DNA of 64,000 bases from Plasmodiophora brassicae. Lineage: Eukaryota. The notes beneath the pieces are model-generated. The model was not told where the DNA came from, did not search any database, and was given only the letters and a program-made list of their open reading frames with translations. Every line of letters begins with the position of its first letter. The stretch's first letter is position 1. The translations under genes were made by a program, and so were the position numbers. The stretch covers positions 620,001-684,000 of the forward strand of contig CP145412.1 of NCBI GenBank assembly GCA_036867785.1, written 5' to 3'. Below are positions 1-64,000 of this stretch, one piece after another.

Positions 1-376
1 GCGGCCGGCAATGACTTCGTCAACCTGCTGCAGTTCCTGCTCGTCCAGATCCGCGTCGGCCGCGTCCGCCGCTCCGCCGTGCGGTACGCGCTCTGGATCG
101 CCCGGCACTTCGCCGCCCGCAGCACGACGCGCTTCCTGTGTACGAACTATCCCGATGCGGTGCGGGCGACCTCCTCGCGCTCCCCCTGTCATGTATGAGT
201 ACGAGCACGCGTTGTATATCAGCAACGGTACGAGGGCAACGCCCAACATGGCGGCCCTGCCTCAGGCCGGCGGCGGCGCCACACAGTGACGAGTAGCGGA
301 GGCACCTCGACGTGCGCGTTCTAAAACAAGCGTCGACGGGCCAGGCGAACGCAGACCCGCGGCGGCGTTCTCCGCC

Positions 377-1451
377 ATGGCGATCGAGAGCGTCGTTCTG
401 GCCGGCATCGTTGCCAACATTGCCAGCTCCGTCGGCATCGTCATCACCAACAAGTTCGTATGGAGCGCGCACGGTTTGTGGCAGGGCGCGCCCCGCTGTC
501 CACGCCGCCGTTATACTGATGGACCGGGTCGGCTCAGGGTTCAACTTTGTCGCTACGCTCTCGTTCCTGCATTTCGTCACGACGGCGCTGGCAACGCGGA
601 CGCTGCTGGCCGCCCGGTTCTTCGAGTACAAACCTGCCCCGCTGGCCGGCGTCATGCCCGTTGCCATTGGCACATTGGGCAGCGTTGCCTTCATGAACCG
701 TACGCCAACGACGACGACCCCGGTCTGCGCGCGTCCCGCGATGTTGACGTTGCGGTCTGTAGTGAACCTGGCGGCGAACTCGGTGGGCTTCTATCAGATC
801 TCCAAGCTGGCCTGCATCCCTGCCACGCTGATCCTGCAGTACCTGCTCTTCAAGAAGCAGGTCTCCGAGAAGACGCGGTACTCGCTGTTGGTGATCCTGC
901 TCGGCGTCGGGATCTCGACGGTCACCGACGTGAACGTGAACTTTATCGGGATGGCGTACGCGCTGATCGCCGTTGCGTTCACCGCCCTTGGGCAGATCTA
1001 CACGGGGTCGTCGCAGCAACAGCTCGGCCTGGACTCCATGCAACTGCTGCATCACTCCAGCCCCATCATCGCCGTCGGCATGTTCGTCTGTATCTTCCTG
1101 TTCGACGACGTGGGCGCGCTGCTTCAGTTCGAGTACACGTCGTCCGCCGTCTTCCTGATCGCCCTGACGTGCGTCCTGGCCGTCGGCGTGAACGTATCGA
1201 ACTACCTCGTCATTGGGAAGACGTCGCCGATCACCTACCAGGTCGTCGGCCATTCCAAAACCTGCCTCGTACTCGTGCTAGGCTTCCTCGCCTTTAGCAC
1301 GCCAGTCACCCTACGATCAATCGCCGGCATCGTCATCGCCATGGCCGGCGTGATCTGGTACGGCGAGGTCAAGCGGGTCGAATCCAACGCGTCGGCCAAA
1401 CTGCCCCAGTACGTGTCCGTCTCCAAGAACGACATCGCCCTCGACACGTAA
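377..1451 (+). CDS. Nucleotide-sugar/triose-phosphate transporter family protein (DMT superfamily, UXT/SLC35E3-like), ~3 exons
   Basis: Motifs NIASSVGIVITNK, LSFLHF, NLAANSVGFYQISKLACIP and IGKTSPITYQVVGHSKTCLVL. Multiple TM helices. GT-AG introns near 473-538 and 699-762. Confidence 0.88.
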
Positions 1452-1767
1452 GCATGCCCGTTAGGCGGCACCGTCGAACCTGTGTGCACACCTAACGCCA
1501 ACGGTTGGGCAGTTTCGACGACGGCAAGCTCAGCGACAACGAGGACTCGGCGTGACGACGACGACGCCGGCCGGCCCCCATATGGGACTGCTACCTGCGA
1601 CATGCAATACAGTCAATGGGAACACTTGTGCCACCCCGGGTAACCCGTCCTGATTGGCGTACGTCCTGCCTGGCCCGAATGCTGGCCGTGCGCGTCGCCA
1701 AATTCGACGGTGGAGAGTGCGCGATAAAGCGCGCGCGCGTCGTGTAGGTAGGTACGTCGCTTGTGGC

Positions 1768-2695
1768 ATGGACGGCGGCGACATGCCCGGCGATTTCGAC
1801 GGGTTGCGGATACAGGGTCGCCGGCTCGAGAAGCAGATCTTCACGAAGCTCGGCGACCTGTCCGCGCTGAACATCGACGCGATTCGGAATGCGCAGTCGA
1901 GCATGATGGGCCGGGCCGGGTCGGCGACGTCGCTGGCGAACGAGGCCGAGGCCGCCCAGAGGAGCATCGAGGAGCTGCTCGACAAAGTTCGTACTCGTTC
2001 CGTTGCCGCCTTCCCAGGACGCGCCTCCCTCTTATCTGTGCCCCGATTCAGTTACTGGACACGGCGAATCGTCTGGACGAATGCCTCCCCAGCCTGCCAC
2101 AGGGCCAGAAAGAGCAAGCCGTTCGCACCAATCAGAGGTACAGGGAGATACACCGCGATTACCTACATGAGTTCAACAGGACACGCGTCAGGATTGCTCT
2201 GCGCCATCGCTAACCCCGCTGAACGGTGCGTTTCAGGCGGCTTTGCAGGCCAGCATCGAACGTGCCGAACTGTTTTCCGGTGACATGGGTCGTGCCGGCC
2301 GGGCTCGCCCTGAAGCGGAGATGCTCCTTGGCGAGCAGAAGTCGCTGCACTCGTCCATCGACATGGTCGACGAATTGATTGGGTACGCTCGTTGCTGTTG
2401 TGGGGCTCGCTGGGTGACGCTCTTCGTGCCGCCAGCCGGGCAGACGCTACCCGCGAAGGGCTCGTGAAGCAGCGCGCAATCTACACGACGACGGCCGCCA
2501 ATCTGGATCAGATTGCTCAGCGATTTCCGTTAATCAGAGATGCAATGATCCGCATTCGGAGGTCGGCCATCGGGTTTTCCCAGGCTGCCGCTGTGCTGAC
2601 AGACCGTTCCCAGGTACAAGCAGAGAGACATGATTGTCCTTGCAGTTGTCATCGCGACCTGCATTCTATTCACGTTGTGGTACGTATTCGGATAG
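1768..2695 (+). CDS. GOS1: Golgi SNARE GOS1/GOSR1, multi-exon
   Basis: FDGLRIQGRRLEKQIFTKLGDLS N-terminus, QRYREIHRDYLHEFNRTR, SNARE coil (LLGEQKSLHSSIDMVDELI...RFPLIRDAMIRIRR) and C-terminal TM anchor DMIVLAVVIATCILFTLWYVFG*. Confidence 0.85.
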
Positions 2696-2749
2696 GAATA
2701 CACGACCGTTGGTCGAAACAATGCGACATGGGGCGTCTTTATGATCGAA

Positions 2750-3145
2750 TCAGATGAGAAGCTTCTCGATGGCATCGCGAAGCGGGTCGATCTGGGATTT
2801 CAGTTGGGAACCCTCGTTCGTCAGGATCGAGCACGTGATGACAGGTCGGGAGACACCACAGGCTCGCCCAAGCGCATGCTTGGAAGGCACAAACACGTAC
2901 GGGACGTTCTTGTCCTCGCAAAGCAGCGGCAGGTGCAGGAGAATCTCGAGCGGCTCCGCGTCGGCGGCCATGATGATCAGGTCGGAGATACCACGGTTCA
3001 GCGTTTTCGTTGCCTCGTTCGCGCCCTTCTTCAGCTGCTTGTAGCAACAAGCCTGCTGGACAACCTCGAGAATCGAGGTCGTCAGGTTCGCATCCGCTAA
3101 CGGGAACGCCTTCGGGTTCGGGGTCGACGATGATCCAGCGGTCAT
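2750..3145 (-). CDS. SNU13: U4/U6 snRNP and box C/D snoRNP protein Snu13/15.5K (L7Ae family)
   Basis: Intronless ORF with NPKAFPLAD...[17 protein letters not shown]...[29 protein letters not shown]. Confidence 0.97.
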
Positions 3146-3352
3146 GGTGGTCCTCCGGCAATGTCGATCACGATCGCAAACGATTCACGACACAGTGGGC
3201 GGGACTGACGTTCGCACTGCAGTCCAAGGCGTAGTCCGCCGGAACTCCGCACGGACTCCGTGACGCACTCGCACAAAGAACTCCGTTCGACTTGCACAAG
3301 ACGTGCGACCTTTATGGCTTAACGCTTCGACCGGTAGGACAATGAAGCAATG

Positions 3353-4118
3353 TCAGGCGGTTGCTTGCGTCTCCAAGTGGGGGTACCATGACGTCACGAC
3401 GCTGACTAATTCGCGGAACGCGGTGTCCAGATCGTCGTTTACCAGGTGGTGCTCGAAGAACCCGGCCGCCTTGCCAAACTCCATCTCGGACTTGGCGTTT
3501 TTCAGTCGAAGCGCAATGGATTCGTCGTTCTCGGATCCGCGCTTGATCAGGCGTTCACTGAGAAAAGCCGCAGTCAGGAGACATGCTAAGCAAGTGTAGG
3601 GTTGCCGGTGACCAACCGTAACGTTTGTGGGTGTGGAGGGTCGATGAACAAGAAGTGAGCCGGAATGCGGGATTCGTAGACCTGCTTGGCGCCCTGGACA
3701 TCGATTTCCAGAAGGCAAATCTTCTGCTGCTTCTGCACCGCCTGGACACTCGTGATCGATGAACCGTACAAGTTTCCGTGGACCTGAACATGGCGACGTT
3801 GTTAGCAGAAAGCGCGCGCCAGCCGTTCGGTTGATACAGACATTCGCATGCTCGACGAACTTGTTCTCAGCGATCATTTTCTCCATAGCCGACTTCTCAA
3901 CAAAGTGATACGAGACGCCATCGACCTCGCCCTAACCAGCACGATCAGCAGGGCGTCCCCCGCACACGACAACGCCGACTCAGCACCGCGCGCGGCTTCC
4001 TGGTCGTGTGCGACACGCTGTGCCCGAATCCATTCGGATACTGCTCCAGCAGCTTCTTGATCAGCGTGCCTTTGCCAACGCCGCTGGGGCCGCACACGAC
4101 CAACGGCCTGAACGCCAT
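3353..4118 (-). CDS. GUK1: Guanylate kinase, multi-exon
   Basis: [22 protein letters not shown]-loop, [41 protein letters not shown]. Confidence 0.93.
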
Positions 4119-4393
4119 CACCAGCCCCGCAACGCCCCGCCGAATTATAATTGTCCTCGGGCTGTCGTCGACCGTGCTGTGCCCGGTACGGAAGCCTGCC
4201 CGTCACAGGCAGCCAGCAGTTCGCAGCGCGGCAGACTGCGTCGTCGCGACTGCAAACTGCAACCGCGGCGCCAGACTCACAAGTTTGCGCCGCAGCGCGG
4301 CAATTCGCTGCCGTTCGACGACGCGTACGCGTATCCCGTGCCGATCTGCGCACCGAACGCCAAGTGACCGGCGTAAATGAAGGATTGTAATAA

Positions 4394-5226
4394 TTACTGT
4401 TGGTGGTGGTCAGCGTCTTTAACAATGTGCTCGCTGTACCATCGCACTGGCAGGAGCAGCGAGAAGCCGAACAGCGACAGGGCCAGCAGCGTCCATGCCG
4501 ACACGGAGAACTGTGTGTTTGTGGGGGGCGATGATTAGCGGACCCGGGGGCACTGGCGGTCAGTCGTACACTTACAATGCCCATGAAGTTGCGACCTTCC
4601 TTGCGCCCCTCGCTGGTGACGGCACCCAGGCAGTCGGTCTGCCCCGACGATGTGCAATTGGGCAACCCGCAGCAGTTGAACGCCCACTTTATGGCGGGCC
4701 TTTGCGCGATTTGAAGCAGATGGGCCGTCGTGTCTGGGTCGGTCAGCGTTCGCGCATTCTCGTTGAAGTCCACGAGCGACACGACCGACATCACTAGGCA
4801 CGTACAGGTCAGGCCCTCCCTGAGAATGCAGGAGCCGCACGCGTACGATGAGCGATAAACGTGGCAACGGCCAGAGGGAAGTACAGGTACAGGAGCGTGC
4901 TAGGGCGCCCTTTCGCGTTCAGCGATACGCGCGTGCGGGACAGGGCCAGCGAACCCAGCAGCCATGTCGCAGCGAGGCCGACCAGGTTGACCCATATCAG
5001 GTTGACGTCGTAATCCATCAGAATGATGCCGTGCGACGACCTCGTCGTCGCGACCGCCGTTCCAATGACGACCATACCTGGACGGGAGCAAACGTCAAAC
5101 AGACGCGTCGCGCCAACCGGTCTGACGGCCCCATAGCGGACCGTCCAGAAACACCAACGGGTTGACGAACGTCGCCACCGTGATACACCAGGCCCGCGAT
5201 CGGGGCAGGTCGCTGATCGTCAGCAT
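4394..5226 (-). CDS. Tetraspanin-like four-TM protein, multi-exon
   Basis: Three N-terminal hydrophobic segments, a loop with FNCCGLPNC...DC (CCG signature), then a fourth TM (VSAWTLLALSLFGFSLLL) before TAA at 4394. Confidence 0.6.
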
Positions 5227-5311
5227 CGCTGCGAGGGTCGGGGTCGCGCCTCTCGTAACATTAGCCGTCGTCGCCTACGACGAAATTGAATACTGTATTG
5301 CGCATTCGTGT

Positions 5312-5959
5312 TCACAGGTGTGGAGCCTGATAGAGAGGGTGGACGATGGCGTCCACCTGGTCGGCGTACTCGCCGGCCTGGATCTTGCCAACGTCGAGGA
5401 GGACCTTGAGTTCGGCGAGCTTCAGGGCGCGTAGCTGCGCCTTCAGGACGTCGTCCAGCGACTTGGTCAGCTGCGCGTCCTGCTTCTGCTCAACGGCCGC
5501 GAGCCTCTTCAGGATGTCATCCAGCGACTTGGTGATCTTCTTCAGCTGTGTTCGCGCTGACAGGTCGTCATCGTCGAGGTGCGCATTGCCAGCGCCCTCG
5601 CTGGCCGTATCGTCGTTGCTGACGACTTCTCTGGAGTCCCCCGAGTGGACCAGGGCCGAGCGCAACCGCGACCTGAGCGTTTTCTCCTCGAAGCGCTCAC
5701 TGGGCGTCGAGTTGTGCAGGTAGTCGGCATAGACCTTCGTCCAGACGCGGTTCGGGATCAGCTGCGTCACCTTCTTCCTGGATTTCGCGAAATCGGAGAA
5801 GTGCGCCCGGTAGCTATCGGTCAGCAGCTGGATCGTCTTCGGGTCGATGACGACCCGCGCCCGTTTCGCCAGCGGTTGGTCGTCGTCGTCCATGATCTCC
5901 TTGACGAGCCCGTCGTCGTCAATGACCTTCGCGGCGATCGCCCCGCCCGCCCCGTCCAT
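5312..5959 (-). CDS. Hypothetical protein with an internal repeat and SHOCT-like C-terminus
   Basis: Intronless ORF with GC3-biased codons, TKSLDDILK / TKSLDDVLK repeat and C-terminal LAELKVLLDVGKIQAGEY. Confidence 0.6.
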   Translation of the reverse strand: MDGAGGAIAAKVIDDDGLVKEIMDDDDQPLAKRARVVIDPKTIQLLTDSYRAHFSDFAKSRKKVTQLIPNRVWTKVYADYLHNSTPSERFEEKTLRSRLRSALVHSGDSREVVSNDDTASEGAGNAHLDDDDLSARTQLKKITKSLDDILKRLAAVEQKQDAQLTKSLDDVLKAQLRALKLAELKVLLDVGKIQAGEYADQVDAIVHPLYQAPHL

Positions 5960-6344
5960 GGCACCGGCACGCCACACGGACTGTGTGAACCCGCCGATCC
6001 CGCGGCCCGACGCGCGACGTATTTGTCCGTGACAGTGACGCCCGCCACGAACCGCAAGCGGCTACATCGTCGTTATAGGCCCAGGCACTGCGTTTGGCCA
6101 CAATCAGCTGGATCGGGGGCACGGGCACCGACCGACGGACGCGTGCACGCGACCTCGCTCAATGCGACGGGGGCGAACACGTTGGGGCGCCGCGTCGACG
6201 TATTCGTTGCCCTGCTGTGTAGCGCGAGGCCCTGCGCGGTGGTTCCCCAGTGGCTCCGCGACCATTTTGGGATCGTTTCGGGGGTATAATAAGTGAAGTC
6301 GTGTTGGAAACGCGTCACACCGCAAACCAGTCGGTTCGGTCGGC

Positions 6345-7089
6345 ATGGGGCGGTCCTTGCCGGTGCAGGTCCTGCTGTTCCTGCAATGGCTGAAGCAGAC
6401 CGAGGGTCGCGACAAACTGTACCGACTGGTGGCGTATGGGTCCAAGGTGCCGATCCACCTGCTGAAGGAGGGCGGCGGCGACAAGGACCTCGTCGAGCGC
6501 CTGAGCAGGGGCGCGTCCGCGGTCGGCCTGACGCGGAAGCTCATGCGTGTGTTCCGGTCGGTGGAGTTCCTCAACGACCTCGTCAAGGCCACCGAGATCA
6601 AGGACAACTTCGAGCGGAACGCCAGCTTCCTCAAGGCGTTCGCGTTGATGTGGTGGATGATTGCAGGTAGTACCATCGGATGTTGCCTTCGTAACTGCTA
6701 GCTCATGACGAACAGATCATGCTCAGTGGATGGCGAAGGCGGGCTATTTGAGGCTGACGAAAGACCAGCAGTCGTCAGTGGATCGTATGCACAGCAAGGC
6801 GTGGTTCGTCGGCCTGCTCGCTGGCGTCGCCATCTCGTTGTATAAGTTGGTGCCCATCATGGACCAGCTGCGCGTTGCTCGAAGCGGACCCGCGGACGCG
6901 AAGGCCGTCGACGAACTCGAGAGCAAGCAGCGAAAGACGGTCCAAGGCCTTGTCAAGAACGCTGTCGACCTCATCATTCCGACGGCGCGCTTGAAGTGGA
7001 TCGATGTATCCGATCTGGCCGTCGGCCTAGCAGGCACGTTCACGTCCGTAATCGGTATCATCGATACGTACCCTGTGGCGCTGAAATAA
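6345..7089 (+). CDS. PEX11: Peroxisomal biogenesis factor 11, 2 exons
   Basis: LKQTEGRDKLYRLVAYGSK, LTRKLMR, LVKNAVDLIIP and VGLAGTFTSVIG motifs. Intron near 6668-6715. Confidence 0.92.
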
Positions 7090-7430
7090 TGAACTGTCGC
7101 GCCTCGCCTCGTCCGCGATGCGCATAACGATGGGCGGACCCGTTCGCCTGTGTAACCTCTTCCATCTGGCGTCCGCTAGCTAAAGGCAATCGGCTCGTGG
7201 ACTTTCACGAGGTCGTTCCTTGTCCCCCGCCTGTCACGGCGACCCGGATGTCCCACATGGGCCATCGCGCCCGAATACATGACCCTCTGCAATCGCAGGC
7301 AGCGTACGTCATCGACCGTGCAGGACCGTTGCGACAACCGGGCCGGTCCTTGGTGGATTGGGCGGCGGCATAGCCCAGCAAATGACGAGTTGGGCAAGGC
7401 CCACATGGTGGCAGGACGCGCTGTTGCAAT

Positions 7431-8740
7431 TTATTCCAGCTGGTGTCCGCTGGCCAGAAGGCACAGGTTGGAGATCAGGCCGCAGATCTGCAGATTCGTA
7501 TCGAGACCGTTGGCGACGCTGACATGCGTGAAACCGATCTGACGAATAAACGCCAGCTTGAGCGTTGGCTCCATGTCGTACGTCCTGCACACGCGGAACA
7601 ATGTCGAGATGATGTCGATCGCCGAATAGCCAAGCATCCATAGTCCTAGAGTGGGGCGTTAGCCATGTCCCCGGATGCCAACCAGCCCGTCTAAGCCCAC
7701 CTTGGAAACCATCCAGCGCCTCTCGGACACTGCCCTTCAGGCACTGCGACATGACGTACTGCAGCACTTTCGGGTGAGGCTGGTCGACGACTTTGAAGAC
7801 ATTGTCGGCGCTGATCATTCCAAACCCGGCGTATGTGGCCTGTAGACTGTTCAGCGCGTTCCTCATGTCACCTGTGGCGACGCATGGTTAGTGAATCCGA
7901 CGACGGGCGCGATACGTTCTGACCTTCAGCAGTGAACAGAATCGCTTCGAGCCCATCGTTCGAGTACGTCGTGATCCGCTCCTTCTCCAGGACGGTCAGG
8001 AGGCGCGTCAGGATCTCTTCGTCGGACAGCCGGGAGAAGCGAAGGATCGCGCAACGACCTGCAACGGTACACGTTGGAACCGGTCAGCCCTGACGGGCGC
8101 CATGATACCCCGTACTCTGTATAGGTTCGATGATCTTGCTGGACGTATTGCAGGCAAGGGCAAAGCGGGTCGTGTCCGAATAGATCTCCATCGTCCGACG
8201 AAGCGCCTGCTGCGCTGCGGACGTCATACTGTCGGCCTCGTCGAGAATGATAATCTTGTGCCGGTTCGGTGGCAGGCCAGCCACCTTCTGTTGTGCAAAC
8301 TGCTTGATCTTGTTCCGCACGACATCAATCCCGCTGCAGGCGACCGATGCGTGTGAGGGAGATGAACAGGAGGACGGAGGAGCTTACCGATCATCCGATG
8401 CATTCAGCTCTAAGACGGCGTCCTTCTTCAGGTTGCCCAGAAGTTGGACGGCCAAGCAGTGAATGCTGGTGGTCTTTCCCGTTCCTGGCGGTCCAGACAC
8501 GATGATATTTGGCATGTTGCCATCGTCACCAATAACCTACGATTCTGTCAGGATCAACGTGGTGGCGAGGGCCCGTAGATAACATCCCACCTTGAGACGT
8601 TCGATGGTGGACTTGTTCCCAACGACGTCGTCGAGTACGGCCGGCCTGTACTTCTCCAGCCACGGTTGCTCCATGGTCGAACCGGCGCCACCCTTCGTCA
8701 TCTCATCGATCACCATCGAAGACGACGACGGCGCCGCCAT
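7431..8740 (-). CDS. RFC2: Replication factor C small subunit (human RFC2 / yeast Rfc4), multi-exon
   Basis: [71 protein letters not shown]. Confidence 0.95.
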
Positions 8741-8883
8741 CTCCGCGCCGGCCACTCCGCGAACTGGCCGCCGTCGACCGACTGCCCCTGCCGGATCCGG
8801 GCGCGTCCAAGAACACGGACGGGGACGAACAAGGGGGCGTAGGCGCCCGAAGCATAATGGACGTGCTAGCGATTGATCGTGGT

Positions 8884-11800
8884 TTAAATAGATTTGACAG
8901 AATTTACAAGTTCGGCCCACTGCAGGGCCGTACTTCGTGATCGGAAGGCGAACACGGTCTGCTCCTCGATTTCAATGCAGTGTGGGCGCCCGTGCCGTGC
9001 ACCGACAGCGATAGACACCTGGGACGTGTGTCAACCACGGCGCACGGTGCGACTTGCAAACAACTGACAGGGTTTTCTTCGCCGAAACGATCGAGTGCCG
9101 TCAGGTAGATGCACGCGAGCGGGTCATCGGGTTCGTCCTGTAGAAACGAGATCAGGCACGTTCGAGACGCGTGACATCGTCAGCTGACCTGGATGCTGTC
9201 GTAGACCCGGATAACATCGCCATGCAGGTAGAGGAACACCAGGATCCAGAGTCCGCCAGCGGCGGGTATGACACGTCCGGTGAACGTTGACCTTACTGGC
9301 GTCGTGTTCGCCTGGTCCATCCAGCGAAGCGCAAACCCGTGTTTGGATCGTAACAGGGAGCCAAAGTAATCGACGAACGCTGAAGGAGGATCCTCTAAGT
9401 CGCGACCAACTGCATCGTCTACGCCGATATGTAGCAGATACTGCCCAGCGACGCCTGCAAAGACGCGAATTAGACCCATCCGCAATATGCATGGCAGTTA
9501 GATGCACGATCACCATGGTGCTGATCATCACTGCCTTCGCCATCAACCAGGTCACGCTAGCATGTGTACGACGTCACGCGCCATGAGGCAACAACAAAGT
9601 TGTGAACAATACCATACCAGTTGGTCCTTGGAACTGAAAGCGATGTGGGAGCGCATGAAATGTCTTCGTCGTACCCGACGCAGGTATTGCTTTCGCTTCC
9701 GTTTCTGAGCAAGAACGATGTGCTCGCTCGGAGCAGGATCATGAAGTCTTGGACTTATGCGATGGGCCCATCGAAGAGCTTTCATCCGGGTTCGGAAGGC
9801 AAACCTGAACATCTCGCTATCGTCCTGTACGAAGCTCCGAGTAAGAAAGTTGGGCGACAAGCTGACCGTATAGTTTAGGAATCACCGATGATCCAGCGAT
9901 TGCAATACAGTGAGGCTGATGACTGAACGGGGACGCGTTGGAAACAGCGACAATCTCGCCAGACGTTTGGTCGATGGTGTTGATGATGAGCACACAATCG
10001 TCCGGATCGGTAGCGTCAAACATGTCGTACACTCGGATGTCGGTGCCAAACATGAAGAGAAACACGTCACACCAGATCCCGTCCTGTGCTGGGCATAAAA
10101 ATTCAAGGTCACTCGCCGTGCAACGTTCCTCCATACCGGGCCCAGCATGACAGCGTTGTCGTGCAATGTCGGCTGAAACGTGCCGAAGTGGCCAACAAAC
10201 GTGGCCCCAAGCAATTTCGTGTCGGGGATTTGGGATACGACAGTGAAAGCATCTGGATCGCGGTAGGCAGCCAGAAGTGGTGGTTCGTTATTCGTGCTTG
10301 CGCTTCGCGCGCTGCGAACGTGACTTCGTACCTCGCGATCCACATTTGGCGGGTCTCCTCCCCTATCGCATCGACGTCTCAGTTCCAAACTGATTGGCAA
10401 CAGGGACGACACTGACTTGATTTTCTCAAGCTTCTTCTTCTCACTCTGCATGATCGTGCAGCAAACAGAGACCCGTTGCATGAGTGCCTGTTGTTGCAGA
10501 ATGTCGACCTCAACTTGACGTCTTGCTTTCTCAAGAGCAGACAGCGTCTCCTCAATAATATCTGTGCGCAGTCACAACGTTAAAGTACGGCCTGACATAA
10601 ACTCGAATGAGGACCTTTAAAGACGAAAAGCCCATTGGGGACGGTGGATGAGGCTAAATCAACATCGACATATTTGGCCTGTTGACATAGGTGACGAAGA
10701 ATTCGTGTGCAGGCAATCAGAACTCACCTGAGATTTAACAGGGACACCTATCAAGGAAATTGAAACATGAGAACCTCAAATAGCCGTATGCACTGTCCCG
10801 TCCGACCGTTGAGAATGAGGTTGAGGATGTCAATCCCTGTGCGGCGAGAGAAAGAGGACGTCGGCTGTGACACCATCTGAAGGATTGCTGAACTGAGCAC
10901 ATAAACAAAGCATTTGAGCGCAATCGTTTAACCTGTAGGAGGGACACAACTCCTCCGTTTTCGAGAAGCATGGTGCGAAACACATGCCGAGCGTGCGAAG
11001 GATGATCGCGGATCAGAGTCAGCAACGCGGATGCGTACACAACCTGAGTAGAGCTTGTGAGAAACGATGCATGAAAAGCATCACAATTATGGTCGACTTC
11101 AGAGTGATCAGGACCCATCAGAATGGACAGTCTTGCAACGAATACGTTAACCGTTTCCAAGGGGATTTTCTCAACTTCACCCGGAGACAATGATGCCAGC
11201 TCTCGAGCAGCCAGTGCCGCCGTAACCCGATCGGTTGAAAGAATCATGTCCAGCATGCGGGGAACGTCGAATTCCGTAAAGAAACTTGACCTGTCTAGAG
11301 AAAGACATCAAGGAACAAGCCATTGCATATATAACCAACTTACGAGACTGGAGCCTACGAAGGTGCCCGATAATTTCCATGAACGAGGGACGTTCTTGCG
11401 GGTTTCGATGGAGGCAGCGCTCGATGAGACTTGTTATAAAAGTTCCGCACCATTGAGGTATGGTCGGTATGGCGCCGTCATCGAGAACGATGGTGACAAT
11501 GTCGCGATAACCTAATTGCACATGGCTTAGAAGTGAGCAGCATAACGTATGGCAGAGGATACCCTTGACAGTATACTTGTCCGAAAACGGGAGTTGACGG
11601 GTAAGGAACTGCAGGAACAGATTAGCACCTGGCACTTGTACGAATAATCACGCAATGCCTACCTCGGTCATCATGATACCAAAGCTGTATACATCAACAC
11701 TGGCATTATAGGGACTGCCCTCCATAATTTCCTGTACGATAACAGCGTCAGGCTATGACTGCACTCGTCATACCACGTATGAACCACGTTACAGGAGCCA

Positions 11801-13429
11801 TCCATTCAGGGGTTCCGAATACGCCATAATGGCCCCCATCTCCGTTTTGTGGCTCTTGGCTACATGTGCCAGTTAGATTCAGGCAGCCTGCCGAAAAAAA
11901 CATGTTTACCTGGTTTTACGAAGGCTTTGACGAACGTGTGACAGCCCGAAATCGCAAACTTTGGGCGTCAACGTTCCGCCGACAAGGACATTCTGGGACT
12001 TCAGGTCTCTAACAACACGACTTCAGATGACGAGTGTGTGTCGTGAATTTTCAAGCAGACCGATGAATGATTTGACGCGACAGACTGTGCAGATAACTGA
12101 GGCCTTGGGCGATACCAGTCCACATGTCAAGAATTTGCCCGAAATTCAGCGGTTCGCTGCGCTCGTGCAGCAGGTCGTACAGCGTGCCTCCCGAGCACCT
12201 ACAGCAATCAAACATTCATGATCCATTGATGCACTAGAACTTGTATTTCCGCTGTTGGTTACCATTCCGTAACGATGCACACATTCGGTTGATATGTGCA
12301 GGCTCCGATGTATAGTACTATGTTTGGGTGACGAAGTTGTGACAGTATCGCTATCTGGAGGCGGCAACGTTGGGGATTATGGGCGGGTCAGCGATGAGCG
12401 ACCGCACACAGACCTCGTGCTTCAGCGACGTAAGGATGTCCTCGTCAACTTGTTGCTTCTTCAGTTGCTTGATCGCGATGTCGGTACCCCATAGAGACCC
12501 TCGATACACCTCGCCTACGACTCCGACGATGAACATGATTGTATCGTGAGAAGGCGTATGGGCATCATACCGAAGTGTCCCATACCGAGCTTGTCGTTAA
12601 ACTCTATCGCTTCAAACGGAATTTCAAACTGCCCTGCTCAAAGGGTTAAACGAACCTCGCAATGTCTACACAGTTGGCCATTTTGTCCTACAGGGCATCA
12701 TTGATGAAGCTGTGCCATTCATGATACCGCTTGGGTCCTCTGTGCTGGATCCGACACGATTCCGAAAGCTTCTGCTAACCGAGTGCGAGACCGTTTCCAG
12801 CACAGTGGTTAAATCGCGGACCCAGCCATGAAACAGAACGACGTCATTCGTTCGGAAGAGGAAGCGGTGTTCCCCTTCTGTGATTGTAAAGGAGGAATCT
12901 CCGTCAGCAGAATCTGATGGCGTTACATCCAGAGCCGCCTTCCTAAGCGTGATAATCGCAAGGATCGTTGATAATGGGGAGGCGACAACGTCGACGCTCA
13001 CTCTGGCAACAGAAATATCTGAGCTACCAGCCAAGCTACACAACATTCGTGCAGTCCCGACCTTGAAGGTGATTTCGATCGATTGACAGAGCGCGATCTT
13101 GGAGTGCTGGATGGGAGATTGCCGGTCGCAGCTCTGGACGCGTGGTCAGCATCCGTAACGATTGATTTAACAACCGAAGCGGGAACCGTACTCGTGAGGT
13201 CTACCACGAAATATAACAATGAAATCACTTCGCAGGACGACCCATCGCCGTTTCCAATCTGCGACGCTACGACTGCCTAGAACGTGCAGGTATGACGCGC
13301 GCACGAGCTGTGGTGCCTCGGCGTCACCATCGGCCCCAATGTCCTGGCACAAGAATTCAGAAACCCGCCGACGACCCGGCCGATGCGTTCGCCTACCAGG
13401 CTGCCGCCGCCCCACCCGGACGCTGACAT
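8884..13429 (-). CDS. Large multi-exon TKL-type protein kinase with N-terminal PH domain, ARM-like region, coiled coil and two C-terminal PH-like repeats
   Basis: PH motif WKRRWVVLRSDFIVIF. Kinase motifs GMGHFGEVYRG, IAIKQL, DLKSQNVLV, VCDFGLS, GTPEWMAPE, DVYSFGI, CLHRNPQERPSF. The C-terminal part could be a separate gene. Confidence 0.75.
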
Positions 13430-13856
13430 TGTCGCTATCGACGGCCGTCCATGCACCGCCTACAATTCCCAAATTGGACACGCGAGACGAATCCGACGCC
13501 GTTGCCCTCAGGCCCGTTTCCCGAAATGGGCAATAGCCAGAGCCTCCCGGGTGGCCAGATCCTCTCAGTGGAGCCTAAAATTCTACGGACCTGATCCAGA
13601 ACGGGTCGTGCACGATACACCCACTCCGATGTAGAAAGTGACACCATACTTCAAGGTAACGCGTGAATTGACATGGGTGGGCCTCCCTCCGCATTCACAA
13701 CTTTCCGTCTCGTCGGACGGATACCGCTAAACAATACAAGTTGTGTGGTGCCATCGGTACACGCTAACGATCTTGGAGAATCTTGGTGTTTCTGCCGACG
13801 TCTCTTCGTCGAGGAGAAGGTCCGGCGGGTGAAGGGGAGCAACCGGCCAGTAGGTA

Positions 13857-15085
13857 ATGAAGCGGCCTGGAACAGCGGCGGTCGTGTCGGTGCCCGGTGC
13901 AGGCAGTGCTGTTGGCGATGTTGGCCATCGTCCAACCACGGCGGCAGGCCAGCGCCCGACGATACGCTTGTCCACCTGGGATCAGGAGCAGTTCATCAAC
14001 ATTCAGCGAACGCTGAAGTTTGTATCCGAAGGCGAAATTCTATTGTCGACACCGACTCGCCTCAAGAAACCAAAGGAGCCCGATCCCGAACCGGGTGAAG
14101 CGGCGACCCCGAATCAGCCCGACCCTGTCCATGAAATCCGCCAGCGCCTGCCCATCGTTCCGGTTAAGAATGAACTGCGGCGGTCCCGGACGATGGGGAG
14201 AATACGGAACAAGAACGCGCAGCGACATCTAATGGCCTGTCTCACCGAAGAAGGCAGACCAAAGCCGGGTGCGTTGAAACGCTGCTCGTCTTCCGTCACC
14301 TTCCTTCCTCGCCATGAATTGCACGATGCCAACTTCTACCGGTACCAAGGCGAATCCTCATGGAACAATATTTGGCGAGTACCCAAAGAGCGCCTGAAGT
14401 ACGTTGCATCGCAGAAGAAGAACCAGTGTACGCAAACCGTTTCGCGTGTTGAACTTTCGCCCCGTGCTGATGGAGTCGTGGTACAGACGCCATTGAGAGC
14501 ATCGAGGCCGCGTTCAGGAAAGAATTTAACCAAGACGAAGAGTCGATGCGCATGCGCAAAGAGCGTCATGACCAGATCCTGGCGACATTCCGCGTTCAGC
14601 GACTGAGGAATTACGCGCGAGAAATTCGGCATAGCGCTAGCGTTAGGCGGTCGGTATGTGCCAACATGCCGAGGCCGAAGTCCAACAAGGCTATCCACCA
14701 ATGGCATGTTAGCAACGAGCTATCGCGACCTAAGGTCAATAGGAACCATCCTGAGCGTGCCATCGGCGCCAGGGACATGTCCGAGTACAGAGGCCTCCTC
14801 AACGATGCTGTCTTTGGGAACGACTATGAGGTCACTAATGCTGCGTTCGCGTATGCGCACGACGTGTACGCGTCCGTCCAAGAGCAGAAACAACGTGATC
14901 TCTATGACGCGCTGTCGGGCGAATACCAAGAGCAACGGATCCCTGCGAGCCAAAGGCCAGTACCGATCAAGCGTGACCGCTTGGATTCCATAGTTCGAAG
15001 TACGAAGGAGTGCCGTCAAGAGCTTGGCGCATTCGAAACAAGGCTGGAAGCGCTCGCCAAATCGGCACTGACGGCGGACGAGTGA
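13857..15085 (+). CDS. Hypothetical basic protein, 2 exons
   Basis: ORFs 13857-14606 and 14546-15085 are joined in frame by a GTACGC...GTACAG intron near 14428-14486. Confidence 0.6.
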
Positions 15086-15203
15086 TAGCAAGTTCCGCGT
15101 AATAAACGAATTGTTGATTAGTATTACACTCCTACTACCGAAATGACCATGCGCGGCTATCGATACGACGCCAGCGGTGGGCACAGTTCAATGAGTTCCT
15201 TTA

Positions 15204-16397
15204 TCAGTCGAAAGGAAGCGGACGTCTCTGAACGCTGACGGCGCTTGGGACCGCAATCCCACAGCAAGACGGAAATTCACTTGTCGAACAGCAAGCGTCC
15301 GCCCGATGGTCAACGTTTTCATCATCGTCATGGCCGTCTTGAAAGTCGATCAAGGATCCGAACAGGAAGTGCTGCATGATGGGAAGCTTGTTCAGCACTT
15401 CCGCCATGTACATCTTCAACATGCCCGAGTTGACTTTGTCCCATGTCTTCACAGCGGATATGTCGTCCAGCATTGGCGAATGCCATCGCAGCGACGCGCA
15501 GGTCTTGATCGAATTGATGAATTTTATGCATGCGAAGTACAGGTAGTCATCTGCCATCTCATCGACAATATCTTTGTCGCGTATTGCTCGTGGTCGAACA
15601 AATTTGTGTCCTGCAAAGGCCTACCATAAGAGCCGGGTCCCCCATATCAAGCATTCATCGACGTACCCACAAGCTGAGAAGACCCGAACAGGAAGGGCAG
15701 AAAATGGTAATCATCAAGGCCCCAGACACCATGCGACCCAGCAGGCTCCAGCCAGTACTGAAGCTGGAGCTGACGCATCACCTCCATATATCTTTGCACA
15801 ACATCGTCAAAAATGGGTTGGGCGTCAGCAGCAGAACCTTACTTGACAAAGACAGCAAGAACCATCGCTGGGTAGTCATCCGCGCAGACGACGCCCAGCT
15901 TTTCAAGACACAGCAACCAGCACATAAAGTTGGCCTCATGCCCGGTCCCATAATCGATCCGCTGCTGATTGCCAAAGCTCTCTTTGAAGTATCCGCCGAG
16001 CTCAACGATGGCATCTGGCCCAACGCCCGCCGCCTGCATCAGCTCCTCGATGTGCGTTGACACGCGATCATAGAACGTTCGGAATGCTGGATTGCCGAAA
16101 CGCGACATTGCATTATCCACCGGCGGGATTTCATCAGTCCAGCGAAGCAGGCTGTTTAACATGCTCACAATCCTCTCGACACTCTGTAAATCCACGATCA
16201 CAGCACGAACACACGCTCTAGGTTAGCGCACATACCGGCGAGATGGGACCGACATCGGTGATTCGCTTCCCGCGAACGGCACCGTTCAGCCGCTCGATGA
16301 ACGCGACGAATTCGGCGAACGCTTGGCTGTCCCGGAAGCGTGCCAGGCTCTGCGCGCTGACGATGCGCTTGCGCGGCTCACGGAAAGCGATCGCCAT
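15204..16397 (-). CDS. PTPA: Protein phosphatase 2A activator (PTPA/Rrd2), multi-exon
   Basis: [75 protein letters not shown]. Confidence 0.96.
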
Positions 16398-16620
16398 ACG
16401 GAGCGCCTGGCCAGCCGTCAGCGGCTTTGCGGACCCGTGACACGGACACGACTCGCGATTGGCAGAATGGTGTCAGTCGTCGACCTGCCAGCGCTCCGGT
16501 TAGAGTGGACCATAGGCGGACCGAATTAAGCCAGCAGATTAGCGTGTGCAAGGAAGTCGAAGACGATGTATTCATGGGACGAGATGGACTTGAGCGTGCC
16601 GCCGGAGCCTTGTCGGGAGC

Positions 16621-17111
16621 TCATTCGGCGGCTTTGCGCGCGTGTTCATGGCTGGCCACGGGAACGCCCAGGTCACGGCGGGCAGATGACTTAGGCGGAA
16701 TCGGGGTCACACCACTGCATTCAGCGAATGCCTCGTGGCAGTGTTCGTAGCTACACTCCAGGCACGACCGCGACATCTGGTCTATCATGCACTGGATAAA
16801 GCAGTTCTTCTTCGTGCATTGGGCATCTTGTCCATAGCTATATTCAGGGTCAGATAGGGGTAGCAAAGCAGACGGGTACAGTTTGACCATTCGGCGCAGG
16901 GCTTGCTGAGGCCAGCCTCGCGTTCCATGCAGACCGTAGTACAATGCTCGTTGCCACGGCACTTGCCGCCGCACTTGGCAGTCAGCTCCTGCATCTTCTC
17001 GTGCTGCGACGTGGCATCGGCATCCTTAGGCCCAAGGCAAGCGCCCCCGTCGCCTTCAGCAGCGCCGAGCGCAAACGCAACCCCAATCAGGACAACGGCC
17101 AGCATCTCCAT
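16621..17111 (-). CDS. Small secreted cysteine-rich protein (14 Cys), 2 exons
   Basis: Signal peptide MEMLAVVLIGVAFALGAAEG. An intron (GTCAAA...AATATAG) joins KPCAE-C-YGQDAQC in frame. Confidence 0.8.
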
Positions 17112-17250
17112 AAACTACGGTGACTTCGATGGTAGAATGCCCCCCAGGCGTCGGCATGCGGCGATGCCGTAGCGGTGTCGCGGGGGTTGACCATAGCTCC
17201 AAATTTGGAGCCCCCGCCCCGTCAAAGAACAGCCGCTGTACCTACTGTCC

Positions 17251-17315
17251 GCGCCGAGATACAGGCATACAGCACGTCTGCGCCGAGATACAGGCATACA
17301 GCACGTCTGCGCCGA
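17251..17315. repeat. 29-bp tandem duplication (2 copies plus partial)
   Basis: gcgccgagatacaggcatacagcacgtct at 17251 and 17280, followed by gcgccga. Confidence 0.9.
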
Positions 17316-18068
17316 ACACAACAGTCGCCAAGAGGATGCCAGAAGCGTATGCAGGTACATGGCTTTACGGGATTTGACAACAAGTCCAGGCTCCAACTGG
17401 ACCGTCTGCCTACGTACGTACTGTAGATTTGTCGTCCGACACCACCGACAGTGTCGGTAATCGAATCCGACATCGTTGACATCGCCATTGCCGTGGGCAC
17501 TCGGTGGTTCACCTGACGCACGACTTCTGTACGACACGTATTGGCAATGCTGACCAAAATCCACGTACCACAAAGACGATCAGCACGTTGTAACGGGGCA
17601 TCATCGGGCCAAGAGTCCAAGACTTCCATATCGTTATCGTTTTTCGTCAGCGGGCAACAACACGAACTCTCCAGATGACTCCATGCGCTATAACCAATTG
17701 CGGGCGTCACGAATCCTGCTGAGAGAGCGACCGGTGGAGATGCTCTAAGCTAGTACTAGACCAGAATTCTTGGTTAGAGCAAGCCAGCTATGCCATTCGT
17801 CCAATGGTATAAAAGAACTGTCAGGTGGAAACGACTAACTCGACCAGAAGCCAACGGCCAATGCGCCCGTCCCGTGATGGCCACTCTGTTCCGTCTCCAC
17901 CGTGGCGACGGACGACTGTACACGGCGCTATTTTTAACGGGTCAGTGCGGCACGGCAGCCCCATCTGGACCGTGCGGTCGCACACGCGCAAATTATCACT
18001 GAGTCGTCGACTCGTCGTCCCGCAGTTGGCGTCCATAGATCTTGGGGAAGCAGCTGTGTCACTGCGCA

Positions 18069-19400
18069 ATGGACAGCCATGGAAGCAGGTCGCAAGACAA
18101 GGTATTGCGCGCTAAGCGGGCCAGCCTTCTGGTCGTCTTGAGCGTTATGGAGATTGGAGGGCGAGCGATGTCGACCCTCATTGCGCAGCCGTTGAAGTTC
18201 CACGTTGCAGGCGGCAACGTCCCTCTTTCGATTCCGATGATGCATTCGATGCTGGAGAGCGGCAGCTTTATTCTGTCGCTGCTCGCTTGGGTTAGCTTCA
18301 GTCTCTACAGACGAGGTCGTGTTACCATTGACAACTGGAGGTACAGAGTCAAGGTGTATGCGCTAATGGGTCTGCTGGACTGCGTTAGGTACAACCGGAA
18401 CGTCTGGTTCAATATTGTGTTTCTCACTTTGGGGATAGTGGTGTGAGCGGGTCCATCGGATTGAACATATTGCCAGCGTCTATTTTTACGCTGTTAGGGT
18501 CAACCGCTATCGTGTTTTCTATCATTCTTTCAAGGGTATTCACAAACAAGAAGGTTAGCCCTGTGCAGTTGCTTTTGAATGGGATTCATGACTAAGGCTG
18601 GAATACTCTGCTCAGTTCACTCTATGGCATTACGCCGCGGTTGTGTTGACTGTTAGCAGTGTGGTGTTTCTGTTTGCTTCCATGGACGACACCACAAGAA
18701 ACCCACGAGATGTTGTCATTTCACCAGATGCGATACTAGAACAACCTGTGTCGCAGGTTGTCGCGTTCCTGTGTTGTTTGATGAGCGCGTTTCTAATTGC
18801 ACTTATCGGTGTCCTGAACTACGTATTCTTCAAGCACGAACAGGTCAAATATGATTTAGCGATCATTCTTGAGAACAATGCAATTCAGTCGACGTTTGTG
18901 TTCGCGTTCCTGCTTCCAGTCGTACTGTCGAGCAAGGAGTTCTCGCTTTGGGGAACCGTCTACAAAAGGATCCAACTGAATGGCCAGACTCCTCTATTTA
19001 CTGGCGTCTGCGTTGGAATCTTCTTGTGTATGTTTCACAGAGCTGAACTATCTAACTGAGTTATTGACTTTTGTTTGTAGCACGCCCGTTAACGCTGTTC
19101 TCATCTGTCGCGACAACAGCCTTCTCAAGTGCTGTGTTGACGCGAGCACTTGGAGGACCCAGGCGATTAGTTGTCATGGTCATGAGCGCTCTCATCTTTG
19201 GGGATCCTATGCCGGCCTTGAAGCTCCTGTCTGCTGCCTTCATGTTCTTCTCAACCTTAATATACGTTGTAGGAGGCTACAAGCTCCAAAAACAAGAAGC
19301 ACTTCAAAAGTCTGCAACCCGAGTGGAGATGGTCAAGATAACTCCAGACGCCGGGGAACGCAGCAGCAGTACCAGTGCCAGCGTCATGACCAGACCATGA
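18069..19400 (+). CDS. DMT-superfamily transporter resembling purine permeases (PUP) / nucleotide-sugar transporters, multi-exon
   Basis: GLNILPASIFTLLGSTAIVFSIILSRVFTNKK-FTLWHYAAVVL motif and about 10 hydrophobic segments. Confidence 0.7.
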
Positions 19401-19578
19401 CACCCGTTCTCCTTTGTAATGTTATAAAAAGTATAGTCACTACAGTACGCATTGGTAGGGACTGTATGTGTCAGTAGGTACTCCTCTTCGCTATCCCCGT
19501 CGATGAGGATGCCTATGTAGTTGAGCAATCCGCGTGCTCTGCAGATGACACCTGTTGTTTCAGTGTCAGCTCCAGATG

Positions 19579-19594
19579 CCCCCCCCCCCCCCCC
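19579..19594. repeat. Poly-C homopolymer (16 nt)
   Basis: Run of C at 19579-19594, upstream of the ALDH gene. Confidence 0.9.
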
Positions 19595-19811
19595 TCCCTG
19601 CCCCGTCGACTTCTTCTGTCTTCTCTTCCAGTCGCCTTCTGCGAGTCTAAATTGGTGCACGTCGCGAGTCGCGACTGGGCGGCGTCAGTTTGGGCGCCTT
19701 TGGACGACCGGCCGCCGACATGATGTAGTCCGCACGAGTGGCCTCGGTGTGGAGACTGGGGCGTGCCGGGTTTTCACATTTTAATTGGGCCGGTTGAGAT
19801 ACGACAAGGTC

Positions 19812-21558
19812 ATGGCGATCTTTGAGGGAGCTGGGGAGGCGCGTGACAAACGCGAGACAGTGACGGTGCCACCCGAAAAGTTGGCGTACCGTGGTCGGCA
19901 GTACACCGTTCCAGTCGGCCTGTTCATTAACAACGAATTCGTTCAGTCGGTGTCTGGAAAGAAATTCCCAACAGTTAATCCGTAGGTGCCAAGCCGGAAT
20001 GTTATATACGATTCATCAAAGCTCAGACGCATCTGTTCAGTGCGACCGAAGAGCCGATTCTGGAGTTCTACGAGGGAGACGCCTCCGATGTCGATATCGC
20101 TGTTTCAGCTGCCTCCGCTGCATTTGCTGAATGGTCAAAGGTGGCTCCAGCCACGCGCGGGTTGTTGCTGGCCAAATTGGCAGATCGAATCGAGGCCAAT
20201 GCTGAAGAGCTAGCCGAACTCGAATCACTCGGGAACGGCAAACCGAAATCGGTGGCCTTGCAGGCAGACCTTCCCCTAACAGTCGCAACATTCCGCTACT
20301 ATGCTGGATGGTCAGACAAGATTGTTGGCAAAGTCGTTGACACAAGTCCAGATTTCCACACGTACACACGTCACGAGCCAATCGGGGTCGTGGGCCAGAT
20401 AATCCCTTGGAATTTCCCGCTCCTAATGCTGGTCGGTTTTCTGTTGTTAAGCATATCTCGGTGACCTGACAGCATGAGACAGGCATGGAAAATCGCTCCT
20501 GCTCTGGCATGTGGGAACACTATTGTTTTGAAGGTCGCGACCTGCTCGTACCGTGTCGGACAGAACGTGCTGATACGCCTTGTCAGACCTCCGAGAAGAC
20601 CCCGATGACAGCCTTGAAGATCGCAGAACTAATCGTTGACGTGGGGTTCGCGCCCGGGGTCGTAAATATCATTTCCGGTTATGGGCCTACTGCTGGCCAT
20701 GCAATTGCGACGCATAAAGGTGAAAACAGATTCACTGCAAGGTGAAATAACCTCTCTGACGACAGTTTGTCAGACATCCACAAAGTCGCATTTACGGGTT
20801 CAACGGCGTCAGGCAAGAAGGTCGCGGTCGCCGCCGCTGAATCGAACATGAAGAAGGTCACAATGGAGTTAGGCGGCAAGTCTCCAAACATCATCTTCCC
20901 CGATGCTGATCTTGACCAAGCGTGCCAGTCAGCGTTCATGGGCATCTTCTTCAACTGTGGCCAGTGTTGCTGTGCTGGGTCACGTGTTTTCGTCCACGAG
21001 AAGATTTACGACGCATTCATTGCGAAATTCAAGGCGCTCATGGACCGTTCCTGCGTTGGCGATCCTTTCGACAGCGACACGACGGTCGGGCCAATTGTCG
21101 ATAAGTTGCAGTTTGATCGCGTGTCGAACTACATCAAAGCGGGCATTGCTGAAGGCGCGTCCGTCGAGCATACTGCCAGTAAGCCTAGAAAGAGACGCGG
21201 TTACTTCATTGCGCCAACGCTGTTCACGAACGTCAAAGACGAGATGGGAATCGCGCAAGAGGAGATCTTTGGCCCCGTTGTCTGCGTTCTGAAGTTTTCC
21301 AGGGCGGATGAGGTAATTAAGCGTGCGAATGCAACCACCTATGGTCTCGCAGCTGCTGTCCACACGAAAGATCTGCAAACCGCGATCAAGATGACGAACG
21401 AGCTGCAGGCGGGCACGGTCTGGGTTAACTGCTACAACGTCTTCAACACGGAGATGCCATTCGGGGGATACAAGCAGAGCGGTGTCGGGCGTGAACTTGG
21501 GGAGTACGCCCTCTCCGAGTACACCCAGGTCAAGTCAGTCGTCATGAAGGTCGCCTAG
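19812..21558 (+). CDS. NAD(P)-dependent aldehyde dehydrogenase (ALDH1/2-like), multi-exon
   Basis: [74 protein letters not shown]. Confidence 0.97.
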
Positions 21559-21835
21559 GAAATTACTGTTTCGGCAACAGTACTTGACGTATAATGCACT
21601 CTTCGTCAAATCTGAACCACCTGTTAATATCGAGCGACGGCTACGTTCGAAAATCTATATGGAACTCGAGGGTGGATAGAACATAATGCATGCCGCCTAC
21701 GAGTATGACAGATCTGTCCAGAAATAGAAAAATCGAGAACTTGATCAGCGCGCGGATTGGCGATAGGCAGACAGTCCATCGGGTGCGTGTGCCTGCCACG
21801 GTGCAGCGTGCAGTCAGTCATACCTCGTCATTGCC

Positions 21836-24800
21836 ATGGCCACGGGTGCGACGTCGTCTGCCGACGACCTGGCCGAACAGTATCGCGAGAAGCTTAGGCG
21901 TCTGGTGCCGGAATGGAAGCGCCAGAAGGAGGTGATCAAGGAGCTCGAAGCGCAGCTCGACGCCGAGCGACAGCGCGCGGACGCCGACGTCGAGAAGGAG
22001 CGGTCGCGAGCAGAGGACGCAGAGGCGCAGGTCGCCGCTTTACGAGGGAAGCTGATGAAACTCGTCCCAGAATGGAAACGTCTACAAGCTGTCGAAAAGG
22101 ACCTGAATGCGAAGTTGGAACGTGCGACAGCCGCCGTCCGCGAAGAGGTTTGAACCCTCGCATAGGCGTGGTTAGTGTACTAATGCGTTCTTTGCAGAGG
22201 CGAAAATCGTCCACCTCGTCTGAACTGGCGTCTCGATCCGTCGACGAGTTCGAGCGTCTGACGTCGGAGCTCAGCGATGCGAACCGTCAGCTTGCTGATT
22301 GTGAGTCGGAGAGAAGCCAACTTCGCAAAGCATTAGACGCTGCAGATGAGGAGATTGCCGACCTTGCAGAGGAGAAGAAAGACCTTGTGCGTGCCATCGA
22401 AAAGGCGAAACACGATTTGGACATCCTTAGACAGCGAGAAGCTGAAACGCAAGATGATCTGAACCGCGCCTTGGACGATATCGATAATCTTCGACAGGCA
22501 TTGGCAGTAGCGGAATCTCGCAACGTCAGTTATTTGTTCAACACGTGCTGGCTTTGCTTGTATTGATTGCAATATGTGTTTGCACCTTAGACTACAACAG
22601 AGCCTGACTTAACTGAAACGACCATTCTCAAAAGTCAACTGGAGAAGGCAGCCGACGAGCTCGAACGCCAACAGACTCAGTTCGATGCCGCTATTCGTAA
22701 ACAGGACGAAGACAGGGATGCTTTGCAATCTGTACTGAACGAGCTCAACACTCTGCGGGCAGAGTATGCCGACCTTCAAGGCGAACGTGATGATCTTGAG
22801 GAGAAACTGAAGGTCTCGTCATCACGCGCCGATGCAGAGGTTAGTTGATTATGCTTATATCGTTCTTCATGAAATATCTGATCATAAAATGTCAGACACA
22901 GTACGGCGATTCGTCATCCGAATCTGAAGGAGCAACACAAGAGCTGGAACAACTCACACTGGAACTTCATGAAGCTCGGCAGAGAGCAAGTGATCGCGAT
23001 CTCGTGTTTTCGAAGCACCTTGAATTAGTGCAGGCGCAAGAAGAGCTAGTAGCGAATTTCGATTTCGTCCGCAAGCAGCTTGACTCCAAGAACGCTACTA
23101 TCAAAAACCTGATCGCTGAGATGGAAATACTTCGCCACAGGCAGATGCGGACAGCCTCGACGTCAGACAAAGAACTCCAACAACTTCAGATGGAAATTGC
23201 TCGGCAGTCCTCTTTAATCGACAGGTTAACTTCCCAGCTTGTTGCAGCGCATGCTGAAGTTGACAAACAGGTACGCTGTCTGTTTGATGTTGCGTGTCGA
23301 GCTAATGTATGAATCAGGGTGCCAGAGTCCAGCGGCTGCAAGCGAAACTAGATAAGGCCTCAGAGCGCCCGACCAAAGCTGAGCTCCTTAAAGCTCGACA
23401 GGAGATCAAGTCGCTTACGAGGAAATTGGAAATGAGCGAAAGCGCGCTTGCTGCACTTCGGGACGACCTGGTCGGCTGCATGCGTTGGTCACATCGATTT
23501 ATCTGACGGCTTCTGTCTGCAGCGAAATGCGACCGCGGAGGTTGAGCATGCTCGTGATCTTCGTGTGGAAATTGAGCAGCTTCGTGCGAACGCGGCAGAG
23601 TTGGAACAAGCACACGAGGATGCCATTTCCGAGATTGCAGACCAGCTGCGTCAAGCGGAGCAGGACTTCGAATCGGTCAAGTCGCAGCTGTCAGCTAGCT
23701 ACGATGCTCGCGAGACAATGGAGAGCCAACTGGTACATGTGGGGCAGGGTTGGAAGGATATGTCGCTGATTTAAAATGCAGGATGCTCTGAAACAAGAAT
23801 CGGCGTCCACTGTGACCCAACTAAACGCTCAGATAGACGAACTGCGAACACAGTACAATGTTGTCGAAGCTGCTCGAAGCGCCCTTGTTGCCGATGGTGA
23901 TGCCCTCGATAAAGAGAATCAAGATCTTCAAGAAGAAGTACAACGGCTGAAGGAGGAACTGAGCCGCTTGGTTTCCGAAAACGTCAGGATGCCTCCCCAA
24001 ATGCCATCGTTTGTCTAACTGGAAATTGCAGGAATATGAGCGCAGACAGTCTGAAGAATTCCAGTCACAAGTTCCCGATCTTATGAACTCACAGGACGAA
24101 GGCCCTTTGCTCGTGAATAATACTGCTCCTGAAATCGAGGAGCTGCGCGCTTGCAACGTCGAGCTGCAGCGGGAGCTCGATTCTGTAAGAGCTGAACTCG
24201 AGAATCTAGATCGCCAAGAGGAAGTACATCGTCTTCAAGAGGAACTCAGTCGTTTGTTCTCCGAAAATGTCAGAGGGCTTTCCGGATGTCGTATTTTTCC
24301 TAATAGCGAATTATAGGAGGATGAGCGAAGTAAAGTTGAGCAGCTACAGGCGCGAATCGACGAGCTTGAGAATTCTCAGAGCAAGACCTCATTGTTTTTG
24401 AAGGGCGATTCTCCTGAGGTCGAGGAGTTGCGATCTCGCTTGTTTGAGTTACAGCAAGAACTGGATTCTGCAAGAACTGAAGCTCAGACTCGAGTCGAGT
24501 TGCTGGAGGTACGTACGCTCTCTCATGTAGTTGGAGTTAAGGTTGATGTTATATGCAGAATCAATTACAAGAAGCTGAGGAACGACGTGTTGAATTGTTA
24601 CTGGAGATCAACGTTCTCAAAGAGCACACCGCCAGTCCTCAAGAAGAATCAGCTGGAAACCTCAATGGAAACATCAAAGCTGTGCCGAATGGGGAGGTGC
24701 CCGATGCGAAGTTGCGCGATTCATTTTCCCATGTCACGTCATTCGAGGTAGGACTTTATGTGTACGAACACGATGATAATGTTCCTGCGATAATTGGTGG

Positions 24801-27087
24801 TTTATGCAGCCGCAGCCACTTGAGGCCAGTGGCAGTTCAAGTTCCTCGTTGGTGGATGACGTGGAATACGAAATCCGCGAAGTACGTCAGGACGATGTGC
24901 CTGAGGAGCTTCTGACGCTTCGGCAAAGCAACAATGAATTGCTACTGCAAATCGAAGCGCTGCGGTCCGTGGCAGATTCTTTACCTGACGTACGTTGGTG
25001 AGCCACTTTACTAGAAATTGTACCTCATTAGTCAAGTGGTTTAGGGCAATGCTGCTGCCCAAGAGATTGCCCAGCTTAAATCGACCATAGAGGGTCTCGA
25101 GCTGGAGGCAAATGAGAACTCTGTCGAATTGGAGCGCCTCCGTGACGCCAACGCACGTTTGCAACGAGAGCTCAAGCATCTTCAGGCGAAAAACGATGTT
25201 GAGTCTCAGCTGCAAATTGAAACGCTTGAGGTTCTCTCGCCGCCGCTTCATACGTGCGTTGCTGGTGCTGAACTGTATGCAAATTGCAGGAGCAAGTCCT
25301 TGAGTTGGAACATGAGCGCTCCAAGTCCACGTTGGAATTGAATAGCCTGCGCGAACAAGTCCAGCGCTTGAAGGGGAATTCCTTAGATTCCCAAGAAGCG
25401 TCACGAGCCAGGGAAACCGCACTTCGCGAGGAGCTTCGTCAAAAGCAACTGCAACTTGACAACGCTGTACAGTCGTCGAAGGCGCTACAGAAGAAACTTC
25501 ACGAACTGAGCTCTTCGTTATCGGTGACGAACGAGGAACTTGCCAGCCGAAGGAAGGAGTTGGGCTCTTTGCAGGAAAAGGTTGCCTTGCTTGATGCCAT
25601 GTCCGCGGAAAACAAGTGCCTGCGCGACAAGCTCGACGATGTCACTGAGCAGCTCGATATGATGAAGTCTGCATTGAGAACCGATGACGTTCAAGCGCAG
25701 TTGGCGGATAGGGCTGAAGAAGTCGAGACACTGCGTGGCCTGCTGAAGGAAAAGGAAGCGTCCATTAAAGATGAACGTCACGCAGCAACCAAGCAAAGGA
25801 AGAAATTGGAAAAGGAGTTGGCTTCTCTTCGCGAAGAATTGGAGAAGGCAGTGGAGCTGAGTCAGCGTTCTAAAGAAGACAAGCCGCACAAAGCGCCGTC
25901 GCCGACTCAAGGTGGCGCTATTCGTGAAGCCTACGAAATTGAGATCTCTGGTCTGAAGCAGCAGATCACGGATCTCACCACGCAGCTACAAGAACTGAAG
26001 GCTAGCCAGAATACCCAGCGCATTCGAAGTCATGCTCCTGGATCGGCGGTACCGTTACGAGCGCCACCAGCTGCTGCGATTCCGCGCAATCCAGTGCGTC
26101 TGGCAGCGGATGCTCGTGAGGACCACACACCTAAACCTACTTCTGAGTTTGAAGAGAAGTATCGCGACCTTGAACGCCGAACCATCACGCTTGTCGGGTT
26201 GTACGCGGAGCTACGAGGTATTTGAACCATGTTTTAACCCATGGTCGTATGCTAAGGGCTGCTGTACAGAGAACTATATTATCGCGCTCGAGAAGCTGCA
26301 AAGTGGCAGGCAAGCTTCAAGCGACAAAGAACCCGACACCCGTTCAACGATTCAGGCCGCTGCGAAGTCGCCGCCAGCAACGTCGGCCGCCCCATCTAAG
26401 CCTAGGTCATCGTCTCTATTACAGTCCTTCACAAAACTGTTCCGCCGGCAGTTGTATGACGAGAACGGCAAGCCAATTGCTATCGCTGACATGGTATTAT
26501 TTACGTTTGAATCGAACGTCGTTCGAGAATGCTTACTGTCATTGCAGACTGAGGACACTCAGTTCGTGTATGATCCAGTCCTCAAAAAGTATGTCGACGT
26601 CAACGCGCCAGCATCAGAGCCGAGCAAGCCTGCGCTTCCACCTCCACGACCGTCATCTTCTGCGTCTACTCCAGCAACCGGTCCTCGTCCGACTCCTGCA
26701 GGTGGTGCCGGTCTCACACGCCGTACTGGTACGGCCTCCCGCTATGCGCTTCCGGATGGCATATCGTTGCCCAGCGCTGCCGCACCTGCACCGTCGGTTT
26801 CGTCTTCCATCGGCCCAGTGCAAGCATTGCCAGCGAAAGCTGTGTCTGTTCCTCCAGGAGAGTACAGCCCGTTGCCGATCTCTTCCATCGACATGCTGCC
26901 TCGATCCGACGCAGCGGTCGTGGTGATGCTGCATTCTATGGTCGCTGAGCTCCGGTACGAGAAACGCCAGATCCTAGACAAAGTTCGCGTTATGAGTCAC
27001 TCGGTTCGCGATAAGCTTGCGTCCGGCGGCTGCGACGACCGCCCGTCGGCAATCACTATCCCAGTGTCTAGAGCTGTTTACGGGTAA
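21836..27087 (+). CDS. Very large multi-exon coiled-coil protein with a Pro/Ser-rich C-terminus
   Basis: A series of E/K/L/Q-rich heptad exons linked by short GT-AG introns. N-terminal LVPEWKR occurs twice. C-terminal QFVYDPVLKKYVD is followed by a Pro-rich tract. Confidence 0.75.
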
Positions 27088-27368
27088 GGAGACCTCGCCA
27101 TGCGAAAGCGGCTTCCAGCTTTTTCTAACGGCTCCGCCTTGCCAGGATCGCGACGGCCGTCGGTGTTGCATCCGCTATCATATCGTTGACGTGATCAGCG
27201 CACACATAGATTCATCCAGTATAAATATTGCACATGCGGTTGATTGGTAGATCCGAACGCGTTCATCAGTGAAGCACCGTGGAGGTACAAGAGAGCAGCT
27301 GATCGGAGGGCGGGCCGAGGGCAGCCGCGTTATTTTGACTTTGCGCACTTTCCGGCGGCGCGCTCGGC

Positions 27369-29470
27369 ATGACGACCGATGCGATGGCGCGTGATGCAGG
27401 CGACGCTGCGATGCCGGTCGACGCCAAGGAATCACAGGGACAGCCAACTGAGACGCGCCCCGGTGACCGCACCGATGACGACGAGGCAGTTGCGCTGGCG
27501 GAGATGCATAAGGACAACGGCAATGCGCTATTTCGAGGTACCTCGTAGCGGTCGATCGTCGAGGTTGCGCCTAGGTTTACATTCGTCATCAGACCATAGA
27601 TACGCCGGGGCGCTGCAGAGTTACACGAATGCGATAGAGACGTATCCGACGGCTGTCTATTATTCCAACCGGGCTTTTTGTCACATCCGATTGGAGAATT
27701 TCGGTCTTGCAATATTGGACGCCACCAAAGCTCTGGAACTTGACCCTGCATTCATCAAGGCGTATGGCACAGATTTTACGATTGTACCCGTCTGGGGTAA
27801 CTAAGTGCTCGTGCAGATATTATCGGCGAGGAGGGGCGTACTTTGGCCTAGGGAAGTATCGCTCTGCGCTGAAGGATTTCGAACGGGTACACAAAATATA
27901 CCCGAAGAACCCGGACGCGCTCGCGAAATACAAAGAGTTGGTTGGCAGGCCGGGTTTGTGACTTCAGCTATGCTCACAGTCTGCTTAGGTGCAAAAAGGC
28001 AGTGACGGAAGCTGCCTTCTTCGAAGCGATCCAGTCTGATCGAACCAAGCTCCCATCTGAACTATTTGATTGGAAATCGATACCGTTGTCATCGTCGTAC
28101 GATGGCCCCCACATTCCTGACGAAGGGGTCGATATGGACTTCGTCAAGGCTATGGTGGCCCACTTCAAAGACCAAAAGTCGATTGCAAAGCGATACGCAG
28201 TCAGGATACTCACTGAGATCGTCGAACAGTTCAGGAGGTCTGCCTTGTCGTTTCAAACGCATCATCAACGCGTGGTGACATTCTGCCCAGGACGCCAACC
28301 CTGGTCGACATCAACGTTGACGAAAGCGAAACCTTCACGGTCTGTGGTGACATTCATGGGCAATTTTATGATCTCCTGAACATTTGGGAACTGAACGGAC
28401 TGCCTGCCGTCGGCAACCGATACTGTAAGCACCTGTAAAGTTGCATGTCTCACTCCAAACTAACAAAGGTATGCAGTGTTCAATGGCGACTTCGTAGGTT
28501 GGTACAGCGTCTGCTAAGGTGCACGGTTGGTATAATCGGTTGCTGACGATCGTTACTAGACCGTGGGTCGTTCTCGGCCGAATGTATCTTCACCCTCTTC
28601 GCCCTAAAGCTTGCTGACAATTCCATCATTTACCTGAGCCGAGGAAATCACGAATCAAGGACGATGAACTCGATCTACGGTAACTACCACGTGCGATTTA
28701 ATGTATCGTTCCATTTCGTCCTTATTCGCGTGTTGCAGGCTTCCAAGGCGAGGTCATGCACAAGTACGATGCGAACGTATATGACCTGTTCTGCGAGGCG
28801 TTCTGTCTCATTCCTCTGGCGCACGTTCTTCGCGGTAACCCAGCCGAGAAGAATGTCCTTGTTCTGCACGGTGGCCTATTTAGTAGCGATGGTGTCACGC
28901 TCGACGATATTCGTGCGATCAACCGCAACCAACAACCGCCTGATTCCGGTTTAATGTGTGAACTGCTGTGGAGTGACCCGCAGCCCGTCCCAGGTCGTTC
29001 CCCGTCGAAACGTGGCGTTGGTGTGGCGTTTGGGCCGGTATCCTATTCGCTTCATGATGTCGTCCTGCTCTCACGTTGGTTCCAATAGGATGTGACGAAG
29101 GCCTTCCTGGATGCGAACAACCTGAAGATGCTCGTCAGATCGCATGAAGTGAAAGACGAGGGCTACGAAGTCGAATGCGATGGCAGCCTTGTGACCGTAT
29201 TCTCTGCTCCGAAATGTCAGTTGATTTCTGTATCTCGTGTTGCAGTGCCTCACGCTGAATGCCTTCCTTTGTGTAGACTGTGATCAACTCGACAACAAGG
29301 GTGCCTTCATCCGGTTCGACTACAACCTCAACCCGAAGTACACGTCCTTCACTTCCGTCGTAAGTGTCTGGTCATCGTTTCCCGTCAGGCACAACGGTCT
29401 GATATCATCTGTCCAGCCTCACCCACCTGTCAAGCCGATGGCGTACGCTCGACCGTTCATGCCAATGTAG
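27369..29470 (+). CDS. PPP5C: Serine/threonine protein phosphatase 5 (TPR + PPP domain), multi-exon
   Basis: TPRs (KDNGNALF, YYSNRAFCHIRLENFGLA), VCGDIHGQFYDL, GDFVDRG, RGNHE, HGGLFS, LLWSDPQ, VRSHEV, VFSAPK, PHPPVKPMAYA. Confidence 0.97.
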
Positions 29471-29749
29471 AAATGAATTCTGTAATGACCGTCCCGGTAA
29501 CGGGGTTCCTAACTGTTCTTCCTGGATGTACACTGTGGTTCGTTGTTGCTGAAACAGAGTCACTCTGACCCATCGGTCTCGGTCGTAGGACGGGCATGTA
29601 CGCCCGGCGGGTGCATTTCCACAGTCGGTGACGTCATTGTGAGCAATGACGTCACGGCCGGGTGGGTCGTTCCGATGTAAGGATGTCGTTCCTCCACATT
29701 GCAACCGTCTGCGACGCGCTATCAGTATCGTTTCCGCATTCAATCTTGT

Positions 29750-31146
29750 ATGGGCGGTATGGGCATTGCATCGTCGTCAGTGCCTGGGTCCCAGCGGGGT
29801 CGCAAGCTGTCCATCGGCACCATCCTGCACGGGCACGACCTCGTCGTCGACAGGTCCGCCTTGCTAGGATCCGGCTCGTTCGGCGCGGTGCATCTGGCGC
29901 ACGACAAGACCGTCTCCAGCGATGTCGCCGTCAAAGTCATACCGTTCTCGAAGACGTCGATCGACGAGGATCGTGAAGCGTTCGAGGTGGAGGTAAGCGC
30001 CCTGGAGTCGCTCGCCGACTCGGACCATGTCGTCGGCATCGAGCGCAGCTTCACGATCAATGACAACAAGGCCGGCGTCATCGTCATGGAGGTAGGCCTG
30101 CCCCCCGCGACACCGACCGCGCCCTGCATCTGACAGTGTCGTAGCTGGCTGATGGCCAAGACCTTGACGAGTACCTGCAGGAACATGGCGACTGCCTTGA
30201 CCGGGACACCGTCCTGTGGATCGCCGTCCGCCTGGCCATTGCGGTTCGTCTTGTCGTTCCCGATCGCGATGGTATCCTGATCGGCTGCTCAGTTACGTGA
30301 CCTGCACGAGGCCGGCTGGGTGCATCGCGATGTCAAATGCGGCAACATCCTCCTGTACAGGGACGCCGATGGGCACCTGTCCAACATCAAGCTGTGCGAT
30401 TTCGGCCTGGTGGCGAAGGCGGGCGAACCCGTCGAGCAGGTCGCGGGCACTCTCCAGTACATGGTCAGTGAGCATGCTCGTCTGGCATAGCATCGGCCAC
30501 GTTCTGATGCGACGTGTGTGTGTGTGTGTCTGGGGTTTAGTCTGACGTCCTGGTTCGCGGATACAACGGGCTCATCACGCCGCCGAAACCGAGGCCCGCA
30601 GACGACATGTTCGCGTTCGCCTGCGTCATGCTCGAACTGATGGGCGGCGTCGAGGAGTTCGACGAGTGGCACGACCTGCGCCTCGTGCGGATGGAGAACG
30701 ACGTCCGCAAGCGGGACCGGCTACGATTCCCGAAACGGATCCGCACGACGTACCGTCATGACCTGCTGGACCTGCTGGAGCAGTGCTGGCACGATGACTG
30801 GCGGTGGCGCCCGTCGGCCAACGACATCGTCGACCTGCTCGAGGAGATCAACCCATCGGGGATCGTCACCACACGTCGCCCTAGCACATGTTCCCGGAGG
30901 ACGCGTTCGCAACCCGGATCCACCTGCCGCGAACCGTCGTCCGCATCCGAAGCCGGTGCCCATACCGAACGCACCTGCACGCCCGGATCGGATCGGTCGG
31001 CGTGCTCCGAAGAGGCAGGCGCTCCGGTCAAGGCGGCGTCCGGCGCCTCGAAGCGCTCCCGTTCCAGTACCGCGACGCCAGCGCCCGGCGGCGTCGTCGA
31101 GGGACCCGGCGGGATCGCGTCTCGTGTCAAACGTCGCCGCCGCTGA
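29750..31146 (+). CDS. Serine/threonine protein kinase with a basic C-terminal tail, multi-exon
   Basis: LGSGSFGAV, VAVKVI, HRDVKCGNIL, KLCDFGL, AGTLQYM, DMFAFAC, CW...WRWRPSA. Ends in RVKRRRR (NLS-like). Confidence 0.9.
30514..30529. repeat. (GT)n microsatellite inside a kinase intron
   Basis: gtgtgtgtgtgtgtgt. Confidence 0.85.
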
Positions 31147-31634
31147 TGCTCTCCTGCGTTATACCACTCCCTGCCATTCCTTAAACCAAACGTTCTTCGC
31201 TCCCATCATCATCGCCGCCTTCATGCGTCGCTTCGAGTTCCGCAGTGGAAACACGCGGGTCCGGTCTGGGGCGTGAGCGCAAGCACGTTCGCAGTGGGAC
31301 TTCAGTTGGGTGTCTGCCGCCGGTTGGAGTCGGAGGACAGGGACAGCTGGCAGTTGCAGTCACGCAGAAACCCAGAAATATCGCGCCCCCGGTGTGACTG
31401 CGGTGGGGGGACAGCTGGCAGTGTGCACGCCCACGGTTAGCCGACTGCGTCGGAGACTGGCGGGTCCATCCCGCTAGTACGTATACCCAGGCAGGTACTC
31501 GTGGCCGTCACACACAGGCGCAGAGAGGGGGGTTCCAACCTGACCCGAGGGGGTGGGACTCTGACTGACCGTCCGACGTTCGAGATCGGCAACGCGCCGC
31601 CGCCACTCGCTGCTGTCGGGCGACCACCAGCCTA

Positions 31635-32523
31635 ATGTCGTCCGGGGCCGACCTGAAATGCGTTCTGCTCGGGCAGAAGAACGTCGGGAAGACATCCATA
31701 TGTACTACGTGTCATGTGCGGCGGTGTGAGCAACAAGCCCTGACCGGTTCCGTGCTCAGTTAACAGATACGTGTACCAGGAGTTCGCGCCAACGTCAATG
31801 GTATCGGCTCGCTGTCGGGTCGCTCTCGAGCCATACAATAACGTATCGGGTTTCCAGACGATCGGGGCGTACTTCGCTGTGAAATCGTGCCGCCTCCCGT
31901 CCGGGTCGTCGTACAGCGTCGCCATCTGGGACACCGCCGGTGAAGGTCAGTGCATTACTACGGGGCGCCAGGCCTGTGCTCCAGCAGTGACATTGTGCTC
32001 CTGCAGAGAGGTTCGACAGCCTGACGAATTTCTACTGTATGGCATTTGGGCGTGATTGGGGCGTACGCCGCTGACCTCGCTGGCCAGGTCGTGGGGCACA
32101 GGCCGCCGTCGTCGTCTACGATATCACCAGCCTGACGTCGTTCCAGCGCATCGAGCGATGGATCGAGAAGATCAACAACGAGGCACACAACGACTGCGTC
32201 ATCGTCTTTGCCGGCAACAAGCGTACGCCTGCGTCCACCTTCGCCCCGCAATCACGAATCATTGAACGCCTTTGTCAGTGGACGTCGTCGAAGAGACGCC
32301 AACGAAACGACAAGTCGAGTTCGCAGACGCCCAGGCGCTGGCCAACAGGCACGCCGGTGAAGCCTTCGAGGTGTCGGCCAAGACGGGCGCCGGCGTCGCC
32401 GACGTGTTCGACGCCGTCGTGCGCCTGTCCATACGACGAACATCGCTGGACCAGCCGAGCGCCCACGATGACGCCGTCGCCGTCGGCGCAGGCTCGTCCT
32501 CGCAGCCGTCGAGATGCTGCTGA
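31635..32523 (+). CDS. Rab-family small GTPase (Rab24/Rab5-group-like), multi-exon
   Basis: KCVLLGQKNVGKTS, TIGAYF, IWDTAGEERF, VVVYDIT, GNK, EVSAKTG and a C-terminal CC prenylation motif. Confidence 0.92.
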
Positions 32524-32592
32524 GCACCACCAGCTACCCCGCTCTGTGCTGTTGTTAAACCCCCCGACAATGTGTAATCGTCTGTGTATCGA

Positions 32593-33207
32593 TTACGTCG
32601 ACGGGACGATCAGCTCCCAGTTGCGAATGAACCGCAGGGCCAGGAACCCGCAGACGACGTGCAGGGCCTGCAGGGCGACCTGGACGATGGTGAACACGCC
32701 GAAATGCTGAACGCGAAGCGCGATGCTGTCGGCGTACACGTTGCGACAGCTGCTGGCGTTCGGGGCGCCCATGGCCGCCTCCCACATGCAGCCGTTCGCC
32801 TTCTGGAACAGGGCCTGCTTCGTCGGGCTCTTCCTGTCCCATTTCCGGTTGACGACCTGGGACGAGATCTGGGGCGGCGACCGCGTGATGGCGACCAGCA
32901 CCAGGGCCAGCCAGACGACGCACAGGACCTGCAGGCAGATCGCCAGGCGGATGCCGACCTTCTGCCGCTGGTACGACCCGAACCCGGCGATGACGGCGAC
33001 GCAGATCGTCACCCAGACGTTGACGAACGCGGCGTGGAACACGACGTAGTCGCCGTTGCGGTCCAGGTACTCGGTGCCCGACCAGACGTACAGGCCGAGC
33101 ACGATGGACCAGACGAGGACGAACCCGCTGACGCAGTAGTACAGGAGGACGGGGATCGGCATGGCCGACATCTTGACCAGCCTGGGCGACGACGACGACG
33201 ACGTCAT
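32593..33207 (-). CDS. Four-TM membrane protein with tetraspanin-like topology (no CCG)
   Basis: Intronless ORF with three TMs, a Cys-containing loop and a fourth TM. Confidence 0.7.
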   Translation of the reverse strand: MTSSSSSPRLVKMSAMPIPVLLYYCVSGFVLVWSIVLGLYVWSGTEYLDRNGDYVVFHAAFVNVWVTICVAVIAGFGSYQRQKVGIRLAICLQVLCVVWLALVLVAITRSPPQISSQVVNRKWDRKSPTKQALFQKANGCMWEAAMGAPNASSCRNVYADSIALRVQHFGVFTIVQVALQALHVVCGFLALRFIRNWELIVPST

Positions 33208-33311
33208 TAGATAGGGGTGTCACACGGGCGAATAGCACTATAGCGACGCGGCTTCCGGTCTCGCGGCCCCACCACACGACCGGATTAATCCAAACGCCAC
33301 TGGGTTATGCA

Positions 33312-35136
33312 TTACGTTGGGCACTTGGACAGGGCGTCCAGGGCGGCAACCCTGTAGGCCTCTGCGAAGCTCGGGTAGTTCCAGATGTTGGTCACCAGGT
33401 AGTCGGCGGTGCCCTGGAAGGCGACGACGGCCTGGCCGATGTGGATGCTCTCGTTGGCGGCGGATCCCAGCGTGTGGACGGAGAGCACGCGCTTCGTGTC
33501 GGGGTCGATCAGCAGCTTCATGAAGCCGGGCCGCTGCAGCATCTGCCCGATGGCCAGCTCGGTGTGGTGCGCGTACCCGGTCACGAACGGGCGCTGCTGC
33601 CGCGTCAGCGCCTGCTGCGTCGGGCCGACGCGGCTGACTTGCGGGATCGAGTTGATCGTGATCGGGATCAGCTCGTCGTCCAGCGACCGCTGTGGGACCG
33701 GCTCGCCGAGTATGTGTCGGGCCGCCTCGAGACCTGCCACGGACGCGTTCAGAACGGTTCGGGCCCCCACTCCCTCCCGTCGTGACCATCGCGCGTACTT
33801 TGGTACCCGCTCAGATACGAGACGCCCGTTTGCGAGATGACGTTCCCGACGGCGTAGATGTGAGGCGCCATCGTCTGCATGTCCCTGTTGACCTTGATGA
33901 AGCCCCTGGAGTCGATGCCGTCCGGGGAGCCCATGGCGGCTTCCAGGTTCAGGTTGTCAGTGTTGCCCGACTTGCTCTGGGCGAACACGGCGACGTCGCC
34001 GACCACGGTTTCGCCCGTGGACAGGGCGACGTGGACCTCGCCCGTCTGCCGGCACGACCAGCGTCAGACAAGGTCGTTACGGGGGGCACGCCGTCGCGTG
34101 TCGAACCGACTGTACGACGTCAACGTCGAGGGCGCGGGCCCCGATTTTGAAGGCGACCCCTTTCTGTCGCATGCGCTCGAACAGACGTCGTCTCATGCCG
34201 TCGTCCATCTGCGGCAACACGTCGGGATTGCTCTCGACGACGGTCGGCTGAACATTGGGCAGGGACGCTGCGTCCACGGTCAACCGCGAGGGGAGGGCAA
34301 CGCTGGCAGGCGCCCCGACCCAAGGTGCTGGCGTATTCGACGCCTTGCACGGTCGCCCCGATGATGATCGGCCGTCGAGGGATGCGATGCGTCAGGTACT
34401 GAAGCATGCGGTCGCACGGTATGATGTGGCGGCCGTCGAACGGGATGTTCGGGTCGTTGACGGTGTGCGACCCGGTCGCTATGATGAAGGCGTCCCTGAG
34501 GCGGACGAGCGTCAGGCGATGATGATGCGGGACGTGTGGGTCGGGAGCCGTTACGCCGTCATCGTGATTGGCCGGTGCATGATCGTGTCGGACACGCGCA
34601 GCATGTGCGGTCCAACGAACCGTGCGACGCCATGCACGACGGCAACGCCGGCGGCGTGCATACGCGCCATCGCCGATTCGGTGGACCATTTCGCGACGCT
34701 CTCGATGCGGTGCAGGATCTGACACGGCGCCGCGTCAGCACGCGACGGCAATCGGCGACGCTGTGCGACGGTAACCGCTTCACGAGATATACGTCGCTGT
34801 GGCCCGTCTGGCTCAGATTCGAACGCGGTTTGCCTCTGCCCGGATAGGTACAGGACCGCTTCGCGAAACGTGAAGAACGGCAGCGCCGCTCCAGTGCTCA
34901 GCGCCAGCTTCAGCGATCCGACCTCCGCCATCGGGTTGACCTAGGCCGAGCGAGGATCTCAGAGGCCCGGGTGCCCGGCGCCGACCCGATATGCAACGCA
35001 CGACGGCGGCCTTCTTGCCCTTCTGCGCGAGGTACTCGGCGGCTCGCTGACCCGCGGGCCCGGACCCGATGACGATCGCGTCCAGGTGCGTGGCGATCGC
35101 CTTCTTGGCCCGCGCAGACGCGCGCGCCGTCGCCAT
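33312..35136 (-). CDS. Soluble pyridine nucleotide transhydrogenase (SthA/UdhA)-like flavoprotein, multi-exon
   Basis: DAIVIGSGPAGQRAA, FREAVLYLSG, IIATGS, HIYAVGNVI, and C-terminal IHIGQAVVAFQGTADYLVTNIWNYPSFAEAYRVAALD. Confidence 0.82.
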
Positions 35137-35521
35137 GGCCTATTGCCGCTGTACAGGAAATCGCTGCAACCTGCGACGGTAGGCACTGCAGAACGGCGCT
35201 CCCACCGCGCCTTCGCCAGCTCTGGCGACGTACAAAAATGACCGCCGATGTCCTCCAACCCTCGCTGTATTACGCCCACGTTTTGCGCCCCTGCCTCGAC
35301 CTGACAGATCCCGCCGATTCTCTCGGGTAGTACACTACAGAACGGCGCGTTTCGCTGCATTTCCCAACGCCTGCCTGTCTCACAGAAGGGTTGGAGTAAT
35401 CGTATCATTAATGGCCCGCTGGGCAGAACACGTCCCAAAATATCACCGACAGTCTTTTTGCGGTGTTCGACCTGCGCATCGCTGCTGCAGAGTCGTCGCC
35501 AGGAGCAGCACCCTCTCGCCC

Positions 35522-37164
35522 ATGGCAGCAGGAAGCGGCGGAACGAGCGGAACGGCCACTCGCAGTCGTGGACGTGGTACAGGGTCAAACCGCGCCGTCA
35601 GCGCGAGTCGCAGCAACAGAGCTGAGGACACAGCTGCGAAGGACCCCCCGGATGGTTGGAAGCTCAGTCATCGGGACGGCATGCCGTCGACGGTCATGAT
35701 GGAAGACCAGTGGGGTTACTGTATGCTTCTCAGAGTCGACTTCTTCCAGTGCAAAGGCCTCGACTGCTTGGCCCTGGATAGGTTGCGATTTCTAACGACG
35801 CAGCACATGAAGGCGTTCCAGCAGCCGTGGCGGTTCGCAACGTCAAAATCAATGGAAAGAGGAGGAGTTCGAAGATGCTGGCGATTGCGGTGGGACAGTA
35901 TGGGGACAAAAGCCAATCGAAGGTATCGCGGATCTTCGCTTCGATCCCTAAGTCCTTGACTGCCCCGAACTCTTGGGGGGCTACTCCTGCGGGATGCCAG
36001 GATCTGGCCAACACCTTGTTCGCACCACAGTCTCCAACTTCCCTGGACGAACTGCGTGCAATGGTGGAGGAACGCTTGCGACTTTCCTGCGCAGTCCCCA
36101 CACTTGGGCAGCGTTGCGCTGATTGGTTCACTCTTCGACAGTTCAGGTTCACCGGCACTATGGTTGGCACGTTCCTTAGTACTGCTTCAGCATTGCGTGC
36201 TGCGTTCGGTTGGTCAGCCAACTCGCCCGAACGGCCGCTGAGAGACTGGCTATGCGATCTGTGCCGTTCATAGTTTGTACCATCCAAATCGACGGAACCT
36301 GTGAGTCGCGGGACTGCAACAGAACCAGCAATTCTCTGAGGGCCGCATGCTCGCTGACGTTACGTGGTAGGCGACTGGAATCGCAGACGTCGTCGAAACA
36401 GAACTCGGATCTGACATTATCTATGCATGCGTCGAAGCGAAAACGAGCGTGTCAGAGGACTCTCAAGCAGACAGGCGGCGTCCGGCGTCTCTGGAACTCG
36501 TTGAATGCGAACTGAGCGATTCGGTCTTCCTCGAACATGTCGATCCCAGCCACATTGGGCAGCTGGTCGCCCAGTTTCTCGTGACCCAGCTTGGATACGT
36601 GCTGTATCTGTGCGTTAGCGAAAGAGGCCTCCTCTTCGGGTGCCTGATCAAGGAGAATGCGGTCTTGACCGCACGGGGTGTCGACGTCTTGCAGAGTTTC
36701 GCCCCTCTGTGTTTCTGGGCATGCGAAACTGTGCAAGAAGTCGACACCTGTGCGGTCAAGACCGCATTCTCCTTGATGAGGCACCCGAAGAGGAGGCCTC
36801 TTTCGCTAACGCACAGGTACAGCACGTATCCAAACTGGGTCACGAGAAACTGGGGGACCAGCTGCCCAATGTGGCTGGGATCGACATGTTCGAGGAAGAC
36901 CGAATCGCTCAGTTCGCATTCAACGAGTTCCAGAGACGCCGGACGCCGCCTGTCTGCTTGAGAGTCCTCTGACACGCTCGTTTTCGCTTCGACGCATGCA
37001 TAGATAATGTCAGATCCGAGTTCTGTTTCGACGACTGCGATTCCATCAGGAGAACACGCCAGCCATGAGCGCGCTGTTCTGGCCAAAAGGCCGCATACGT
37101 AGATGCTTCGAATGGGACCACGTAACGTCAACGAGCATGCGGCCTTCAGAATTACAGACTGCAT
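35522..37164. pseudogene. Decayed YqaJ/lambda-exonuclease-like PD-(D/E)XK nuclease gene, probably transposon-derived, present as two opposed fragments
   Basis: Plus strand: GQRCADWFTLRQFRFTGT. Minus strand: CGLL...WLACSPDG...VEAKT...HIGQL..QFLVT...YVLY. Frameshifts and stops are present. Confidence 0.7.
36330..37153. repeat. Long inverted repeat (fold-back palindrome)
   Basis: Main arms 36376-36702 and 36723-37045 around a 20-nt loop, plus outer arms 36330-36368 and 37117-37153. Confidence 0.97.
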
Positions 37165-37246
37165 TCCGCTCGCTGCTACGCCGAGTGTTCATAATTGGAC
37201 AAGGGCACGCCTGTGCTCTGACCGGAAATAGTGCGCGGCTGGGACA

Positions 37247-37706
37247 ATGGCGGAGCATGACTCGCGGGCCGTTGCGAGTGGCGGGTTGCTGTGTTCGTGC
37301 CGCAAAGCGGTCGGCGAGTTCTGCCCGGACGTCGCTGTTGCCGGCGGCGACGACGATAGCCTATCGATCGAGCTGACGGACGAGATGAAGCAGTTTCTGG
37401 TGCGGTCGAAAAGGCGCCGGATCGAGCGCCAAGAACAACGCCGCGCCGCCGACGCTGAACGAGCCCGGAGAGAATGTAGGCAAGCGTTGGCGGTACTTGC
37501 TCTGGTCTATTCGTTGAATGATGCATGTAGATACGCAAGAGCGGGAGAAGAAGTCTAAGGAACGTGCTGCGCGGGCCATACTCTTTGGCAGTCGCGTCGA
37601 TGAAATTGACTCTCTAGAACAGCAGTTAAGCGCTCGGTTTGACGAGTCCGTTCGCCGGCACAACTCTGCACTCTGGCCTGCAGTAGCGTTGTCGTTTGGC
37701 AGGTAG
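37247..37706 (+). CDS. GEMIN8: Gemin8-like protein (SMN complex), 2 exons
   Basis: IELTDEMKQFLVRSKRRRIERQEQ and LFGSRVDEIDSLEQQLSARFD...LWPAVALSF match the conserved Gemin8 C-terminal pattern (LYG...IQAME...FD...YWPVIPL). Confidence 0.7.
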
Positions 37707-37811
37707 TACAATATACTACAAACGGCCAGTAACAGGACGCCAGATATGCTCACCGTGTGCGCCCGCAGGGCACGCGCCGTACTCCAGCCATTATAGTTTC
37801 AACTGGTCAGC

Positions 37812-38195
37812 ATGAAGCCCCCGATGGTAACAGCGGCTGCTTACCCTGCTGAGGTCCACGCCGTCGTTGCGACGTTACTCGTCCTTCTTCTTGTCGCGTC
37901 CCTGGTCGCCGCTTGGCGGCGCCGTCGGCGGGGTGTCAGCCCTGCGCTGCGTACTCAAAGCACGTCGCAAACCACGATGCCGTTTGCTGTGGACCCAGCG
38001 CACCCCAAGGCTCTACAGCTTCTGGTCGGGACCGACAGCTCTGATGACGATGGCGACGGTTGTAAGCTATCCAAGGGACGTGTGGGGTCCATCATTCCGT
38101 TGTCGCCCGTGAGCTACGTGAAGTCCCCAGCAACGTTCCAACCTCGACGAAGCATGAGCCCTGCACCCCAAGCAGCCAGCGACGATGCGGTTTGA
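37812..38195 (+). CDS. Small single-pass membrane protein, hypothetical
   Basis: 127-aa ORF with an N-terminal TM followed by an RRRRR stop-transfer signal. Confidence 0.55.
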   Translation: MKPPMVTAAAYPAEVHAVVATLLVLLLVASLVAAWRRRRRGVSPALRTQSTSQTTMPFAVDPAHPKALQLLVGTDSSDDDGDGCKLSKGRVGSIIPLSPVSYVKSPATFQPRRSMSPAPQAASDDAV

Positions 38196-38266
38196 AACTG
38201 TTGTACAGCACAATAATTTAACAGCATGACATTGTGGGCAATGCCAGGATGTCACAGAGTACTGAA

Positions 38267-39661
38267 TCATAGGCGGCTCGGTAGCTTCGAGCGGACAATC
38301 GTGGCCGAAATCATCCCATGTGGCTCATCCGTTGGCAGGTAGACGTCGTTGTTGAACTGACGCGACGAGTCAGTCTTAGGAGACGATGAGCACGCTGTGC
38401 AATACCTTCAGCCCAATTGGCGCCAGGTTCATCGGAATGTAGTGGATGTTCGCTGAAGGAAGGAAGCCCTTAGCACATGTTGCGTTCGGAAACGTCAATG
38501 ATTCGCACTAACGCATGCTGAGAGTAACAGAAGCGACCTCTTTGCACGATTTGACGACTGCTGCACCCATATCGTATAACTGCATATGGGATTCAATGAA
38601 ACCGTCTCGTTATCAGATGAGCATCTGCTAGGTACCGTTTTCTGAACAGACGGCGAATACGCGCCGCCTTTGGAGGGGTCGCCGAAAAACTCCTTCATCA
38701 GCGTGTCATGGACGAGCGCTCTGATCTTCCCAAACTCAAGTTCCCGTAGAGATTCGGTTGGCACGTATCTGGCGGACCCGTTCCTCAGATCGGTACGGAT
38801 GTCATTACGAGTGCCTGACATACGTCCACTGCGCACTGACACATGTTGCCAGAAGCCGATCGGAAACTTCGGGCAGCGTCGTGCGGGAGCACTTTGCAAA
38901 TCCCTCGAACCCGCTCTAACGACGAATCAGTGCACTGCAAGAGGATTAATCGGACCATGGCAACCATGGTCGTCTTAAGTACGATCAAGTCCTTCAATCC
39001 CGATTTCAACTTCACAGACGAGCGTGTTGCCACAAGGTCGACAGTGTCGTAATGGTCTGTCATTCGAGTGAACCCTGTCAGGTCAAGCGTCATTACAGAA
39101 CCATTTGGCTGGTGACGCGCGCGGCGGCTACCATGAGAATGAGGCTTCCCATTGACGTTGACCCGATCCCAAGGTTTAACGTCGATCTCGATTCGAACCT
39201 GACCGAGGGCATGTCAACAGAAGCTCTTCGTACAGCCAACCAACGTCATACCTCACTGATAACAGCGTACGATGACAGGAACAGATCGGCAAGCACAAAC
39301 CTGAACCAGGGTATGAGACACGATTCGATTGAGGTGCCCTCGCCGTCACGCTACGCGAAAGCATCGGCAGTTGTAAACTTTGTAAACGATTTCGCGGCAG
39401 CGTTAACGGTGTTCTTGATCGTATCCGTCGGGACGACCGCTGTCGGACGTGGTAAGCACGCCACTGCGTATTCGGGCAGGAACGCGCCGCGCCCGTACCG
39501 CTATTATCGCCATCCGTGTACGCGGGCGCGGACTCGGACAGGACCGTCACGCGAACCGACATCTCCAGCACGCGGTGACGATCCCCGCGCGACCGGTCAA
39601 CGACCATGACCCGGACCCGGTTCTTCCCATGGCAATGCGACGCCAGCGTCACTCCTGTCAT
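38267..39661 (-). CDS. UOX: Urate oxidase (uricase), peroxisomal, multi-exon
   Basis: HGKNRVRV, YTDGDNS, VVPTDTIKNTV, SGLKDLIVLKTT, YSPSVQKT, NIHY, VYLPTDEPHG, and C-terminal PTS1 -SRL. Confidence 0.95.
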
Positions 39662-39842
39662 CGCTTCGGTAATCCGATTGAACAGCGTCGTCGCGGGTCA
39701 ACCGCCCCTCCCCCCCCTTTTTGCCAAACGATTCCCCGAACCGAACCAAAACCTCGACAGACTCCCCCAGATAGCAGACGTGACGTGCCATCGCAACGAG
39801 CTAATCCACGCGCGGAACACTTCTGGTAGACGGGAATCCGTT

Positions 39843-42479
39843 TTACTGCCATTTGTCCAGATCAGTGTCCTGCTCATGGGCGTTGTCCTGGTCGGGAGGA
39901 TCGCGATGCGGGATCGGGGGATTGGGTGCCGCGCCCTGCTTTCTGGACGGGCTCGTGGCCTTCTCGGGGAGGGACTGCGGGCGCTGCCGGCGAACCCGCT
40001 TGATCATTGAGGTCAGGCGCTGCGAGTCGCTCGTCTCTGGGGCGTCGTCGAACACGTACTTGGGGACGGACGAGTGCTCCAGGGCGAACAGCTCCAGCTG
40101 CTTCCTGATTCGAGCCGGCAGCAGCGGCATGGACGTGTTCACCGGTTCCCGTTTCCGATTAACGACGCTGTGATCTGTCGTCGAGCTACGTGCCGACCCA
40201 GGAATGTCCAGCGGAGCATGAATCGTCAGGACCTGGCGCCCTGCACCAGGTCGAGGCGTAGTCGTCGCCGAACTCATCACTGCGACTCCTTGCGTCTAAG
40301 AACACACGTCGTTAGGGACGCGGACGACCCAGGAGATCAGTATGCGAACCGTTAGGGCGGCCTGGTCGGCGTCGGCACAACCTTGCTGGGACGATCGTGA
40401 ACCCGGAGGTCTCGCAACACGAGACAGGCTGGAACAATGTTAGGGGAGCGCTCCCACTATGCAACCGGGCGGTCGTTACGGTCGCGATGTCAGGAATCCT
40501 CGCGGTTTCGTCGCTGGCGCGGATCTTGCAGGCGTCAACGGCCGATCGATGCGTTGGCCGTCTGGCCCGAGATCCAGCGATGCGACGCGAACACGGGACT
40601 TCACCGACGATATCTTGCTGTCGGATTCGAACCGCAGGATGCGGTCCTCTAGGTCACGTGACAACTGGGCCATTGCGTCGCAGATGGACTCCATCGACTT
40701 CCGCAACCCCCTCTGATACCTAACGGTTAGCGCCAAGGACGACGAGGTGCCAGGCGCTTCCCCACCATGTCGTTCGCTCTCTGATCCTGTAGCCGATCCA
40801 GCTGTGCTTGGATGGTGAACACCGATGCCGTGTTTCCGGGTTCGCCAGGCCGAATCTGCAACGTGCTGGCACTGCCTAACGCCATGGCCTTGCGCATCTG
40901 TCGCTGCACGTCCGACGTAACGGTTTCGTACAGCGCGTTCAGCGAGGACTGGACGCGGTCCTCCAGTTTCTTCATCTGGGGGAGCAAACTGCCGTTCGGG
41001 ACCAGGCCGCGTCACGATCACGGGCGATTCGACCTACGTTCTCGCCGACGATCTTGGTGTGCCGGCGGATGTCGTCCACCTGCGACAGCACATCGCCGTA
41101 CTTCTCGGTGAAGATGGCGGTGTTCGTGTTGACAGTGGCCATGAGCATGGCTGCCTGGTCCTCGGAGCCGGAGCTGTCCCGCTCACGCTTGCTGCTCATG
41201 CTGGCCGCCTGGGTCTCCAGCCTTTCGGTCGCCTCGAGCAGCATTGTGATCTCCGAGGCGCGATGGTTCTGACCCACGATGTCGGCGAACATCGAAAGCG
41301 CGACAGAAAACGATGGACCTTTTCATGTGCAATGCACTCTTCGGTGTACGATACCATTTTCTGCAGCGCTTCATCTTTGTTCTTCGAGCAGTCAGATGCC
41401 ATTTGGTCAAGTCCTGCGGCAGAAGCACATGAGGGCAGTATCGGGACGGCTCGTCGCGCAGACATACTCGCCGACAACTTCTGGTTCGCTTGTTTGGCGG
41501 CCTCGGCCAATCGGAACAGTTTGGCGAACTCGGACAGCTTGTCGACCTGGAAGGCGCTGAACTCCTGACGCAGCGTTTCCATCGCCTTTTCTTCGGTCGT
41601 CATGAACTCTGACTGCAAATCGGCAACCGCCGTGTGTAAGGCCAAGGTGAACGTTCATGTCGGGTGTCACGTACGATTTGACGCTCTAACTCCAGAATCC
41701 GTTGTTGCTGAAAATGAATCGTTTCCCAGCATCCGTCCTGGCGTTTCTTCATCGATGTTATGTGCTCTTTCAGCATCGACGTCGTTGACAGTTCGCGAAG
41801 TTCAAATCCGGCGCTCAAGTTCTTGACCAGAGACTCCAGCGACGTCTAGCAAACTTCCGAATCAGGCACCGATGCACGATTCCAGGCGATCGAACACCAC
41901 CGATCGCTGGGTGGCGTCTCGACTCTGCTTCTGTAGCTCATTCTTTAACCTGACGTTCTCTTCCGCCAGCGCGTTCATTTGCACTGAAAGCGTTCCGATT
42001 TGGTTCTCGACACTGGTTCGCTAGCGCAGGAATTGCCCAATAAACAACCCGTGGGTACCAGACGACGCCATAAGCAGGTTCGTACAAATGTGTGCACAGT
42101 GGTCTCAATCGTGTTCCAGATGTCTCTTGAGTTCGACGAGGCATCCTGCGAGTTTTGCTGCAAAGAACAGTCAGGCGTGATCCAGGGCAGCGTGGGCCCA
42201 ACAGCTGACTTCAACAGTCTCCATCCTACGATTCACCTCGAACACCTCCCGGCACAGGTTCGATATCAGTCGAACTGCCGAATTCGGCAGGCCTCTGAGG
42301 GCCTCCCTCGGGATGTCGTCCACAGGACCACCCTCCATCGCCACGACGCCCAGCGCACACGTTCTGCAACGATGACGATGCCGCCCTCTATTAGCCCTAT
42401 GTACAATCGATCGCGGTACCCCACACACCAACTTCGAGCAATGCACATGAAACTGTGCAGCACGAAGAGCTGCTTCCAT
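39843..42479 (-). CDS. Hypothetical coiled-coil protein, multi-exon (5' end uncertain)
   Basis: Consecutive minus-strand heptad-rich ORFs separated by short intron-like gaps. Confidence 0.5.
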
Positions 42480-42851
42480 GGCGAATGTTCGTAGCGCAGA
42501 TGCGCGGTCGACGTCAACCGTGAGACGCGTATTTCTACAATCTGCTACTCAACGTGGAATCGTCGATAGTTCGTTGGCATTGTAGGCATTTGAGCCCCGT
42601 ATGGAACTTTGGATTGCCCGCAGCAGCCGACACCGTATCTCGTAGTGGATGATCCCGGGAGCCGGCAGACTCTTGGGCGCCTAGCAGGCCTTGGAAACGT
42701 TAGGGAGACGAGTCATCGTGGGCGTTGCTGTGACGTCGGGTACCGTACCCTTCCGGTGGAGACGGCTGCGGCGGGCGGGGCAGAAGATCCCCGTCCACGG
42801 GGCCAATCGACGGCCGAGAGCGCAGTCCGGAAGTGTCGAGGTCCTGCTCAG

Positions 42852-43313
42852 ATGGCATCTGTCGGTCGCGGTACCGCCCATCGTTGGATTGCGCAGACGG
42901 CTGACATGAGGGTGCCGGTGTAGAAATCGGAGCTGGACGCAGCGCAGCGCCAGCTGCATGCACAGGCGGGCGAGCTCCAGCGGTATGATCAGGTGCTCAA
43001 CAGTAAGATCGCGGTGCTGCGGCGGACGCGGCTGACGGAAGCCGAGGTCGATCCGCTCGACGCCAACGCCGCGTCCTACGTTGGCGTTGGACGCATGTAG
43101 ACCACCCCTGCGGTTACGTGCTGATCACGATGGCTGACTGATTGCCGCAGGTTCCTTCGCAAGCCGCTGCCCGACATCAAGACCGACCTGAAGTCGTCGA
43201 TCCAGTCTCTGGAAGGCGAGCTGGCGGAGCTGGAGACATCCAGAACCCGTTTGGCGGCCACGTTCCAGCAGAGCAAGGAGGCGTTCGCTGACATGCTGCG
43301 ACAGCGCGCCTGA
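42852..43313 (+). CDS. PFDN1: Prefoldin subunit 1 (beta type), 3 exons
   Basis: Spliced model: MAS|KSELDAAQRQL...RRTRLTEAEVDPLDANAASYVGVGRM|FLRKPLPDIKTDL...LRQRA*. Confidence 0.85.
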
Positions 43314-43315
43314 CA

Positions 43316-44289
43316 CTAATACAGGATCTTCTTGAATCTCTGCTGCTCCCATACGGCGTTCCGGTTTGGAAACGATCCGGGCAGTCGTCGACTAGGTACA
43401 ACGGGGGCAGTCATAGGGGTATACGACTGTGCACTAACGACGCCGGATCGGTAGAGTGACCCGTCACCACAACTGGTACGGTACGTACGTAGGTGGGAGG
43501 AGGCTATGGAATTGTTAAAAACAGAGAATGGCTGGTTGAGTGTAAAATACATGTATTTTACACGTAAAAAACATGTTTAAAACAGCAGGGGGCTGCGCCC
43601 CCCGCGCAGTACGCCTTCATACCATGGTCACGGTCCTGACAACCCGACCAGATTCGATGACCTCTTCGTCACCAACGGGGTACAAGTGTGTGTCCGAAAT
43701 CGCCTCGGGAAGTGTGCCTGGCTCGGCAATGCCAACGAACCCTGCGAACTCCAGTCGAGTTGCGTCTTCGTCATCGGAATCATCGTCTGGCTCTTCGTCA
43801 AATTTGACGAAGAGCCTTAGGCGAAGCAAGCGACCGGCCGGTTCAACGTGTGAAGGGAGTCATCTCGCGTATCTTTGTACGGCGAGTCATCTGGGCACTT
43901 TAATGCGATCCCAGTTCCTTGTTCGACGTTGCATCCCGATAGTCGAGCGCGTAGCCGGGAGTGCACGTGGTTGCAGGGCTCGTGATTCCGCTCGCCCCCG
44001 ACGACGACGACGCGCACGCGCAACGAAGGCTCTGGGACGGATCGGGAAACCCTTACGTTACCTGTATTTTACAGTGTAAAGTTGGTTCCTGGGTAGTGTA
44101 TTTTACACGTAAAAAACAGGCTTGTAAAAAACACCCCTTCATTACAACAATTCCATAGAGGAGGCCCCATACGGAGTTGGGATGGCGCTGTCGCCGTTGG
44201 CGAAGAAGAGCCTGACCTTGGGGGCGTTCACTCTCATGTGCTACCTCGGCGTCGTGTACCGTATCGAGGTATGAATCGTGCGCTACCAT
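43316..44289 (-). pseudogene. Putative ~85-aa gene interrupted by the transposon at 43505-44157
   Basis: Removing the element and one TSD fuses ...NSVWGLL to PPT. A GTACGT...CGTTAG intron then leads in frame to AQSYTP...RFKKILY*. Confidence 0.4.
43505..44157 (+). mobile_element. Non-autonomous TIR DNA transposon (MITE-like, hAT-type 8-bp TSD), copy 1
   Basis: 12-bp TIR TATGGAATTGTT...AACAATTCCATA. TSD GAGGAGGC at 43497-43504 and 44158-44165. Length 653 bp. Confidence 0.95.
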
Positions 44290-44450
44290 CGCGTCCCCAT
44301 GGCGCCGATGACACCTGCGCAGGGCTGGCGAGCAGAGCAGCAGGCCGCCATTGATGAGCGTCGCCGTCGAGCGGATGCTGCTGCTAAGCGTGGACCCGGC
44401 CCATCGCAGTAACAGGGCCAATCGGCAACGAGGATTTTATTGGGATCTCC

Positions 44451-44991
44451 TTAGTCATCGTACGAAGGCACTGTTGTCATCAGTTATAAGCTTTGTAAAC
44501 TGGATAAATGTTTGACGCCTGGCAGCAAACCTTGGTCGAATGAGAATCCGGGCGTTCCTCGCCATGAATGATATAGGACGTACGACTGATAGCCGCCCTG
44601 TTTAATGTCAAACCCGGCCTCGGCGGGACGCTTCCAGGTTCTTACTGGTATCATCAGAACGGATCCTAGGATCAGCAACGTGTAGACTCTCTCGCCGCCG
44701 CTCACGATGCTGGCCAGGCCGGATATGAAACAGACCAGGCCAACGACGAGCAGAAGGACGGCGACACATGCTGTTCTCCTATAGGTACGATGGTGTGAGG
44801 CACGCGAACGACCAGGTGGTCGACAGCTCGGTGCACCTCGGCAGTCGCCTCGCCTCCTTCTGCAGGAGCCGAACATCATCGTAATGCTCGGCAGACTGCG
44901 GTACCTCGACGTTGACCGGATCCGGAATCGACGCGCTGACACTGTCCCATCCGACGGCGTCGTCGTCTTCCAGGCGCTCCCTACGAACCAT
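44451..44991 (-). CDS. TMEM230/TMEM134-like membrane protein, multi-exon
   Basis: Two TMs, LILGSVLMIP-GGYQSYVLYHSWRGTPGFSFDQ-VPSYDD*, with an AATAAA just downstream. Confidence 0.85.
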
Positions 44992-45124
44992 GTCGACAGA
45001 CAGCGCGCCCGTGGCCTGTGACACTGGAAGTGGGAACAAGAGGACGAGCAGCCTCCCTGTCGAGCAACTGTCACACGCACAGCAGCAGGTGCAGATAGAT
45101 CCCGTTGTGCCGACCCCCTGAACG

Positions 45125-46721
45125 ATGTCGTACGAGCAGCGCTGGTCAGAGCTGGAGGTTCGCCGGCAGGGCATTGCGGACCAGCTCCGCGACCTGGACT
45201 GGAAGACGCAGCGACGCGAATCCGATCGCGGCCGCATTGGCGTCTTCTACCGCAGCCAGCTCCAGAATACGCTCGCCAAGCTCCACAAGGACAAGGTCAC
45301 GTGGCGACGCCAACTCCAGGTCTGCCCGCCGCTCCCTGTCGCGTTTCGTTGGCTAAGGCTCCATTGCAGGCGCTTGACCAGCGTGTCGATGAGCTGATGG
45401 TGACGCGCCGGTCCGCTGAGGATCGGCAGGCCCTTCGCGACCTGAAGAAACACCACTGCGACGTGATTGACAAGATGAAACCGACATGGATAGAGCATAG
45501 CGCACAGCGCGCTGTGGAGCGCTTGGCAGAGACGCAGCGGCAGTTGGAGGAGTCGGTCGTCGCGAAACAGCATGAGCGGGAGGCGCTGAGTAAGGAGCAG
45601 GTCCTCAAGGCGCATATCAGAGGACAGCAAGAACGCGTCCGGGAAATGCAGGCGCAGATGATGCAGACTAGGGCCGCCGACGCCGAGGAAGCCATCCGTC
45701 AGGAAATGGCCCTGCAGGAGGACCAGCAACGACGGGCCACCGAGCAGATACGAGAGGCACAGCGGCTGCAGGAACTACGACTCGCCAAGCTGAAACAGGA
45801 ACGCGAGCGGTTGAGCAAGGAGGCGCAGGAGCAGGACCTACGTGAGGCGCAGCTGGCCGAAGAGGTCGCTCGGGAGCGTGAGAAACTGAATCGCGATATC
45901 GCGGAACGCAACGCGCTTCGGCAGCAGAGACTAGCGGAATTCGCCAGGGAACGGGAACGACTTCTGCAAGAGCAGCAAGAGCAAGGGGTTCAGCAGGCGC
46001 CAGCTGCCAGAGAACGGGAGCATGTCACGAAGCAGGAAGCGGAGCGAAACATGGAACGTCAACGCACGCAGGAAACACCCAAGACGGAAGCGAACGCAGC
46101 GCCCGAACCGCCAGCGCACGGTCCTGTACCAGACGGGGAGCCTCTGGCTCAAGTGGTTCGCGTGCAGGTTACTGCCCCTCCTCAGCAATCCGCCAGCGTT
46201 TCCAAGGCACCAAGCCCCGAACTGACTGAGAGGCCACCTTCCGAATCCGTCGAACCTGCAGCGTATGCAACGATCCCACCTGTCAAACCGGTTGCCGAAG
46301 AAATCAAGCCGACGACGTATGCATCCGTACCGCGTCCTTCAACGTTGAAGGCGCCCGCTCTGCAAGGGCTGTTGACGGGTGGCCTTATTTCTGATACGAG
46401 TGACGACGATTCGTCTCCAGACGAACCCGCTCCTGTTGCTCCATCCTCTGCTCCCGCCGCAAAGGTCTGTCTCGTTAACGACACGATTGGGACCAGTCTT
46501 CTGACAGAGCGACGTCGGTGCAGGCTGCTGCTGCTCCTCCAGTGAGACGCGCCGGGCCGACGCTTAACATTTCCAGTTTGATTTCTGGCGAGGAGACTGA
46601 TTCTGAGGAACCCTCACTGGAAGCCGTACTTCCGATATCGGCAGGCTCGCCAGTGGCTGATGCTGTGAAGCCCCGAGCATTTGCTACACCTGCGCCATCT
46701 GCAGACGAGTTCGATTTCTAA
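45125..46721 (+). CDS. Hypothetical coiled-coil protein with a Pro/acidic tail, 3 exons
   Basis: E/Q/R-rich long ORF with introns near 45320-45370 and 46465-46523. Ends in ADEFDF*. Confidence 0.7.
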
Positions 46722-47323
46722 CAGGAGGTGTTATGCACGTGCAATCCGGGCTGTATTAACTGGTCAACAATTAGACAGCATTGCGAAGCGTCGGTAGTTG
46801 ACCTGGGACGATTCAAGGTGAGCATCAGTTACAACACGGGACTGCTGTGCACACAGACCTCGAGCGTCCTGCTTGCTGTGTGCAAATGGGCGACCGCCTG
46901 ATCGATCGCGACCTGGATATTCCCCCCGGAGGCAGCAATGGCGGAATCCGCATTGCTGGCAAAGCGTGCCTACCACGATGGTCGCGACCGTAAGACTTTA
47001 GAAACGGATTCCGCTGTCCGCTGCCGGTATTACCTCCTCCATGGCGTGCAGCCCGATGGCGATCGCGCCGACGACGACAGCGACCAGAACGACGACCTTC
47101 CGTAGAGCCATCCGATTTGGAAATGCGCCCGGAACGTGAGTCATCGTGGCTACCGAGCACAATGGCCCCAGGAGGTTGACGTTAAGTGAGGTCAGCGGCG
47201 GCCCCAGAATAGGACGCAGCGGGTGGCGTCGGCCGCGTCGGGCCTTGGGCAAACGCCGTGGGCTGTCGTTGCAGAAGACGGGCGGCGGCGGCGTCATTTC
47301 GTTAACACAGCGAGTGGTCGCGC

Positions 47324-50279
47324 ATGGCTGCGTCCGATTACTTGATGGCGGCGCGATCGTCGGCGGACGGCCCGCGCTCCCTGATCCACGTCGTCGACAA
47401 GGAGGGAGAATTCTGCTCCACGGCCGGGGGCATAACATCGTTCCTCGACGTGCACGGCCTGCTCGATCGCGGCACCGACTATACCGTCGTTGGGATTATG
47501 GGAGCACAAAGTTCTGGAAAAAGTATGTTTGACCGAACGGTCGGTCGAAGTTCGGTATTCCCGCCATTCTTACTAGTGCGCTCTAGGTACTCTCCTGAAC
47601 ATACTGTTCGGGACCTGTTTTGAAGAATTAAACTCGCAAGCTGGGCGGCAGATGACGACGAAAGGTCATCCGCGATCGCGACGAATGTGTCCGTAGGCGC
47701 AGGTCTCACTGTCGTCGCAGGTGTCTGGTTCGGGTCGTCGCCCAAAGTGAGCAATGTACTGGTCATGGACCTGGAAGGCACGGACAGCGTCACCCGAGGA
47801 CAGGAACGACACCCGTTTGAGCGGCAGTCGGCGCTGCTTGCGCTGTCTGTGGCCGAGGTCGACCTCGATATGGGCCCTGCTTATCGCATCAGCTAATCGG
47901 TGGCGGCTGCAGGTCCTTATCATCAATATGTGGCAGCACGACATTGGTCGATATGTCGCATCGAACTACGGGGTACAACCAGGTTACCGCAGCCGTCGAT
48001 GACTTTGGCTAACCCCGTCTCCTACAGGTTCTTTCGACGATATTTGAGGTCAACTTGCAGCTTCTCGCCGAAGAGATTCGCTCGTCGAAATCGCCGCCGA
48101 ACCGAACGTTGTTGCTGTTCACGATTCGCGATCACGTCGAGTCGGAAAGTCCCATTTCGGTCATCTCGAAGCAGCTGCGTGCTGATGTTGAGCGCATATG
48201 GTCCGAAATGAAGATGCCGGCGGGTCTGTCGCACTTGAAACTCAGTACCATGTTTGATATCGAGTTCGTGGCGCTCCCTCACAAGCGTTATGAGTCAGAG
48301 CAGTTCAACTCGCAAGTGGATGCCTTGCGTCTTAGGTTGTTGGGCCAGGCCTGCTTGTTCAGCTATCTGCCGCTGATACGATCGGCCGTACAGGTTCACA
48401 GATCCGTCCAGTCCTGGATACATTTTCGGGCCCGAGAGGCGCCTTCAGAAAACCGTTTCAGTGCCTGCCACTGGACTGGGACACTACGTCGAGACGATCT
48501 GGAGCACGATCAAGAGCCATGCGGATCTGAATTTGCCATCTCAGAAGGAGATGCTTGCGATCTTCCGGTGCGACGAGCTGTTCACGCAGATCAGCGACCA
48601 GTTCGAGTCGGCGCTCGAGGAGCTTCGAGGCCTCGTTGAGACCTGCTACCAGGAGGACTTCAAGAAATGCGCCACAGCCCTTCTGTCTTCGTCATTAACT
48701 GCGTTCGATGATGCGGCAACCGGTTATCACGCTGGAACCGTAGCGCGAAAGCGTGGCGAGCTGCAGGCGCGTCTCATCGAGCACCTGAAGCCACTGTGAG
48801 TTGCGCGTTCTCCTGCACGTGTGCATCTCTGAAACGACACGGGCAGCTGGGCACTGCAGTTAGGCCATGCGAAGGCCCTGGCGTTGGCGGAGTTCAAGAC
48901 GAAAGCCGATTCTGCTCTGCCAAAGCAAAAGGCTTCAGACCGGTTCGGTGAAATCATTTCGGACTGCCGACGTGCTGCGAAGCAACGTCTTGAAGAACTC
49001 GCTGCCAAATCAGTCATCGACTCGGCATCGGGGTGGTCACGTGATTCTTTTGTCTCCCAGCTGCAGGCGGATATCGATGGTAATCATTGTTTCCTCTGCA
49101 TCACCTGTGATATTCACGACACCCTGTTTCTGCAGATTGCGTTGAACAGCTTAAGCAGCTGCAAGTCACTCGTCTGGCTGACGAGGTGCGGGTAAAGGTC
49201 AGACGCCATCTGCTTCCGCAGTGTGATCGTATATTCGAACTTGCGCCTGAGACAATGTGGGATGATGTTCGTGACGCTTACGGTGAGGAATATCGTTGGA
49301 AATGCCCGCAGCGTTGTGGTTTACGTGGTTTCCTTTCAGAACAATGGCTCAGTGAACTCCAGGGCGGAACTCTTGATCGAAAGCTGTCGTCACTCTCGCT
49401 TGATGCGTCGCGAGCGGAAAAGTTCAGAAGCGATGCGGCGACTGATGCGCTTCTCCAGTTGCACGAAGAAGCCACGAAACATGCTGCCTTCGTCAAGCAC
49501 AAAATGATTCGTTTGTTCGATCAGCGCTTTCGCCTGGATGCATCTGGCTTGCCGCGCGTTTGGCACCAGGAGCGTGATATTCGAAAGTTTTACATTGCTG
49601 CTCGAGATCACGTAAGCTGCTAGTGGTCAGTGCTTGGGCGATAGGCCTGACATCTTCCGTAGGCATTATCTCTGCTGTCCCTATTCTCCAAATTCCAGCT
49701 CGGCCGCGACAGCGACAAATCTCCGAAGAAGGGTGGCATGCTGCCAACGCTTATCTCGGAATCCGAACAGGCCGCTCTTCGTACAGACTTCCAACGCTCG
49801 TGTGAAGATGCGCTTAATGCGGCTGAAGCGTCTCGAGCCCGTGCATTGCACATGACATCGACTCCGGCATGGGTTCTCCCCCTCATCCTTGTCCTTGGAT
49901 GGAACGAGGCCATGACGATTCTGCAACATCCGCTACTGCTGTTCCTGATCATTTTGATCGGCGCTGCTCTTGGCGTGATCTGGTATCTGGACATGTGGGG
50001 TCCTGCCATGGCAATGGGCAAGATCGTCGTGCGCCAGGTGACGTCGGCTGTTATGGCGCATTTGGATGGACAGCCTGGCCGGCAAACCCCAGACAGCATA
50101 GAACTCTCTAGCTCCGCGAGACGAGTCAGTCGCCTTTGCAATCTCACTTTCCGCTGTTTCTGATTGTTTTACAGGCATCACCGAGGAAACCGGACCGATC
50201 TCCTCGCCGCTCTAAATCGCCCTTGGCTTCGTCTTCACCGCTGGGCGCCCGTGTGACGGCCGCCCACGGCCCGAAATGA
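47324..50279 (+). CDS. SEY1: ER fusogen GTPase SEY1/RHD3, multi-exon
   Basis: IMGAQSSGKSTLLN, QMTTKG, VMDLEGTD, FERQSALLAL, LLFTIRDH, DLNLPSQKEMLA.FRC, FRLD..GLPRVW, TPAWVLPLILVLGWNE. Confidence 0.96.
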
Positions 50280-50317
50280 ACTAGCGCTATCAGGATCTGC
50301 CATCGCCCTTCTGTTTA

Positions 50318-50695
50318 TTACATTGGAGTGTCTGGAATCCGACGTATCTGTGGTGGCGAAGGTGGCTTAATCCCCATGACAGTACCTGGTGCTTCAGGTG
50401 CCGATGCAGCGGGGACCGCCATGTTCATAGGTGCTGCGCCCGGATTCGCGGCGCCTGAGACCGGCACGCCTGGAATTGCAGATGTGGCAGCCGCATGCCG
50501 CTTCTTGCCCTTCGTCTTCTTGTGACGGGTGCGCATCTTGTTCGGCTTCAGGGGAGCTGGACGGTTGCTGCTGGCTTCTTCACAATCATCAGGGTCCGGG
50601 GGAGCATATCGGTGACGGCGCTTCTTCGCGTCGGATGCTGCCATAATGGCAACGCCGACGACGAGCAGGACGATCAGCCACGCGCGGGAATTCAT
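50318..50695 (-). CDS. Small secreted basic/Pro-rich protein (candidate effector)
   Basis: Signal peptide MNSRAWLIVLLVVGVAIMAASDA, followed by KKRRHR and RHKKTKGKKRH clusters. Confidence 0.65.
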   Translation of the reverse strand: MNSRAWLIVLLVVGVAIMAASDAKKRRHRYAPPDPDDCEEASSNRPAPLKPNKMRTRHKKTKGKKRHAAATSAIPGVPVSGAANPGAAPMNMAVPAASAPEAPGTVMGIKPPSPPQIRRIPDTPM

Positions 50696-50808
50696 TGTTC
50701 GAGGGGTGCCAACTGTTAGGAAACTCTGACGAAGAATTCCAGGCAATCGTTAAGTGAATGGCACTGTTGTGCCTGATGATTCATCGCCATGGTGGTTGAG
50801 CAGGTGAG

Positions 50809-52478
50809 TCAACGTGACCCAGGTGGTTGGGAATCACGATACCAAACCGCAACCGGGCCCATAATCTCCATCTACGGCGGAGCCGGAAGCGGATCAGTCA
50901 GCGGCAGACAGGTCCACGCGTGAAGCAAATGGGGGACCGCGCGAACAAGTCGCTGTAGATCTCTTCGGGCGGTCAGTCGGTTGCCTGATTGCAGCATCGA
51001 GAAGGCGCGATGAATCAGCGTAATTGGATCAGGACCGTACATCCGGACAGACAGGTCGAAAGTTCGAATGGCTTCCTGGTAGTCGGCCAGTGCGTGAAAG
51101 CACCGGCCGACATGAAACAAGACATCGTCGGCCCCGTCTTGCACAAAGCAATGATCACGAACCAACAGAAGTGCTTGACGGGTATCCGACCGAACGTCGC
51201 TACCGGGGCAGGCGCTGACGGCCAGCAGAATTCTGGCGACAAGTTTGTGGAATACGTGGGCATCATAGTGGCTCAGCCTGAGAATGGATAAAAGGTTCGA
51301 CAGTGTCTGGGGTGCTTGCTCTGCGCAGAGAGCGGCCTGCAGCTGAAAGAAATCAAACGGCTCCAACCGTTCCGCAACGGATTGCACTGCTGGGGACGCT
51401 TGATGGAACCCCCATCCAAACACACCCAGTCGCAGCCGACTATAACAGCAGGAACTCGACCAGACGATGTTTGCTACAAGCAACCGTCACGTTAACAGTT
51501 GGGACAGAAACAGTACAGGTAGTACCAGCTTCGCGACGACAGAAATCCGTCAGAACCCCAAAGCTAACCGGCAAAGAACACGACCCATGGATGGCGAGCG
51601 GAAGCTCGGGACACTGAATAACAGGATCGTCATCAAGCATGACGACAGCCCCGGCTGGCCCCTTATCTAAGAGTTGCATGCAGCTCGTGAGGTTCACATG
51701 CCGGCCGTATCTTCCCACAGTGGTTACCAGCAACGATGAAGAGCACTTCATGAGGTCTGATACGATCGAGGAGGCGCCGCATGGCGCTGAGAGAGCCGAC
51801 AGGTACAAGGGCAGAGTAGTTGCGTCCAATCGTGCCATGCAGCAAGGCTGCTGGACCTGATGGATCACAGGGCGTCATGCGCGTCACGATGCCGTCCGAC
51901 GTTAGGCGAATCTCCATCAGCAGGACGGTGCCCATCGACTCCGACGTCGCGTACATCTCCTGCGGTAGGCTGTCGAACACGTAGTTGGCGATGACGACGG
52001 TAGGCCCAGGAAGCCAAACGTGCCCAGCACGACGAAGGTAAACGGGAGATTCCGGAGGCTGCTCAGCATCAAGAACAGCGAAATCGAGAACGCCGAGACG
52101 GGCCAGGCCGCTTAACTGGGCCTGCCGTTCGTATCCGGCAACGTTACGTTCGGCGAGATCCGTCATGACATACAGCAGGCGATCAACGGGCCAATGTCGG
52201 CGCTTGCACAAGTTGATCCAGGTCATGACGAACAGAAATCCGAACTGGCCCGACCCGCTGCCGAGCTCGATGACCGTCAGGCGCGGTAGGCCCGGGTCAG
52301 CGCTGATCAGACTGGCGGCCATGTCGACGTACTGTCGCGCCGTGAACGCGTTCGTCGTGATAAACTGTGGCACCGCATCCCGCGATGCCGCTGCCCAGGC
52401 GCTCGGACCTCTCGACTCGTAGAACGTCCGCTGGTGGGCCCAGATCGGCGACCTGCTTAACGGGCGCCACCCGTCCAT
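50809..52478 (-). CDS. SAM-dependent methyltransferase-like protein (MidA-like fold) with C-terminal TPR, multi-exon
   Basis: VPQFITTN, VIELGSGSGQFG (SAM motif I), YVMTDLA, VIANYVFDSLP, and a TPR (VLFHVGRCFHALADYQEAIRTF). Confidence 0.75.
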
Positions 52479-52740
52479 CTGCGATCAGTGATCAGACTCG
52501 CTGTCCGCCACGCAGTCCACGCTGCATCTTAGGGCAACGCCGTATATTGTTGCCAAGCTGGAATACAGAGACGTGCTAGGCGAATCCGGTCACTACGCCA
52601 TTGCCTCTCGAGACAGAAACAACGACATTTCCTCGCTGCTGAGAGAACAACGACCAGATCTCAGCATTGGAGATGCCCTTATATATCGTCAAAATAACTA
52701 AACAGATCTATAGCTGCCGAGCAGGCACCTCCATCTTTAG

Positions 52741-53875
52741 TTAACGTCGTGTCAGTATCGGTCTAGGAGGTTTCCAATCCAGGCGGCTCTTCGGGACCTG
52801 GATCGACGGGGCGACCCAGGCGCCGCAGGAGCATTGTGATCCGCTCCAGTCGTAGGACCCCAGACGGGAATGGCAATGAGGGCACGAAAGTTTGCCGCTG
52901 ACTTCGCCCAACGGGAACACGTCGATGCCGTCGTCGATGAAGATCGACCCACACGATTGCGATGAAGAAGGTGGGTGATCTACGACAGATGACGATCCGA
53001 AGATGGGGCGGCTGCATTTGCGACAGGCGTAAAACCCAGACGAATCGGATCGTGCCTCGGCCGATGGTGCGGGTAATTCAGCAATACCATGGCTGTCGGC
53101 GACGCCAGCCGAGTGCTCCGGCACAGTTAGCCCCAAGGCGGTGAAATGTGCCAGCAATCGTTCCAAGTTGTCACGCAACGTAGTCATCAGGAGGAGATAA
53201 ATGGAAGTGTCATTGTCGATGACGCAATCCGGCGATTGGGACCTGCAACGCGCCACAAGGTCGTCAAGAAGGACCCAGCGTCCTTCACCGGCAGACGTTG
53301 TCACGGCGGCAGGTGTACTTCGAACAGGAATGCAATGAATGTCGTAATCGCCGGAAACACAGTGTAAACACAGGAGACCGTGTTGCATTCGTCTCATGAG
53401 TTGAGGCGCATCCCCAAAAGCGCCGTCGGTGCACTGCACTAACCGCTCGGCGACCAATTCGCGAACAGGCACGACATCATCCTCGGACTCATCAACGGTC
53501 ACCAAGGCGTCGTGGAAGAACTGTGAACTTTGGAGCCGGTCGGATATGGCTGCACGCCAGACGAATATGGCAATACGGCCATCGTCGAACCGTGTGAACG
53601 GCAGTGCCGATGCAATGACGCGTCGGCGCCCTTTCCTGTGCGTGCCAGGCATCAAGTGAGTGACGCCGCCACTGGACTGACTGCGGACTCCGCCGCGGTG
53701 TCTTTGGACTCCGCGGGGTCGTCGTTCGTACGAGGCTCTTGGACCAGCATCCGCTTCGACGCGATTCGTAATGAAGCACGAACGGTGCAAAGCTGGAGTG
53801 TAAGTGTCTGGGCGCGTCACTGCGACATATAATTCGAATGGGTCCACCGAAGCCGCGTACATCTGACAATGCATA
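52741..53875 (-). CDS. Protein with a C-terminal YVH1/DUSP12-type zinc-binding domain and an unrecognised N-terminus
   Basis: YACRKCSRPIF...CGSIFI...GKLSCPHCHSRLGSYDWSGSQCSCGAWVAPSIQVPKSRLD. Confidence 0.8.
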
Positions 53876-54302
53876 CCGGGGCACAACTCTGACGACGACC
53901 GACTCTGTTTCACGCGGCTACCCGCAACGACCCGGGGACGCTGATTATTAATTTGTTAAATAATTCGCAAATTCCCATCCGAAATAACTGTCCCTGCGCT
54001 GATCGACCGCACCATTGGCATCAAAGAAGCAGAGACGCATGGACATACAGGAATGGGTCGAACTCAAGGCATCGCGATTGCTCAGCGTCTGGAGAGAACT
54101 TTCATTGCCCTCGTCAACGATAGGTGACAGCTGGTGCTCTCGCTACAGACAACGCCGGCAGTTGCAGTCGCGCGCCTCGCATCCTGGCTCTGCATTGGCC
54201 AGAGTTGCTTTTTCTTTATGCTCGTATTCAGGTCAACCTGTTGGTGAACGATGTCAAGTCTTCTTCATTCGCTGAAATCGCTCACTCCGGACTGTCTACG
54301 AA

Positions 54303-54493
54303 ATTGTTATTTGTTGAAACAAATCAACTGCGAAATGGCTACCGGGCCTGCGCGAGGACATGGTCCACCTCTACGGAGCACACCGGATGTCTGCCATTAC
54401 AATATGGGCAAAGTGAGACCCGTAGAGGTGGACCATGTCCTCGCGCAGTCGCGGTAGCCATTTCGCATTTGATTTGTTGAAACAAGCAACAAT
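54303..54493. repeat. Inverted repeat hairpin, 74-bp arms with a 43-nt loop
   Basis: 54303-54376 is the near reverse complement of 54420-54493, with a perfect core ctgcgcgaggacatggtccacctctacgg. Confidence 0.95.
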
Positions 54494-54967
54494 ATTTGAA
54501 CAGTTCCCACCAGCACTGGATGATCTGTCGAGGCCTTGGCGAGTGCGGTGTCGTGAGGTCTCGTGCGATCAGGAGGCGACAACTGGGGCGTTGGACACGG
54601 GTCACTCACTTGATGCCTCCAGTTGCGGCCCACGTGCGAAAAGCATAGAGACGCGGTCCGCTACCAACCAGGTTCCTGGGCTTCTGGCAGATTGTCCGGA
54701 AGGCGCCATCATTGGTCATCTCAGCGCGTTTGATGAACCGTCGTGGCCAAATTGTCTGTAAACATTTTGTCGTCGTGGGAGCATGTTTGGCACGGCTGCA
54801 CGCCCAACCTGGCTCGGTGGATGGTCCTTGCGGAAACAGCGGAACCAGGAGGTGGCCGTGCGTTCACTGGGGGATGCGACTGCTGACCAAACGGTGCAAC
54901 CGCTATACGGACGCCTTCCAGTTCGAACCGTCTGTTTGTTTCCTGGAGCAGCACCTCCAGCACAGTC

Positions 54968-55040
54968 GCCTCTTTAGCTCAGTTGGCAGAGCATCCGCTT
55001 CGTAAGCGGGAGGTCGTGGGTTCGATCCCCATTGGAGGCA
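54968..55040 (+). tRNA. tRNA-Thr(CGT)
   Basis: 73 nt. Acceptor stem GCCTCT/GGAGGC, D-arm TAGCTCAGTTGGCAGAGC, anticodon loop TT-CGT-AA, T-loop GTTCGATCC. Confidence 0.95.
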
Positions 55041-55162
55041 CATGCTTTTCACGATCGTTCGGCTCTCCGTCCGGCGTGATTTTCTTTTTTTCCGATGCCA
55101 TCAGGAGTAACGTCGTCGCTCTGTCAGTCCCATTTCGAGTTCGGGTGCCCCTGAACAAGGGA

Positions 55163-55981
55163 ATGGTGCAGACAGGCGAAGGGCGTTACGCGACCGTGAA
55201 CGGCGTTCAGCTATACTACGAGACGCATGGCAGCGGTCGTCCGGTGGTTATGCTCCATGGCGGGTTCGGGTCGTTCGAGATGCTGGCGGGCATCTGGCCG
55301 GCCGTTGCCGAGAAACATCTCGTCATTGGTGTTGACTTGTACGGGCACGGTCGCACCGCTCTGACCGACCGTGCATTCACGACCGAAAACATGGCGGATG
55401 ACATCGCCGCTCTGCTGGTGCATCTCGGGATCGAACGCGCAGACATTATCGGGTATTCGGTGGGTGGCCTTGTTGGCCTTCTGGTTGCGATTCGTCACCC
55501 GGATCGTGTGCACACGCTAGCGACCATATCGTCTCCCATCAGACGATCGGCATGGTTTCCCGAGATTCGCGAGGGCATGGCCATGATCAGCGCCGACAAT
55601 TTCATTGGCACGCCTGTCGTCGACAATTATAACCGGCTGGCGCCAAACAAGGACGATTTTAAGCGGTTTGCCTCGTCGATGCGATCCGCAATGACTCGCG
55701 AATACGACTGGTCCGACAAGATCCCAGCTCTACCCATGCCCGTTCTCTTCATATGCGGTGATAACGATTCATTCCCGCCATCGCACGCCTGTGAAGTTTT
55801 CCAGATGCGGGGAGGCGGCCTGAAGGACGCTGGCTGGACCGGCGAGCATATCGTCCCATCGGAACTTGCAGTCTTGCCGAATACGACCCATTACAATATC
55901 GTTTCCGATCGGGCACATCTTTTGATTCCCCTCCTGACCGGGTTCCTTCATCGCCATCAACCCTCGCTCTCGACGCCGTAA
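55163..55981 (+). CDS. Alpha/beta-fold hydrolase, bacterial type, intronless
   Basis: VNGVQLYYETHGSGRPVVMLHGG, VDLYGHGRT, GYSVGG nucleophile elbow, GDND, LAVLPNTTHY. Confidence 0.92.
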   Translation: MVQTGEGRYATVNGVQLYYETHGSGRPVVMLHGGFGSFEMLAGIWPAVAEKHLVIGVDLYGHGRTALTDRAFTTENMADDIAALLVHLGIERADIIGYSVGGLVGLLVAIRHPDRVHTLATISSPIRRSAWFPEIREGMAMISADNFIGTPVVDNYNRLAPNKDDFKRFASSMRSAMTREYDWSDKIPALPMPVLFICGDNDSFPPSHACEVFQMRGGGLKDAGWTGEHIVPSELAVLPNTTHYNIVSDRAHLLIPLLTGFLHRHQPSLSTP

Positions 55982-56120
55982 CCGATCACAATGTGGTACT
56001 TGGAATACACTGAAGCCAGGCAGGACCCATCGGCCAACTACGATGGTGCTACGGGACGTACAGTTTAATTCATTCGCAGTTCCAACGAAGAGAAACGGAT
56101 CCGGGTTGAGCATATAACAA

Positions 56121-56767
56121 TCATTCGAGTTCGGCGACGGCGCCGGCTGCTTTGAGTTGTTCAATGATGGCCTCGGCGTCCTTCTTGTTGATATCCTTGA
56201 CGACATCGCATGGAGCTGACTCGACTAGCGCCTTGGCTTCCTTCAGGCCGAGCTTCGTGATGGCGCGCACCTCCTTAATGGTCTTGACCTTGTCGACCGC
56301 GTTGAAACTCTTCAGCTTCACGGTGAACGCCGTCTTCTCCGCAGCAGCAGGAGCCGCTTCCCCTGCGGCGTCTCCACCGGCCGCCGCTGCCGATCCTGCT
56401 CCTCCTCCCATCATCATCGGCATCGCCGCCATATCGGGAATGTCCAAACGCTCCTGCACATCGGCTTCATCAGTGCGCATTACCGATGGATCCTGCATAC
56501 TGCTGCGTACCTTCAGCAATTTGACAAAATCCCTGCATTGTATCAAGTTCAGCGACGCGATGTCGTCGACGAGCTTGGTGAGATCCGGCGCCGCCGTCGC
56601 CGACAGCAGGCGCGGCGACGTGATCTGCCGCCGCAGCGTCCTACCAGCGAAGTGTCAGTGTCAGCGGCCCGGCGGCGGTCGCCGACCCGACGGGTGCAGC
56701 TCCACAGTCAGCGCGGCCGTTACCTGCCGACGCGCAGCGCAAACTGCCCGACCTTGTCGCAACGCAT
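56121..56767 (-). CDS. MRPL12: Mitochondrial ribosomal protein L7/L12, 3 exons
   Basis: Basic presequence, [46 protein letters not shown]. Confidence 0.93.
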
Positions 56768-56810
56768 CCCCCACGGATTATGACAACCCAACGACGGGAT
56801 CCCGAATGTC

Positions 56811-58917
56811 TCAACGGCTACTTTTAGGGGCGTTGCGAGGCACCGTGCACAGGAGCGCGCTCAGCGTGCGACGCTTGCGTGATGATCGTGCCCCTGACGC
56901 GCGCAGCATGTCGCGAGCCGCCTGCTGCCCCGCTTTGGTCGCGATTGTTAACGCTGTATGGCCTGACGATGACGTGTGAGTCTCGTGGTGCCCGGCGGAG
57001 ACGGAGAATCGCTCACCGTTGCGGTCGATTAGATTCTTGTCGGCCCCGGATTCGATCAGCAACGCCACGGCGCCGAGTTGCCCGGTGCAGGCGGCGACCA
57101 TCAACGCGGTGCGCTCCTGCGTTTGAGGACAAGTCACGCCACGGTAGTGTCTGGGGAAGAACACGCCTACTGATCCAGGTTCGCGTTCGTCAATCCACAC
57201 GACGTTGCGTCGCAGTAGCTCCTGCATGATGTCGACGTAGCCGAGCTTAGCGGCAACATGTAAGGAGGTCCTATCTGGAATTGCATGATGATCTGAAGCA
57301 ATGACATGATGTTAGGGATAGCAAGCAGATAATAAGCCATTCGGGGGGCGAACGCACTCAGGAGATGGATCACCATCTGGGGCTGCCCGCGGCTGATCGC
57401 CCCGATCAATGCCGACGCGCCCTCCGCATCAACCTCATTGGTCGACGCGCCATTTGCCAGCAGAATGTCCACGGTCGAAAACCGCTGACCCACGTGTCGG
57501 ATAGCATTGGACACATCCCCAATGGAGCGCCGCACCTCATGTTCACACGCAATGTGCAGAACGGTCTGTCCCTTGGCCCGCGTCTTCCCGTTGACGGTTG
57601 CACCGCATTTGACAAGTGCCTGCACGACCTGGTCGTGGCCCTGCGCGGCGGCCATCATCAGCGGCGTCATCGGGCATGTCTCGATGTTCGGGTCCGCCCC
57701 GGCTTGGCATAGCGCTTCCACGCAGGGCAGATTGCCCCGGGTGCAAGCGTAATGCAGGCTTGACAGGCCGTCACCGTCAACCGCGTTCGGGTCGGCGCCG
57801 TACTCGACTACGATCGACGTCAGGTCCAGCGCACAACGTGGATCGTCGTTGGCCACGAACCTACGGCCCTAATAACGGCCGCCGCTTCATGGCGTTGGCT
57901 GTTTGCAGCATGATGCAACGCCGTCAACCTGCTGGACTTCTGGGCGGCATTCGGATCCGCGCCGGCCTCTAGGAGGTCCTGCACGATGGCGACATGCGCT
58001 CGCGCAGCCGCCATCTGCAACGCGGTCATGTCATCGTTGTCGCTCACGTACTCGGTGGCCTGGCCGAACTCCAGGAGCAATCTCTGAACCGGGCCATGAG
58101 CCCTCCCCGACCAGGTCGCGCACGACTTTGGCAACAGGTTGGGCGACCTGTTCGGGTCGCATCCATGCTCTGATCGCAACAGTCAGTTTTCAACGTGGAT
58201 GGGCATCGTTGGTTCGCTTGCCAGACCAAGCACGAATCGAAGCAATTGTAGGCGAGTTTCCACAGCTGACTGCGGCGCCTCGTCAAGGTCGGGTTGCACG
58301 AACACCGAGTCGTGCCAGTTAAACCGATGACGCAGCAGCGATATGATGTCCAGATGCCACGAAAGGTCCGTTCTTTGCTGCATGTCGGTCACGATACTGT
58401 ACAACGCGCGGCAATCGTCCTCAGACAGGAACAAGGTCCTCAAATTCTGTGCGGCACCTGTCAGTTCATGGTTTGCGTTCACGTTCCTGTCGACCAGGAC
58501 CCGGTATGCTAGAAGTTGGTGTGTCGACATGTCGCGCCGTTCGTGGGTGAACCGGTGTCCCAGGCGAACGAGATGCGTCAGCCAGTCGGTGGCATCGTGG
58601 CGAGCGCAGAATCCTAACGCCAACTGGGCGTCCCTGTCGCCGACTTTGAACGTATGCAGGAGCGCCTCGACGAGCATCGCCCGGTAGCGCCCCGGGACGG
58701 TGTCCATGGCGCGTGTTAGCCGATACTGTTTGTACCTGGCGGCTCTGTGTCGTGCGACGCTCCCGATCAGAGCGCCCAGGCGCTGCGCTTTCGTGAGCCG
58801 CAGGCTACGAGATGTGCACAGCACTGATGAACAATCGCGAGGACCGAGAAATGACAGAAGCGGGGACAAGACATCAGCGGGGACGGTGACCAGCGACGCG
58901 TTCGGCGCCGTCATCAC
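56811..58917 (-). CDS. F-box-like and ankyrin-repeat protein, multi-exon
   Basis: N-terminal VPADVLSPLLSFLGPRDCSSVLCTSRSL. Many ankyrin repeats (TALQMAA, TALHHAA, SSLHYAC, TPLMMAA, TVLHIAC, TSLHVAA, TALMVAA, TALTIA). Confidence 0.85.
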
Positions 58918-58996
58918 TGAAGACGACGAATGGCATCATGAGTCATGAGCGGTGGCAGGGACGAGGCGCGTGTCCCGCTCAGATATGTCTACCCGT

Positions 58997-61726
58997 TTAC
59001 TGGTCTTCGGTGGCTTCTGCCCAGGCAGCGCTGAACGCCGATGATGCGGAATCGTCCGACCTGTCGGCCCTGGACGCCCCGGATGGGTTCGATCGTGGCG
59101 ATAACTGCGACCGTTTCGATCCTGTGGACTGCAACGCCTTCAGGTGTAGGCGGAAGTTCACAATGCTTGAGTCGGTGCCGCCTGCATCATTGCCTGTCAG
59201 ACCAGACGGGCGCTGCGTCAAGCTCCCTGGCGCAATGGTCTTACGGACAGCATTGAACATGGAATACCCTCGTGGCCTCGTTGTGTCTGCCGGCCCCGTT
59301 GGCGCTAGCGTTGATGATCGGTCTGGCTGGCTTTGTGGTGCTGATGACTCTGGTTGACGTTGCGCCTGTGGCTGTTGCTGTGGCGGTTGCTGTTCGATGC
59401 GTTCCTGGTGGGCCTGCCTGTGTGACTGCGACTGCCTTCGTTGATGGCCAGGTGATTGCTGCTTCTGCGTCGGTTGCTTCCCCAACAGCTGCTGCCTCTG
59501 CTGCTTCTGCTCTTGCAGGAGCTGATCTAACGTCTTCGGACCAGGTTGCTTCTGTTGCTGGACGTCAGCAGCCGGGGCATTCCTATGCATCCGTCGCGAA
59601 GCATCAGGCTTCGACTGTCGAGGAGCTCGGTTAGTCTGCTCGTGCAGCGTACTCGTGTTCTTGCTCAGGACGTTGGCTGTCGTGCCGAGATCTCTTGCCT
59701 TTGGCGAGGCCGATAACGACGGCGATGTCGGTCTTCCCGGTGCATCGTCGTCGTTGACGATTTTCACAGCTGGTGTGTTGTCATTCGCTTTCACGAGCAT
59801 CACAGTTCGGGTCGTCCGCCGCACGGGCCGTCTGCTGTCGTCCTTCACCCGTGCCCGGTGCTCAGCCATCTCGGCCTGGGCCTGCATCAGCCGCAGCAGG
59901 AACGTGTTCGGCCCCCGCGCCTTCTTCTCCTTCTGCCGCAGATACTCCATCAGGTCGTCCTCCTCCGTGTCCCGATACTTCAACCGGCGTTCCTGCATGC
60001 GCATCGCCTTCGCCTTCTCGAACTCCTCCTGGCGCCTCAGGAACTCCTCGATGTCAGCATCATGCAACCTCTTCGCCTGATCCGTATCCTGCTTCACGGG
60101 CGACTTTGGCGACCGCTCTCGCCGGGCTCTCAAATGCTCCAAGTCTCGAGGGTGCCCTCTTGGCGGTGAAGGCGTCCTCGTGGGCGTTGCCGATAGCGCA
60201 ATGCGATACTTGCTGCGAGCGGCCAGCCTGGCCGATCGCGGTGCCACTTTGGGTGTGAACGCGTAACTCTCGTCGACCTCCGCCTTCAGTTTCCGCAGCG
60301 TCGCCTGCTTTCGCTCCAGAATGACCTGCTGCCTGGCCATGAAATCCAGGCCGACCTTCCGCATCAGCATCTCCGTCGTCTTCGTCAGCGGCGCCGTCGA
60401 CTGTAACGCCAGCAGCGTCTTGTCCCGCCAGACCCGGATCTTCTCGTGCTTCAGCGCCAGTGACGTCTCCTGTCTCTGGATGAACTGGTGCACCTGCTCG
60501 CGGTACAGAACGTGACGCTCGTCGTCGTTGCCGTGCTGCTGTTCTTCCGCCTGTTTCTTCTTGGAGAACGGCGCGGGCCGAGCGAGGCGCTCGGACGCCT
60601 TCTGCTTGCAGTACTCCTGGACGGTCGGGAACTTCTTCCACGTTGACGTGATCTCGGGGCTGAATGACCACTCGTCGTCGACGTTGGTGACCTCGGGCTG
60701 ATCGCGTCGTGCCGGGCGAAACGACTGGCGCGCGCGCTGGACAAGGACCCGGGAGTACTCGTTGATCTGCGGCTTGAACGTGCACTCCTGCCATTCCTTC
60801 TCCTCGCGTTCGACCTGGGCTGCCTCGAACCGCAACCGGTTGCCCTGTCGGGTCGGGGCGGCGAACGCGACGATCGATTTCGATTTCGTCGACAGGCGCG
60901 GCGTGAACGTGCATTCTGTCATGTCGGCCGCCAGGCGACGCTGGAGCGTCTCCTCGATCCGCTGCTGCTTCCGTGTCATCCACTGGAAGTGCCGCTCGAC
61001 GAACGACGACGACCTGCGGTCACGGGCTGGTCGCGCGCTCTGCGATCGGGTCATTCGCTGTGCCTGACCCTGCTCCAGTTGCTTGCCTCGCCCCGTCTGG
61101 GACATCAGGTGCAAGGTCCGCTCCAGGAAGCTGTTCGACGGTTTCCGTCGTGCGGCAGGTCGTGCCTGTCTGGTTCGTTCGAGCTCGCGGCCGAGGTCGT
61201 CCGCCGCCGATTCCGGATCCGCCTCCTGGTCGTGCTCGTCGAGGTACGCCGCCAAGTGGGCAGTGACGCCCCGCGTAATGTCCTCGTCGTCACCGTCAAC
61301 CTGCCCGAGGCACTCGTCCAGGACCTGTTCGAGCTCGGATCGCTTATTCGCAGTGTGTTTCCTACGGGTGTCCCTGTCCTCGTCCTCTTGACCGAGGATG
61401 TCCCACATCTGCCGGTCGAACTGCTCAGGCTTTGACATCATGCTTTCCAGGTCCCGTTCGAAGGACACTCTCGACAACTGCGATTCAGCGTCGTTGGTCG
61501 CGGACGCGGCCGGTTCCTGTCGCCACGCTTGCTCGAACTGGTCGACAGTGTCGGGGCGCCGTTCCGACGACCCCAGCGAATCGTCACGAGCGCGAACGTT
61601 CCGCCCCGGACGACCGCCGCCTGGACCCGCTTCCGATTCGACCGGGCGACTCTCCTGCAGCTCCCTGTTGAAGGCCTCGCTGATGGCCGACGACCCCAGG
61701 TTGATCGAATCGCCGCCGTTCGACAT
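58997..61726 (-). CDS. 909-aa intronless protein with ECTFxP-type repeats, coiled coils and a Q-rich tail
   Basis: Repeats ECTFTPRL, ECTFKPQI, EWSFSPEI and SYAFTPKV. Confidence 0.85.
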   Translation of the reverse strand: MSNGGDSINLGSSAISEAFNRELQESRPVESEAGPGGGRPGRNVRARDDSLGSSERRPDTVDQFEQAWRQEPAASATNDAESQLSRVSFERDLESMMSKPEQFDRQMWDILGQEDEDRDTRRKHTANKRSELEQVLDECLGQVDGDDEDITRGVTAHLAAYLDEHDQEADPESAADDLGRELERTRQARPAARRKPSNSFLERTLHLMSQTGRGKQLEQGQAQRMTRSQSARPARDRRSSSFVERHFQWMTRKQQRIEETLQRRLAADMTECTFTPRLSTKSKSIVAFAAPTRQGNRLRFEAAQVEREEKEWQECTFKPQINEYSRVLVQRARQSFRPARRDQPEVTNVDDEWSFSPEITSTWKKFPTVQEYCKQKASERLARPAPFSKKKQAEEQQHGNDDERHVLYREQVHQFIQRQETSLALKHEKIRVWRDKTLLALQSTAPLTKTTEMLMRKVGLDFMARQQVILERKQATLRKLKAEVDESYAFTPKVAPRSARLAARSKYRIALSATPTRTPSPPRGHPRDLEHLRARRERSPKSPVKQDTDQAKRLHDADIEEFLRRQEEFEKAKAMRMQERRLKYRDTEEDDLMEYLRQKEKKARGPNTFLLRLMQAQAEMAEHRARVKDDSRRPVRRTTRTVMLVKANDNTPAVKIVNDDDAPGRPTSPSLSASPKARDLGTTANVLSKNTSTLHEQTNRAPRQSKPDASRRMHRNAPAADVQQQKQPGPKTLDQLLQEQKQQRQQLLGKQPTQKQQSPGHQRRQSQSHRQAHQERIEQQPPQQQPQAQRQPESSAPQSQPDRSSTLAPTGPADTTRPRGYSMFNAVRKTIAPGSLTQRPSGLTGNDAGGTDSSIVNFRLHLKALQSTGSKRSQLSPRSNPSGASRADRSDDSASSAFSAAWAEATEDQ

Positions 61727-61975
61727 CGGCGCCGCGCGGCCGACAATCGATAAGCGCGATCCCGCCCGACGTACCCTGCGCCGATCGATCGTTTATATAC
61801 ACGACCGCCCAACGTCGACTGGTACATTGGCGCCCCCCTGGCCGTGCTGGCCCACGGTACCGTTTGTTTTCTTTTGCTGCACCAAGTGTCGAGACAGTGC
61901 CGGTGGCTGCAGGTGTGCGGCGCTGCTGTTTTGCTGCCAGCGGCGTCGCGCCGAGAAAGTCGCCGGGGTCGAGCA

Positions 61976-62628
61976 TATGGAATTGTTGTAATGAAGGGGT
62001 GTTTTTTACAAGCCTGTTTTTTACGTGTAAAATACACTACCCAGGAACCAACTTTACACTGTAAAATACAGGTAACGTAAGGGTTTCCCGATCCGTCCCA
62101 GAGCCTTCGTTGCGCGTGCGCGTCGTCGTCGTCGGGGGCGAGCGGAATCACGAGCCCTGCAACCACGTGCACTCCCGGCTACGCGCTCGACTATCGGGAT
62201 GCAACGTCGAACAAGGAACTGGGATCGCATTAAAGTGCCCAGATGACTCGCCGTACAAAGATACGCGAGATGACTCCCTTCACACGTTGAACCGGCCGGT
62301 CGCTTGCTTCGCCTAAGGCTCTTCGTCAAATTTGACGAAGAGCCAGACGATGATTCCGATGACGAAGACGCAACTCGACTGGAGTTCGCAGGGTTCGTTG
62401 GCATTGCCGAGCCAGGCACACTTCCCGAGGCGATTTCGGACACACACTTGTACCCCGTTGGTGACGAAGAGGTCATCGAATCTGGTCGGGTTGTCAGGAC
62501 CGTGACCATGGTATGAAGGCGTACTGCGCGGGGGGCGCAGCCCCCTGCTGTTTTAAACATGTTTTTTACGTGTAAAATACATGTATTTTACACTCAACCA
62601 GCCATTCTCTGTTTTTAACAATTCCATA
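61976..62628 (-). mobile_element. Non-autonomous TIR DNA transposon, copy 2 (inverted relative to copy 1)
   Basis: Same 653-bp length and TIRs as copy 1. TSD GTCGAGCA at 61968-61975 and 62629-62636. Confidence 0.95.
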
Positions 62629-62699
62629 GTCGAGCAGCTGCTGCGCCCAGCCAGCGCCGTCATTTTGGTATTTGTGGGTCGGGGGCGGGTCGTTGGGCC

Positions 62700-63464
62700 A
62701 TGTGGACGCTGGTGGTGTCGTCGTCGGCGGCGAACGTCGGCGCCGAGCGCCGGTTCGACCCGTCGATGACGGTACGGGACCTGAAGGAGAAGCTGTGGCC
62801 GATCGTCGGGACGGCGCCGGCGCATCAGCAGTTGCAGGTCGGCGGGCGCCTGCTGACCGAGGCGGATGACTGCCTGGCGTTGCATGCCGTCCCTGGATTC
62901 GCGGATCGGGCGCATGTGAACGTTATCGATACGGACCCGTTCAAGAACGTTGCCGCTCTGCAGGCCTCAAATCAATCCGTCGAGAAGTACCGAATGGATG
63001 ACGAGACGTACAGCCAGAGGAAAGGTGCGAGGCCGTTTCGTTAATTGCCCGGTCGACAGCACTCAACGTTCGAAGCAGACACGTTTCGAAAGTTCAAGGA
63101 GTCGTTGAGGGCCGACGAGGGAAGCGTATTGTCACGCAACGAGGCGCAACGCGCCCAGGAACGGGAACGGCAGGAAGCTATCTCAAAAGACCTCCAGGTG
63201 TCATCTCGGTGTCAGCTGCATGGCCTTCGGGGCAGCATCGAGTACGTTGGGCCAATGATGGGACGCACCGGGCCCTGGGTCGGTGTGAAACTCGACGAGC
63301 CGGCGTCCTCGGCTACGCTGAAAGCCACGGACGGGTCCGTCGCAGGACATCGATACTTCGATGCTCAACCTGGATACGGGGTGTTCGTTCGCCCGGACGA
63401 GGTTGAGCAGGGGAATTTCCCTGTGAAGGATCTGTTCGACGATGATGAAGATGAAGAGATTTAA
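62700..63464 (+). CDS. TBCB: Tubulin-folding cofactor B (UBL + CAP-Gly), 2 exons
   Basis: ERRFDPSMTVRDLKEKL..IVGT, VEKYRM, RGSIEYVG, WVGVKLDEP, DGSVAGHRYF, YGVFVRP, and C-terminal EEI. Confidence 0.95.
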
Positions 63465-63574
63465 TGCTTCCGTGGTAGAAAGGCACAAATGACAGTTGCG
63501 GTAGGTTGACTCACACGCCAGTGTTGATTCACTGTCCTCTAACCAGCTGGGCAATCTGACGCCCTGGTTTCGCG

Positions 63575-63934
63575 ATGGTTAACGGCGCTGATATTGGCGA
63601 TGTGTCCAATATGGACGGCCTTCGGCAAGCTCTTCGTTTGGTGAGCGCGATCGCTGACGATGACGATGAAGTTGTCGGTGCTTCGGAGGTGTATCGCCCA
63701 AAGGAGGTTTCCCGTATCAGGGCTGCAGTCGGCCTGACAGGTGGTATTGCGGTTTCCAGCGCCCTGGCATTGGCGGGGGAGGCGTTAGTCGGCGAGACCC
63801 TCACCCTCGCTGCCTCGAGTGCCATCGGCGTCGCCACTGGTGGCGCCCTATTTGTTGGCGTTGCGGTGGCTGGCGGCATCGGATACACCGCCTTGAGACG
63901 TTATCGAAATCTGAAGGGCGCTGCCGCCAAATGA
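63575..63934 (+). CDS. Small hydrophobic Gly/Ala-rich membrane protein, hypothetical
   Basis: 119-aa ORF with GxxxG-rich TM segments and a basic C-terminal tail. Confidence 0.55.
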   Translation: MVNGADIGDVSNMDGLRQALRLVSAIADDDDEVVGASEVYRPKEVSRIRAAVGLTGGIAVSSALALAGEALVGETLTLAASSAIGVATGGALFVGVAVAGGIGYTALRRYRNLKGAAAK

Positions 63935-64000
63935 ACGCCCGAGGTTTGTTTGCGTCTGCATTGAAATATAAACGACGGTGCATGTGCATCCCACTCAATG

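Follow-up and report, generated by a model that had tools for sequence, protein, structure and literature searches.

Mu killer of maize, as described in PMC3440606, is a naturally occurring inverted duplication of part of a transposase gene, adjoining a host gene, and read-through from the flanking gene is the proposed source of a long hairpin RNA that feeds siRNA production. Inverted duplications formed by alternative transposition of Ac/Ds are also reported as a trigger of siRNA silencing (bioRxiv 10.1101/2020.01.07.897926). Among transposons with an exonuclease domain, ISL2EU elements (PHIS superfamily) are described as eukaryotic cut-and-paste elements whose YqaJ protein is encoded by a separate second ORF, beside a DDE transposase of the Harbinger kind with THAP/HTH domains (PMC4482050, PMC4122938). 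Dada transposons are described as having a DEDDy exonuclease inserted between the catalytic residues of a DDE transposase, and their authors proposed that this exonuclease processes the cleaved ends (PMC3706591).

The locus examined here lies in a 64-kb stretch of DNA (the window) and shares with Mu killer and other hairpin RNA (hpRNA) loci a duplicated, inverted stretch of transposon sequence and only a short spacer between the copies. It differs in that Mu killer has an element terminal repeat and an active target, MuDR, whereas this locus, known from DNA and RNA contigs, has neither ends nor a known target; its arms are also ~0.33–0.43 kb long, against a Mu killer hairpin of ~4 kb. Alternative transposition requires active ends, whereas the break here falls inside coding sequence and the locus has no ends. 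As a local duplication by fold-back within a dead fragment of a transposon, the locus is a well-documented case of a known kind; it is most likely a fold-back repair scar with latent hairpin potential.

A repeat search and a gapped alignment placed the two inner arms at 36376–36702 (left, plus strand) and 36723–37045 (right, inverted, minus strand), ~98% complementary and separated by a loop of 20 nt (36703–36722, plus strand). The repeat search also returned core arms of 289 nt (36389–36677 and 36747–37035, 98% complementary) and outer arms of 34 nt (36335–36368 on the plus strand and 37117–37150 on the minus strand, 94% complementary), and in a self-blastn of the region 36376–37045 matched its own reverse complement at 94.5% across 675 columns. 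The gapped alignment comprises three blocks, 36376–36385 against 37045–37036 with no mismatches, 36389–36674 against 37035–36750 with four, and 36676–36702 against 36749–36723 with three, and the left arm carries one 3-nt and one 1-nt indel. Inner and outer arms are spaced by 7 nt on the left (36369–36375, plus strand) and 71 nt on the right (37046–37116, minus strand), a difference of 64 nt. The 71-nt segment, present only in the inverted copy, encodes CGLL...WLACSPD including the catalytic Asp, which the left arm lacks because of the 64-nt deletion. An earlier note on this DNA had given the same coordinates for the inner arms, had described a 20-nt loop and outer arms, had reported a 64-nt gap in the plus-strand copy and had stated that it removes the CGLL...SPD catalytic motif; all of this holds, and every peptide motif quoted there was found. 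An arm 60-mer has exactly one exact copy per strand in the window; 100 shuffles gave an expectation of 0.00. The predicted RNA fold of 36320–37165 has an energy of -773.6 kcal/mol, against -299 ± 7.5 for shuffled sequences (z = -63).

By homology and predicted fold, the duplicated DNA comes from the interior of a gene for a PD-(D/E)XK nuclease of the lambda-exonuclease/YqaJ type and is riddled with stops. The YqaJ identity proposed in the earlier note failed in a direct Pfam scan of the window's ORF peptides, which returned no family at E ≤ 1 for any of the four ORFs; a repeated Pfam scan of the right-arm peptide (P0001) gave 0 families, PHROGs returned a weak RecE-like match (E = 0.37), and a word-indexed protein search with P0001 against longer proteins found no match. 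The identity is carried by homology with relatives that Pfam does recognise, by the conserved D/E-K/Q-Q residues and by the predicted fold. An exhaustive HMMER search with P0001 over 1.84 billion representatives recovered 95 relatives at E ≤ 1e-3 (18 at E ≤ 1e-10), the best being a red-alga protein with the UniRef name YqaJ domain-containing (E = 1.9e-17, 40% identity). PF09588 exceeded its 22-bit cut-off in four of the ten top relatives scanned (P0002, P0003, P0005, P0012) and was matched at E ≤ 1e-3 in 17 of the 92 aligned family members. The only nearly invariant columns of this 92-sequence alignment are D48, E67, K69, Q109 and Q113 of P0001, and the right arm keeps all five.

The predicted structure of P0001 (pLDDT 87.1, pTM 0.83) had as its best PDB matches in Foldseek lambda exonuclease (3slp_A, E = 6.3e-5, TM 0.59–0.61) and LHK-Exo, and all ten matches at E ≤ 0.001 were lambda exonuclease, LHK-Exo or the mimivirus R354 nuclease. 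Lambda exonuclease, RecE and LHK-Exo agree with the window nuclease in its predicted fold and in the D...E-x-K catalytic motif. They differ from it in sequence, with only 14–19% identity, and the copy in the window is broken and encodes no working enzyme.

In relatives of the family, the nuclease lies inside a single long ORF flanked by piggyBac transposase matches (PF13843, PDB 6x67/6x68). DDE_Tnp_1_7 (PF13843) precedes YqaJ in P0034 and P0100 (29.8–29.9 bits, cut-off 22.4), and a weak C-terminal end of the same domain follows YqaJ in P0097. As PF13843 was matched at E ≤ 1e-3 in only one of 92 members, most of the piggyBac support comes from the family profile, which matched the piggyBac transposase 6x67/6x68 (E = 1.1e-6) in two stretches flanking the nuclease. 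These stretches include the region of the first catalytic Asp and the YN.TKGGVD motif, and a Cys-rich C-terminus is present as well. The nuclease is inserted between the second and third catalytic Asp, at what we take to be the piggyBac 'insertion domain'. Relative to piggyBac of Trichoplusia ni, which the family matches on both sides of the nuclease, it differs by ~500 inserted residues carrying the YqaJ-type nuclease. In 10 of 28 metagenome loci one continuous match begins in the DDE part, crosses the nuclease and reaches the KGGVD motif. At one locus (L011) a single ORF of 1353 aa lies between terminal inverted repeats of ~40 nt (CCC...GGG), 5.4 kb apart and with ATAT on both sides; another (L005) has a 28-nt repeat, and three of the five loci checked show no terminal repeats. 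Members of the family were found in red algae, in transcriptomes of marine protists and in metagenomes.

This architecture runs counter to a parent of the ISL2EU type, which the earlier note had named as an example. In ISL2EU, as published, YqaJ occupies its own ORF, whereas in the window's relatives the nuclease and a piggyBac-like DDE domain share one ORF; on sequence comparison the parent is not ISL2EU-like. Dada, as described, offers a precedent for an exonuclease amid DDE catalytic residues, although its transposase belongs to a different superfamily and its nuclease is DnaQ-like (3'-5'), in contrast to the lambda-exonuclease-like PD-(D/E)XK nuclease of the window family. Judged by titles and abstracts, with Repbase outside the scope of the search, no description of the nuclease-in-piggyBac architecture was found in the literature. 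The parent family is the more useful by-product of this analysis: single-ORF elements, bounded by TIRs at some loci, with a lambda-exonuclease-type nuclease within a piggyBac-like transposase.

Only positions 399–752 of the 1008 in the family profile occur in the whole window. The first part is a pseudogene segment at 35785–36336 (plus strand) covering the pre-nuclease region and the N-terminal third of the YqaJ-like domain, which matched profile positions 399–597 (hmmsearch, iE 3.5e-30) and was also matched by tblastn with ten relatives and by BLASTP against P0002 (E = 4e-23). This segment carries the motifs QRCADWF..RQFR.TGT and RGT..EP, is interrupted by an in-frame TAG (36271–36273) and ends at a TGA (36337–36339). 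The left inner arm holds the parental nuclease core in sense orientation, with the E-x-K and GQ..Q motifs, and together with the loop it provides the match of positions 627–752 to 36371–36736 (plus strand, iE 5.4e-21); the right arm, whose minus strand is open in the nuclease frame, matches positions 602–730 at 37125–36751 (minus strand, iE 7.5e-32). A complete, uninterrupted nuclease domain is absent from the locus, as the N-terminal third is on the plus strand behind the stops at 36271 and 36337 and only the opposite strand has the whole core. The remnant's reading frame is broken by in-frame stops and a frameshift.

An ATG-started ORF of 145 codons at 35522–35959 (plus strand), which opens at the first position of the region singled out in the earlier note, may hold a weak trace of the transposase N-terminal region; its residues 60–104 gave a weak BLASTP match to P0099 158–213 (E = 0.006) in a single comparison, unsupported by the family HMM. 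The DDE/DDD catalytic core is absent at the locus and the profile matched none of the flanking DDE parts in the 64-kb window, such that no DDE part of a piggyBac-like transposase survives there. Element homology stops at ~37150. Transposon ends and a 4-bp target-site duplication were not found at the locus, where the inverted matches were all short, low in identity and attributed to chance, and the step from fragment to remnant of an insertion is consequently drawn from homology. No further element copies were detected in the window by tblastn and HMM scans. Weak matches near 17.2 kb (E 0.035–9) were considered as a second copy and set aside, being unsupported by local ORFs or by the profile.

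The direction of copying can be read from the loop. It encodes, in plus orientation, parental coding sequence (PLCFWA) including a Trp (codon 36716–36718) which is invariant in a 12-sequence alignment of the family (W784, alignment A1), and the plus-strand profile match extends across the loop to position 752 whereas the minus-strand match ends at 730. The left copy is therefore parental and the right arm its snap-back copy, with the fold-back axis directly after the Trp codon. In this respect the palindrome shows cleanly how such structures arise. The parent family has a nuclease domain of the lambda-exonuclease/YqaJ type set within a piggyBac-like DDE transposase; the remnant here, with only the middle third of that protein, occupies a 2-kb gap between two host genes in plus orientation. 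We infer the mechanism and the order of events as follows. The remnant's 3' end would have broken just past the conserved Trp-Ala, and the broken end folded back, or replication switched template, so that ~430 nt were self-copied in reverse. The inverted duplication would then have joined unrelated downstream DNA at ~37150, after which the left, parental copy presumably lost 64 nt and the two copies diverged by ~2%. A 325-bp dsRNA hairpin would form only if transcription were to read through the loop, and such read-through was not seen.

Two runs from two studies, X15 and X17, were recognised as RNA solely from the spliced joints in their contigs, none of the runs listed being recorded as RNA. 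Upstream of the remnant is the first exon and 5' end of a host gene for a Si-specific NAD(P)+ transhydrogenase-like flavoprotein (35000–35211, minus strand), transcribed away from the remnant; its RNA contigs stop at 35128 and 35211 (X15, X17), and its CT..AC introns (34719–34775 and 34939–34999) are skipped in RNA contigs and retained in the DNA runs. A transcribed, non-coding pseudogene stretch follows at 35429–36640, covered by contigs at 35429–36385 (X17) and 35499–36640 (X15), each with 0 other letters and 0 gaps relative to the window. Because these contigs are unspliced, the stops stay in the RNA. At three positions where the arms mismatch (36569, 36590 and 36607) the X15 contig agrees with the left arm. 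The contigs themselves give no strand; we infer that of the left RNA, which probably starts at a divergent promoter common with the upstream gene. No RNA contig crosses the loop and centre, with 36641–36990 uncovered in X15 and 36386–36990 in X17, although contigs cannot prove absence. The first exon of the downstream host gene (36991–37475, plus strand, likely ATG at 37247) places the 5' end of its mRNA in the right arm, where mRNA contigs begin at 36991 (X17) and 37022 (X15); its GT..AG introns at 37476–37530 and 37699–37764 are spliced out.

The palindrome is real. Two of two DNA runs, X1 (study P1) and X3 (study P2, a plant metagenome), gave the identical four contigs (34500–36418, 36389–36645, 36616–36808 and 37006–38500), in which every junction is reproduced and which break only at the identical arms, because a k = 31 graph must break there; the centre and loop are spanned by the contig 36616–36808 (193 nt). 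X3 comes from a separate study and X1 may be the source sample of the window assembly. That the palindrome arose in assembly, a concern the earlier note had raised, or in library preparation, as a chimeric product of snap-back reads and not genomic DNA, is exceedingly improbable. The centre contig has around half the depth of the flanks (32.3 against 70 in X1, 34.9 against 67–76 in X3) and the evidence consists of short-read contigs, but this contig and the junctions are common to runs from two studies, 20 of the 24 runs listed (8 studies) contain half or more of the words sampled from the stretch, and a snap-back artefact would not create seven arm mismatches and two indels. Nested head-to-head insertions do occur among DNA transposons, and two copies inserted in this way and later trimmed could account for the arms with no local fold-back duplication. 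This we consider very improbable, as the arms are ~98% identical to each other against 30–40% protein identity to any relative, the junction of the copies falls exactly at 20 nt in which the parental reading frame carries on, and neither copy has ends. The fold-back repair scar, which the earlier note had mentioned as an alternative, is instead the reading we favour. A dead, truncated transposase remnant bearing a scar of fold-back repair or replication, with no selected function, is in our judgement the probable state of the locus, and the palindrome would accordingly be neutral. Counting against the scar are arms that are ~98% alike in a badly decayed gene; selection for pairing could account for this, as could gene conversion or a recent date. 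The left arm is also transcribed, which supplies part of what an hpRNA locus requires, and intact parents may exist elsewhere in the genome. The lack of element ends and the negative Pfam scan of the window peptides weigh on the same side.

The main functional alternative is a Mu killer-like locus, in which read-through from the promoter near ~35429 would cross both arms, the 325-bp hairpin would be diced, and siRNAs would silence piggyBac-like/YqaJ relatives. A transposase-coding inverted duplication beside a host promoter is the anatomy of Mu killer as given in PMC3440606, the stem is predicted to be highly stable, the reading frame is far more decayed than the arms, and in X15 an RNA contig enters the left arm from its flank and extends to 36640. 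We nevertheless regard such silencing as unlikely: the DNA contigs, unbranched over 34500–36418, hold no other copy with common 31-mers (copies with only 21–30-mers in common, or diverged ones, would escape this test), the closest relative among the 1.84 billion representatives is 40% identical, no close relative is present in metagenome contigs, and the abundant downstream mRNA in X15 begins at 37022 and is not continuous from the arm. No near-identical target copy was detected in the DNA contigs, the protein representatives and the JGI metagenome contigs. A diced hairpin would be under-represented in ordinary RNA-seq. Bolder, and decidedly doubtful, is the idea of a working 'transposon killer' in a plant-associated microbial eukaryote, with a hairpin of the nuclease core expressed from a host promoter and keeping the piggyBac-like/YqaJ family out of the genome, or of its variant in which left-arm RNA tunes the downstream gene through pairing with the 5' UTR; were it true, exclusion of the family by small RNAs would account for the sighting of this remnant alone. 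Small RNAs, if found, would make this a naturally occurring locus of the Mu killer type outside plants. The palindrome could also have been co-opted to regulate the downstream gene, with its right arm serving as start site and 5' UTR and left-arm RNA pairing with that UTR. The mRNA contigs of two studies do start within the right arm, complementary left-arm sequence is present in X15 RNA, and the candidate pairing comprises 45 perfect nt (36389–36433 with 36991–37035) plus the 34-nt outer arms. Such pairing needs a sense left RNA, however, and an antisense one would give none, while a start site within inserted sequence is common and needs no selection; co-option is in our view quite improbable.

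Rfam and tRNA scans of the window returned only a tRNA-Thr, far from the locus. Introns are 49–66 nt long, and the organism's sequence is present in plant-associated samples. Homologues of the upstream gene carry the source name transhydrogenase. The best named relatives of this neighbouring gene are from bacteria (41–54% identical), with one oomycete protein at 45%.

Two nested pairs of inverted arms make up the palindrome at 36335-37150, which lies between two host genes. A repeat search places the inner arms at 36389-36677 and 36747-37035 (289 nt, 98% complementary) and the outer arms at 36335-36368 and 37117-37150 (34 nt, 94% complementary), and in a blastn comparison of the region with the window, 36376-37045 matched its own reverse complement at 94.5% over 675 columns. 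Gapped alignment resolves the inner arms into three blocks, pairing 36376-36385 with 37045-37036 (no mismatches), 36389-36674 with 37035-36750 (4 mismatches) and 36676-36702 with 36749-36723 (3 mismatches), with one 3-nt and one 1-nt indel in the left arm and a 20-nt loop at 36703-36722. Inner and outer arms are separated by 7 nt on the left versus 71 nt on the right. All coordinates and motifs that the earlier note had given are borne out by the sequence of 35300-37500 and its comparisons. A 60-mer from the arm occurs once per strand in the window (chance expectation from shuffles, 0.00), and the folded RNA of the palindrome stretch reaches −773.6 kcal/mol (z = −63 versus shuffles).

Of the 24 public runs listed, 20 (8 studies) contained half or more of the words sampled from 35522-37400. 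We compared contigs over the locus from four runs, DNA runs X1 and X3 and RNA runs X15 and X17. X1 (study P1) is possibly the window's own source sample, and X3 is a plant metagenome from a separate study, P2. X1 and X3 yield the same four contigs (34500-36418, 36389-36645, 36616-36808 and 37006-38500), with breaks 30 nt into the stretches that the arms share identically, positions at which a k = 31 graph necessarily breaks. The 193-nt contig at 36616-36808 runs from the last part of the left arm through the loop into the right arm. A palindrome that is an artefact, absent from genomic DNA, is unlikely given the recovery of the same contigs, centre included, in two studies; moreover, 7 substitutions and two indels separate the arms, which a snap-back library artefact would not create. 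Depth of the centre contig is about half that of its flanks (32.3 versus 70 in X1, 34.9 versus 67–76 in X3), although contig depth is not copy number, and this could reflect ordinary under-sampling of snap-back fragments or a co-existing variant with the centre deleted.

The duplicated DNA had been proposed to encode a YqaJ/lambda-exonuclease-type nuclease. Pfam gave no match at E ≤ 1 when the four ORFs of the locus were scanned directly, the sole PHROGs match was a weak one to a RecE-like exonuclease (E = 0.37), and a word-indexed search against longer proteins returned no relatives. When the right-arm peptide (P0001, 156 residues) was searched exhaustively with HMMER, 95 proteins were detected at E ≤ 1e-3, 18 of them at E ≤ 1e-10. 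The top match (1.9e-17, 40% identity), from Gracilariopsis chorda, bears the UniRef name YqaJ viral recombinase domain-containing; further matches are to proteins of Agarophyton chilense, MMETSP transcriptomes and unnamed contigs. Among ten chosen top proteins, PF09588 matched seven at E ≤ 0.01 (four above the 22-bit cut-off), and three had no match. We aligned the peptide with 91 of the 95 matches (alignment A2), leaving out P0013, P0068, P0088 and P0091 because these are repeat proteins matching in many stretches. Peptide residues 33-92 are the part matched by repeat proteins, over as many as 8 stretches (P0068: DUF7623/calpain), and the matches of the four excluded proteins are probably compositional.

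PF09588 matches 17 of the 92 A2 members at E ≤ 1e-3, and the only near-invariant columns are D48, E67, K69, Q109 and Q113 (peptide numbering), that is, the nuclease Asp, Glu-x-Lys and both Gln. A model of the peptide built on A2 (pLDDT 87.1, pTM 0.83) has lambda exonuclease 3slp_A as its best PDB match (E = 6.3e-5, TM 0.59–0.61), and the ten PDB matches at E ≤ 0.001 comprise lambda exonuclease, LHK-Exo and mimivirus R354 nuclease, with no others. The predicted YqaJ/lambda-exonuclease assignment is therefore supported by homology, conserved residues and modelled fold, and stands without a direct profile match.

Ahead of the palindrome, the segment 35785-36336 (+) could be aligned with the pre-core part of the same relatives, including the motifs QRCADWF..RQFR.TGT and RGT..EP (BLASTP against P0002, a relative of the peptide, E = 4e-23; tblastn with ten relatives agrees). 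In relatives P0034 and P0100, Pfam DDE_Tnp_1_7 (piggyBac type) lies ahead of YqaJ (29.8–29.9 bits, profile positions 20-228), and in P0097 its last 47 positions match weakly, C-terminal to YqaJ. A family profile of 12 long members (A1) matches piggyBac transposase 6x67/6x68 (E = 1.1e-6) in two stretches, one containing the first catalytic Asp region and the other the YN.TKGGVD motif. Between them lie ~500 profile positions versus ~130 residues in the solved protein, hence the nuclease is inserted within a piggyBac-like transposase. On the residue numbers that we assume for the catalytic aspartates, its predicted place is between the second and third.

Relatives are encoded at 28 metagenome loci, and at ten of the 28 one match spans everything from the DDE part to the KGGVD motif, nuclease included. 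One copy, at L011:4557-9945, looks intact: its terminal inverted repeats, each of ~40 nt, lie 5.4 kb apart and enclose a single ORF of 1353 aa; they start with CCC and have ATAT at either flank. This copy scores 21.7 bits for YqaJ (cut-off 22) and matches the peptide at E = 3e-9. Locus L005 has a 28-nt repeat, and the other three of the five loci checked gave no terminal repeats. The family, in which we named P0034, P0100, P0097, P0099, P0005 and loci L001-L028, has single ORFs of 900–1350 aa with a Cys-rich C-terminus, and ranges over red algae, MMETSP protist transcriptomes and aquatic metagenomes.

These relatives, with the nuclease inside one piggyBac-like ORF, differ from the ISL2EU type that the earlier note gave as an example; in ISL2EU, YqaJ is encoded by a second ORF according to passages of PMC4482050 and PMC4122938. 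Dada elements, as a passage of PMC3706591 describes them, carry an exonuclease within a DDE transposase, set between its catalytic residues, and so offer a precedent, although their nuclease fold differs from that of the window family. No description of a single-ORF piggyBac/YqaJ architecture was found in the literature by title and abstract, Repbase and supplements aside. The parent family's architecture may be previously undescribed, whereas the window locus itself belongs to a known kind of feature.

The window copy is decayed. A six-frame scan of the full 64 kb with the family profile recovered only three pieces, at 35785-36336 (+, profile positions 399-597), 36371-36736 (+, 627-752) and 37125-36751 (−, 602-730); neither the DDE core (1-398) nor the C-terminal third (753-1008) was found in the window. 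An ORF at 35522-35959 weakly resembles the N-terminal region of the transposase (E = 0.006), with no profile match there, and no transposon ends were found at the locus. Four defects interrupt the plus-strand frame: a frameshift near 35780, TAG at 36271, TGA at 36337 and a 64-nt deletion.

X15 and X17 share five intron-like joints (57, 61, 55, 66 and 49 nt) with ends GT..AG or CT..AC, which are missing from the DNA runs, and are therefore read as RNA. The upstream gene contig (−) ends at 35128 (X15) or 35211 (X17); after an uncovered gap, a separate contig covers the remnant (35499-36640 in X15, 35429-36385 in X17), its strand unreadable from the contigs, and the downstream gene contig (+) starts inside the right arm, at 37022 or 36991. 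The silent gap and skipped introns disfavour DNA contamination as the source. Contigs over the remnant are unspliced, thus the frame defects are retained in RNA, and in X15 they carry the left-arm letters at all three arm mismatches covered. The simplest reading is that remnant RNA would start from a divergent promoter common to the upstream gene. Neither run has a contig across the palindrome centre, although contigs cannot establish absence.

On the plus strand the loop continues the parental frame (PLCFWA), including a Trp invariant in the 12-sequence A1, and the profile match crosses it on this strand, not on the minus strand. We therefore infer that the right arm is a reverse copy made from a parental left copy, beginning directly after codon 36719-36721. 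This copy (36723-37150, 428 nt) corresponds to parental 36335-36702 plus 64 nt absent from the parental copy. Snap-back priming after a break, or a replication template switch, would have made the right arm, and the left copy would have lost its 64 nt after duplication. Head-to-head insertion of two independent copies is unlikely, since the arms are ~98% alike yet have only 30–40% protein identity to any relative, and a parental-frame loop with a reverse copy fits snap-back or template switching instead. Substitutions between arms mix transitions and transversions.

We favour a scar of fold-back repair, which the earlier note had offered as its alternative, and consider the locus probably neutral, with latent hairpin potential. 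A silencing role like that of Mu killer would need one transcript containing both arms, small RNAs, RNAi genes and a target, and is doubtful: a target is indirectly disfavoured by DNA contigs passing unbranched through the remnant, by the lack of any protein above 40% identity among 1.84 billion representatives, and by the lack of a close relative of the peptide in JGI metagenome contigs, hence the neutral scar is favoured. A role in the start or UTR of the downstream gene, whose contig begins in the right arm, seems more improbable still.

Among the neighbours, 33312-35139 (−) is a Si-specific transhydrogenase-like flavoprotein, so named by the sources of its homologues, 15839-16222 (−) is presumably a PTPA-like phosphatase activator and 19979-20464 (+) what we take to be an aldehyde dehydrogenase-like exon; all three look like ordinary eukaryotic housekeeping genes. 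One RNA contig contains the GT..AG introns of the downstream plus-strand gene and, farther on, a CT..AC intron (38357-38405), and this gene and the next minus-strand gene appear to overlap at their 3′ ends. A 654-nt inverted repeat (43504-44157 and 61976-62629, 100% complementary, copies 17.8 kb apart) has a short motif repeated around 43546 and 44097, by its edges. Its possible origins are an effect of the assembly, a recent inverted duplication or the paired ends of an element. A second, smaller fold-back (54303-54383 and 54413-54493; 81-nt arms, 88% complementary, 29-nt spacer) lies ~480 nt upstream of a tRNA-Thr(CGT) gene at 54968-55041.
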